Source: Cetorhinus maximus (lineage: Eukaryota). From it: a stretch of DNA of 64,000 bases. A model generated the notes under the pieces. It had not been told where the DNA came from. It searched no databases and saw only the letters and a program-made list of their open reading frames with translations. Position 1 is the stretch's first letter. The number at the start of each line of letters is the position of its first letter. Location: positions 134,044,001 to 134,108,000 of the forward strand of contig NC_135885.1 in the NCBI RefSeq assembly GCF_964194155.1, in the 5' to 3' direction. Both the position numbers and the translations under genes were made by a program. Positions 1 to 64,000 of the stretch are shown here, in pieces.

Positions 1-2067
1 CTTGATTGCCCTGACTTTCTCCTCTACTGGATGCAACCCTTGGGCATCCACTTGATGGCACAAATAAGTGACTTCAGCCGTTTGGAAAGTAGATTTCTCT
101 TTTTTCAATCGTAAACCAGCCTCCAAAAATCTCCTTAAAACCTCTTCTAGGTTGGCCAAATGTTCGGCTTCCGTTGATCCTGTGATCAGGACATCATCCA
201 GGTACACTACTACTTGGGGAAGTCCTTATAGTAGGCTTTCCATGGTTCTTTGAAATATCGCACAGGCAGAAGACACACTGAAGGGTAGGCGTGTATATTG
301 GTACAGGCCCTTGTGCATGCTGATGGTTATATACCCTCTATTTGTGCTGTCCAGCTGTAGCTGTTGGTATGCATGGCACATGTCTTGTTTAGTGTACGAT
401 CTTCCTCTTGCAAGTTTAATGTATAGGTCTTCAATTCTTGGGATTGGATATTTGTCTAATTTAGCAGCCTTGTTCACAGTTAATTTGTAGCCTCCACAGA
501 TGCAAATGGTTTAATCTGGTTTCATTGCAGGGACTATGGATGCTGCCCATTCTGAAAACTGGACTGGCTGGATTATTCCTAACTCCTCTAAATGGTACAA
601 TTCTGTATCCATATTCCCCTTTAGGCTGTAAGGCACAGGTCTGGCCTTAAAGAACCAGGGTGTTGCCTCCGAATCTACATATATCTTAACTTGTATCCTT
701 TATCTTTCTCAACTTATCTTGGAATATGCTGTCATACTTTTTAACAGCGCAGGAATTCCTCCTGTTCTAACTTGAAAAATTTCTGACCAGCTGAGCTTAA
801 TTTTTTTTAACCAGTCGCAACCCAGATGGCTAGGTCCTTCACTTGTTACAACAATCACTGGCAGCTGGGCTGTCTGTTGCCTGTAGGATACAGGTACAGA
901 GGCGGTGCCTTTAGCCTGTAATGCCTCTCCAGTGTACATCTTCAGCTGAGCCATGGTTTGCTCCAGATTCAGTGGCTGGGTACTTTTAATGAGGTATTTA
1001 GAGGAATGTTCTCCCACCGCTGTGGTCGATGCTCCTGTGTCAACCTCCATGGCTGGAGCCTTCCCATTTACTTGAAGGGTAATGGTGATTGGTTCAGTTT
1101 TCCTTGCCTTAAGATTGTATAGGGAATAGATATCTGTATCAGCAGCTTCTGGTTTGTTTATATTGTGCGCTTCAATCACCTTGGTCTGCTGTCTAATTGG
1201 CTGTCTCGATTTCACCCTGTATTGCTTTATTACACGCCCTTTTTGTGACAGTAGTGGCAATCTGCCTCTTTAAATCTGCAGGTTTCCAATACATGGTTGC
1301 CCCCACATTGGTAACAACTTAATTTCTGAATCGCTGGTGAGCCGCTTCCAGTGTTTCTTTTTGTTTTTTGAGCGGCAGGGCCTGTGTCCGGCTTTGCGGT
1401 TATCTCCCTGGTTTTCATGCCATGCCCGGTGGGAGGTTCCTGTCCCAACTGAAGAACGGCACCATGCTGCACGCTCTGCAAAGCCTGCGAGTCTCTCTCA
1501 GTACTCTCTATTGCTAGCGCTATCTCCATGACGAGCTTCAGGTCCATATTAACTGCTGAAAGTAAACGGCGCTGAATGGCGTCATCATGTACGCTACAAA
1601 CCAAACGATCTTGCAACATGTCATTTAGAGTATCTCCGACTTCACAGTGCACCATTACTTCGCGATGTACGTTGCGATTGACTCACCGGGGGCCTTTACT
1701 CTAGAGTTGGGCTTGAATCTTTGCATGATCACCGATGGTTTAGGCCGAAAATGTGCCTTCACAAGGTCTACTAGCTCGTTAAAGGATCTGGAGTTTGGCG
1801 CGTCCGGGGCTGCCAGACTACAGACTAGGTTATACGTCTTGCTCCCATGGACACTTAGAAGAATTGCTTTTTGTTTCTCCTTTGCCGCTATTTCGTTCGC
1901 CACAAAGTAGAAACCTAGGCGCTCTATATACTTACCCCAGTCTTCAATGGTTGAGTCGTATGGGCCAATTCTTCAAAAGAGTGGCATGACTGGTAAGTAT
2001 ATTCTTTCTTCCCTTAAAAATTGAAATACTCACATTCGCGAGGTGAGGTCCAGCGTCGGAGCCATTT

Positions 2068-2080
2068 ATCCTTGTCGCCA
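2068..2080 (-). promoter_or_regulatory. Primer-binding site, probably tRNA-Ser(GCT)
   Basis: TGGCGACAAGGAT 2 nt after the LTR; complementary to the tRNA-Ser(GCT) 3' end ATCCTCGTCGCCA with one mismatch. Confidence 0.75.
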
Positions 2081-2082
2081 AT

Positions 2083-2283
2083 TGTAATAAACTTGGTGTA
2101 ATGGACAGGTTTCTTGTTCGAAACAGTAAACTTTATTTAGAGCTCCTGATGAAGCTACATGCTTGTACTAAGACCAAAGCTAGAAAACGCCGCCCCTAAG
2201 ATTACCTGCGGTTAGGGCTGATTCATCTGTACAGTCACATGATCCCCAAAACAGTATGAAAGGTTTTACCTACAATCACTACA
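2083..2283 (-). repeat. 5' LTR (~200 bp) of the Gypsy element
   Basis: TG...CA termini on minus strand (TGTAGT...ATTACA), AATAAA at ~2132-2137, directly followed by a PBS. Confidence 0.8.
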
Positions 2284-2529
2284 CTGCTCCTCATAGTGGA
2301 CTGGCTGCAGTCACAACAGTGACCGCTGCTTCCGATGGTGCTGTTGGTTCTGGACAGCTGCTGGCCAGCTCTGGGAGGCGGGACATGGTCCCAGATGGGG
2401 GTGGAAGTCATGGCCTTAGGCACTTAAAAGCTTGATAGTCGTAAAATCAGATCGTGGCTTCCTGGCCTTGTGCAGGCTGGTTTGCCCACGACTTTTCAGT
2501 TGAGGGCCAGGGGACACAAAATATTCCAG

Positions 2530-2818
2530 CCAATGTTTCCCTTGGCTGGGGAATCTAAAACATGGGGTCACAGTCTCTGAATAAGGAGTTGGCCATTTTT
2601 CACTGAGATGAGGAGAAATTCCTTCACTCAAAGGATTGTGAATCATTGACATTCTCAGTCCCAGAGAGCTGTGGATGCTCAGTCGTTGAGCATATGCGAG
2701 AGAGAAGTTGATTGATTTTGGGGGTATTGAGGGAACTAAGGAAGACAGGAATAATGCAGGAAAGGGGTAGAAGATCAGCTGTGATCTTGGTCAAAGGCTG
2801 AACTGGCTCAAATGGCCA
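2530..2818 (+). mobile_element. CR1 LINE 3' fragment
   Basis: Decayed ORF2 C-terminus (FPLAGESKTWGHSL) and CR1-type 3' UTR, matching other CR1 copies in the window. Confidence 0.8.
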
Positions 2819-4214
2819 TCATTTTCAGCTGCATTTAAGAATGATTAAATGCATTGATAAAACAAGTGGTGAGGGGAAAATATAGAACGTCGCCTTGGAG
2901 TTATGCAAACTTTGAAGTATTGTTAATGAACAATATATTAATCAATGATAGTCATTACTTAAGTATAGAAAAATGTTATTTTATTTGGCCCTTATTAAAA
3001 ATGTCATTGATAATTAATGCAGCAATGTGAGAGGTAATGCAGCCAGCTAGATTTATAGAATATGCTTTAACTGCCAGGCCACTAAGCCAATTTGTGTTAC
3101 ACCCTTAGGCCCAGAATGTAGAGCGATTTAAAACAATCTTTTTCATTCCATCTTGGGTGAGGAACACATTCGATTTTTAGTTGAATGGTCGATTGATCTC
3201 TGGATTTTAATGTTTACTTACAGATGGTGGGTCTGGTTTGTGTGAACCATTTTGAAACTGTCATATAGGTGGCCCTGTTGGACAGAAAGGGTTTAATCAC
3301 CAGAATATTTCTAAATGATACTCCTGCCAGTGACGACGGAAGCATTAGCAGACAGCTAATCTGCTCCCCTCACACAAGCAAGTGAAGGGACAGAGTTGTT
3401 GTTTGGTGCCTCTCCCTACACAACTCCTGAAAAGCATTTTGCATAAGAAAGAGGTCCCTTTTACTTCTGGAATAACTGCTGCCAAAGAAAGTGTGGCACC
3501 AGTAGCGACTGAGGCTGTAGCCATGTACACAGAAAGCTTACAGTGTTATTCTCCGAGCCCATTGAACTGCCCGAGCAGCTGTGAGATGTGATATCCTTCT
3601 TCCTCATACATGCTGAATGAGGAGAAATTTTCACCCAGTCCATACACCCATTGTAAGCCTCTATTAATTTAAACCATCATTTCCTATTAAGATTTTATAA
3701 TGTGAATTGATAGGATAAAATAGCTTTTAATTTTGAACCAGTTATGGCATATTTCAGATTTCCTGTGTAATGTTTAAATTGTTGAACTCCCAGTGTTGTA
3801 GGTTAAGAGTGATTAACCTCAGTAATATTAAGGGTCATTTTCCAGATTTGCGCTACCAGTGGGAAGCCTTATCCTCCCGAAAGTGCTAATTCAAAGTTCA
3901 GGTGCTCGCTGAGCCTGATTTTTCGATCATGGACTTACGTCTGTGGCATGAATGTCTTAACCTTTCACTTTTGACTCTTGGCCAGCTGCATAAATAATCT
4001 TTTGGCTTGCCTGCCCAAAGCTGGCGCCCAGATGCAGTCCGCTTGCTTGTAAAGCCTGTCCAAATTGAGCAGTCCAGAGTTAAATCACTGGCGGAAAGGA
4101 GGATTTGCAGGGCTGAGGTTTGGCCCACAGGCCGCATGAATTTCCTTGTCAGCCTCAGGGGAACACTTCTGCAAGTATGTTTTAAACTTTCCTGAAAAGG
4201 CTTCTGCTGAACGT

Positions 4215-4749
4215 CCAAAACCATGAGGGGTCTGGACAGAATAGGTCAGGAGAGATTGTTCCCATTGGTGGAAGGATTGAGGGCCAAAGGGCACAAACCC
4301 AAGGTGATTGGTAAAAGAAGCAATCGACATGAGGAAAAGCATTTTTACTTAGAGAGCAGTTAGGATCATTAGGCGGGGTCATAAGGCAGAGGTAGATTGA
4401 TTCTTGTTAGGCAAGGGAATCAAAGATTTATTGGGGTTAGATGGGAATTTAGAAGCCGAAACACAAGATCATCAGCCATGATCTTATTGAATGGCGGAGC
4501 AGGCTCAAGGGGCCGAATGGTCTACTCCTGTTCCTATTTCTTATGATCTGGAATGCACTGCCTAAGAGTGTGGTGAAGGCAGATTCAATCGATGCCTTCG
4601 AAAGAGAATTGGTTAATTATCTGAAGAGAAGAAATTTGCAAGGCTGCAGGGAAAGGGCAGGGGAGTGGGACTAGATAAGTTGCTCTTGCAGAGAGCCAGC
4701 ACAGACATAATGGACCGAATGGCATCATTCTGTGTTCCAACCTTTCTAT
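4215..4749 (+). mobile_element. CR1 LINE 3' fragments (two nested copies)
   Basis: ORF2 C-terminal remnants and two 3' UTRs (GGCCGAATGG...CTCCTG) with microsatellite tails. Confidence 0.8.
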
Positions 4750-5429
4750 GGGCTGAATTTTACTGACTCTTGGGAGATGGACAGGGAGGCACGGTAGCCA
4801 GTAAAATTGCAGGGAGTCAGGTCAGATTAGCTGCCAGGCACTGTCCCACCATCAGGCAATTTTGCCAGTGGTGAGATCAGATGGGGAGAGGCTGCCCGCC
4901 CCAAGGGCTATTTTACGTTTTTGACAGAATCTTTCCAATGGTGGGGTGACTTCCTGCTGCCTGAGGAGGCTGCCAGCTAATTGGAGTGGCCTCCTAGCGG
5001 CAGCCCAGGGTCGAAGGCCTCATGGGCTAAAGTAGGGGCCATGGGGAGGGAATGTGGCTCCCACAGCCCCAACGACCTTCCCGGAAGTGTTTCCCCTCCG
5101 ATCCTCCGCCCTGTGATTTGTTTTTTAGTTTTTTTTAAATTTAACTCACTTGTCCTTGATCTGCTAGGTCTGCTACATTCCTCACCGGTGACCAGCCCTC
5201 CCGGTGGCACTGGAGCTTCAGGGCTTCAGGGCTGCCAACCTTGAGATTGGGCCAGCAATATCAGGAGCTTGCCCACTGCCCTTAGTTTGACAATGTGCCT
5301 ACAGACAGCTGATTAAGAGGCCGCCTGTGGTAAAATTGCCAAGCAGGTCCCAACGACAACAAGTGCAGGCTTGAGGCCTACTTTGTGCCTCAAAATCGGG
5401 GACCCCAATCAGATGACAAAACTCAGCCC
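4750..5429. mobile_element. Harbinger-type MITE
   Basis: TIRs GGGCTGAATTTT...AAAACTCAGCCC, 3-bp flanks TAT/TGT; inserted in a CR1 TTCTATGA tail. Confidence 0.75.
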
Positions 5430-6145
5430 TGTGATTCTATGATTTTACTGCCACCCAGAGGCATCAAAGTCCATTACTTTGAATTTAACCCCCTTGGTTT
5501 CCCTTGCACGGAGGGGGTCAACACTCACCCCTATGGTGTTTAGACTATTGGAGATATAACAGTTATTAGAATAAGACATCTTACTTAGAAAAAAGTAACA
5601 AATCAAAGGAAACAAGGAGCAGCAAACATGAGAGAATGGACCATGGAAGCCAGTGCGAGGCAGAGCAAAAATGAACATTTCTGAGGTCGTTATCATGTCT
5701 ATTTTAGTAATAGAATGCCAACATTACAGCAATAAAGCTATTGCTGACAGTTGAATGGCATTATTATTACAATATTAGTATTTGCCGTTTTGATACTGCC
5801 TCCTATATTCAGGCTGAGACTATCGGCAGTGGAGTCTCGGAATTTCCGCCAATGTCATTGTAACCCTGTATATTATGGAATTCGGAAGGTTTCTCTTATT
5901 CCTTGGGAGCTGGGGGGCACCCTACCCAATAAAATGTTTCTTTTCTTTTTCGCCTCACCCTATCTGCTCCCCTTTATCATCCGACACTTTCTATAGCACA
6001 TGGTTTTCCTCGTGAAATTTTCAGGGGAGGTTTGAGTTAATCTCTTCTCCACAGTGTGCGCTATTATTTCAATAATTGATTTCCTGATGCCTGATGAATA
6101 GGCTTCCTGGCAGACATTAAGTAAGGTGGATTTCATTTCATTTCA

Positions 6146-6535
6146 TTTTTAAATTTTATTCCTTCATGGGATGCGGGTGTGACTGGCAAGGCCAGCATTT
6201 GTGGACCATCTCTTGAACTGTGTGGCTTGCCACACCATTTCAAAGGGCATTAAGAGTCAACCAGATTGCTGTGGGCCTGGAGTCACATGCAGGCCAGACT
6301 GGGTAAGGATGGCAGATTCCCCTTCTCTAAAGGACACTAGTGAACCAGATGGGTTTTTACGACAATTGGCAATGGTTTCATGGTCACTGTTACTGAGACA
6401 AGCTTTTCAATTCTAGATTGCTAATTGAATTTAAACTCCACCAGCTGCCAATGTGGAATCTGAACTCTCATCCCCCAGAATCTTAGCCTGGGCCTCTGGA
6501 TTACTAGCCTAGTGACATTACCACTACACCGCCAT
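6146..6535 (-). mobile_element. tRNA-derived SINE sharing both head and 3' tail with LINE-B
   Basis: A/B-box-like head near 6535-6450, body matching 54720-54986, tail matching the LINE-B 3' end (AAATGCTGGCCTTGCCAG...CATCCC...AATAAAA). Confidence 0.8.
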
Positions 6536-8048
6536 CATTTAGAGAGGCAATTATAGAGAAGCTCACCATATCTGCAATGTGCGGTTATGTATGCCGACCA
6601 GCCTTAACTGATAAAATGCCCCTACAATCTGTTGTAATTATCCCATCATTTTGCAGCCTTCCATTGGCTCTTTTGGGTTAAAGTAACAATAAGCAATTTT
6701 CATTCAAGTTTATTACTGTTGTAGGGTGTGGAACCTTGAGAGCTCACGTGAGGAAGAATCTCAATTGCGACTATATACTTAAGATAAAAACAGATGCAAT
6801 GTTCTGTCATCCACTGAGTTATAGAAATTTCCACGAGTCTCTTAACAGAATATACGTCACTATTGCAATAGCTCCTCAAGGGCCACTGGGGCAATTTTAA
6901 CTGTTAGAAATGACCATGTTGCACCAGCTGTTTTTCAGTATCCAGTCCCTATTTTGGCAGCCATAGTTGTAGACTGGCAAACACTTTGCTTCTGTTTATG
7001 AAGTAGGGATGGAAATGCTGAGGTAGGATAAACTTCATGTATCGCAATCGGGAAGCTGAGCTTGTGCAAGGCAGTTAGTCAATTGGTTCAGTCAGGCTAG
7101 TTTCCATTAACGTTAGTAGACTGTGACACTGTTGGACTGAATTAGATATGCCTGTCAAAATGGAAATGGTGCTGAAGTTCCCAGTTTCATTCTCTTAGGT
7201 GTTCGAGGTAGAAATCATTCAAGATTGTTAAAACAAAGCTTCCGTGATATATTCAATCATTCTGAAAAATGATATGGCTCACCAAAATGAAATGTCTTCT
7301 ACAGTGCTATTGCTCTTGCATTTAAACAAATTTGGCAGATCATTTATCCTTACAGATGGCAAATGATCAATGCAGCATATTTTCGACAGTTACTAAACCC
7401 AACATGTTCAGATATATAAAAGGTTTATTGCCTCTTTTAAGTAAAACAACAAGAAACATGTTGATTTGAGCATAATGTTGATAAGGGGGAGACATTTTTC
7501 ATAATAAGATGCAAACTGTGATTTCTCAAAATGTGAGATTAAGTACTTCTGTCCAGTTGGTACTCCAAAAACTCCAATAAGTCCCTGGTGGGAACACAGT
7601 AAATTGTGACGCATGAATTAGCACCAGCAGCAATCATCACATATCAAGTCCCGGTCTCAGAGGCAAGATGGAAGTAAAGACCAAGTGCAAAGGCAACCAT
7701 TTTTCACAGAAGGGGAGCTATTTATTTCAATCAGAGATTTCTTTAATATGGAGAATGTCAGCAACAATTTTGTGAAAGAAACAAACAATCACAAAAAGAC
7801 CAACACTCGCATCGGTGATGGCAGCCTTCTGTCCTGTAAGACGATAGAGTTGACCGCCGCACTGCAACTGTATTAAGCATCACTTGGTGTAGTTCTGGAG
7901 CCCCACTCTGGTAAGGCAGTCTCTGCCGCATTTGAAGAGAAGGTGCACAATTCGCTGGCCTCTGTTTTCTCCACGACCTCTTGTTGCAGGGACTAATATT
8001 TTTAAGAAAATCAGCTGCGTTCCCAATAATACATAAGGTAGAAGGTTT

Positions 8049-8170
8049 TGTAGCTCAGTAGCTAGCACCCCTACCTCTGAACCAGGAACTCTGGATTTAA
8101 GTCCCACTCCAGGACTTGTTGGCTGTTCATGATGTGGCTCAACCAGGCTAATAATCAGCCTGCTAACATT
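8049..8170 (+). mobile_element. Degenerate tRNA-derived SINE head
   Basis: TAGCTCAGTAG A-box and TTTAAGTCCCACTCCAG B-box-like motif; similar heads at ~15868-16000 and ~33755-33870. Confidence 0.55.
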
Positions 8171-8258
8171 CCTCCACTATTCTCCCAAAGGGAAAAGAGT
8201 GTATGTAAAGATTGAAACAAACAAAAGGATGCATAAAACATACAGAATTGCTGGAAAT

Positions 8259-8446
8259 CTTCTTCTTCTTAGCCCATCCCTTGAGATCAAAGGTGACTAG
8301 CTTCCACCCTGGATCGATGGGTTCTAAGATGGCTGATAAGTCCAGTGCTTGTTCTGCAGGCTCTGACGCATGTGGGGCAGATGGTGCTTGAAGGGTTGGC
8401 TAGATGAAGTGATTGAGGGCTTGTGCATTCTTGACTTCACCTCTCT
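8259..8446 (-). mobile_element. RTE-clade LINE 3' end (left half, split by Harbinger)
   Basis: (AAG)n-like tail at 8259-8270; continues at 12504. Confidence 0.65.
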
Positions 8447-8703
8447 GGGGAGAGTTTTCCCCATGTTGGGCAGGCTGTGGGGGAGCGGCCGCGGGTGGTC
8501 GCGGACCCGATTGCTGCCGGCGATTGGGACTGCGCCACCATTTTACGCGGGTGGGCCAATTAAGGCCCGCCCAGCGTGTTTGCCGGCTCCCGGGGACAGC
8601 GGGACTGGGCAGGCGGTGACGGATCAGCAATTGCCACCGGGTTCAATGGCGACCCGGTGGCCTGTTTAAAGGCCAAGCTGCAGCCGCTCCAAGGCTGCTG
8701 GAC

Positions 8704-10873
8704 ATGGCCAGAGGTCGGGGCCAAGGCATACCCAGGCTGGTCAAGCAGGAGGGTAGGGCGGGTGGTCACTGTTCATCCAGGTTTTCTGACGAGTGCCTTG
8801 CTGCCCTCCTTGAGAAGGTGGCAGCACGGCGGGAGGTGCTCGTCCCCGAGGATGGAAGGAGGAGGCCCCCCTACTTGACTAAGTGTGCGTGGGAGGAGGT
8901 AGCGGAGGTTGTGAGCTCCCACGACGTGGTGTGGCGCTCATGAGCCCAGTGCCACAAGCGCTTCAATGACCTGCTGCGTACGGGAAGGGTGAGTAGCATG
9001 TTGGCATCCTTCACTTCACCCATCATGTAACCTTCTCCCCCGCTGGCGCCCCACCCATGTCTGAGTGGCCTGAGTGCAATAAGTCATTGACGGCATGTGT
9101 CCTTAGCTGGGCGGCCCAACAGATACTCCCTGTGCGTTGGTCAGCCTGAGAGGGTGGTGATGAGATGAATTCTGCACCCGCAGCATGTGGTGGACTGAGA
9201 CCCACATGACTGTGGTGGGGGTAACCTGGAGAATCTGCACCCAGGCGCAGTGCTCGAACTCCAGGACATGTTGAAGTCAGGGTGATGACATGGCGGGAGG
9301 GGGTCGTCAAGGTGACGTGGAACAGATTGATCTGCTGCCCTCTGCGATCCACGTCATTGTGCTTCCTTGCTAAGGCAGGTTAAACTGTGTGCTCCCAAGT
9401 GACGAAGGCAGCATGTGGCCAAGGTTGGGGGGGATGTGGGAAGGACACACCTGGCATATTTGTGTGAGTGTTCGGCAGCAGCGGGGTAAGGATGCATTGG
9501 ACCCCTGCAATGGCCAACTGGGCTTGGGGTAGGCCGGCCGAGAGGAGATTCACGGTACAAGTATCACTTGTCAATGCTCTTTTCTCATTTCCAGAATTCT
9601 CACAGCACCGCCGAGCGGGTGAGGACTGGTGGTGGGCCAGCCCAGGTTGTGCTGCTCAGCCGCCTCAAGCAGGAGGCCCTTGACCTGGAGAGGCGCCATG
9701 CGCCCAGGTCCACCGGAGCCGGAGAGGCTGGGGTTCCACGGGCAGGTATGTGTGGCCAGCACTCATGTCACCAGTAATCTCCCAACATCCATGGCAGTGC
9801 TGATTGTTCAGTGAGTGACGTTACCAACATGGCTTGCCCATTGTGTGTGGAATGATGAGCGCTTGACGATCCGGGGGACAGGCATGTACATTGACATTGC
9901 CCGCAGGCTAACTGATCGAATTTCCTTACTCTTCCTTTCAGCATCAGAGGTGCAGGGTCGGGACCCAGAGAAGCAGGGCCCCCTCTGACACCTGAGGGCC
10001 ATGAACTGCCAACATCACCAACGTCATACCATCTCTGCCAGGCAGGCACCAGCGCAGATACTGGCACCTTGGTTGGCATCAGATATTCGGCTAGTGCCCA
10101 GGGGCACAGCAGTGAGGGCACTTCACAGTCACTAGAGGAGCTGGCGGAGACAGAGAGTGCCCATGGTGCCAGCAGTCGGAGGACTGCAGGGGACCAAGCA
10201 CATGCTCAGTCTGTGGCTGATGATGAGCCTCCGGAGTTGTCCACAATGCAGCCAACTCATGAGATGCAGCCGGGTGTGCGGGACCATCTGGTGGAGATAT
10301 TTGAGGCTGTGCTTGGCTTGGTGTCAGTAGTGGAGGAGTCTACGTGGACCGTAGCCAATGCATGAGCCTTATGCATGAGCGCCAAGCTTCCCCCATGGAG
10401 AGAGTGGCGACTCTCATGGAGAGGCAGTTCCAGGGACAGGATCAGGGGTTCCTGGGGTTGTGCTTGGACCTGCAATCCCTCACAGGGACATTGATCCCAG
10501 GTGGTCAGTGCCTCGGTGCCCATCCATCTACTGTGAGCAGGGAGGGCCAAATGGACCTCACGTCGGCGGACATCTGTTTATCATCTCTGCTGGTGCCTCT
10601 CAGGGTGCTCTGGATGAGGCCGACAGCTCCTCTGCCCCTCTGCCAGTGACCGCGGCACCCAATGAGGCTGCGGCGGCTGGGGAGATGCCAGCTGCAGAGC
10701 TGACAGCTCCCTCCCAGGCCAGGCAAGCACAGGCTCCATGGGCCAGAGGACGTCCGCCAAGGTTATCGAGGCCAACAGGACAGCAGAGGGAGCAGGCTGT
10801 CGCAGATGCCAGTGCCAGCGAGGGGGCACCACAAAGACGTAGCACCCACAAATGTAAAATTAAGGCACCTTAG
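8704..10873 (+). pseudogene. Harbinger Myb/SANT-like DNA-binding protein, 3 exons (8704-8988, 9595-9745, 9942-~10873), disrupted
   Basis: RFSDECLAALLEKV...AWEEVAEVV...*AQCHKRFNDL trihelix motif, RTGGGP motif in exon 2, canonical GT-AG sites (GTGAGT, TTCCAG, GTATGT, TTTCAG); stop at 8941 and frameshifts. Confidence 0.85.
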
Positions 10874-11199
10874 GCACACCCCAGGTTCATCACTGGTGGT
10901 TTTTTGTTGGCCCCTCGATGAGTTCCTTCTGATTGTGTTTGCAGTGCGACACCATTTTATTTGTGTTATGTTAAGAGACTTTTGTGAAAGCATTAAATCA
11001 AGATCGTCTAACATGGCTGGGGGTGCCTCTTTTCTTGGGCAGGTGGATGGATTCCTGAGATGTTATGAGTGATTTGTGTGTCATTGACATTTATTGACTG
11101 GGCCCATCATCAATGCTCCTATCCTGACAGATTTGGCACTAATGTCTCCAGTATGGAGTCTGCAGCCCAGGCTTGTGTTGGAAGTCCATATGTGCTGTG

Positions 11200-12290
11200 C
11201 TAGCTGAAGGTTCCTTGGATTAGAGCATCCCGGGTGTCCCTGCCTCCCTGGAGTATGCCCGGGTCAGTGTCTACCCCCTCAGCATTTCCCTGTACGTGCT
11301 CATCCTCGGACTCGCTGCTGGATTCATCGTGTGCAGCCGCAGCCACTGTGTCTACATCTTCCTCGTCCACAGCGTCCCCCCTTTCCAGCGCAAGATTGTG
11401 AAGAGCGCAACATACAGCCATTATCACCGACACACGATCTAGGGAGTACTGGAGTGCGCCCCTGGAACGGTCCAGGCATCGGAAGCACATCTTGAGAAGA
11501 CCAATGGCTCTCTCCACCACAGCCCTTGTGATGCCCTGGCTCCTATTGTACCGCTGCTCAGCTTCTGTTCTTGGACGGCAGAGAGGCGTCATGAGCCACC
11601 TTCTGAGGGGATAGCCATTGTCACCCAGCAGCCATCCATCCAGCCGGGCTGGAGCACTGAAGAGCCCCGGCACCTGGGAGTGTCTGAGGATGTAGGTGTC
11701 GTGGGAACTGCCTGGGTGCCTTGCACAGACTTGTAGAATCTGCATCCTGTGATCACGCACTATCTGCACGTTCATGGAGTGGAAGCCCTTCCTGTTGACG
11801 AAGGCACCGGGCTCACCTGCTGGCGCCTTGATGGCCACATGTGTACAGTCTATAGCACCCTGGACGCGAGGGAAGCCAGCAATGGTCGCAAAGCCTCTGG
11901 CTTGCTCTTTCTGGCCTTGTCCCAGCAGTAGTGGATGAAGGTCAAGGCACACCTGAACAGAGCGTCTGTGACCTGCTTGACACAAGTTTGGACAGCTGAT
12001 TGGGAGACACCGCAAAGATCACCCACCGAGCCCTGGAAAGAGCCAGAGGCACAGAATTTGAGGGCAACTGTGACCTTTAGAGCGACTGGCATGGGGTGTC
12101 CACCCACACATTTAACTGAGATCTCTGGACCAACCATCTGGCAGATAGTGTTGACTGTCTCCCTTGACAGACGGAGCCTCCTTCGTCACTGCACCTCAGA
12201 CATATTGAGGTAGCTGCTTCGCCACCTGTATACCCGAGCAGCAGGATAGTGGCGTCTTCTGCGGCCCCTTCCAACCTGGACTACCTCTTG
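11200..12290 (-). pseudogene. Harbinger (HARBI1-like) DDE transposase, frameshifted, N-terminus deleted
   Basis: [47 protein letters not shown] motifs; HTH region [18 protein letters not shown] lies in a different frame. Confidence 0.93.
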
Positions 12291-12503
12291 GTGCCGCAAA
12301 ATCCCCGTCAATTCGAGCCTCAAGGACCTTAAGTGGCCCATTAATTAATGACAGGCGCGCAGCGCACATCATTGCATGCCCGCCCACTGAAATATCGCGA
12401 TGGTGCGTGGTGACATCATGATGCACGCCCGACGTTACCGTGCATCATTTTACGCGTCTGCATGCGGGTCCCGCCCCCGCACGCCGACAGAAAAATTCTG
12501 CAC

Positions 12504-12805
12504 TATGGGTTCCCAATGAAGTGTCTCAATCTGGGTGATGCCTTCTCGAATGATCCTTATCCGTTTTGGTCAGCCATTGGCCAAGGACTCCCATGAGTCA
12601 GTAGGGATGTTTGACCTCTTCAAGGATACTTTGAGGACATCCCTAAAGCATTTCTGCTATCCTCCTAGGAGTAGCCTATCGGGACTGAGTTCTGAGTAGA
12701 GGTGTTGCTTCAGGAGTCTCGTGCTGGGCATACGAGTGAGATGTCCTGCCCAGCAGTTTTGACAGATTAATGCCTTAATGTTAGTCATGTTGGCTTGGGA
12801 GAGAA
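12504..12805 (-). mobile_element. RTE-clade LINE ORF C-terminus (right half)
   Basis: Minus strand reads ..AGHLTRMPSTRLLKQHLYSEL...FRDVLKVSLKRSNIPTDSWESLA, typical of the RTE C-terminus. Confidence 0.8.
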
Positions 12806-13547
12806 CTGTTACGAATGCAAGGTTTTATTATTGTTATGTTTTTGGACTGTGTTTTTAATTGAGGGTAAAATGGAGGAATGTAGAGGGTCATGTGACCTGT
12901 TCTGAATTCGCCCTACCAGAAAACCTGATATCGATTCTGCGTTCAGTTGCGCTCTTAATAGTCAGTGTATGATTTCACATCAAACTGTGTAACTCGGGCA
13001 GTGTTGATCGCAAAAACAGCGCTCAATGTCATCAACTAAGCGTTCAATTAATAGCCCGATCTTCATACTCCAGGGGTCTTCAATGAGCTTAAAAGTGTTC
13101 AAAAGCTATCACGGCTTGTTAAATTTGTAGAAGTGATCATTCGTGTTTGAAAGCTCTCATTAGGCATGATAGGCATCAAGTGCAATCATGAGGCATCTAA
13201 GTGATCAGGAGGTTAGCAGTGCAGCTTCCTACACATTAAAATGAAAAAAATAAACAAATCTTACCACTTATTTTCAAACTTTTTCCTAAGAAGTTCCCTC
13301 ATCCATTCTATTTCAGCTGGCATGTTACCCCTTCCTTCTGACCATTCTCTGGTGCCTCTGCTGTGGCGATTACACCAGGGTCACCAACTCTAGGGGGAAA
13401 AACAAGGGACCCTTCGCTGAGGCGGGGGGAGGGTGGCGGGGGTAAAGAAATAGTCAACAATGTAAGTAACAAAGTAATTGTGGCACCATTGAGAAATAAC
13501 AGTGCAGCGGAATTAAATTTACAAGTACGTACTGAAATAAGAAAGCC

Positions 13548-13742
13548 AGCAGCTCACCAAGGGTCCTCAATGGCACCTTCCAAACCTGCAACCTCTATCA
13601 CCTGGAAGGGCCAGGGTAGCAAATGCACAGAAACACCACCGCCTGCAAGTTCCCCTCCAAGTCTCACAGCATGCTGACTTGGAACTATACCGCCGTTCCT
13701 TCACTGTCGCAGGGTCGAAATCCTGAAACTCCCTTCCTAACA
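13548..13742 (+). mobile_element. LINE-B (CR1/L2-group) 3' ORF fragment
   Basis: Matches 51210-51405 and 56660-56860 (CACCTTCCAAACC...CCTTCACTGTCG...CTCCCTTCCTAACAG). Confidence 0.85.
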
Positions 13743-13919
13743 GCCCCTGCCTACTTGGCTGCTGTTCTAGACAACCTGATCGCTGAGATCTGGGAGCTGG
13801 CGGACAATGTGGCCTAGGACAACAAGAAGACCCACATCATCCTCCACCATCTTCAGCTCGCCATCCACAATGTCAAAGAGCTCAACAAACCGCTGGGTGG
13901 AGTCATCATAGTCCAGGGC
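13743..13919 (+). pseudogene. H2A: Histone H2A pseudogene fragment (histone fold to docking domain)
   Basis: [58 protein letters not shown] aligns without gaps to H2A [59 protein letters not shown]. Confidence 0.92.
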
Positions 13920-14311
13920 TGATTTGATTGAAGTATACAAGATCCTGAATGGCCTTGACACAGTGGACGTCGAAAGGATGTTTCCTCTTCTGGGTGAGTC
14001 CAGAACTAGGGGGCACTGTTTTAAACTTAGGGGTCACCCTTTTAGGACAGCGATGAGGAGAAATTTTTTCTTTCAGAGGGTTATGCGACTTTGGAATTCT
14101 CTGCCTCAGATGGTGGCGGAGGTGGGGTCATTTTTAAGGCAGAGGTGGATAGATTCTTGTTAGGCAAAGGAATCAAAGGTTATCGGGGTTAGATGGGAAT
14201 GTGGAAATCGAAACACAAGAAGATCAGCCATGATCTTATTGGATGGTGGAGCAGGCTCGAGGGGCCGAATGGTCTACTCCTGTTCCTATTTCTTATGTTC
14301 ATATGTTCTTA
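13920..14311 (+). mobile_element. CR1 LINE 3' end
   Basis: DLIEVYKILNGLD...TRGHCFKL...RRNFFFQRVMRLWNSLP, 3' UTR and ATGTTCTT-type tail. Confidence 0.92.
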
Positions 14312-15109
14312 TAAGTAGCAGGCAACATTTTCTGGATGGTCTGCCAGACACCGTCCAAGAACTGCTGCTGATTGCGGAGGAGAACGAAAGTGACAAAAGG
14401 TTTTTTTTATATAAAAGAAACTTTTAAAATAATGAGCACCATTTGAATAGCTGTCCAGAATTGACGAAATCTTGCAATTTCCACTTGGTTGGCTTGGCTG
14501 GTTTTGTAGATGAGGGCTGAGCTGGGCAAAATGATTGCACAAAGCACAAATGCAAGGTTTTAATCTCTCGGCACAACTCATTTATGGTTTAAATTCTCTG
14601 ACCTTTTGTGCTGGTTTGGTTCACTACACTGGATTCTGAATAGAAATAAAAAATTCTACCTCTTCTGTGTTTTGGACTTTATTAGTGGTCTGAATAATAA
14701 AAAAAACAAAATCGCTCCTTATTTATTTTTGTTTCCTTCAGGAAAGCAGAATTTGTGGAAGGCCGAGGCACTAAACCCAAAGATGTGGATTCTCAATTGA
14801 AGATATCAAGTTAAATCTCTGTCTTGGCTAGCGTTTGCACTTCAGCTTTCTATTAAGGAGTGATTTATTTTCCTTCTTGCCAGAGTTATCTATGAGAGGC
14901 AGATGGAAAACTGGTGGACAGGCTGATCTTATCCTGCAGCAAGCAAGACTCATGATTGACTGACCAAGATATGCTGTTGGCAGTATCAGTGATGACATCT
15001 GCATAGAAGGAGTGGGTCAGTATGTGGGGGTATGTGAGAGGAAGAAAATAGAAAAATACTGCGCTAACTATGTAGCATATGCCAAATAGATTTTTTTTTT
15101 ATTAATCCA

Positions 15110-15242
15110 CTAATGTTATGTAACTTAGTTTCCTACATTACAACAATGACTCCACTTTAAAAGTACTTCAACGGTTGTAAAGTGCTTTGGGATATCTTGA
15201 GCTCATGAAAAGCATGGTATAAATCCAAATTATTTCTTTCTT
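15110..15242 (+). mobile_element. Deu-type SINE 3' tail
   Basis: TTTCCTACATTACAACA...GTAAAGTGCTTTGGGA...TATAAAT; reverse complement of the tail at 53100-53215. Confidence 0.65.
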
Positions 15243-16151
15243 ACTTGACACAAGTCTAACTTCATTTTCTTTCTAAAAATCTGCTTTATTATATACCATC
15301 AGACAGACTATGCCACATTGTGAACACTGCTAATGAAAGCAGGTATTTTGACACAGAGGTTAACACCGTTTAGGAGTTTTCCCTTAAATTAAACATTGAT
15401 ATTTTAGTATTTATACCATCTGGAATTTTCAACTGTACCTGCGGACATCAGTGAATCCAACGTAGCACTCTCGATCTCTGCACTCAAATTCTCAATGTGC
15501 CTACAGGGCAAAGAAGCTTTAAACTGGGAATGCAAGTGGTTAACCTTCTTTTGTAATGTAATCATTAGATTCTTCTGACATCATTAAAACCCCTTAGATG
15601 GAATTGCCTTGCCAGTCACTTATTTGTCAGTCATTCGAAGCTCCTTGTTGTCTTTTCTTTCTAATATCTGCACATTTCTCTGAACGAACATTTGGCTAAT
15701 TTGTCAAGAGTAAAATATTTCCTTACAGTGTTAGCTAAAAGGTAAACAGCTCAGCCACTCTGCGATTAATTCCCAAATATGTTTCCGTCTTTTCTCCTGT
15801 ACCTCCCATTTTCTTACTCAGGTTTTTGAATCCTTTGATGTCATATTATCGGTGGCAATGTTTCCTCTTGTGGCGCATCGGTAGCATCCCTGCCTCTGAG
15901 CCAGAAGCCCCAGAAGTCCCACTCCAGTACTTGAAAGCCAAGGATGGTGCCTTCATAATGAGGCCAAAGTTGAGTAACAAATTGTACATTCTTCCAACAT
16001 ACGCCAATGGCAGGCAGTAAGAGGGGGAGAGATTCCTGGCCAGACATGCGATGGAAGGAAATTGGAGCCTTTGCCATCATTATCCATCGCTCCAGGCTAC
16101 AGCATGCAAGTAAAAGTGTGTGTTGCCACAGCAGCTTAGGGCTTCTTGGGA

Positions 16152-16330
16152 GGCCGGTTGGCTCAGTTGGCTGGACGGCAGGTGTGGATCAGATTGGCGT
16201 GAACGGCACAGGGCTCGATCCCTGTTCCAGCTGGGGTGGATTCGGGACCTACCTCCTTGCCCCACCCATTGTGGAGGTCATGGCACTGTGGTTTGGACCT
16301 GCCTTTCGGGCAGAGAGCTCAAGAGGATTT
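16152..16330 (+). mobile_element. SINE with tRNA-Ile-like head
   Basis: GGCCGGTTGGCTCAGTTGG...GGCTCGATCCC resembles tRNA-Ile(AAT) A and B boxes, but the anticodon arm is altered. Confidence 0.6.
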
Positions 16331-17174
16331 CTTCTCTCGTCCCCTCATTTAATCTTTATGTTGCTTTAATTCCACTTTATGATTCACATCCTGTTTCTTC
16401 ATGAATGAAAATGAAAGTCCTAATTCTGCACAGTTGGAAGCATTCGATTTTAGCATTGAACCAACATCCTTGTTTCGTTGAACACCAGTAAAAATAGACT
16501 TTGTGCGCTGAGAGCATGTCTTGAATTTAGAGTGTTTTTGAACTTCATCCTGTGGCACTTTGATTATATTCGGATTCTGTTTATTTAGCTGGATGGGTTA
16601 AATTATTCCTATCACTGGCAATAGTTCTAGTCCATGCATAAGCCCAGATCAAAGTTTTAAATAGATTAATGACAGAACTAAAATAAAGTCAGCAGAGGAG
16701 AGGAGAGGAGGGGAAGCAGAGAGGGGGAAGGGTAGCAGAGGATGGAATGAAGGTGGAGAGAAGGGAAAGGAGCAGAGGAGGTTTGAGTAATTTTAAATGT
16801 GTGTTTAAAGTGCAGTAATGCCAATTGGAACATATGATGTAATGGAAACCATGTCTGTGTGATGTAAGTTATTAATTCATGATCCGGGTTTAAATTCAAG
16901 TTAATTCCAGCCGACAATCACAGTTAACTGTCTTTTGCCACACAGGCCAGGATTTTATGGGCAGAAATCCTGGCCTTTCACCTTTTGGATGATCTCTTTC
17001 TCACATTAGTTGACTCTGGGGCTTCCTCCACCCGCCCCCCACCACCACCCCATCTCACTGCGAGTACAGGACATCCCTCCCCCTTGGGATCTCCTCCAGC
17101 GGGACCTCCAGGGCCATGTGTGAGAACCTGTACACTCTCTCTCCTAGCCCCTGAGCCATCCCACAATGTTTACC

Positions 17175-17277
17175 ATGAAGAAGAGTCATACGGACTTGAA
17201 ACGTTAACTTCGTTTTTCTCTCTTCACAGAGGCTGTCAGGCCTGCTGAGTTTTTCCAGCATTTTCTGTTTTTGTTTT
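17175..17277 (+). mobile_element. Penelope-like element terminal fragment with truncated hammerhead motif
   Basis: Near-identical to 24663-24760. Confidence 0.75.
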
Positions 17278-17338
17278 ATATTATACATTATATGTTATTA
17301 ATACGTATGTTTGCTTATCTGCCAACCAGCGCGCTCTC

Positions 17339-17591
17339 TGTGATTGTGGGTTTGTCTCGGGATTCTTTGGTTTCTTACTCTAGACAAGATCTTGCTGGAG
17401 GCAATGGTCTTTTGTTCAAAATACCTTTATTTACATCACTAACTATTTACAAGGTTATAAAACATCAGGACATAGCTACAGCTCCTCTTTAAGGTGCTTC
17501 TCGGTCATCTCTTCGTGAGCGACATCACTATGACATAGCTCCTTACGCACATGCTCAGTGGCTATTATTAGAGTTAACCCTTTACTCTACA
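17339..17591 (-). repeat. Solo LTR (Gypsy family of 25012)
   Basis: TG...CA ends, 5-bp flanks CTCTC/CACTC, homologous to 25012-25275 and 48044-48299. Confidence 0.8.
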
Positions 17592-19249
17592 CACTCCATC
17601 CTTTCAACGGAAATGGGTGCGTGGATGCTCCATGCATTGCTCTGGAAAATGGCTTCTAATCAGCGCTTGAGTGCTCCATGTGCAGGTATCCATTTTAGTG
17701 CCTCCGTGGAAGGTTAAATCATGGTAAACATCAACTTGTCCCAAACTTTTGTGGTAAATCCAAACTTTCAAACAGGCCTGTCTTTTCAGCACGGCACCCA
17801 CTTAGAACCGTTCAACAAAATTAACCCACAGGTTCTAAAAAGAATTCTATTGTTGGCCATTGCAAATGTCTCTTTCTGATCTTTGCCCTTTTTGTTATGT
17901 CGCTACACCTTCTCTCGCCACTGTTCCACACAAGCTCAGGCTAAGAGTTGAAGACCTTCAGATCTTCCGGGCTACATGGCTCTACGTGAGAAACTTATCA
18001 GCCATGATTGAATGGCGGAGCAGACTCGATGGGCTGAATGGCCTAATTTCTGCTCCTATGTCTTTTGGTCTTATGGTAGCAGAAGGCATTCTAGGAGATG
18101 TTTCATCGTTTGGGATGTCTCTGTGCAGTCACAGTATTCGTTTGGCTGTATCATCAGTTCTGCATAGGCCCTTGCAGTGGCCAAAACCAGCCCTGAGATG
18201 ATTGAGACACAGCCAAGTAGGCCGTATCCTTGTTGCTTCCTGCTGGGAGGGATTCCTCTGGATCAGGAAGGTGGGATTAGAAAGGGCACCTGGGTGTCCT
18301 CAGGCTGGCATGGACAAGATGGGCCAAATGGCCTCCTTCTGTGCTGTAACTTTTCTATGGTTCTATGGTTCTAACGTGTGTGTATTCGTCTGTTACCATT
18401 GGGCCCCTACGCAATCCCAACCCACAAATGCCGCAGCTATTTCTCAATGTATGACAATGTGCAGTTTGCCTATATATTAAACCAGCAATATTGCCAGCTT
18501 GGTGTAAAATGGGAAAGGTGGGTATCCACTGCAGTGCAGCCAGAATCACAGTCGTGTCCAAATTTGCAGTTGTGTAATGAAACAAATCAAGGAGCTGGAG
18601 TTGAACTAAAACCTCCGTTGCAGCTAATTTCACCCTAGAATGGTCAGATACAGACATTTTTTAATTTATAAAGCAGCCACCTGTCCATTGCGTTGAGCTA
18701 TGTTATCATTCCATTATCTACCTATGCAGTTGCCAACAGCTGAATAGTCACAGCCTGAGACGCTTCTTGATTTATGCACCTGTATAGATAATGTGACTGC
18801 TCATGGATAAAAATTCATTTTATGCACAGCTTGATAATGAATTCCAAAAAAAAAAACCCACTCACCTTCTGTGTTATCTCCCTGTTGTCCAGTTAGGTTT
18901 GACAATCAGTTACATTGCTATTGCCACTAGAACTTCAGTCAAATATAATGGTGGGTGCATAAAATATCTGTAACTATATTGAATTGTGAAAAACACTTTG
19001 GAGCTCAATTTTAGATTCACCCCTTCCAAACAAGGGTAGGGTCTGGACTGTATAACACTAGGGTGAAATATTGTTGCCACTGCTGATAGACACAATTTAA
19101 GATAATCAATTAAGAGTATCACATTATGTCAAAGCTTTTATATACATCAAAGAGAATTGGACTTTAGTGTCATTTTTTCCTTCTTAACTTATTAATACTG
19201 ATACACTGAACTGACAACGCTAATTATGAACTACAGATTCAAGCCTTGT

Positions 19250-19785
19250 GTTCTGTTCTGGACACCAGCCTTTAGGAAGGATGTGAGGGTCCTTGAGAGG
19301 GTGCAGAGGAGAGTCACCAGAATGGTTCCAGGGATGGGGGAATTTTAGCTACAAAGGTTAGGTTGAAGAATTTGGCATTGTTCTCTTTGGAGCAAAGGCG
19401 GTTGAGGGGAGATTTGATAGAGGTGTTCAAGATTATGATTTAGATAAGGTAGATAAATAAAAGCCATTCTCATTAGCTGATGGTACAAGGGCTAGGGGGG
19501 ACACAGATTTAGGGTTTTGGGCTAGAGATATAGGTGGGATAGGAGGAAGAACTTTTTTACACAGCAGTTATGGCAATGATCTGGAACTCACTGCCTGCCA
19601 GGGTAATGAAAGCAGAGACTATCAAGGATTTCAAAAGGAAATTGGATGGGCATTTGAGAGAAATAAACTTGCAGGACTATGGGGATAGAGCAGGAGAATT
19701 GGACTGATAGGACTGTTGTACAGAGAGCTGGCATGGACTCGATGGGCCGAATGGCCTCCTTAGTGCCGTAATGACTTTCTGAATG
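19250..19785 (+). mobile_element. CR1 LINE 3' fragment
   Basis: VLFWTPAFRKDVRVLERVQRR...RGDLIEVFKIM, then 3' UTR. Confidence 0.88.
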
Positions 19786-19794
19786 TCTGTCCTA

Positions 19795-20168
19795 ATAGGA
19801 ATATGTGAACAGGAGTAGACCATTCAGCCCCTCAAGCCTGTTCCACCATTCAATTAGATCATGGCTAATTTGTATCTTCCATGCCCATTAATACCCTTGC
19901 CTTACAAAAACCTGTCAATCTCGGTTTTGAGATTTTCAGTTGAATGCTAAGCTCAGCAACTTTTGGGGGGAGAGTGTTCCAAATTTCCACCACCCTTTGT
20001 GTGAAGAAGTATTTCCTGCCATGAGCCCTAAACAGCTTGGTTCTAATTTTAAGATTATGCTCCCTTGTTCTAGACTCCCATCCCCCACTGGAATATACTT
20101 TCTATCCATCGACCCTCTCAAATCCTTTGATCATCTTAAATGCCTCAATTAGGCCACCCCTTAATCTG
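19795..20168 (-). mobile_element. CR1 LINE 3' fragment
   Basis: Reverse-complement CR1 3' UTR and ORF2 end, tail-to-tail with the previous copy. Confidence 0.85.
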
Positions 20169-21554
20169 TCATGTTGAACAATGAAGTTAGAGAGAAATGG
20201 CCCTGTACAGTATTGATAAACCCGGAGTAATCCTAATCCTACAGTTTTGTTTTCTCTTAAAAAATGGCCCACTCAGCATTTTTCCACATATGGAGGCTAG
20301 GGTCAGAAATAATTAAAGTGATGGGATGCAAATTTCCAGTTCCCACCTTCCAGCCACAACAATGCTATGTAAAATGTGTTTGAGCAGCCTCCAAACTCCT
20401 CAGAGTCTGGTATAGGGATGGGAAATAGAAACATGGAGTACATAATGCTTCTTAGAGTTCAGGATCTAGGCACAATGCTGACATAGAGAATAGGAGCTCT
20501 GGTCATGAAATATTTGAATGAATAGCATTTGATGCCAATACTGGGACTGAGGTTCGCCTTCCCAAATTTGGGTAGCTTGTAGAGAATGACAGAGAAAAAC
20601 TACCTCACCACTACCTCAAGCTTCCGCTAGACACTCCATCACCAGCTGTTGCATGAGAATGGTGCTGGATGGGGGACGAACAGCCCCGTTCCACTCAGCA
20701 CCACGGCTTTCCAGGGCAGCCATAGGCAAAGGAAGCGGTAAGCCTGAGAAATGTGTGCTTCCCAGCGGAAGATCGTTGTAACTGCCTCCACTCCCTCCAT
20801 TCTGGTCTTCGAGTCGCCTTATTATGAAGGCCTCAGGCTCTGATGAAGCCTCACGGAATGGCACTCTGCTGGGTTGTAGTGGTGTTGGAGAACAGGGTGG
20901 AAGTTGAAATATTGCAGCTGGTAGGGTAATCCTCGGCACGAATGTCTAAAGTGAAAACAAAGTCCATTTCTCATCGTTGACACCATTGTTCTTGTTGGGC
21001 ATAAAATGTTTAACAAAAACATGGTTTAGATAAATGCAACAGCTCATTTTGGGCCTTTTGTCTTGAGAGCTCGATTATCAATTATGACTTAGAAATGGAA
21101 ATGCTGCTCAGTGACTGTGTCAACATCTTTCATTTCTAATAACAGGGCCATGTCCTTGTGACGATCAGATAATCATAATGTTGCTCGGGAAACGCAATCG
21201 TCCTTGAAGTCTCATAACTCTTCTGTTTCTGAAGCAGCTGCGTGCACAGATTCCTGTGTGGGTGTACGATCTCAGTCCAACTGTTGCTTTATTCTAATTC
21301 CATTTTATTTGTTAAGTTGTCAATCCCTTTTTTCAGTGAATTTGGGTTAGAGGCCGTGAAATTGGACAGGGCCTGGAAATAAGTGCAAGGATTGCAATGC
21401 AGGATTACATTCCTGCCCATTCTGATGTAGTCAGCACACAGACTTGGTTCTGCCTGCTAATTTAAATGATTGCAGCATGCAGCCATTGCTAAACATGCTG
21501 TTGTGTGGCTGTAGCAGGGGGCACAAAAGCCAGTGTGAATTCAAGCTTTCCCTT

Positions 21555-21784
21555 CTCCTGCTCCTTCTTCCAGCAGCTTTTCCTGCTCTGTGCCTCCTCT
21601 GCTCATCCTCCTAGACATCATATAGGTCAATCTTCTGCTCCTTCTTCCAAAAGCTTGTCCTGCACTGTGCCTCCTCTGCTCATCCTCCTAGACATCATAT
21701 AGGTCAATCTCCTGCTCTTTCTTCCAAAAGCTTGCCTGCTCTGTGCCTATTCTGCTCATCCTCCTGGACACCATACAGGTCAAT
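21555..21784. repeat. Tandem repeat, 3 x ~77 bp
   Basis: CCTGCTCTGTGCCTCCTCTGCTCATCCTCCTAGACATCATATAGGTCAAT recurs three times. Confidence 0.9.
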
Positions 21785-22249
21785 GGGAATGCAAGTTACT
21801 GTGTCCATACCTATGAGCAAATGGTTTATACAAAACCCATGAAATCAGGATGAAGTCCTTCAGCAGGTCCCTGAGGTTTCATCAACTTTGAACAGTCCTT
21901 CTACAGTTACAGCAATAGCCTGTAGAAACCAATCAGCAACTAACCTGTAAATCATTGGTGATGCATTTAGCTGGGGTGGAAGGCATGCTCAGCCTTGTGA
22001 GTTCAAATGAGGACGTTCGACGGAGGCTGAGCTCCAAAACGATGGCGTTGGTGTTGAGTCAACATTGTGCACAGCCTGATGCCAGTATTTGCCCCATTCT
22101 ACGCCTGATAGATGCTCCCTGCACATGCGCTAATGCCCTTAGCAAAATGGCATCCGGCACGGCGAGCACCAGAAATTTGTGCGCAGACACCATCTTGGAT
22201 CAAATCAGCATTTGTAGCACCGAGAACTGGGTGCCACATAGCTGCATTT

Positions 22250-23330
22250 TGCAATCATTGAATCATGGAATAATACAGTCCAGAAGGAGGCTATTCGACC
22301 CATCCTAGCTGTGTTGTCTCTTTGATAGATCTATGCAATTGATTTCACTTGCTTGCTTTTTCCCTCTAGCCCGGCAGGTAATCCCTGTTTAAGTATATAT
22401 TCATAGGAACATAGGAGCAGAAATAGACCATTCTGCGCCATTTAACTGGATCATGGCTGACTTTACCTCAACACCATCTTCCCACACTGTCCCTATATCC
22501 CTTAATGTCATAGGTATCAAGAAAATGTTTCCATTGGCATCTATCAACCTCTGCTTTGAACATACTCAATGGCTTAGCCTCCACAGCCTTCTGGGATTCC
22601 CCACCCTCTGACTGAAGAAATTCCTCCTCATCTAGGTCCTAAATGGCCTACCTCTTATTCTGAGACTGTTTCCCCTGTTTCTAAATCCCCCACCCAGGGG
22701 AAACATCCTTCCTGCACCTACCCTGCTGAGCCCTGTAAGAATTTTGTGCACGTCAATGAGATCACCCCTCATTCTTCTTAACTCTGGAGAATAGAGGCCC
22801 AGTCTCCTCGATGTTTCCTCCAGGACAATCCTACCACCTCAGGAGTCAGTCTGGCGGGTGTTTGTTGCACTCCCTCTATGGCCAGTATATCCTTCCTTAG
22901 GTAAGGAGACCAAAACTGCACACACCACTCCAGGTGTGGACTCACCAAGGCCCTGTACAACTGCAGTAAGGCTTCCTTATTCCTGTACACAAGACCCTTG
23001 CAAGAAAGGCTAACATACCATTTGCATCCCTAACTGCTTGCTGCACCTGCATGTTAGCTTTCAGAGACTTATGAACAAGAATACCCAGGTCTCTATTCAA
23101 CTCACTATTGAATCTGCTTACACTATCGTTTCAGGCAGTGCATTGCAGATTATAATAACTCACTGTGTAGAAAACTTTTCTCATCCCTCCTTTACTTTGT
23201 CCATTATTTTAAATCGATGTCCTCTGGATTTACTGAACCTCATGCCAGTAGAAACGTTTTCTCACTACCTCCTCTATCCAAACCACTTCATAATTTACAA
23301 CAACTCTGTTAGATCTCCCCTTAACCTACT
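22250..23330 (-). mobile_element. CR1 fragments (one copy ~22403-23092 nested in another)
   Basis: LQLYRALVSPHLEWCVQFWSPYLRKDI on minus strand; two separate 3' UTRs. Confidence 0.85.
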
Positions 23331-24119
23331 TTGTGTGCTTTTTATTTAAAAATAGCCTTACCATTCTTATCCTCTTCCTCCAATCTAGAAGATGTGACTA
23401 ATTGCTGAGATACCGTTTCACAGGCGCTGGCCTCTTGCCAGTTATTACTGCGATGTGGCTATTACTTATGCGTGAGTGTTGCAATTAATGGTGACAAGCT
23501 ATCAGCGCACACACAATTCCAGCAGGAGCAGCCTTCTAACGAGCAGGAATCCTGGCCACATTAAGTGCACTAGGGCTTATTGTAAAGCTCTGACTGAGAT
23601 TTGATAACCAATCAAAGATTGTGGATCAAACATAAGTCTTTCCAGATCTGTGTAACTCAGTCCCTTCACTGTATAACCATGCTGAGTTAAATGGGGGATT
23701 ATCCACGTATACGAAGCAACAATGAGTTTCAATCACCGGGTTTGGTACCGTAGATGATACTTCTGGGAAAGAGTAAGCTACAGAAAACAAAGGTATAATT
23801 TGCACCAATTCAGAGTGGCGTAATAAGTCTACTGGTGAGTTAATGGCGTCACCAGTTTATTTGTTGCAACTCCCTGCTGTTACTACGCACTTTCTGTTTC
23901 TGCCACATGCTCTAGTTTCTATTTTTAGATATGCAAAACTCCTTTTCTTTATTTACCCAACATGTATGGAAGAAGAACTGATTTTATAGTGCTGTCATTG
24001 CTAATTTACTTCATGTCACAGCCGCGTAGAAGGCATTTCCTTAAAGTGGTCCGTGAGCTAAGAATTTGTATCTGTGTATGTAGCCCCCTTTTAATTTGAG
24101 TGATTCAATTTAAAAATAA

Positions 24120-24792
24120 CCACTCCACCCTGTTCTCATGTCCACATGTCCGTCCTTGGCCTGCTGCAATGTTCCAGTGAAGCTCAACGCAAACTGGAGG
24201 AACAGCACCTCATCTTCCGACTAGGCACTTTAAAGCCTTCTGGACTGAATATTGAGTTCAACAATTTCAGATCATGAACTCTCACCTCCGTCCCCACCCC
24301 CTTTCCAATCCCTCTTTTTTCCAATAATTTATATAGATTTTTCTTTTCCCACCTATTTCCATTATTTTTAAATGTATTTCCATCCATTGTTTTATTTCTA
24401 CCTTTTAGCCTATTTCGATCCCTTCCCCCCACCCCACCCCCACTAGGGCTATCTGTACCTTGCTCATCCTGCTTTCTACCTTTAATGTCACCTATTAGCA
24501 CATTTCTTAGCTAATATTACCACCGTCAACACCTTTTTGTCCTTTTGTCTATGACATCTTTTGACAATCTCCACCTATCGCTGGCCTTTTATCCAGCTCT
24601 ACTTGTCCCACCCCCCCCTTAAACCAGCTTATATTTCACCACTCTTCTATTTTTCCTTAGTTCTGTTGAAGAGTCATACGGACTCGAAACGTTAACTGTG
24701 TTCCTCTCCGCAGATGCTGTCAGACCTGCTGAGTTTTTCCAGGTATTTTTATTTTTGTTTTGGATTTCCAGCATCCGCAGTTTTTTGCTTTT
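24120..24792 (+). mobile_element. Penelope-like element 3' end (GIY-YIG C-terminus + terminal repeat)
   Basis: HMSVLGLLQCSSEAQRKLEEQHLIFRLGTLKPSGLNIEFNNFRS*, the typical PLE C-terminus, followed by a UTR with a hammerhead motif. Confidence 0.88.
24659..24697 (+). ncRNA. Minimal type I hammerhead ribozyme motif (core mutated)
   Basis: AGTT-CTGTTGA-A-GAGTC(ATACG)GACTC-GAAAC-GTT-AACT: stem I AGTT/AACT, stem II, GAAA core, palindromic ACGT stem III. Confidence 0.7.
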
Positions 24793-25011
24793 AACTCATT
24801 GAACAATGCCTTTTGTGATCCTTCTTGAGATAAGCAGTTTGGTAAGGTTTTGGAACCAATACAGAGTGCCAAGTGGTTTGTCCATACATCCCTTTTCTGG
24901 GACAAAGGCCTTTTAAAAGTTTTTTTTTAGTAAACATGTGCTTTCCAAGCAATTGTCCTTAAAAAAAAAACTATAATACCATAACTACGCGTCTGTGGCA
25001 TACATACATAT

Positions 25012-26640
25012 TGTAGAGTAAAGAGTTAACCCTAACACTGCTCTAACAATAGCTACTGAACATGTTCGTAAGGAGCTATGTCATACTGATGTCACTCAGA
25101 GAGTAACGAGTGAGAGGAACTTAAGAGAGGAGCAATAGCTGTCTTGACATTCTGTAATTTTTTATATAGTTAGTTAGGCAAATAAAAGTACCTTTAAGGA
25201 AAGATCTTTATCTCCAGCCAGATATCTTACTAGAGTAAGGTACCCAATGTCTTCTGAGATAAGCCAACAATAACAGATGGTGGCAGCAGTGACTACACCC
25301 ACGGAGAAACAGTTAAAAAAATACAGGGGGAAGGACACAGCCTGAAGAGAAGCCCAGCAGCAGAAGACAGCAGTGGGCAAAGGACCTTGAGGCCAATCTG
25401 TTAGTGAGACCAGAGGGGAAAACCGTAAGTATAGCCCTGCGACTAGCAAGGAAACCAGCACAGGAAACGGGACTTCCACCCTATCTCTCCCAGAATCATT
25501 CCAGAACATAGAGGGCCCCAGCCTGTCTGAGTAATGGCAAAGCTGAAGAAAGCACTTCACTCAATCTCACAATGCTTCAGGTCTTGCAAGCAAGAATAAC
25601 AAAGACCAGGTTAGCACTTTGTTATACTCTGTTTGTGGCATTGCAGATGATGTGCTGGCCAGACAGGGGGTGAATGAAGAGACAGCCTCCTATGAGGATG
25701 TCACTGGACACTTAATTTAATCTCCGTCAAAACATTGTAATAACGAGGGGAAAATGTAATCGACAAAGCCAAAGACCAGGTGAAGGAATCGATTCATTCA
25801 TAAATAATTTCTACTGTTTAGCTGACAATTGTGAGAATGGAACATTAAAAGATGACTTGATAAGAGCTAGAGCAGTGGTCAGTGTTTTAGAAGAAACCCT
25901 GACAGACTTTCTACAATCTCGGGAAGATTTGACACTAAGTGAAGCTCTACAACTGGCTAGGCAGGTCGAAAAGCAAAGGCAAAATCCAGTCTTTGTAAGG
26001 GGTGAGAGAGAAATCCTGCAGGAACAGCCCAATGAAGCTATTCAGTGTAAAACTGAAAGTTCATTGCGGCAGCAACCAGGGAAGTGGGCTGTAAGAGCAC
26101 ACCTTCACAGCACCTTCCAAACCCACAACCTCTAGGCCATAGAAGGGCAAGGGCAGCAGATGCATCGGAACACCAGCACCCAAGAGATCCCCTCCAAGCC
26201 ACACTCCATCCTGACTTGGAAATATATTGGCGTTCCTTCACTGTCACTGAGTCAAAACCCTGGAGCTCCCTCTGTAACAGCACTGTCGATGTACCTACAC
26301 CACATGGACTGCAGCGGTTCAAGAAGACCGCTCACCACCACCTTCTCAAGGGCAGCCAGGGATGAGCAATAAATGCTGCTCTTGCCTGCAAGGCTCACAT
26401 CCCATGAAAGAATAAAAATAATACCATGTTTTGAAGGTTGGATGTTTATTACATCAGGATTTCTTCTAAGACTGGTCATTCACAGTGCATGCCAGGAGTT
26501 GCTGGTTGCAAGTCCTACACTCCCACTCTGCCAAGAGTTATCAACCCACCAGGATGGCCTGAGTCCACGAGAATTAATGTTTAATCTCCAGAACACTGCT
26601 TTGAACAAGCCAGGAGAAAAATCATATGGGCAATAAAAAA
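25012..26640 (+). mobile_element. Decayed Gypsy element: 5' LTR 25012-25275, PBS 25278-25291, gag ~25480-26040, probable integrase remnant ~26540-26600
   Basis: TG...CA LTR; TGGTGGCAGCAGTG PBS (tRNA-Leu-like); gag RQSQRPGEGIDSFI..LADNCE..DDLIR..LTLSEALQLARQVE; GLSPRELMF. Confidence 0.85.
26095..26420 (+). mobile_element. LINE-B 3' end inserted in the Gypsy element
   Basis: Matches 56690-57004, ending GAATAAAAA. Confidence 0.88.
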
Positions 26641-27049
26641 ACTATGTTTTAAAATAAATGTACATTGGATACTTTTGTTTAGTAGATGTACAAAAACAAT
26701 ACTGGGCATGGCGATAAGAGTCTTTGACTGACCGTCAAGAATCATTCAATTGGTTAATGAAGACTCTATTTACTTTCCAGTAACCGTGGGAAGACCATGA
26801 GAATGAATATGTGGGGGGGACCAGTGGCAGGAGTGAGGGGGAGGGGAGGCTGGAGATAGGAAGTCATTGATGAATCCAAGAAAATGTCCCCACCAGTGTT
26901 GACAACCCCAACACTCCCATATCCCAGATTAAAGAGTACTGACAGCACTGAAGTAGCAAGCCAAGGCTATTTATGCTTTTCTGTACAAAAACAACACAAT
27001 GAAAAGTATTGGCTTTTGAATTCTGCAAATGATGCTTATAATTTAAAGC

Positions 27050-27688
27050 TTGTGGCAGTGGGCTCATCCACCGACTAGAGAGCTGGTTGTAAACCCACCC
27101 TGGCCATTTCTGGGAGCTCCATTGGGATTAGGTCCCAATTGGGCAGCCCGCTGGCTGCCATCAGGGTTCTTGGCTCCACCAGGGGAAATTTCCTGCCACA
27201 TTTTCTGGCATGGGCCAGAGATCCTGCCTCCAAGAGCGGCTGGCCAATCGGAAGCCGGCAGTTTTTCAGTACTGGCAGCGCCACCGAGAGCGGTGGCCAA
27301 AGTTAGTACTGCAGGAGGCTTGAGGATGAAGTTCATTGCTGGAGTCCCGGGGCCAAGAAGAGTGGGGTGGGATCACTAGGGCCAGTCAGGGGGGAGGCAA
27401 TGGAGGTCATTGTGAAAGGCGGGGGGTGGGGGGTGCGGGGGGTGGTATCTTCCCTTGGATTTATTCCATGCTACTGGCAGGTAGCCCACTGGGTGTCCCA
27501 GAAGGAGGGAACGCTAACCCACCCCCCAACGCCCCCCCACCAGGCCACAGGCATGGTTTGCCCACATGGCATTTCCCTCTGCCTGCCACTGGTTGATTAC
27601 CAGCAGGAGTGGCATGAAGCCCTCAAGAGGCTCATTATACTGCCACACCCACCTCCCAGCCTGCTCCTGGGAGTGTTAAATTCCACCC
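27050..27688. mobile_element. GC-rich Harbinger-type MITE remnant
   Basis: Right TIR-like AAATTCCACCC and similarity to 4750-5429; left end not identified. Confidence 0.5.
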
Positions 27689-28239
27689 AATGTGTCTACT
27701 GCAAATAGTTTCTGTGTATTAACACAGCCATATGTTTACTTAATCTTTCAGAACAACTCCTTGCGCTTTTCCAATAATTATCCTCACTTGCTTTCAGAAA
27801 TATGGCTCTGCTTTAGTTTTTACTCTGTATAGGCCTAGGATTTAGGTATCTGGGGCCCCTGGTCCCTTGCATTCTTTCTAAGCCTGATAAGCAATTGAAA
27901 GCATCCCCACAGCATATTACTGGATAGTGCAATTATGCAACGATTTGGTCCCAAGTTGCTCTCCTCCACGACAGTGCACAGATTGATGTATGCATCAAGT
28001 CTAGCATATGGGAGATATAAATCTACTTATTTAACTGTCTACAGTGGGTAAGAAAAACACCATTTGCCTCTCAGGAATTAGTCATAAAACACTCACTCCA
28101 TTATTTCTAAGGAACTTTCACAAAATCCTTTCCAAATCTTTTAGTCAGAAATGTAATGTGTATGCTATTCCCATCAGCACTGTACACATATTGCATGGAA
28201 CGACTGTAAAGTAAGTAATGGACAAAAGGTATCTTCCAC

Positions 28240-28590
28240 ATGAGTGTGTGTCATCAGCAAGACGCACTGCAGCAATTCACTGAGGTTTCCTAGACAGCAC
28301 CTTCCAAACCCATGACTTTTACCACCTAGAAGGATAAGGGCAACAGGGAACACTACCACCTTCAATCCACATGCCTTCCTGACTTGGAACTATATCACTA
28401 TGTCTTCATATGACCTCACTGGGTCAAAATCCTGGAGCCCCCTCCCTCCCAGCACTGTGAGCATGCCTTTACATGGACTGCAGAGATTCAAGACGGTGAC
28501 TCACCACTGCCTTCTCAAGGGGCATCTAGGGGGGGACAATAAATGCTGGTCTTAACAGGGGCACCCAAATCCCTAAATGAATTTTTTTTA
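28240..28590 (+). mobile_element. LINE-B 3' end
   Basis: Matches other LINE-B 3' ends. Confidence 0.8.
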
Positions 28591-30288
28591 AAAATCATAA
28601 ATTACATGCAGAGGAGGAAACACATGCTTATTGTTGCAGATTTGCAAGACCCGTTTCTTCTATACTATAACATGGGTCCTAGTGCATCACTAAACACAGA
28701 CATTGGATATCATTTGTACTCTAGTGTGGAGCTTATGTATTGAGAATGCGTTGAGGAAACGCAGAGGTCAATATGGCCTAATCACGGATGAAAAGTCAAA
28801 TGTGGTGCAGTGTCCTTTATGCTCAAATTCCCAATATAAGATAGTGCAGGATAAATCTCTGCTGTGGAATTGAAAGCTTATCTACTGGGGTTCTATTTTC
28901 ATAACTGGCAAATGTTACACAGCAATTTAATCGGCTTTGCTGTACGAAGTACATTTAGTTAAGGTTATGTGTTTGACTGTAAATTATCCTCATACACTTT
29001 GATATGTGAATATATCCACTTATTAGGCAATTGCAAGATCACAGATGATACCCTAAAGAAAAAGGAAATTGAACTACTTGGGTCTCTTGTCAGTCAATGT
29101 GCAGTAACAACACCCAGAAACGTTGGACGGAATTTTCCGTGCCCGCTGGCGTCGGGTGTGTTCAGCAGCGTGAGTGGACAACTTGGCGAGAGGCCAAAAA
29201 TTGATTTCACGACGTTGTGAAACCAGTTTGCGTTCGCCTGCTCAGCCCGTTGATGATGGGCTGCGCTCCCCGCCATCAGACGTGGGGAACCTCATTGTAA
29301 TACATCTGCATATCATTATAAGGCCAGCCCACTGGAATCATCCACCCCCCCTCGCTGGATCGTCTGCCCACGTTGGCGGGAAAACACACCGACGTGTTTC
29401 ACAGCAGCACGTATAAGGCGTGCGCTTGGTGGGCTGCACTTTGAGGGGAACTCGGAGGTGAGTACACAGTAACATTGTACAGTACGCACTCGGGTCACCT
29501 GTTGGACTTCAAGCTTGAGGCGACTTGGGGTGGGGGGGCAATGGCTTCCCTGTGGTTGAGGCTTTTGGGGGGGGGGGGGGTGGGGGGGAGGGGGTGGCAA
29601 GGGCTGCCCTGTGTTGAGGCAACTTGTTGGGGGAGGGGCAAGGGCTGCCCTGCGGTTGAAGGTAGTGCACAAGCACGTGCAGGGTGGGGGGAGGGAAGTG
29701 GCCACGTATTAGGGGATCCTTGTATAAAGTGACCATTCCTCTGCAGCTGAGACAGTTCAGATACAGCCACATTGACATGCAAGGAGTCAGGCCTCTAGCT
29801 TATCTGCCCACTTGAGCAACACAGAGGCATGAAAGTGCCACCAAGTGCTCAAGAGCTGTTCACCCCTTGGGAACAGACTGCCAACTAATGAGCGTTTTAG
29901 TGGACTGCAGAACAGTTGGACCACTGGGAACGTTGTACAATCTCCTTGCTAAAGCCGGCCATGGAGCAGTCACTGGTGGAGGGGCTCACAGGCCCTTGTG
30001 ATGTCATCATCCCGGTTTGGACCAGTCTCCCCCATGGTTCAAGCTAACAGTGCAGCCTTGCTGTGCGGGTTAGGAGAATGTCTGCATGCAGTCCAATGGG
30101 CAAAGCTGCTACCAAGGGGGTGGGGTTCGGGCAGCCATGCAGCGCACTAATCTCTGGCCGTCCAAGTGGTGGCCAGCACTCTCCGGGATGCATTAAGGGG
30201 CCTTCAGACTTAACCAAGAGAGGTTCTTAGAACACCCAAGCTTACTCACGCATCACTCTCTCGCATCCTGCAGGAGTACATCAGGAGC

Positions 30289-31230
30289 ATGGAGCCTAGT
30301 GAACTAGCTATATGCCTTGCAGCTTACAGAGAGCAAAGATGACAGAGGAGAGAGTGACTGAGGCTCCTGGCTGCCCAGAGGCAGGAGCAGCACCCTCAGG
30401 AAGAAGGGGTGACTGGGGCCCCTGCACACGTCACTGAAGAGCCACAGTGAGCTATCACTGGTTGGCACCTAGGTAGACCCAGGGTCTATAGACGCTGCCT
30501 TTCATTCCTGCAGATGATCGAGAATCAGTGTTGCTGAAGACTGCACGTCTAGGAAACTGGTCGGACACATCTGCAGGATTTGGTGTGACAGGGACATGGA
30601 GGGTATCCACTGCCAGTGGCCATGAAAGTGACTGTGGCACTCAATTTCTACACCAGTGGCACCTTTCAGGGCTCCACTGTGGGATATCAAAAGTCTCCAT
30701 CCACAAATGCATCCATGAGATCACGGATGCCATCTTCACCAGGACACAAAACTCTGTGCATTTTGCCTGGGACCAGGAAAGCCAGGATGCAAAAGCACTG
30801 GGATTTGCCCAGATCTTGGGTCTCCCATAGGTGCAGGGTGTCATCGACTGCACTCACGTGGCCCTCAGATCTCCATCACAATAAGCCGTCAACTATGTCA
30901 ACTGCAAGATGCTGAAAATGAGGTTCCAGTGCCTGGACCGGTCTGGTGGAGCCCTGCAATATAGTCCACAGAGGGTGTCACGCATCATCCTCACCTCCTG
31001 CACCCTTCACAACCTGGCGCTGCAACGGGGAGAGGAGCTGGCTGAGGAGGAGATGGAGGAGCTGGAGGTCTCCTCCGATGAGGAAGATGTTGACAGGGAT
31101 GAGGATGAGGAGGTCATCGAAGGCAACAATGACGCCAATGAGGCCCTCGCAATGGTCAGATGAGGTAGCTGTGCTGGGGAAGCCCTCATAGCTGCTGGAT
31201 TTGTCGAGGATGATGATGAGATGCGGTGAG
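30289..31230 (+). pseudogene. Harbinger transposase pseudogene lacking most of the catalytic core
   Basis: KVTVALNFYTSGTFQGS, GVIDCTHV, then directly MLKMRFQCLDRSGGALQY..CTLHN and an acidic tail. Confidence 0.88.
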
Positions 31231-31959
31231 GACACTCCATAGATCCTCACATTGCATCTGTGAATGCTTGACTCCAATCTGGTTTATGGCAACGCACATA
31301 CCCTCTGTGATAATGCTCCTGTCATGGAGACACAGTGGAGGCCTTAATAGTCATTCAATTGCAGGAGGATGATGACGACATGCAGTGAGGACACTCCATA
31401 GATCTTCACATCACCTGTGAGAATGTCTGACTCCTGTCTGGCCGAGGGCAGCTCACTCGCGCTCTGTGATCAGGTTCATATCATAGAGACACAGCCATGA
31501 AACTTTAAAAGCACTTGATCCTTTATCCATCTTCAGCACCTGACCCCTTCAGAAACACAGCGTCACTGGTCACAGATGCTGAAGAGATGGGGGCCAGTCC
31601 CACCTTAAAGGTGTTGAGAGCACACAGAGAGGATGACGGAACTCTGTGATGCCTGTCCAAGACATTCTGGCAGCAATGACAAGCACCATCCAGGTGTAGG
31701 CATCAGTAATGTGTCCAGGGAGCATGAGGCCAGACCAACCCTTTGGTCTGAAGGCTGCACAAAGCACAGGGAATGAGACCCTGGACTGAGAGACCTGCCT
31801 TCATCTTGTGCAGAAAGGTTTCACATCTGAGTGACACGAACACTGCTCATCAGAACAAGGAGCCATAGGCAGTGAGACATTGTTGAGAGTTTATTTACAA
31901 TAGTGAACATTATGTACAAGTGGCTAACACCCATTCCCAGGCTGTGCAACTACATCTTC

Positions 31960-32823
31960 TTAACCTTTCTATCCCTGCCAGTACATGCTGGTGCTCCCCG
32001 GACATCCACAGCGGAGGTGGAGGCAGCCTGCTGACTGTGATGACCTTGGTGAGTGTCATATGGAGGGCCAAGGCCTGGGAGGGCCCCGGCCTGCTTTCGG
32101 GGTCCTGCTGTGTGGGAGTGGCACCCTCCTCAGCCTGTGGAGCTGGAGCTGCTGGGGCCACAGGAAAAGGGGATTCAGATGGCCGGACACTCCCGGAGTC
32201 ACCTGGGTGGATGGCCCCGGGATATGCACCTGCTGATCCTCCTCCCTATGAGTGCCCAACAGCCTCTGGCTGACTCCTTGAGGAAAAGGGGAAGCTGGAG
32301 TGAGGTCGAGCTGCCCTGCAGACCTCTTGTGCACACACTGTTGAAGGCCAACTATGGCATCAGCAATGGAGCTGAGCCCATACAGCAATGCAGGAGCGGT
32401 GTCCTAGACCAATGTCTCCAGGGTGGCCACCATCCTACCAATGTTGACCTCGGTGTGTTGACATGCCGGCGCTATCACCTCAGCCTGAAGTTGGATGGAC
32501 TTTTCCATCATGTCTTGCAATCTGAGGAGTGCAGTGGACATCCCTTCCTGATGTTCCCGAGTTGACCTTTGCAGCTCCAGCAACTGAGACATGACCGAGT
32601 CCAGAGGCTCATCATCTGACTCGGACTCAGCAAATTTCTGCCTGTTCTCTTTTGCAGAACATTGGCACTGACCACTAAGCTGGATTGGTGATGTTGCTGC
32701 CCATCCTACGGCCAGAACGGGGGTAGTGGACATTAGGGTGAGCCTTCACTGCATCCAAAAGGTGCTCAAGGGACGCGTCATTAAACCTGGAGGCTGTAGT
32801 CTTTTTTGCCTTTTGGGGCCATG
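31960..32823 (-). pseudogene. Harbinger Myb/SANT-like gene, internally deleted
   Basis: MAPKG..SRFNDASLEHLLDAV N-terminus joined to an ESDDEPLDS..LLELQ coiled-coil-like region; frameshifts. Confidence 0.75.
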
Positions 32824-35229
32824 TCTTCTGTGCAGCAGCCGTGGGCTGGAAGCACTGAGAGGTGTGCGCGCGGCTGGATTTTAAATATGGTGCCTGGCAT
32901 GATGGAGCAGGGAGGTGGTGGCGCGGCGGGCAAATGAGAGCCCACCCACCATGGAAGTGGCATGTTTCCCGGGAATGCATAATTCATGTTGCAGGATTGG
33001 AACCATACGATGCGCAAAGCCGCAATTGCGGCCAACGGGTAAAACGTTGTTTTTCCCGCCTGCTACCACACTTAGGGTGGAATCATCCTAGATTTGCACT
33101 ATGTCTGAAACCGGATAATGTAATGCCAAGTGGACTGGATTGTTACAGATGAAATGGCCAGGACTTTCTTAGTGTCTGGAACTGGCAGCAGTCCAGAGGG
33201 ATTCCCAAGAGGGAAGCTTGAGAGCAGGTTCTATGGCAGTACAATGCTGGAAACTTGACTAAAAGAGTAATTGCCCACAGTGAAGAAAACCACCAAGTGC
33301 AGGGAAAAAAAAACAAAGCATGGAACCAGCCAGGAGAGCTGTGGGAGAATATCAACTGTAAGAATTGCCCGAGGCTGAATTAAGTTGAGCCAGATCTTCA
33401 GTCCGGAATGACTGGAGAACAAGGGAGAAGTGATGGGAGACCGTCAACTCCTGACACTGATTAGAACCTTCTCTGTGTATGTTTTGATCTTATGCAACCT
33501 ATTGCATTACCAAAAATTTGAGATGTATTAACAGAAAAGTACACTGAAACTGACGCCATGCATTTTGTCATAGAGTAACTGCCAATAAAGTTATATGTAC
33601 TAAAGAAATCTTGTGTGTGCACACAATTCTGCATTTCTGTTGAAAAGACTTTTGGTTACTTTTTATGTCAATATTTAATATTGAAATTGCCTGTGTAATT
33701 AGTTAGAATGGAAATCTTGTATTGAAACTTTAAAGGTGTCAACTGGTACTGAATTAGTAGCACTCTCAACTCTGGACCAGAAAGTTGTGAGTTCAAGTCC
33801 CACTCCAAATACCTGTGCACAAAAATATATGCTGACACTCCAAGGCAATTACGAAGGCGTGCTGCATTGTCAAAGCCACCGGGCAAAATTTTCCAGCGAG
33901 CATTGGGATTCTGATGTCAGGCCCGTTTGGGGGTCCCGAGCCTGCACGTCTTGTCAGCGCACCCTCTGGTTTAACCCTCTGGGAGGCAGCCTCCTAACGT
34001 CCACCCCCGCACTCACCACCCTACTAAGGACAGTGGTCGGGCTCCCAAAGCTCCAGGCCCAATTGGAGGGATTGCCGTTACGTCAGGCCAGCAGCCCCAG
34101 CTGGAGGGGTAGGGTGCTACAAAAACCGGCTGATGTGAAATTTTTGGGACTGAAACAATTATATGTTCAAGTAGAGACATTTAGAATCAGAACTGCATGA
34201 GCTGTAACAAGAACCTTGGACCTTGAACATCAATGAAAGACATTTAAACCCACCACAGTGATGGCCTAAGTTATTCCTCATTCTGAAGGACTTACATCGG
34301 GATTCCTGTTGATCATACCCCAATTTTATATCCCCACTTGGGACTGACTCCCTCCTGCAGTGTGGCTCATGATGCGATACTGTGAAAGATACACGTTAGG
34401 CTCTTACTTAATTTTCCCTTGTACTAAAACAACTAATCTCATACAGAGAATAGTCATAGGCACCATCGCTGTTATGCATTTGGTGAACTACTACTGTAGT
34501 CATTCGGTCTTAGAATTAACTGGGATCTATATTTGTGGATTTCAGGAAATGATAATGGTCACAAATTGCTTTATTTATGCTTTATTAACAAGCCAGCTTT
34601 TAAGTGAACCCTTAAACAGATTATCAGACATATAAACTTTCCATGCTGACATGCAAACACAATTACATATCCTGTCCATTTCATATTACCAACAATTATG
34701 AATCAATTAATCACAGTAGAAAGCTATCTTTTCTGATTGCAAGTATCCTGGTTTGTTGATGAATTGATTAATTTACTGTCAATTAGTATTTTATTCCATA
34801 ATTTAGTGTTAATTAATTAGTAGCTTATTCACAGCTACCAGCAAAGCCCTGGAATTATTCACTTCCGACCACTGCAATTCAAGCTCTTGCCACCTTGCCA
34901 CAGGAGAAAATACGATTAATTAAGAGGAGGTATAAGGTGGACAATCAACTACTGATGAGCTATGGTATTACTGATACATAAAACCATCAAGACACAGAAG
35001 CTTGAGGTTAGGATCACCCATTTAACTCAAATAGCTTTACTACCAAGTGAACTTTTGACACCAGAGGAGTCAAGTGTCAAAAGTAAATGGATCACCAGAT
35101 GGCCAGGAGTTCACAGCTTCTCTTTACCTTAAATGTCTGACCTTTAGGAAAAATTTGATTAGTCATCAAAAGTGCCTTGTGACCCCATTCCTTATTGCAT
35201 GTTTCTTTACCTACAAGAGGGAGCTATGA

Positions 35230-36045
35230 GGGGATTCTTGTGCCAATGGCTGTCAAAGACCTATGTGGTCTCCTGTGCTCTCAGACCATTGAGACAGGTG
35301 ACCATGCTTTATCTGTGGTAGTGAATGCCACCACTGTTCATAACTTATTTGCCTTTGGGTCCTTCCAGGTAGCAGCAGGTGACATGTCTTACGTAAGTCA
35401 ATTTGCAGTCTACAAATGCATCAGGCAATTCACTGATGCCCCGTTTGCCAGCCAACAGCTACATCAATTTGCCAAAGGCTATGGAATTTGTTACAGTAAT
35501 TATTTTCCCATGTGGGTGCGGGATGCCATAAACCACACACTTTCAGCCCCGGGACACTCGACAATGAGCTAGTAACCTCTATCGACAGAAAGGATATCTA
35601 TCATTCAGTCACTATGTAAACTGCCAGTGATAATCAAGCATGTATGTGCCCAGTTTCCAGTAAGCTGTACAGATATCTACATCTGCTCCAGCCAACCATT
35701 CCCCACCCACCCACCCCCTCCCTGCGCCTCCAGCAAACAAATCTATCCAGCTCAGAACTTCAGGAAGGGACAAAAGCTCCCCACTTCCACTTGTGATTCA
35801 TGACCACTTCCTGTAAACTGAGAATTCACAAAATCATGGAATAATAAATTGTTTACAATTTGAAAGGTGGCCATTTGGCCTGTCATGTCCGTGCTGCCTC
35901 TCCACAAGAGCAGCTCACCTAGTTCCACTCCCCCGTCTTTCCACATACCCGCCACGGGATGAGATTCAATTGGTGAGCTATGACCACCAGGGTGTTCGTG
36001 GAGCACAGGAGAGAGCTCTTCCAGCAAGGCTGTCGGTGCCTAAAA
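35230..36045 (+). pseudogene. Highly decayed Harbinger transposase relic, interrupted by a CR1 tail (~35822-35950)
   Basis: HALSVVV..NLFAFGSFQVAAGDMSYVSQFAVYKCIRQFTDA, DAINHT and TRVFVEH..CRCL motifs. Confidence 0.7.
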
Positions 36046-37045
36046 ATGAATCTTAAATTGCATTTGTTCCTCCCACTCATCAAAGCCTTTGACCTGGGTG
36101 ATGACGATAATCCCTTCAGCTACTCTGCCAATAAGAGAAGTGCATTTTGGTGGAACTACACCTCTATTTCCCCCTGGAGATGAACTCTTTCTTCTGCAGG
36201 ACAATTTTCCCTTCCACACAGAGTATAACCAGAGGGTTGCCGAAATGACCAGAAGAGCAGCCAGCTCAGCACAAATCAGCAGCACTGGCAGGATTAAAAA
36301 TGGGCTTAGTAACTGGAGCCTCCAAGTGTGTATTTTTTTGAGACATAAATCAATTGTTTCAGCATCAAGAGATCTGTTCACTTCGCAGTGACCTTTCAAA
36401 TAGCAATAGGAAACAGATTTGAATAGCATTAGGAAGTAGATAAGAATAGTTAAACAACATTACATCATGAAGTTGTGAACCATAAACAAATCCTTTGGCA
36501 ATGGCTTAAGGAACACTCAAAACTGCAAGTGTAACAAACTGAGCAGTGCCCCAATAAGAAGAAAAAATCCTATATGCTTTGTAGAAGTTGATGATTTCTT
36601 GGACACATTTGCCTATTTGACTAATTTTGTAGCACTAGATGCACCCAGTAGATGTTGGTAAGAGGCAGCTATTAGAGCCATAAACTGCTACCACTTCTGG
36701 AACTGCTGCATATTAATTCAGCTTTGCCATTTGGACTCTTAATGTGTGTGCTATTTTTGAACACTTCATTACCAAGACAAGAGGCCTTTTTAACTAGAAC
36801 AGAATTTCTAAACCTAGGCCATTGTTGGGGTCCTCATGAGTAGAATTATCAAGCTGCCTCAAGATGAAGTTAAGTTAAACCTAAAAATTTATCAAATTAG
36901 CTTTTTGGCTTTACAGTTGAAATGTAGAAGCAGACTTTACAAGGAGCGTTATGATGACAAGTGCCGCCATGGATGGTTTTCTTTCTGTCAGCGACATCAC
37001 ACTTTAAAAGCGATTCTCCAGCACGGTAAGACTCCTCCAACAAAT

Positions 37046-38492
37046 TGTTAGGAAATAGAGACAGTTTAAGTAAGTTATATTGGTATTTGTAGGCATTAGG
37101 AATGGGTTTTAGCTTTAATGTTTCAGTTTGATTTGTATTTCTGTATCTGTGTGTTAAGAAAGGTCAAATTGAGTTTTAGATTCACTTGAAAAGGTGCTTG
37201 CATTTCCAGTGAGAGTTTTACGGCTGTAAACTAAGTTAAGCAAACAAGAGTATTAAAAAAAACACTGCTGTTGCTTAGCAACAGGGGTCCAGAGAGGCAG
37301 GTCCCTCCCATAGGTACACACACAGAATAAGAGAAACAGCAGTTTGATTTTGGGAGCAGTGAGACCGGTTGCCTCACGATGTGACAAGCATCTGGGGGGA
37401 GCTGAGGAGAGATCCTTAGCACCTGGTTGAGGTGGCATCTGTCACTTGGGGGAGAATTTTCTCCCCTCTGGGGGGGTTGGGCGGGAGCGGGCGTGGGTGG
37501 GTACGTAGCCGACTGCTGCCCATGATCGGCTGTGCACCACCATTTTACGTGTGCGGGCCAATTAAGGCCCTCCCAACGTGATGCGCACCCAGAAGCGCTG
37601 AGCGCTCCCTGTGCGGGCGGGGGGAGTAGGCTGAGTCGGGGCCTGTGCTCTTTTGTGCATGCGTGCGAAAGAGCGCAGGAATCTCCCTGAGGCACAGAGC
37701 GGCCTTGGGGAGATTACTTTGATTTTTAAAAATTTTAATAAAGGGAAAAAAAATTTAAAGACGTGTCCCCTCATGGGACAGTGTCACATGAGCTGGGACA
37801 TGTCTATGTAATTTATTAAAAAATTCTATTAATGTTTTAAAACCTTCATGAAATCTCATCCCGCCTGTGGATGAGGTTTCATGATAAATGTGAAGGCCGT
37901 CTGGGCTCTTCGTCTGCCCCCCGGCCAACCTCAAGGTTGGACGGGCAGCTCTGTTAAGTATTTCAATTAGAATTTAAATGGCCTTAATGGGCCTTTGACA
38001 GTTCGGCGGGCGCACAGCCGACTTTGGTGCACGCCCACCCAAATGAATATCTCAATGACCGGCGATGACGTCGGGATGCACACCCGATGTCACTGCGCGT
38101 TGGCAAATGGGACCCGCCCTTACTCGCTGACCTGAAGATTCTGCCCTTGGTTTCAGAGTGTGGTGTGTCTGACCACAGGGTGCCTGGTACGTGGACTGTG
38201 TACTTACTGTGGACAATAGAGTATAAGGTAGCTTTTGTAACTTGTGTCATCCTTACAAATCTGTATATATCTGTAAAGGTATAGTTGTGGGTGAGGGAGT
38301 ATTGTAATATAGTTCATCTTTTCTTGTTCAATAAATGTTTTATTCTTTTGTTAAAAGTTCATCAGCTGACTCCTGTTCAGTAGCTACTTTCCACGTACCT
38401 AAGCAAACAAATTAAAAGTCAGGATCTATCAAGCTGGGCTCCGCTGTGGGATCAAGCTTGTCCAGTGATAACCTCAGGTGGGGATCATAACA
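37046..38492 (+). repeat. Solo LTR (family C) with a MITE insertion
   Basis: TGTTAGG...CATAACA, AATAAA at ~38329, flanks AAAT/ACAT, homologous to 58874-60072. Confidence 0.85.
37449..38146. mobile_element. Harbinger MITE (~700 bp)
   Basis: TIRs GGGGAGAATTTT...AAGATTCTGCCC, exact TTG duplication, empty site seen in the paralogous LTR at ~59724-59735. Confidence 0.92.
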
Positions 38493-39307
38493 ACATGCAA
38501 TCAATTTATAATGAATGGTTTTATGGGGTGATTTTTCAATGGGCATCCACCTGTTGAAATTGTGGGCATTGGGACCCTTACAGTTTAGCCACCAGCTGAC
38601 TAGCTTGATTATCCCCAGAAGTCTGTCCGGTTCCATTTTGGACTGGCCCTCTTGTTAGGCCTCCAGCAAGCTTGCCTGAAACCAGCAGCTGCCTATTGAA
38701 CATACATAAATTAGTGTCCTGCTGCTGCTGTTCCAGGACAAAAATGCCATTTTTAACTGCTGCAGCATGCTATTTGCCAGTTTTACAGTGGACCCGCACA
38801 GCCCAGTAACTGTGCGAGTGCAGAGTGAGCAGGAGGAGGTACATTCAAGTGAATGGAGGAGAGCGATGGGAAGTGAGGGACAATGGGCTTCTTAGTGCTA
38901 TGCATACAGTAGAATTGTGCAGAGTAATAAAGCTGTGAATGGTAGTTTTACCTAAATAGTTCTTGGCAAGTCATTGAATTTTTTCCTGCACTGTTGCAAA
39001 AAAAATCTTCAGTATGATATGAACCTGTGTGTTCATCAACCTTTTTCCGCTATTGTGGCATTATTTAGCTGTGCGCTGGGGCTCCAACACATCACTGGGG
39101 AACAGGACCTCCTTCTTCCTGGTGACTTCCCTCCACCAGAAGCTCCATGGCAACATTGGAAAAATGGGCGGGTCTCCAGCTGCAGTCATTTTGGAGGCAA
39201 CAATAGATGGAGCATTAGCAGAGCTAACCCCAAAATAATTTTCTCATATAAGAATGGATTTATTTTTCCTCATTAAAAATATTGAAAATTTGATTCATAA
39301 ACCTTTT

Positions 39308-39487
39308 CACAGAATCACAGATTTTTAACAGCACAGAAGGAGGCCATTCGGCCCATCGTGTCTGCACCAGCTCTCCAAATGAGCATTATGACCTAGTGCC
39401 ATTGCCCTGCCTTTTCCCCGTACCCTTGTACATTGTTTCTATTCAAATAATCATCTAATGCCCTCTTGAATGCCTCAATTGAACTGC
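39308..39487 (-). mobile_element. CR1 3' tail
   Basis: GGAGGCCATTCGGCCCATCG reverse-complement 3' UTR. Confidence 0.75.
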
Positions 39488-39951
39488 TCGAAATTTTTGG
39501 AGAGAAAAGCTTATTAAAAATATAAATTAGAAAACTGCTTAAATAATGAACTTTTGAGTTTCTCATGAAAGGTCTTTTAATAGGAACGTATACTTATTAA
39601 AGACAAAGTCAGCAAACTGACTAATAAGGTACGTATTGCTTTAAAGATGTGAAATGGTAGTGATTGGGAAAGGGGTTTGAGATTGGGTGGGGAAGGTGTT
39701 TGGTGGCGGCACAAGAGATTGTTTTGCAGCATTTGCCAACTGGCATGGCTGATGTGGGATTGTTGGGCCGAATGGCCTGGTGGGAGCTAAGGGTCTTCGA
39801 GTCTCTTTTTCCTAGTCCTTCTCCTCATGACGCTGTCAGGCTTTGCCCGCATAAATATTACCAGATAAAGCAGCCCCCAATTCTGCCATACTTTCCTCAC
39901 CCCCACCCCCAACAAAAGCTTTCAAGCCCCTTGCCAATTTAGCTTTTCTTA

Positions 39952-40186
39952 AATATGTTCACAGGATGAGGGTATCGCTGACGAGGCCAGCATTTATTAC
40001 CCATCCCTAATTGCCTTGAGAAGGTGGTAGTGAGCCGCCTTCTTGAATCTCTATGGCCCTTATAGATACACCCACAGTATTCTTAGCAAGGGCGTTCCAG
40101 GAATTCGACCCAGCGCCAGTGAAGAAACAGTGAATTAGTTCCAAGTAAGGATGGTGTGTGGCTTGGAGGGGTACTTGCAGGTGCTG
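39952..40186 (-). mobile_element. LINE-B 3' end
   Basis: Reverse complement of the LINE-B tail. Confidence 0.82.
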
Positions 40187-40310
40187 CAACAGGATCTCAT
40201 GATCCCCTTTTTCAGGACTGCCCCTTCCTCAGGACTTCGCCTTTCCAATTCCCAGATCCTTTCCACTCAGAAACGTCAGGACTGTATTCCCAGTGCTCCA
40301 TGATCCCACA

Positions 40311-40674
40311 TAGGTTTGCCAACCCTCCAGGATTGGCTTGGAGTCTCCAGGAATTGAAGGTCAATCTCCAGGACACTGCTGTGTGCAACCCTGGACAAAA
40401 GTCATTGGGACATTAAGAAAGGTTGGTTTTTTTTTTGCCATTTTCTTAGTGAAAATTTTTCAATTAGCAGCTATAAAAAATATTGAAAATAGGAAAAGAA
40501 AAGGTTGTTTGGCTGACAGTCAAACATCACCCTGTTGGGTAATGAATCTTTTTGCTTTCCAACTAGCATAGGAACACGGTACATCACAAAGATGGCTGAC
40601 TAATGGCTGGAGTGTGGGGGCAAGTCATGCGATGAAACCTCCAGGAATAAATTTAATCACAGTTGGCAACCCTA
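40311..40674. mobile_element. Non-autonomous DNA transposon (MITE), possibly hAT-like
   Basis: TIRs TAGGTTTGCCAAC...GTTGGCAACCCTA; no clear 8-bp TSD. Confidence 0.7.
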
Positions 40675-41049
40675 TAGGATGGCCCCAATGATTTGGGGCC
40701 TCCCTCATCAATTCTCCCAAATTCCAAGGACCCCCTCTATTAGGCTTCCCAATGGACTGGGCCAGACACCAAACCCTTTGCCCTTAAAAGTATTGCCAGA
40801 TCTCAAAACCGGACCTATTACTGTCGTTATCTGGGCTAACCCTCAATGTTCTTGATAACACAATCTGGCATAACGCTCCTATTCCCATAAAACCTCTAGC
40901 GCATAATGATAGGTTTATTTCAGATGCTCAAATCTATTAGCCACATTTTTGATATACTACTATACTAGATATCATTACCATTTTCTAGCCTGTAAGCAAG
41001 AAACGAAAAGTTTATGCATCATTTGTTGATGTAAAGATGCTAATCCCAT

Positions 41050-43092
41050 ACTTGCGTTGGAGTTGGTTAAGTGAAGGTTCACTAGGTGGGTCCCTGGAAT
41101 GAGAGGGTTGTCCTATAATGAGAGGCTGAGTAAATTGGGCCTATATTCTCTGCATTTAGAAGATCTCATTAAACATGCAATCTGGATAGATGCTGAGGGG
41201 TTGTTTCCATTGGTCAGCGAATCTAAAACACAGGGGCACAGTCTCATGATAAGGGGCCAGTTATGACTGATGCAGTTGGTAAAGTGGAATTATTTAACAA
41301 TCCCAGAGGGAAACTTTAAATAACTGTCATAATCAATCATTTTAAGTGTTATGTTTGAGATGCAACTCTAAATTCAGGAATCAAACCACCAGCTCTCGAG
41401 GTTTTACATTAAACTAAAGGAAACAGTTTATTAATTTACACAAGTTAAAATATATGTACACATGGCTACAAATTACTACTATCATAACTTTAAACAAATT
41501 CCCAAACTAATCTCCTTTAAGGCAACAGCAACCCACACACCAGGCAAAGCATTTTCACCTTATGAATTCAATATGAGGTTCCTGTTACTTTGATTCCTAT
41601 GGAGCCAGTTGGAGGCTTGCAGCTGCCTTTTGATCTTATACTGTCTCTGCTCAGCACACCCGAAAACTACTGAAATTATACCTACCAGCCCCATTGAATG
41701 TTAATTCTCATTGGATCAACAACCTCTGAACTAAATCTCTCTAACAATAAAACCCCTTTCATAGTATCAACTTTATTAGTAATATAAACATATTACTTGG
41801 TAGCTGCTAGAAAGGCTTCGGTTTTCACGCCACTTCCTGAATACTCTATCCACGCTATCTGTCTTACATATCAAAACCAGTACCCATCAAAACACCCAGA
41901 CTAGCTGGCTTTAATTCAATTAAGACACACCCACAGACTAAACCTCTATTTTAAAAGAAAAATATTTTCCAAAATATTATATACATTAATAGCTTCATGA
42001 TAGGGCTGCTCATTTAGAACTGAGATGAGGAGAAATTACTTCACAAGATCATTCATTTTGGCATGAAGAATAAAAAAGAAGTTTATTATTTAAATGGTGA
42101 GAGGTTGCAGAGCTCTGAGATTCAGAGGGATCTGGGTGTCCTAGTACACAAATCACAAAAGGTTAGTATGCAGGTACAGAAAGTAATTAGGAAAGCTAAT
42201 AGAATGTTATCATTTATTGTGAGGGGAATTGATTACAAAAGTAGGGTGCTTATGCTTCAGTTGTACAGGGCATTGGTGAGACCACATCTGGAGTATTGTG
42301 TACTGTACTGGTCTCCTTATTTAAAGAAAGATATAAGTGCATTAGAAGCAGTTCAGAGAAGGTTAACTAGGCTAATACCAGGAATGGGCAGGTTGTCTTA
42401 TGAGAAAAGGCTGGACAGGTTAGGCTTGTATCCACTGGAATTTAGGAGAGTAAGAGGCAACTTAATTGAAACCTTTAAAATCTTGAGGGGTCTTGACAGG
42501 GTGGATGTGGAGAGGATGTTTCCTCTTGTGGGAGAATCAAGAACTAGGGGTCACTATTTAAAAATAAGGGGTCACTCGTTTAAGACAGGGATGAGGTGAA
42601 ATTTTTTCTCTCAGAGGGTTGTGAGTCTTTGGAATTCTCTTTCTCAAAAGGCAGTGGAAGCAGAGTCTTTGATTATTTTTAAGGCGAAGCTAGATAGATG
42701 CTTGTTTAACATGGGGGTGAAAGGTTATCGGGAGTAGGCAGGAATGTGGGGTTGAGATTACAATCAGATCAGCCATGAACTTATTGAATGGGGGAGCAGG
42801 CTCGAGGGGCCGAGTGGCCTCTTCCTGCTCCTAATTCGTATGTTCGTATGCAATCAAAAAGTTGTGAATCTTTGGAATTCTCTAGGCTGGAGCGATGTGG
42901 ATACTCCATCATTGAATACATTTAAGGCTGGGATAGACAGATTTTTGGAATCTCATCAGGGGATCAAGGGATATGAGGAGCAGGCAGGAAAATGGAGTTG
43001 GAGCCCAAGATCAGCCATGATCATATTGAATGGCGGAGCAGGCTCGAGGAGTTTTATGGTCTACTCCTGCTTCTATTTCTTGTGTTCTTGTA
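41050..43092 (+). mobile_element. CR1 3' fragment carrying two insertions (LTR 41258-42002; second CR1 ~42049-42850)
   Basis: Host CR1 resumes after each insertion; nested copy has a 178-aa ORF (42063-42599) with RDLGVLV, LYRALVRPHLEYC, TRGH. Confidence 0.9.
41258..42002 (-). repeat. Solo LTR-like insertion (family D)
   Basis: GGGC duplicated on both sides, degenerate (T)GTTATGA...TCATGA(C)A termini, minus-strand AATAAA at ~41427-41432. Confidence 0.7.
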
Positions 43093-46000
43093 TTCTAGTG
43101 TATTGTGTTGTTGCTGTTCTTGCAGGATGGTTGGCAACTTATTCAAATCTAATTTTGCTATACGAAATGATTGACTACATTAGCGAGCAGAATGACTATG
43201 CTTGTAGAGCTAATAGAGTATATGAGCACATGTTTATTCTAGGATTATTGAAAAGAAACCAATAAAAACATCAGAATATGTTAGTTAACACACTAGCTCA
43301 ATTATATTAATGAAGTGTCTTGAATGAAATCTGTCAGAAAGAAAGCCTTCCAAGGATTAACATGAAGAGAAACTTAATTGCTGCTTATGTCAAAACTGGG
43401 TGACTCATCTATCCTGTTTACATCACTGTGACAGCAGAGGGTGGGATGTGGCAGTCCTAGTGTCTTTCTACACAGGAGGTTTAGGAAGGAGGTTGATCTG
43501 AACCTTAGCAGTGACAGGGATGACTGTTGTCATGAAAACAGATAAAAACGCTGAAGTCGAGAGACTCAATTCAGCACTAAGCCTTTCAGGCTAAATTCTG
43601 GTCTTAAATGCACCAATGCAGGGGAAGATTTTTGTTGACAGATCTTAGATATGTACGGGATTGAAATTCTGATATTCTGTACATTGATTTAATGAAAATT
43701 ATATAGCTATTTCTGTGTGAAATACAATTGCTAGAGAACTGAGATTATTGCGTTTATTAGTGACATGGTGGAATAAAGGGGAAAGGGATTCACATCAGAA
43801 GTCTCAAAATCTGATGCAGCTTGAAATTTATCTGCAGCAGCAACAATACAGAGATAGGAAGAAGATGTATCGAGTGAGCTTCGGCTAACTTTGAGATTGA
43901 AGTCACTGTGACGGAGGGGTTACAATCCTGGATGTTTTGCTGGATGTGGCAACAGGAAAACCAAAATCAAGGGATGCATCCAAAATTTGGCTAAATTTAG
44001 TCATGTATATGTTGTGAAGGGGAACGTGACTGAGACATATAAATGCTGATGTTAGCTCACATCAGGGTAAAAATACAAGTCAATATAAGCAGAAAGCTTG
44101 AAAGAAATGATCGGGATTCATGTTGCACATGCAACTACTTCTTGCAAGAGCAACAAGCCGTTTGAATTATGATCAATCTCCGATAGGAATGGAAGAGTGG
44201 CTGGAGCTGGTGCTTGAAATGTCTCTGACTGAGGGAGGAATGGTCGCGAGGTATTCATCAGCAGATGTCCAGAGAATGGACAATGCAGGGATGGTGGAGA
44301 AGCCCTATGAAGTTAATTGTGGCTGTTGTAAACCTGTTGCTAAACTAATATCAGGGAGCATTCTCCTGAGCTGGGGGATAGTCACCTGATAAATTACTTG
44401 GTATTTCTCATTGGTAGCCACCATTGACCCCCTTTGAGCTGACAATTTCTGATAACACACAAGGTGAGCAGTTGACATCTTCAGCACTAACAGTGTGCAA
44501 GTTTTGGGTGTAAATTATTCTTCCCACATGGAACAGAAGCACTTATTAATTCAATATATGTATATATGTCTAATTTAGATTTGCCTGAAAGCCATACATT
44601 TCAACCCAAATCCTATGAACCAGGGCACATAGCCAAATCCTTTTTAGATAACGTGGTTATGGTAATATATTTAACAAAATAAGTCAATGTTACAATTTGT
44701 ACCATAATTCATATTATGAAGTCAGCAATGAAAACTCTTATATGACAGTCATTTTCAGTCTGTATCATTTATTTGTTTCGCAATGACAATTCTGTTTTCC
44801 TGTTGAGTGGAAACTAATTGTGCAATTGACTTTATGCTAGAAATCAAATTAAAGCATCTAGCCCAACCTCTCACCTTACTGGGGACGATGAACCATTGAG
44901 TCCTGCTTCTGTGGTTTATTTTTGAAAACAGTCAATCAGAGGCTGCTATTTGTTAATATATTGGATTTCCCCTGTGAGCATTGGTAGGATTATCTGATGG
45001 ATGCCTGGCTGAAGTGCTTGTGAAATTTATTGTTTTATTAGTGGCATATTCATTAGTGAAACCCTATTCTTCTGACTAGGCAAAGAAAGAAGATTTGAAC
45101 TTGCATTCATCTAACATCTTTAATGACCACGGGATGTCCCAAATGCTTTACAATCAATGAAGTGATTGGTTTCACAGTCTGCAAAACAATTTGGCCATCT
45201 CCATGTCATCTTAATGACCACACACAATTGGTAATAAAATATCAAGGTGCATATTTTAGCAAATGATGCCAATAATATTGAATTTGTGAATGAAACAACT
45301 CTCAATTTTAGATGTTTGTTTTTATATATGTTATATACAATTACATACGTTTGTGTTATATATATTCAGATTTGGAGTTTCCACTCATTTGAGCTAGTAA
45401 TACCACATCAATCCAAGTGTAAACAGCCAAACCAATGCAAGAGTTTGAGGAATTTTTGACATGAATTATGACCAACACCCCTTATGTTCCTATTTCCCAT
45501 GATCTTTTATACAAGTTCAAGGTCCAAGTTGCCTGTACCAGGCCTCCCATCCCACCCTCCTCTCGCTCACAAAACTGGGCGCACCCCAAATTGACATTGC
45601 AAGATTCCATTGATACTGCTGGCTTGGGAACGCTCTGTAAATTGCTTTATTTTCTTAGATGCACGAATAGGCACATTTCTAAGAATTTCCATATTAAGGA
45701 ATATTTAATTTGGTGTACGCCAATGAGGCTGCTAGCTTTGCTATTTTAAAGTCATTTTCAGTACTCTTAAATCAGTTAATTCATAGGGAGAAGACTGGTC
45801 GCCCTTACTAAAAAGGCTTATTTTTGGTGATAAACTTACTTTCAGCTATACTGGTAAAACTGCACCAGGTTACCACTCTTTGATACAATAATGATTATTT
45901 GTTAAACCAAATTTTTAAAAAATGACTCTGTTTTTCTGTTCTGCCTCCTGATGGTGCTGCTTTATGGAAGATTTTACATTTGTGTTTATATAAATTAATT

Positions 46001-47779
46001 TAGCAGAAACTCAAACTGTGAAACAGCCAGTGCAATTTAAAGCTCATTTTGGGCGTAAATTCCCGTTTATGCCCGAAGTGCCATCTCTAACTCACTGTGT
46101 GTATGCATCCCCTCAACAATAGTCTCCTTGCAGTCTGGTTCATTACTTGGGTAACTTGTGGGATACATTAAGCGACATCAATCATATTGAGTGATTCCTT
46201 TTCTGAATTAGTGAGACCCCAAGATGTCTCTCCACTGCTGCTGGATGAATTGAATGTCAACATCATTCTCCCAGATGGACCTCAGTGTCAATACGCCGCT
46301 AGCAGGGAGATTGTTATATATCCATGCCTGTTGGAATTATTCTTAACAAAGCGGGAGATGGTGTGCAATAGTAAATGCCATTATAACAAGCTTTAAATAA
46401 GAGCAATACGTAAAACATGTTGCTTTGCAGGCACTTTGTTTCGTACTTGTTGAAACAGTATGAAGGGATTGGTTCAACCCTTCAAACTAAACATTTTATT
46501 CATCAGATTTGATAACGGTTAGGTCTACCTGAAACCTTATGAAGGTAGAAATATGCAAGTGTAGGAATATCCATTTGAATAACTCTAAATTCTGTTATCG
46601 CAGCAGCAGCTAATTGGGTGTAGCTATAGAGTTTTAATGACTCATTATGAAATGTAAGTCAGTGCTCTTTTCCATAAAGAAGTAACACAAAGAGGCCTAT
46701 GTTTGGCTATTTACACCTTAAATTAACTGCTAAGATTTGTTATTTTAAGGGGTAGGATATTCTATGGGGAATCGCAGTTCATGTAAACTTCCCTCTTTTT
46801 TGTTCCAATTTATCAAAAGTCTCTTCAGAAGCATGTTAAAACAGTACTGCAACCAAATGAGACCTGAGAGATCAGGTCATTGAGAGGTCATGATTCAGAC
46901 CCAGCGAAGATCAGCAACAGCTAACTCCTGAAACAGTGGGGATTAACCTCCTTCCCATTCCTATCTGAAACTATTAATCATTAAATTACTACCATCCAGG
47001 TACAAAGCACCAATCAATGTATTTTGAAAATGATTGTCATCGATAAATGAAAATAATTAACAATCTTCATTCTTTCAGTGAAAACTCACTGGCTGTGTCC
47101 AAGACTGTCATCTGAAGGTGAAACAGCCTCTATTTGACCTGTGTTGTATCCCTGGGGATGTGGTGCTAGGCTGTAAATAATACCTCCTAATAAAGAGCAG
47201 TCTTCTGGTGAGTTATGTCCTTGAGACATACGGGGAAATGACTTACATTGAAAGTACTTCTCTTTGGAGTTGCCCTCATCTTGAAATTGTTAGATCAATT
47301 TTTGTGTTCCATATTCCTATTACTTTTTTGTAGTTAGAATTGAATGGTCTCACAGCAATCTATCTCACTGTGTCTGCTTGTGTCGGAAAAACTGTTCAAA
47401 TATTTTACTTACATCAAGGAAAATCAGTGAAATATTGAAGTAATATGTTGTAAAAGTTGTAACTCTCTTGATGGCTCAGTGAGTAATCCTGTGTATCGAA
47501 TGACCAAGTAGGATTCTAATCTTTGTTAAATGATTTAATCTCAGTGGAGCTCTGCAGGGCAATGGTTAGAAAGTCAGGCTGGATGGTGGGCGTGGTGGTT
47601 GGGGTGTTTGGGAGTTGGGGAGCTAATGTCAGAGGGGCTTGCGAACATCCTGCAGCAGCCTGCAGTTTGGAGCGAGGTTCACCGAAGAAAATGTTCCCAG
47701 GCTAGGTTTCGGTACAGCCTGCAGTGATGTGTTTAGGGGTACAACAGGGCCGAGCATGTATGGTGCTCTCTCTGCCTTT

Positions 47780-47972
47780 TCTTTTATTCATTCATGGATG
47801 TGGGCGTCACTGGCTAAGCCAACGTTTATTGTCCATCCCTAATTTCCCCAGGGAAGGCTTTGAACTGCTTGTGTGGTGTAGGTACATCCACAGTGCAGTT
47901 AGGGATGGAGTTCCAAGCATTTGGCGCAGCAGTGAATGGAGATATCGTTCCAAATGAGGATTTGTGTGTTTG
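47780..47972 (-). mobile_element. LINE-B 3' end (degenerate)
   Basis: Reverse complement of the LINE-B tail. Confidence 0.7.
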
Positions 47973-48043
47973 GAGTTCTACAACTGAAAAAGTATCCTGA
48001 TTTGCACATTTAAACAGCCTGTTTTGGTTGGAAGAGTTAGTTC

Positions 48044-48400
48044 AGTTGTTGTGGGTTTATCTCGGGATTTGTTAGCTTCTTGCTCGAGGAGAGATCTTGT
48101 TGGAGGCAACAGTCTTTTATTCAGAAACATTTATTTACCTGCTAACTATCTGCAAAGGTTAAATTAAGACCAAGACATAGCTAGAGCTACTCTCTGAGGT
48201 GCTTCACACTCATCTCGTCTCAGTGAGTGACATCACCGTGACATAGCTCCCAACGCATATGCTCAGTAGTTATCATTAAAGTTAACCCTTCACTCTACAT
48301 CCCCTCCCCCACCCCCGTGTCTTTATCCCCATACCATGATACACACATTCTTCTACATTAGCCACCAACTCCAAACCTGATTCAGGCAGACCCTTGACTG
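48044..48400 (-). mobile_element. Gypsy 3' LTR (48044-48299) with polypurine tract and short internal remnant
   Basis: Homologous to the 17339 and 25012 LTRs; GGGGTGGGGGAGGGGA immediately 5' of the LTR on minus strand. Confidence 0.78.
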
Positions 48401-49126
48401 TCAAAGGGTTCTCCAAGGTGCTGAATTAATTTTCTGCTGTTGGTTGTCACTTTCTCAGATGAAAAACGTGTTGGGCAGCAATTGAACATCGTCCCATTGA
48501 ATATTTTTGGATTAAAATCCTCTGCAAGCAGCTTTAATTTTTGGGAAATCAGGGGAGGAAAAAATCTAGGCAATGCGGGTTAGGGTTTCTGCTCGTTTTA
48601 TCAGCACAATCTTGGTGAAATAGTCTGACGCAGTTGCAAAAGATCAGGGAATTTTAGACGTAATTTCTGTGAGCATAAATCAAGATTCTGTGATCTTTAA
48701 CATCGGTTTAAAAATTGGTTTGCACAAAGCTGGCCTCAACAACAAAACTAGCCACACCCTCCGGTTTTAATAACAAGGACTGTGAGTTTCTGCTGCTAGA
48801 TAAATGCCTTCAAATTGAACTTGTTCTCCGAGGCACACAGACACGAGTGGCATACTTTAAAAGCCTTCCCATATTAAATAATATTGAACTTATTCAAAAA
48901 CGAAACGATGAAACTAGTAAATGGTTCAGTTTGTAAATAATTTTCAGTGATTTTCAAATCACTCTACACCCATTTGGAAGACTAGCCACTCTTATTAAAG
49001 ATGCTTATTTATTCACTAAATAAACCTATTTTCAGCTTATTATACAACTGCACCAGGTTATTGCTCTTAAATACGTCAATGAACATTTTTTATGCAAAGA
49101 AAAGAAAGAAACAATGATGTCCTATT

Positions 49127-50660
49127 GGGCAGAATTTTTCGCTCGGCGGGCAGGTGCGCGCCCGACCTGCTCGAGTGTGAAATAACGTGCGATGACGTCG
49201 GACGACTTCAAGGCGCACTCTGGTGATATTTCGCGAGGCGGGCGCATGGTGGAGATGGAGGCGCGCCCTCCATTAATTAAGAGGCCAGTTGAGGCCCTCG
49301 ACACACCAATTGTCTCCAGGTTTACGTAGCCTGTGCGATTTTTCTCAGCCACTGCACGGGCAAAACGGGCAGGTGGGCAGGACGCAAGTAGCGAAAACTC
49401 ATCTGCAGGCGCGATAAGAAGGGTCAGTGGCATTTTCAATGCGAATAGTGAGGGGTTTTGGATATAACTTGCTGCTGGTTGCTTCTGTGAACTGGACAGC
49501 TTCATCTCGCTTCAGAGCTGCATTCTGAGCATTTCTAGGCTTCATTTCAGGACTCATTGGTGTCTTCCAGGCCCCTGGAGGATTCAGATTGTGTGGGCCC
49601 TTCCAGGTATCAGACAGCCTTCCCTTACTGTGGTAATGGGGATTGTGGTCTCCGCTGGAGGCTCTGAGCAGGTAGAGAGGGGCAGAAGGGAGAGGAGGCC
49701 ACCTGTCCCAATGCAGCTTCCAGGGGAGCGACCTGCGGGAGGAGAGGCGCAGACACAAGGGGTGCAGGGCCAACAGGAAGTCCAAGGCAGAAAGGGCCGC
49801 AGAAGATGCCACTATCCAGCTACCAGGGTTTACATGCGGCGATGCAGCTACCTCAATATGTCCAAGGTGCAATGCCGAAGGAGGCTCCGCCTCTCAAGGG
49901 AGACAGTGACCTCCATCTGTCAGAGGATCGGGCCTGAGATCAGCTCCAACTGTGTGGGTGGACACCCAATGCCAGTGGCGCTGAAGGTCACAGTGGCCCT
50001 CAACTCCTATGCCTCCGGCTCTTTTCAGGGCTCAGTGGGGGATCTTTGTGGAGTCTCACAATCAGCTGTCCACACTTGTGTCAAGCTGGTGACAGATGTT
50101 CTGTTCAGGCATGCATTGACTTTCATTCATTACCACATGGATGAGGCCAGCCAGGCAGAAGTGAGCTGGAGGCTTTGTAGCAATTACTGGGATCCTCCGT
50201 GTGGCCATCAAGGCGCCAGCGGGTGAACCCGGTGCCTTCATCAACAGGAAGGGCTTCCACTCCATGAACGTGCAGATAGTGTGTGATCACAAGATGCAGA
50301 TTCTACAAGTCTGTGCAAGGTACCCAGGCAGCTCCCACGATGCCTACATCCTCAGACACTCCCAGGTGCTGAGGCTCTTCAGTGCTCCAACTTGGCTGGA
50401 TGGCTGCTGGGTGACAAGGGCTATCCCCTCAGAAGGTGACTCATGACGCCTCTCCGCCATCCAAGAACAGAAGCTGAGTAGCGGTATAATAGGAGCCACG
50501 GCACCACAAGGGCTGTGGTGGAGAGAACCATCGGTCTTCTCAAGATGCGCTTCCGATGCCTGGACCATTCAGGGGACGCACAGCAATACCCCCCAGATTT
50601 TGTGTCACTGATAGTGGTTGCATGCTGCACTGTCCAGAATCTGACACTGGCAAGGGAGCA
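49127..50660 (+). mobile_element. Truncated Harbinger (Harbinger-1 family): TIR plus transposase pseudogene 49636-~50650
   Basis: TIR GGGCAGAATTTT; [53 protein letters not shown]; frameshifts. Confidence 0.92.
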
Positions 50661-50829
50661 CTCAGTTTAATATTACATCTCTGGTCTTCACAGCCAGGCT
50701 GCTATTTTAACATCAAATGGCCAGAATTTCAGCAGCCAGGCTGGGTAAGCAGTCTTAACTCCACAAAACCTGCTTAATTCAAAAAGTTTCTGAACAACAT
50801 CTGCCAAGTGGTCAAAACACAAAAAAGCA

Positions 50830-51547
50830 CAACAATCTCCCCTTGACATTCAATGGCATTACCATCTCTGAATCCCCCACTATCAACATTCTGACTAGAA
50901 GCTGAACTGGACCAGCCATATAAAGACTGTGGCTATAAGAGCAGGTCAGAGGCTGGGAATTCTGCAGAGAGTATCTCACCTTCTGATTCCCCAAAGCCTG
51001 TCCACCACCTACAAGACACAAGTCAGGAGTGTGATGGAATACTCTCCACTTGCCTGGATGAGTGCAGCTCCTACAACACTCAAGCAGCTTGATACCATCC
51101 AGGGCAAAGCAGCCCACTTGAATGGCACCCTGTCCGCCATCTTCAACATCCACTCCCTCCACCACCATCACAAAGTGTCAGCAACGTGCACCATCTGCAA
51201 GATGCGCTGCAGCAACTCACCAAGGCTCCTTTGACAGCAGCTTCCAAACCCGCAACCTCTCCCATCTAGAAGGACAAGATGAGCAGATGCATGGAAACAC
51301 CACGACCTGCAAGTACCCCATAAAGCCACGCACCACCCTGATTGGAAATATATCACGTTCCTTCACTGTCGCTGGGTCAAAACCCTGGAACTCCCTCTCT
51401 AACAGCTCTGTGGGTGTACCTACACCACATGGACTGTTGTGGTTCAAAAGGCGACTCACCACCGCCTTCCCAAGGGCAATTAGGTGTGGGCAATTAATCC
51501 TGGCCTAGCCAGCGACACCCACTTCCCGTGAAAGAATAAAAAAAAAG
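50830..51547 (+). mobile_element. LINE-B 3' portion
   Basis: AGQRLGILQR..YKTQVRSVMEYSPLAWMSAA..LDTIQ; ends AATAAAAAAA. Confidence 0.9.
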
Positions 51548-51549
51548 CA

Positions 51550-51652
51550 ATCAATTGAATTTAAATTCCTCCAGCTGCTGTGATGGAATTTGAACCTGTC
51601 TCTGGGGCATTAGTCTGGGCCTCTAGATTGCTAGTCCAGCACTATTACTATG
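51550..51652 (-). mobile_element. SINE/LINE-B tRNA-like head fragment
   Basis: Reverse complement matches 54730-54835. Confidence 0.65.
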
Positions 51653-52034
51653 CACACTATGACAAGCTGTAAATCTGTCTCTACAAAACTACCACACCCC
51701 ACTTCCTGTTTGTCTCACCCATTTTCATACCTCCCTCCCTCACTACTGATCAGCTTTCCACAACAAGCTCAGCCTGCCGCACAAAAAATGACCAATTTTC
51801 AGGCCTTCCAAATTGTGAATTGTGGCAGAGGGTATGTTTTGTTACCTGCAGCTCTCCAGTTAAATTTAAACTGATTCAGGCCTCCTTTTAGTGACTTTCG
51901 ACAGGCATCACAGACACCCACCAATTTTGTGCCTGTTTTGAGCCGAAGTTGAATATTAAATGTAATATCTGCAAAACAAAACCCTAATAGATGAGGGAAA
52001 AATACAATTACAACACAATTCAAAGTATTTGCTG

Positions 52035-52520
52035 CATAGGAACAGGTCAGATGACTGAACAGATTCGTGCCAGTGTTTATGCCCCACACGAGCGCCCTCT
52101 CACCCTCCTTTCACCCTCATGTGCTTACCCAACCTCCCCTTTTAAGTGCAAAAACCAAATTATTTGGCCCAAATGGTCTACTTTTGATCCACTTAAGCCT
52201 CCTCCCACACTATTTACTTTATCTTACCCTATCAGCATATCCTTCTATTCCTTTTCCCTCACATGCTTACCTAGGCTCCCCTCAGATGCATCTCTACCAT
52301 TTGCCCCATGTGGTAGTGAATTCTGTGTTTTAATCACTCTGTGGGTGAAGAAATCTCGCTTGAATTCCCTATTGGATTTATTAGTGATTATCTTCTAATT
52401 ATGGCTTCCAGCTTTGGACTCCCCACAACTGGATGTAATTCATCGATATCTAGCCCACTGAACACCTCTCAATCTCCTCTATTCTAGAGGAAAGCATCCC
52501 ACTCTGTACAGTCTTTCTAA
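52035..52520 (-). mobile_element. Old CR1 3' fragment
   Basis: Degenerate reverse-complement CR1 3' UTR and ORF end. Confidence 0.6.
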
Positions 52521-53097
52521 TGTTGCATCCTCTGCTTCAGCGCTCTTTTGCTTCATCTTCACTGTGTACATTTCTGTTTCTTCTTTCACTCCAAACCGCA
52601 GATGTGCATCAAAATAGCTCAGGCCTGTTTTCACCTTATTGCATTTTTAATGCAGATCATATCTGTCGATTATCGCAACTCATTTTCCATTGTGAAACTG
52701 CCCTGTTTATAAAACCTTCTACTCGTTCCACACAACAGTGATGCGTGTGTTTTCTGCCTGAGATTTGGATATGGTTTGGACCACTATTGTGTCCCTTACA
52801 TTTGGCTTTGAATTGCTTTGAGTTTGAGACCTTGGGTTGAGGTAGATACCAGGGGACATCAAGCTTGTTTCAAAGGAGAGACAGGTGATCAAATTCGAAC
52901 AAATTTAAATGTGCGTCCAATATTTTCTCCATATCACAAATGGGTTAAATGGGTGGGAATAAATGAACTGTGAGGGAAATTTAGAAGCTTTAAATATATG
53001 GATTAGAAATGAACTCAGCATTTACCACATACTAAAACACATCCAATACTTGACATTTGCTTTACAGCATATTATGAAATTCTCAATTCAGATATAA

Positions 53098-53378
53098 AGA
53101 CAAAAGAAAGACTTGCATTTATATAGAGCCTTTCATGACCACAGAATGTTCCAAAGCACTTTATAGCCAATGAAGTACTTTTGTAGTGTAGATGCTCTTG
53201 TAATGTAGGAAATGCTTCAGTGAATTTCCACACAGCAAGGTCCCATGAACAGGAGTGTGATAACGACCAAATAATCTACATTTGTAATATTGATTGAGGG
53301 ACAATCTCCTGCTCCTCTTTGAAACAGCGCCATGGGATTTTTTTATATCCGCCTGAGAGGGCAGACAGGGCCTCAGAT
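53098..53378 (-). mobile_element. Deu-domain SINE (SacSINE1/AmnSINE1-like), 3' part
   Basis: GCCATGGGATTTTTTATATCCGCCTGAGAGGGCAGACAGGGCCTC Deu-like block plus TTGCATTTATATAG tail; further tail remnant at ~45085-45165. Confidence 0.72.
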
Positions 53379-53396
53379 GAGTATTTCAAACACAAT

Positions 53397-54101
53397 GGGC
53401 AGAATTTTCCCCTTGGCGTGCGGAATTGGCGGGGCGGGTGGGGATGACCAGGAAGCTGACCGCTACCTGTGATTGGCAGCACTCCGCGGTTTTATGCAGG
53501 CAGGCTAATTAAGGCCCGCCCAGCATGATACACGAGCGTCAGGGCTGAGCGCTGCCTGTGCAGGCCGGGAGTTGGGGGGGTAGTGCAAGCAGGCCTGGCG
53601 TGAACTTCACGCATGCGCACGAGAGAGCGCAGAATAATCTCCCTGAAGCACGGAGCTGCCTCAGGGAGACGAAGAGATATTCAAAAAATTAGAGTGGAAA
53701 AATATAATCAAACATGTCCCCTTGTGACTCTGTCACATGAGCAGAAATATGTTTTTAATAAAAAATTAAAAAATTTTTTCATTTGTATTTGACTTTGGAA
53801 ACCTCATCCCGCCCGTGGATGAGGTTTCCAAAAAAATGCAAAGGCCGCTTGGCCTTTTCGTCTGCCCGTCAACCGTTAGGTTGAACGGGCAGTGAAAAAT
53901 TAAGCACAATTGTTAACTTAGTGGCCTTAGTAGGTCTTTTCATTGTCGGCGGGTGCGCTGCTGTCTCCGGCACACGCCCACCGACCAAACTATCGCATGA
54001 CTGCACATTGACGTTAGCATTCTTGGCCGACATCATCGTGCGTCATTTCTCGCTCAGTCAGATCAGGAACACGCCCACCCGCTGAGCTAACCATCCTGCC
54101 C
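53397..54101. mobile_element. Harbinger MITE (~700 bp), same family as 37449
   Basis: TIRs GGGCAGAATTTT...ATCCTGCCC, exact AAT duplication, collinear with 37449-38146. Confidence 0.92.
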
Positions 54102-54719
54102 AATGTTAAAGTTTAAAAAAAAAACAGAGATCTCAATAGCATGCCTTATGGAATATTAATTAATCTCCTAATTTAGGAATTCCATTTCCATTGTTGCTAT
54201 GTTAGCATGACAAAATAAATAACTGTACGAACATATGAACAAGGAGCAGGAGTAGGCCATTCAGCCCCTCCAGCCTGTTCCACCATTTAATAAGATCATG
54301 GCTGATCTGATAGTCACCTGAAATCTGCATCTCATCTACTGCCGATAACCTATCACCCCCTTGCTTACCAAGAATCTATCCGCTTCTGCCTTAGAAATAT
54401 TCAAAGACTCTGCTTCCATCACCTTTTCAGGAAGAGTGATCCAAAGACTCACGACCCTCTGAGTGAAAAAATTTCGCCTCATTTCTGTTTTAAATGGGCG
54501 ACCCCTTATTTTTAAACAGTGACCCCTAGTTCTAGATTCTCCCACAAGAGGAAACATCCTCTCCACATCCACCATGTCAAGGCCCCTCAGGATCTTATAT
54601 GTTTCATTCAAGCCACCTCTTACTCTTCTAAACTCCATCAGACTCAAGCCATCTGTCCAAGCTTTCCTGATAAAACAACCCACCTATTCCAGGTATTAGT
54701 CTGGTAAACCTTCTCTGAA

Positions 54720-57004
54720 GTGGAGGCAATGGCATAGTGGTATTGTCATCAGAGCTAGTAATCCAGTGACCCAGAGCAAAGCGCTGGGGACCTGGGTTCA
54801 AATCCCATGGCAGATGGTGGAACTTGAATTCAATAAAAAGATCTGGACTTAAAAGTCTAAAGATGACATTGAAATGATTGTTGTAAAAACACCCATCTGG
54901 TTCACTAATGCCCTTTAGGAAATTTGCTGTCCTTACCTGGTCTGGGCCTCCAGACCCACAACAATGGCCCAACAAGCCACTTAGTTGTATCAAACCACTA
55001 TAATGGATGAAACTGGGCAGACCACCCAGCACCAGCAATGGCAATGTCAACCCTACAAAGTCCTCCTTACTAACATCTAGGGCTCATGCCAATATTGGGA
55101 GAGTTGTCTCACAGACCACCATCACCATCCCTGGGGATGTCATGTCCCACTGGCAGCACAGGCCCAGCAGAAGTGGCAGCACAGTGGTACGCAGTCGGGA
55201 GGGAGTTGCCCTGGGAGTCCTCAACATTGACTCTGGACATCATGGCATCAGGTCAAACAAGGGCAAGGAAACCTGCTGCTGATTACCATGTACCTGAATC
55301 AGCACTCCTCCATGTTGAACACCACTTGGAACAAGCAATGAGGATGACAAAGGTGCAGAACCCCCGCTGTGGTTGACAGGGCCCTCAGCCGTGCCTGACC
55401 CATCTCCCGCGCCTCTGCCCTCATACCTTCCCCTCTCTCCCAGAACCATGATAGGGTCCCCCTTGTCCTCACTTTTCACCCCACCAGCCTCCGCATTCAC
55501 ATCATCGTGCGCCAAATCCGCCAACCCCAGCATGATGCCACCACCAAACACATATTCTAATTCTCCCCGCCATCAGCATTCCATAGGGATCGTTCCCTCC
55601 GGGACACCCTGGTTCACTCCTCCATCACCCCCAACACATCATCCCCTTCCCACGGCACCTTCCATGCAATCGCAGAACGTGCAACGCCTGCCCCTTTCCC
55701 TCCTCACCACCTAAGGGCCCAAACTATCAAGCAACACTTGCTTTGCAATAACCTGCTCACTCACACTCAGTTTGGGTTCCACCAGGGCCACTCAGCTGCT
55801 GACCTCATTACAGCCATAGTTCAAACATGGACAAAAGAGCTGGGCTCCAGAGGTGAGGTGAGAGTGACTGCCCTTGACATCAAGGTAGCATTTGATCAAG
55901 TGTGGCATCTAGGAGCCCTAGCAAAACTGGAGTCAATGGAAATCAGGGAGAAAACTCTGTATTAGTTGGAGTTATATCAAGCACAAAGGTTGTGGTTGTT
56001 GGAGGTCAGTCATCTCAGCTCCAGGGCATCACTGCAGGAGTTCCTCAGGTTAGTGTCCTCAACCCAACCATCTTCAGCTGCTTCCTCAATGACTTTCCTT
56101 CCATTGTAAGGTCAGAAATGGGGATGTTCACTGATGATTGCACAATGTTCAGCGCCATCTGCGACTCCTCAGATACTGAACTAGTCCATGTCCAAATGCA
56201 GCAAGACCTGGACAATATCCAGGCTTGGGCTGACAAGTGACAAGTAACATTCGTGCCACACAAGTATCAGACAATGACCATCTCCAACAAGAGAGAATCC
56301 AACATTGCCCTTTGATGTTCAATGGCATTGCTATCATTGAATCCCCAACTATCAACATCCTGAGGATTACCATTGACCAGAAACTGAACTGGGCAAGCCA
56401 TATAAATACTGTGGCTACAAGAGCAGGTCAGAGGCTAGGAATTGTTGGCTGAGTAACTCACCTCCTGACTCCCCACAGCCTGTTCACCGTCCACAAGGCA
56501 CAAGTCAGGAGTGTGATGGAATACTCTCCACTTGCAGCTCCAACAACACTCAAGAATCTTGACACCATCCAGGATAAAGCAGCCCACTTGACATCCAAAA
56601 ACATTCACTCCCTCCACCACCGACAGACAGTAGCAGCAGTGTGTACCATCTACAAGATGCACTGCAGGAATTCACCATGGCTCCTTAGACAGCACCTTTC
56701 AAACCCACGACCACTACCATCTAGAAGGAAAAGGGCAGCAGATAGATGGGAATAGCACCAACTGGAAGTTCCCCTCCAAGTCACTCACCATTCTGACTTG
56801 GAAATATATTGCCACTCCTTCACTGTCACTAGGTCAAAATCCTGGAACTCCCTTCCTACCAGAACTGTGGGTGTACTTATACCACATGGACTGCAGCGGT
56901 TCAAGAAGGCAGATCACCACCACCTTCTCAAGGGCAACTAGGGATGGGCAATAAATGCTGACCCAGCCCGCGAAGCCCACATCCCGTGACTGAATTAAAA
57001 AAAA
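54720..57004 (+). mobile_element. LINE-B, 5'-complete but internally deleted: tRNA-like head, APE, RT, 3' tail
   Basis: A box TGGCATAGTGG 54730-54740, B box GGTTCAAATCC 54795-54805; APE motif LTNI*GL at ~55066; RT QFGF, ALDIKVAFDQVWH, GVPQ, MFTDD; A-rich tail. Confidence 0.88.
55361..55724 (+). mobile_element. Penelope-like element internal fragment (RT thumb to Cys linker)
   Basis: DRVPLVLTFHPTSLRI..QHDATTKHIF..SAFHRDRSLRDTLVHS..CNRRTCNACPF. Confidence 0.8.
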
Positions 57005-58009
57005 CTGCTTCCAATGCATTTACATCCTCCCTTAAATAAGGTGGCCAATACTGTACACAGTACTCCAAATGTGATCCCACTAGTGCTCTGTATATCTGAA
57101 GCATAACCTCCCTACTCTTTTATTCAATTCCCCTCTCAATAAATGATAACATTCTATTAGCTTGCTGTATTTGCATACTAGCCTTTTGTGATTCATGCAC
57201 TAGGACATCCAGATCCCTCTGCAGCTCAGAGCTCTGCAATCTCTCACCATTTAGACAATACACTTTTATTCTTCCTGCCAAATGCACAATTTCACTTTTT
57301 CCCATCTTTTAAAAACTATGTAAACTTCTTGTTCATAGTATCGTCACTTTGGTCTTTCCAGATATATTATACACATTAATATTTGACAAAAATGATATCA
57401 AATAAAGAATTCTTTTTTTTTATAACAAGTGCCAATATGTCAAGGATATTAATTTGGTTAAGTGTTGCCCATTCTATATCTTCTTGTTGAAGTTAATGGT
57501 GATTAATTGTGTAAAACTGGCTCATGGTATGGGTCATAATATTGAGTGATTGATGGGAGAACATTGATCTTAATGCTTAGCAATTATTGAGTTGAGTAGT
57601 TTCAGTTGCAGAAACCTATTGCTGGATTGCTGGTTCTACATATTTTCCAGTAGTCTAATAGAGATTCATTGATAAAAGCCTCAGGCTTTCTTTGGTGTTT
57701 TTCTCTTTTAAAGAAATTGATCCAATTGATGTCCACACATGAGGCTTATGAAGTAATTATTCTAGCGGTTAAGCCAATTCAGGGCCACCCAAATGTTTCT
57801 TCACTTGTCCTTTGTGATTACAAATTGGAGGTCTGAATGAAGTATACTAGAATGTGTGTGTGTATCAGACATCCCCTCCATCTTCATCTCTTATTCCTTT
57901 CAGCCTCAAGTGTCTGATGGTAGCTTCATACCCCACTCAGTTCTATAGATTGGAAATGCACCGTTCTGTCCATTGTTTCTTTCCCAATTTATTTTCTGCT
58001 ACCCTTACT

Positions 58010-58298
58010 TGAGGGGAGATAGCGGTAATGTCACTAGACTATTAATCCCTAGGTTTAGGCTAATGCTCTGGGGGCATGGGTTCAAATTCCACCATGGTAG
58101 CTGGTAGGATTAAATTCAACTAATTAAAAACCTGGAATTGTTTCAGTAATGACGACCATGAAACTTTCATCGATTGTCATAAAAATCCATCTGAACACTG
58201 CCCTTTCAGGAAAAGAAATCTGCAATCCTTACCTGGCCTACGTGTGACTCCAGCCACTTAACCGCCCTGTGAAATGGGCACTCAGTTCAATGGCAATT
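58010..58298 (+). mobile_element. tRNA-derived SINE (LINE-B head type)
   Basis: GGGTTCAAATTCC B box; body as 54720-54986; ends CACTCAGTT-CAATGGCAATT, the start of the LINE tail. Confidence 0.78.
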
Positions 58299-58873
58299 CT
58301 CTCGATTGCCATAGCAAAGTACCCAGTTGAGCCTGGTTGCATATGGGATTTCCCAGTGCCTGTTGTCCCAGACTTAGATAACTGTACATGATGTGATTGC
58401 ATTCTGCATAACGTCTGTGTTCCGGAAAGTGGGCATCAGGGAAGTGATCACCACCAACCAGAGGTTTGATGATATTTCATCGAATTCTACACATTGACTG
58501 TCTTCCCCATTGTTACCTCAGTAGTTATCGGGACCCTCAGGTTGGCCAGAAAAATTGCAATTCAAGGCTGGCAACACAGCATTAGTAGACATTACCCAGA
58601 CAATTTAACCATACCAGTTAACAGTAATACCCTTTCAAAAAGGCATGGCAGGCATTCACTTCTCATATCCCAACACAATTATTATGATATCTGGCAACAC
58701 TTTTAAGAAAGAAAACCCCCACTGACCTTAATTGTGAAAGGTAATGGAACCACAAAGAATTACAAAGTACTTACAGCACAGAAACAGAAAATCCAGCCCC
58801 AAATTCGGCTGGTGTTTATGCTCCACATGAGCCTCCTCCTAGCCCTCATCATCTAACCCCATCGCCAACTCTT

Positions 58874-60072
58874 TGTTAGGAAACAGAGACAGTTTAAGTA
58901 AATTATATTGGTATTTGTGGGTGTTAGGAATGAATTTTAGCTTTAAAGTTTAAGTTTGATTTGTATTTCTGTATCTGTTAAGAAAGGTCAAATGGAGTTT
59001 TAGTTTCACTTTAAACAGGTGATTCCATTTCTCATGAGAGTTTACGACTTAAGAAGTTAAACAAACAAGGGTGGAGGAATTGGGCTGTTGCCTAGCAATG
59101 GGGGTCCAGAGAGGCAGGTCGCTCCCACAGACGCACGGAAAAGCTAGAAACAGCAGTTTGATTTGGAAGCAGTTGGAGTTCAGCTGGTTTTGGAAGTTAG
59201 CTGCCAAACAGAAACCTAGAAAGCGGACAGGTAGCCAGCCCCAAGCTAAAGAAAAGACCCCAAAATCCAGTGGAGTGGAACAAGAGAAAGCCCCAAGAAG
59301 ACCTTCTAGTCAAAGGAAGGACAGGAACCTGGAAAAGGTCCTGTTAAGTGAAACTAAGAGTGAGGGGCAGAGAAAAAGGCTCCAAGCTTCAGATTTAGAG
59401 AGGCAAAAGCTGTAGAAAACAGGGTTAAAGTGAAAACAGCTTGCAAGAGGCAAGAAGGTCCAAAGAGATGGCTGAAGGTCTGTAACTCTTTGCTATGGGC
59501 ATGTGAAGCAGTGATACTGTTGGTGGCTGAGTTGGTGAGAGTACGTGTGGAAGACAGCTTGAATGCATGTGGCTGTGAGAAAGCATCGGTTTGGGTGAGG
59601 TCTTGGAGAGTGGAGATTGGAAACCCTTGTGTGAAAGTGCAGTGAGACTGATTGGCTCACGGTGTGACAAACGTCTGGGGGGAGTTGAGGAGAGATCCAT
59701 AGCATCTGGTTGAGGTGGCATCTGTCACTTGGCTTCAGACTGTGGTGTGTCTGACCACAGGGGGCCTATTGATACATGGACTGTGTTCTTACTGTGGACA
59801 TTAGAATATAAGATAGCTTTTATAACTTGTGTTATCCTTACAAATCTGTATATAACTGTAAAGGTAGTTGTGAGTGAAAGAGTATTGTGATATAGTTAAT
59901 CTTTTCTTGTTTAATAAATTTCTTATTCTTTTGTTAAAAGTTCATCAACTGACTCTGTTCAGTAGCTCCTCCCCACGTATCTAAACAGACAAATAAAAGT
60001 GAGGATCAATTAGCTGTGTTCTGCCCTGGGATCAGGCTTGTCCAGTGGTAATCTCAGCTGGGGATCATAACA
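58874..60072 (+). repeat. Solo LTR (family C, ~1.2 kb)
   Basis: TGTTAGG...CATAACA, AATAAA at ~59913; no PBS or PPT adjacent; follows a CR1 tail fragment at 58750-58873. Confidence 0.85.
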
Positions 60073-62042
60073 CCGCTTGGCACCTTGGCAAAGGAAGCCT
60101 AGCAAGACCATACCAATGACCAATGCTTTTGAAAACTTCTGGTGACAGCAAACATTGTCTTTTTTCCCTGTGCCTCACTCCCTGCCCCAACCAATTGTCT
60201 CCTCATGTACAGTAGTCAGTTTATATAGCGATCACAATGTTCGGGGACAATTAGGGGGTGGGGGGACCTAGGGAGCAGAGCCCAAGAGAGGGTTGTGGGT
60301 GGAAGGGTGCAGTAAGGGGAGATTAGCTGGAGAAGTGGAAGTGTTTTGGCACCCTTGTTGATTTAAAGACATTTACTTTTAGCAGCCTCTGCGCCTGCTA
60401 GGAGCAGCCCTAAAAAATGTCTATGTAAAATGTCATGTTGCCGAATGACATGTTCTGTGTGGGCTCTTCTGGAGCCCATTCAGGCACATTACAACTTCCA
60501 GCTTTCAGCGTGAGACTGCTGGAGGTTGCGGTACCATGGCAACCCTCAGTAGAGGGGAGCTTTTGAGCGTTTGCTGTTATTGAGACTGCAAGGTCTGACC
60601 AATACTTCCTTGACAACAGTGAACACTGGACGATAAGCTCCATTACCGTGGATATGCTGTCACATGTTTCATCGTCAACTCATTGACAGGCTGGAGTCAT
60701 CCAAATCGTACCTCAGCAAAGTAGCCATAGCCAAGACTGGCATACCCCTGGCACATTCATTTCTGACAATAACCCTGGCAAAGATCCCACATGCAATAAC
60801 GTAAATCTAAAGGAAGAACATGTGTACCTTAGGTCCATTTTTCTAAAATCAATGAAACATGACAAAAATTAAAATGATGCACATGTCATTACTCTCAGTG
60901 TAATCAAATTTTCTCTTAAAATCTAAGTGATGCATAACCTTACTCATTACCTTTCTGAGAGCACAGAGAGCATTGTAAATAACACACAACTGAGTAAGCA
61001 TTTGAATGCAATTGTATAGGTATCAGAGCAGGCATTTAATTCTCCGATTAAAAGTTTAAAACCGGCTGAATGTACAGTTAATAGTGCTTAATTTGAGTTT
61101 GGCAGCATTAGTAATAAGCACATGCTTGCATCTGTATAAAATCCTTCTTTACCATCTTAACAAAGGCATTAGCCTCAATATATATTATTGACTCATTACC
61201 AGCTAATGAGATATATCTTGTAATATTAAAAATTAATGGACAGAAAATAGGGGGCAGCATGTGGGCAATTTCCTAATATGCACCTCTGACAGACAAAGGC
61301 TTATTGCATTCTCACTCTTTGTTTTATAATCTATACATTTCTCATATTGAAATTGTATTATTGTTTGGATTATTGAATGACATGCACATCTTCAAAAGAA
61401 CTGTCGCTTTATCTGGTGGAAGATGTTGCTTCTGTTGTGAACTCCAGAGAGCAATTATCCACGAAACTTTGGAGGTTTGCAAGAAGTTCAAGTCCACTAC
61501 AAAGATGTTTAGCAAAAATCTTTTCTTGTTTGAAACATAACCTTCAGTGGAGCGACTAACAGGCGAAATCTCGACAAACAAATTATCAATTGATAAAAAT
61601 GTGGCATTTGTAAATCCCAAGGACGCCTCAATGTGTTTATACCATCAGGAACTGCCTGATATTCCGAAATATAGAACAGGAAACAGCAATAGCAATTCAG
61701 CGCTTGGCAACATAATTTACTTTTGAGTGGCATAAGATTAATCAAAATGAGAGATTTGACATTTATGTGAGTAGAAATTGCAAATAAGACGGATAACTTA
61801 AAATGTTCCATTCTTTTGGTACACATTAATAATAATAATATTATGAATAAAATAATAACCAGAATAGCAGCCAGCGCCCCCCCTTGGTTAGTGGGTGAAT
61901 GTGCGGCCCAGTGTGGCATCAAACCATGAAGATTGAGAAGGTCGATAATATGAAGTCTGGTCAGCTGATATCAGCTGTACCCACAATAGGGACACCAAAG
62001 TGGGTTTCAGATATTCTGGAGTTAGGGCCTAGGGGGCAGGGA

Positions 62043-62212
62043 AGGGGTTAATTTTAACACTACTGCTAGGCAAAGATGGCTGATGGAGAGTTAGCAGTCT
62101 CTTTTATTCCGTCCCCAACTTTGTTACCCACTTGGGAAATCATGTCAAGTGTAAACCGGGCTGCCAATTCGCTATCACCCATGCTGAGTGATATAGGTTA
62201 AAATTCACTCCC
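62043..62212. mobile_element. Short Harbinger-type MITE, within a degenerate SINE (~61875-62330)
   Basis: GGGGTTAATTTTAAC...GTTAAAATTCACTCC imperfect TIRs. Confidence 0.5.
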
Positions 62213-62519
62213 ACTAGTGGAAAATTAGCTCAGGTCACTACCTCTGATTGCTATCCAGAGACCTCTGTTTGGAAATTTGAGTGGAAATGGCAGGGAGCAT
62301 GATTGGACTGGGTTGTAAGGACCCGGCATTTGAACAGTTAACCAAGTTTCATTGTTTTTCGAGTGTTATTGGGAGCTGGGGAGCAGGTGCTGGTGTCGAC
62401 AGGAGAAAAGGAGAGAAAAATAGCAAAATATACCTTTCAGAAGTGGATCTGTTTTACTTTTGGTGTTGGAAAGTAGAGCTAATATGCAAAAACAGTAATT
62501 GAATTTTCTTCCATTATGA

Positions 62520-62800
62520 CATAGAATTATATAGTACAAAGTATTCTACAACACAGAAACAGGCCATTCCACCCAACAATTCTGTTTGATGTTTATGCTT
62601 CACAAGAGTCCCTTCTAACCTTACTTCATCTCATCCTATCAAAATATCCTTCTATTTCTTTCTCTCCCGTTTTATTTTATCTAGCTTTTCCTTAATTGCA
62701 CCTTTGCTGTTTGCTTCAACTACCCAGTGTGATAGTGAGTTCTATATTCCCACAACCCTGTGAATAAAATTCCTTATTTGATTTATTAGTGGTTGTCTTT
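62520..62800 (-). mobile_element. Old CR1 3' fragment
   Basis: ACACAGAAACAGGCCATTC reverse-complement tail. Confidence 0.6.
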
Positions 62801-62804
62801 TGAG

Positions 62805-63500
62805 TAAATCAAATAAACAAATAAACTTATTTAATAATTAACAAGCCCGTAAAGGGACACTAACAAAAAAATACAAAACTTTATAGGAAACTTACCAAGT
62901 TAGATTAAAATATCATTTTGGGTGGGGATGATGCACTCCAGCCCCTGTGGTGCTCATGGTCATAGAAGGCCTCAAGTGTACTCGTGAACACCATGTACTC
63001 CCTCTCCAAGGACACCCAGGTGCAGATGTAACCATGAAAGGGGGGTAGACACTCAGGTCGAATGACCCTCTCAAATGCCAGCTCCCTGGGCCTGTTAATG
63101 GCCACCTTGGCCAGGCCCAGGAGCAAGCTAACGAGGAGGTCCTCCGTCCACCACACCACGCTCCCACCCATCACCCCAGCCCACTCTGCACCAGGTGGCC
63201 AAAGATTGGGAGCGTGGGGCTGAAGTGCAACCAAATGTTGAGGAGCAACCCCCTCAAATAATGAAACAGGGACTGCAACCTCACGTGACTTATATAGTCG
63301 TGGAGAACAGACTTCTCAAGGCCGCAGAAATTACAGGTGGCGTGGGAGTTCATGAACTGACTTAGCCTTCTATTGAACAGGATGCTGCATGTAACACCCT
63401 CCACGCCAGATCCCCAATGGGAGAAGACAGCACTCCACTGGGACCCCCTTCCACCTTTGGATGGCAGGATGGACCGGCAAGGTGTGTCCGGCCGGCTGTG
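62805..63500 (-). mobile_element. Tx1-clade (L1-group) non-LTR retrotransposon 3' end
   Basis: CNFCGLEKSVLH zinc-knuckle remnant, LQSLFHYL..FSPTL..FG, LLVSLLLGLAKVAI..R, typical of the Tx1 ORF2 C-terminus. Confidence 0.8.
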
Positions 63501-64000
63501 TCTGTCTTCCAGTTTTGGACTCAGCCACAAATGGAGATGTTAAGTATGCAGAATACTTCAGCATGATGAAAGTCCTTTGACGCATCAGTTCAACCTGGTT
63601 CTGCGCACCGTTATAAACGTGAGGAACTCATGTGCGTTAGTCTGTTTGGGAGGATTCTTGCCAGAATAGCTTCACCAGACTATCTGTCCTGCTGCACAGC
63701 TCATTTCTTTTCTTGGAGCGTTTTCTGCCTCACTGCTTCTGAAGCCTTTCTGTTACCCTACTGACCGACCTCGGGAGTCTGCATTGTTCTTCAAAAGCTG
63801 ACCTTCAAAGGCTGGCAGAGGTCAAAGAAATTTGTCAGCAAGCACGTGCTCCCTGATTAACCAGACACTGTCAAAGAATCAGCCATTGTTTGAGATCAAT
63901 GCAAAACAACTGGCCATTCCACATTTAAATAACTTTTTTTTTGCCTATGAACAGGTGACCCAGCATGGGGCTGTTTTGGGAAACTACTTCCTTTCAGACA

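Follow-up and report, generated by a model that had tools for sequence, protein, structure and literature searches.

Two elements in a 64,000-nucleotide stretch of the Cetorhinus maximus genome (the window) are chains of short inverted repeats whose arms have stayed complementary between the lineages that transposed, with no preference for either strand, and which decay freely after insertion. Because the arms co-varied without strand preference, their symmetry is likely to have been kept as a feature of the DNA that serves jumping, and not as a property of an RNA. The constraint appears to have acted on DNA during mobilization, and we think it somewhat more probable than the contrary that, in lineages that went on to transpose, selection for symmetric arms took place at the DNA level.

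The family and its transposase-bearing relatives

The elements at 37449-38146 (698 bp, + strand) and 53397-54101 (705 bp, + strand) are collinear and 67.7% identical over 613 aligned columns; they are copies of two subfamilies of one non-autonomous Harbinger family of ~700 bp. The first, of subfamily A, is 88.9% identical to its subfamily majority and is flanked by a TTG duplication (37446-37448/38147-38149); the second, of subfamily B, is 87.5% identical to its majority, has an AAT duplication (53394-53396/54102-54104), and carries 15 mapped family stems. The 37-kb copy is nested in another high-copy repeat (36900-38500), and contigs of paralogous copies of that host repeat, which lack the element, join across 37444/38146; these empty sites confirm the element ends. 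Among the 65 full-length copies listed, terminal inverted repeats of ~12 bp stand at both ends, and 48 have an exact 3-bp target duplication. The usual Harbinger target triplet is TAA/TTA; the triplets of this family vary (ATA, ATG, TAT and CAT are commonest) and are not confined to that sequence. The elements are short, uniform in length, present in high copy and non-coding, as is characteristic of Tourist-like MITEs: the one 160-aa stop-to-stop frame that overlaps the left end continues beyond the element.

Abundance was estimated from 100 evenly chosen 10-kb stretches of 15 large contigs (1 Mb of a 3.99-Gb genome). The sample holds 31 near-full copies (matches covering at least 450 of the 708 model positions) and 22.5 kb in matches that contain the family's middle; if it is typical, extrapolation gives ~120,000 near-full copies and ~2% of the genome. 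That share of the sampled DNA may be set against the 0.002-0.14% that Harbingers contribute to teleost genomes and their lack of detection in the elephant shark, both according to PMC9179366.

The family belongs to the Harbingers by virtue of ends held in common with an element encoding a DDE_Tnp_4 transposase. The window contains a long, decayed Harbinger whose terminal repeats are those of the family (8447-12503; transposase remnant at 11203-12018, - strand, E 5.8e-37), in which a candidate Myb/SANT-like frame near 8705 contains stops, and a shortened transposase-bearing Harbinger (49127-50655, + strand). Long elements match model positions 1-140 (the left ~140 bp) and about 410-708 (the right ~300 bp). 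In the 37-kb copy the common left end (37449-37580, + strand) matches 8447-8578 at 75.8%, and the common right end lies at 37852-38146 (+ strand); model positions 412-708, from the CCTCATCC stem onward, match the homologous right end at 49127-49416. Eight of 32 right-end-only matches carry an inward transposase. Further transposase-bearing elements of 4-5.4 kb were seen at loci L062, L116, L134 and L150. What lies between the common ends is specific to the MITE. A first-pass annotation had put this middle at ~370 bp and considered it absent from the autonomous Harbingers; its absence stands, and its size shrinks to ~270 bp (37581-37851, + strand, limits approximate). This interior found no match in a profile of six long-element left ends (best E 0.16) and is covered by no transposase-linked match in the 1-Mb sample.

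Two side observations belong here. Terminal-repeat pattern matches at window positions 4750, 16945, 24242, 29125, 33881, 38525 and others fall outside the family and may represent other Harbinger families. Open frames at 709-1682 (- strand) resemble what we take to be remnants of LTR-retrotransposon gag and protease.

Nine divergent queries were used to sample the family genome-wide; the best 30 loci for each, out of 11,000-18,000 candidates, yielded 270 copies in subfamilies A (the 37-kb type), B (the 53-kb type) and C to I, whose nine majority sequences were analysed. A tenth subfamily, known from one copy, was left out. Copies are 86-93% identical to their own majority (7-14% diverged), and the majorities, 679-710 bp long with 56-85 CpGs, are 59-87% identical to one another. 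The copies are top-scoring ones and the subfamilies may be mosaic, so the event counts given below are approximate. Three copies have large internal deletions; one copy of ~400 bp (L066:612-1009) lacks model positions 118-422 and retains both ends intact. A search for a second MITE family to serve as control found none with enough copies.

A chain of local stems

A strand-neutral stem finder identified 12-17 local stems, comprising 122-195 Watson-Crick pairs, in each subfamily majority; dinucleotide shuffles (30 per majority) have ~7 stems and 50-58 pairs, with a maximum of 86. The longest stems have 22 pairs, and the stems span the ends as well as the middle, so that the ~8 interior hairpins first described become 12-17 per subfamily, distributed over the entire element. 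Folded as DNA, the 37-kb copy has z = -8.0, and none of 20 shuffles folds equally well.

The chain can be followed along the 37-kb copy. The left terminal inverted repeat continues into a terminal palindrome (37449-37466, 7 of 7 pairs intact) and is followed, within the common left end, by stems at 37500-37538 and 37550-37575 (the latter with an AATTAA loop). The MITE-specific interior has stems at 37643-37678, 37680-37715 and 37759-37805 (inner stem 37770-37792), with A/T-rich spacers between them. A 16-pair stem with a conserved 7-nt loop (37846-37884) has outer pairs that occur in three compensated forms across the subfamilies. The common right end contributes stems at 37914-37948 (inner stem 37925-37940, with one bulged A), 37999-38045, 38054-38097 and 38098-38134, and the right terminal repeat. 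The collinear local inverted repeats that had been remarked upon in the two window copies were located in both: the 16-pair stem and its counterpart at 53794-53832 retain 15 of 16 and 16 of 16 pairs, and the stems at 37925-37940, 37759-37805 and 37682-37713 recur at 53869-53884, 53710-53754 and 53638-53669. In the ends of the long elements, a 12-pair stem (7-nt loop) keeps the register of the MITE, and the position of the MITE's bulged stem is taken by one of 9 pairs in another register; the left ends add stems of their own around what we take to be CCAAT- and TATA-like words.

The architecture is neither rigid nor free. In some subfamilies particular stems have died or taken new partners (H and I have lost the central one), and lineage-specific stem extensions and new terminal palindromes are present; one-sided bulges keep to the same arm. 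Spacing is kept: indels per substitution amount to 0.017 in the right half and 0.039 in the left half between subfamilies, as against 0.102 in copies. Invariant over the nine subfamilies are 174 of 330 stem columns (53%), 17 of 40 short-loop columns and 100 of 322 others (28-35% for non-stem columns as a range). The word GCCCG occurs 5-10 times per strand, and a GGCC-AATTAA-GGCC-type site lies near both ends, inverted relative to one another.

Some further details of the stems may be recorded. The left-end palindrome tracks the terminal-repeat variant in subfamilies A, B, D, E and F, and the right end is without a palindrome. Deletions of at least 5 nt cluster at the central stem (37760-37804) and in the GC-rich end regions; the outer arms of this stem each resemble a p53-type half-site, and its inner arms resemble E-box-like words.

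Covariation between subfamilies

Compensated differences were counted between tip pairs of the subfamily tree, and not as independent events per branch. Four edge-disjoint subfamily pairs together yield 12 compensated pairs where 2.59 are expected, and 13 where 1.70 are expected when the stems are taken from the other member of each pair. The expectation comes from dealing the same changes randomly over stem sites, and none of 3000 permutations reached either total. The excess is not uniform: H-I, one of the four independent pairs, has none (1 against 1.09). The corresponding figures for A and B are 10 against 3.08, and 6 against 0.55. Most compensations are isolated pairs within stems, some with mismatch intermediates persisting in other subfamilies.

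Testing for covariation, which the first-pass annotation called for, finds compensation beyond chance between subfamilies, and it finds an excess by three of five measures when 54 of the 270 real copies are used, in a comparison whose structure was derived from the same sequences. Double-changed cells number 347 (198 +/- 10.5 in shuffled and 97-183 in slid controls) and the covariation score is 0.184 (0.135 shuffled); two measures are not above the shuffles, double-change pairs (68 against 65.2) and further pair types (204 against 203.3). The individual contrasts originally drawn between the two window copies fare unevenly. TCATG/TTTGG at a stem base, CCAACC/TCAACC and AGAC/AAAC are true compensated differences between subfamily majorities. 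GAAG/CTTC against AAAG/CTTT is a register shift that compares different column pairs. For the TGACGTC stem, the loop-closing pair alone is compensated between A and B; most of the other differences are private decay, mainly at CpGs.

Is structure kept in place of sequence, as had been proposed? Arm complementarity is indeed kept. So, however, is sequence: merely 27 of 243 column pairs (those in stems of at least two subfamilies) show 2-3 Watson-Crick types, about half of the stem columns are invariant, and spacing is fixed. Much can be explained by constraint on sequence alone, since the majority of stem pairs do not differ. A fixed-column structure imposed on all nine subfamilies was abandoned because it mis-scored register shifts.

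Neutral decay in resident copies

Inserted copies behave altogether differently. In the 268 of 270 copies retained for the compensation test (after removal of one near-identical copy each from A and D), compensated double changes arising after insertion number 53 at non-CpG sites, where 48.9 are expected (27,391 cells), and 461 at CpG sites, where 465 are expected (9,938 cells). The rate of singleton (private) mutation is the same in stems and in unpaired sequence (1350 against 1364; ratio 0.99). An apparently lower post-insertion rate in stems (0.83) vanished when singletons were used, and is put down to hidden sub-lineages. Tracts that extend stems are not enriched in copies (23, against 32-55 in slid controls).

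Rare template switches are recorded in inverted loops, which can serve as a natural gauge of such switching in the genome. A position-aware scan, which replaced an earlier position-blind one (21 matches), returned nine matches; one was rejected as poor and two represent a single duplicated locus, leaving seven independent copies in 2196 loops and none in 14,326 control segments. (The seven micro-inversions are at L009, L019, L052, L204/L207, L223, L277 and L358.) Seven inversions per 9,308 non-CpG substitutions predict ~0.8 inversions over a subfamily tree of length 1.45, or about 1,000 substitutions. Between subfamilies, 565 comparisons disclosed no clear loop inversion and one ambiguous case; switching has therefore not been visibly accelerated, and at the resident rate it cannot supply the 27 covarying pairs. 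A few subfamily-specific multi-base overwrites of one arm have the appearance of single template switches; in E and F, the tracts at columns 324-329 are an alignment shift.

How might arm symmetry be maintained?

If arm symmetry is selected in DNA, then copies with paired arms may be mobilized or re-copied more often by a partner transposase and its Myb-like protein. On either strand, the stems would be able to fold out as hairpins or cruciforms while DNA is unwound for synapsis of the ends or for gap-repair copying. Sites for sequence-specific proteins are probably added by the conserved loops and by the recurrent word GCCCG, and some of the changes were supplied by rare template switches.

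The main rival, unlikely on balance and still to be taken seriously, dispenses with selection on pairing: template switching in the course of error-prone gap-repair synthesis overwrites one arm with the other, and selection acts on motifs and length only, with pairing as a by-product. In yeast, break-repair synthesis raises mutagenesis 1,000-fold and generates quasipalindrome mutations (PMC12891019), and template switching can create as well as maintain stems (PMC8794818). The loop inversions of resident copies, and their absence from control segments, establish that switching occurs at the stems of this family; lineage-specific stem extensions and new terminal palindromes are what it might be expected to leave. 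The post-insertion tests, moreover, are blind to whatever happens only while master lineages are being copied. Against this, every copy has passed through one transposition, yet resident copies have no excess of compensation. The compensations are mostly isolated pairs, separate subfamilies still carry mismatch intermediates, bulges on one side keep to their arm, and conservation is higher in stem columns than elsewhere. Clear loop inversions between subfamilies are lacking as well: a strongly raised rate of switching should have left some, unless loop orientation is itself selected. Hairpin-templated correction need not invert loops, however, so that gap repair is compatible with the inversion counts.

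It is improbable that the inverted repeats are simply double-stranded palindromic sites for dimeric proteins (the Myb-like partner, host factors), with half-sites changing together as partner specificity changes and without formation of any hairpin. Fixed spacing and conserved loops do suggest that proteins also read sequence. The repetition of GCCCG on both strands and the inverted GGCC-AATTAA-GGCC-type sites fit such a role, as do what we assume to be CRE-, NRF1-, E-box- and CCAAT-like words in the element. In zebrafish, the Myb-like protein of Harbinger3_DR binds a 9-bp subterminal motif (PMC9710019). Stems of 10-22 pairs, on the other hand, exceed the 6-8 bases of a Myb-type domain (PMC9921582), and some have been rebuilt where they stood, in new registers. 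Pairing is the sole property common to the more than ten stems, whose sequences are unrelated, and this favors hairpin or cruciform extrusion over palindromic protein sites alone. A DNA scaffold or a set of palindromic sites is what remains of the readings originally offered for this element.

Those readings had included a structured RNA cargo and a source of small RNA. It is now highly improbable that the element spreads with the help of a structured RNA or small-RNA precursor of its own, even with a compensated chain of bulged stems to recommend it, and with RNA energies that favor the + strand for 6 of 9 majorities. Polarity tells against it. After a single transition, a pair reads either G-T or A-C on the + strand. 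Strand-symmetric mutation makes the two equally likely; an RNA would favor one of them. Because fixed columns mis-score register shifts, polarity was recounted per subfamily with the strand-neutral stem finder: the distinct internal mismatch states are 8 G-T, 10 A-C and 23 others (G-T against A-C, p 0.81). A noisier column-based count gives 21 G-T and 32 A-C. Thus the tolerance of G-U on one strand that would mark an RNA was looked for and not seen, three G-T pairs on the + strand in one stem of subfamily I notwithstanding. A search of Rfam with 37300-38300 returned no family match (14 matches, with E from 1.3 to 9.9, all far below gathering scores). Most of the stems lie in ends common to the transposase-bearing elements, where they fall outside the CCAAT- and TATA-like words and the coding regions; judging from the start sites that these words imply, they would be absent from the messages of the long elements. 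Contigs from four runs guessed to be RNA contain family-like pieces at 80% likeness, and likewise pieces of the flanking repeats; these contigs are without strand, start or level.

Ordinary arm-to-arm gene conversion in resident copies, the neutral alternative named at the outset, is largely refuted and has next to no chance of being what keeps the arms matched: rare loop inversions do exist, but compensated doubles equal chance, singletons are even-handed between stems and unpaired sequence, and stem-extending tracts are not in excess. HUH transposition proceeds without target duplication, and a hairpin-ended element of that type (IS200/IS605, REP, Helitron) is ruled out by the 3-bp duplications, the strand symmetry and the DDE partner.

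Comparison with known systems, and some implications

In its short terminal inverted repeats, 3-bp duplications, lack of coding capacity, and ends in common with DDE_Tnp_4 elements, the family resembles mPing and the derivatives of zebrafish Harbinger3_DR. The first-pass premise that MITEs need only their termini is contradicted for the Harbinger-type MITE mPing, whose internal sequence affects mobility through general features of its DNA (PMC9921582); the terms "hairpin" and "secondary structure" are absent from that paper. Binding of the Harbinger3_DR Myb-like protein to subterminal motifs (PMC9710019) provides a second point of contact. What distinguishes the present family from both is the full-length chain of 12-17 long local stems, compensation between subfamilies, fixed spacing, an interior not found in long elements, and a varied target triplet.

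Folding as an agent of amplification has precedents. According to the description in PMC5172404, the model for the Angel MITE has single-strand folding during DNA synthesis drive amplification; Angel is one long palindrome, whereas in the elements described here the stems are short, local and numerous, the duplications are of 3 bp, and the ends have homology to those of a DDE transposon. The ends of IS200/IS605 and the REP/BIME elements have subterminal DNA hairpins that are recognized as structure (PMC6006769 and PMC3333891). The comparison is one of working principle only: those systems are bacterial, strand-specific and served by HUH enzymes; this one is strand-symmetric, has target duplications, and has a DDE partner. 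Template switching at quasi-palindromes (PMC8794818 and PMC12891019, as cited above) explains the loop inversions and one-arm overwrites; at the rate seen in copies it is too low for the covarying column pairs unless accelerated or joined by selection. In the full-text literature searched we found no paper that treats this family or describes a Harbinger MITE with a chain of covarying stems; Repbase and Dfam lay outside that search and may catalogue the family. The superfamily is a known one; for the architecture and the evolutionary signature of this member of it we found no earlier description.

Small non-autonomous cut-and-paste elements attain very high copy numbers by means still to be explained, and the part played by their interiors is equally open. 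On both points the family is a rare natural record, with nine subfamilies whose stems covary and dead copies that serve as neutral control, and it points to DNA-level symmetry under selection during mobilization. It also holds a warning for the discovery of RNAs by covariation, which is strong here without a strand signature. A bolder proposition, that in a vertebrate clade of DDE cut-and-paste elements the ends, and indeed the whole body of the MITE, are read as folded DNA during transposition or copying, is distinctly doubtful. If true, it would provide a structure-dependent route to 100,000-fold amplification of a kind known so far mainly from HUH-type elements.
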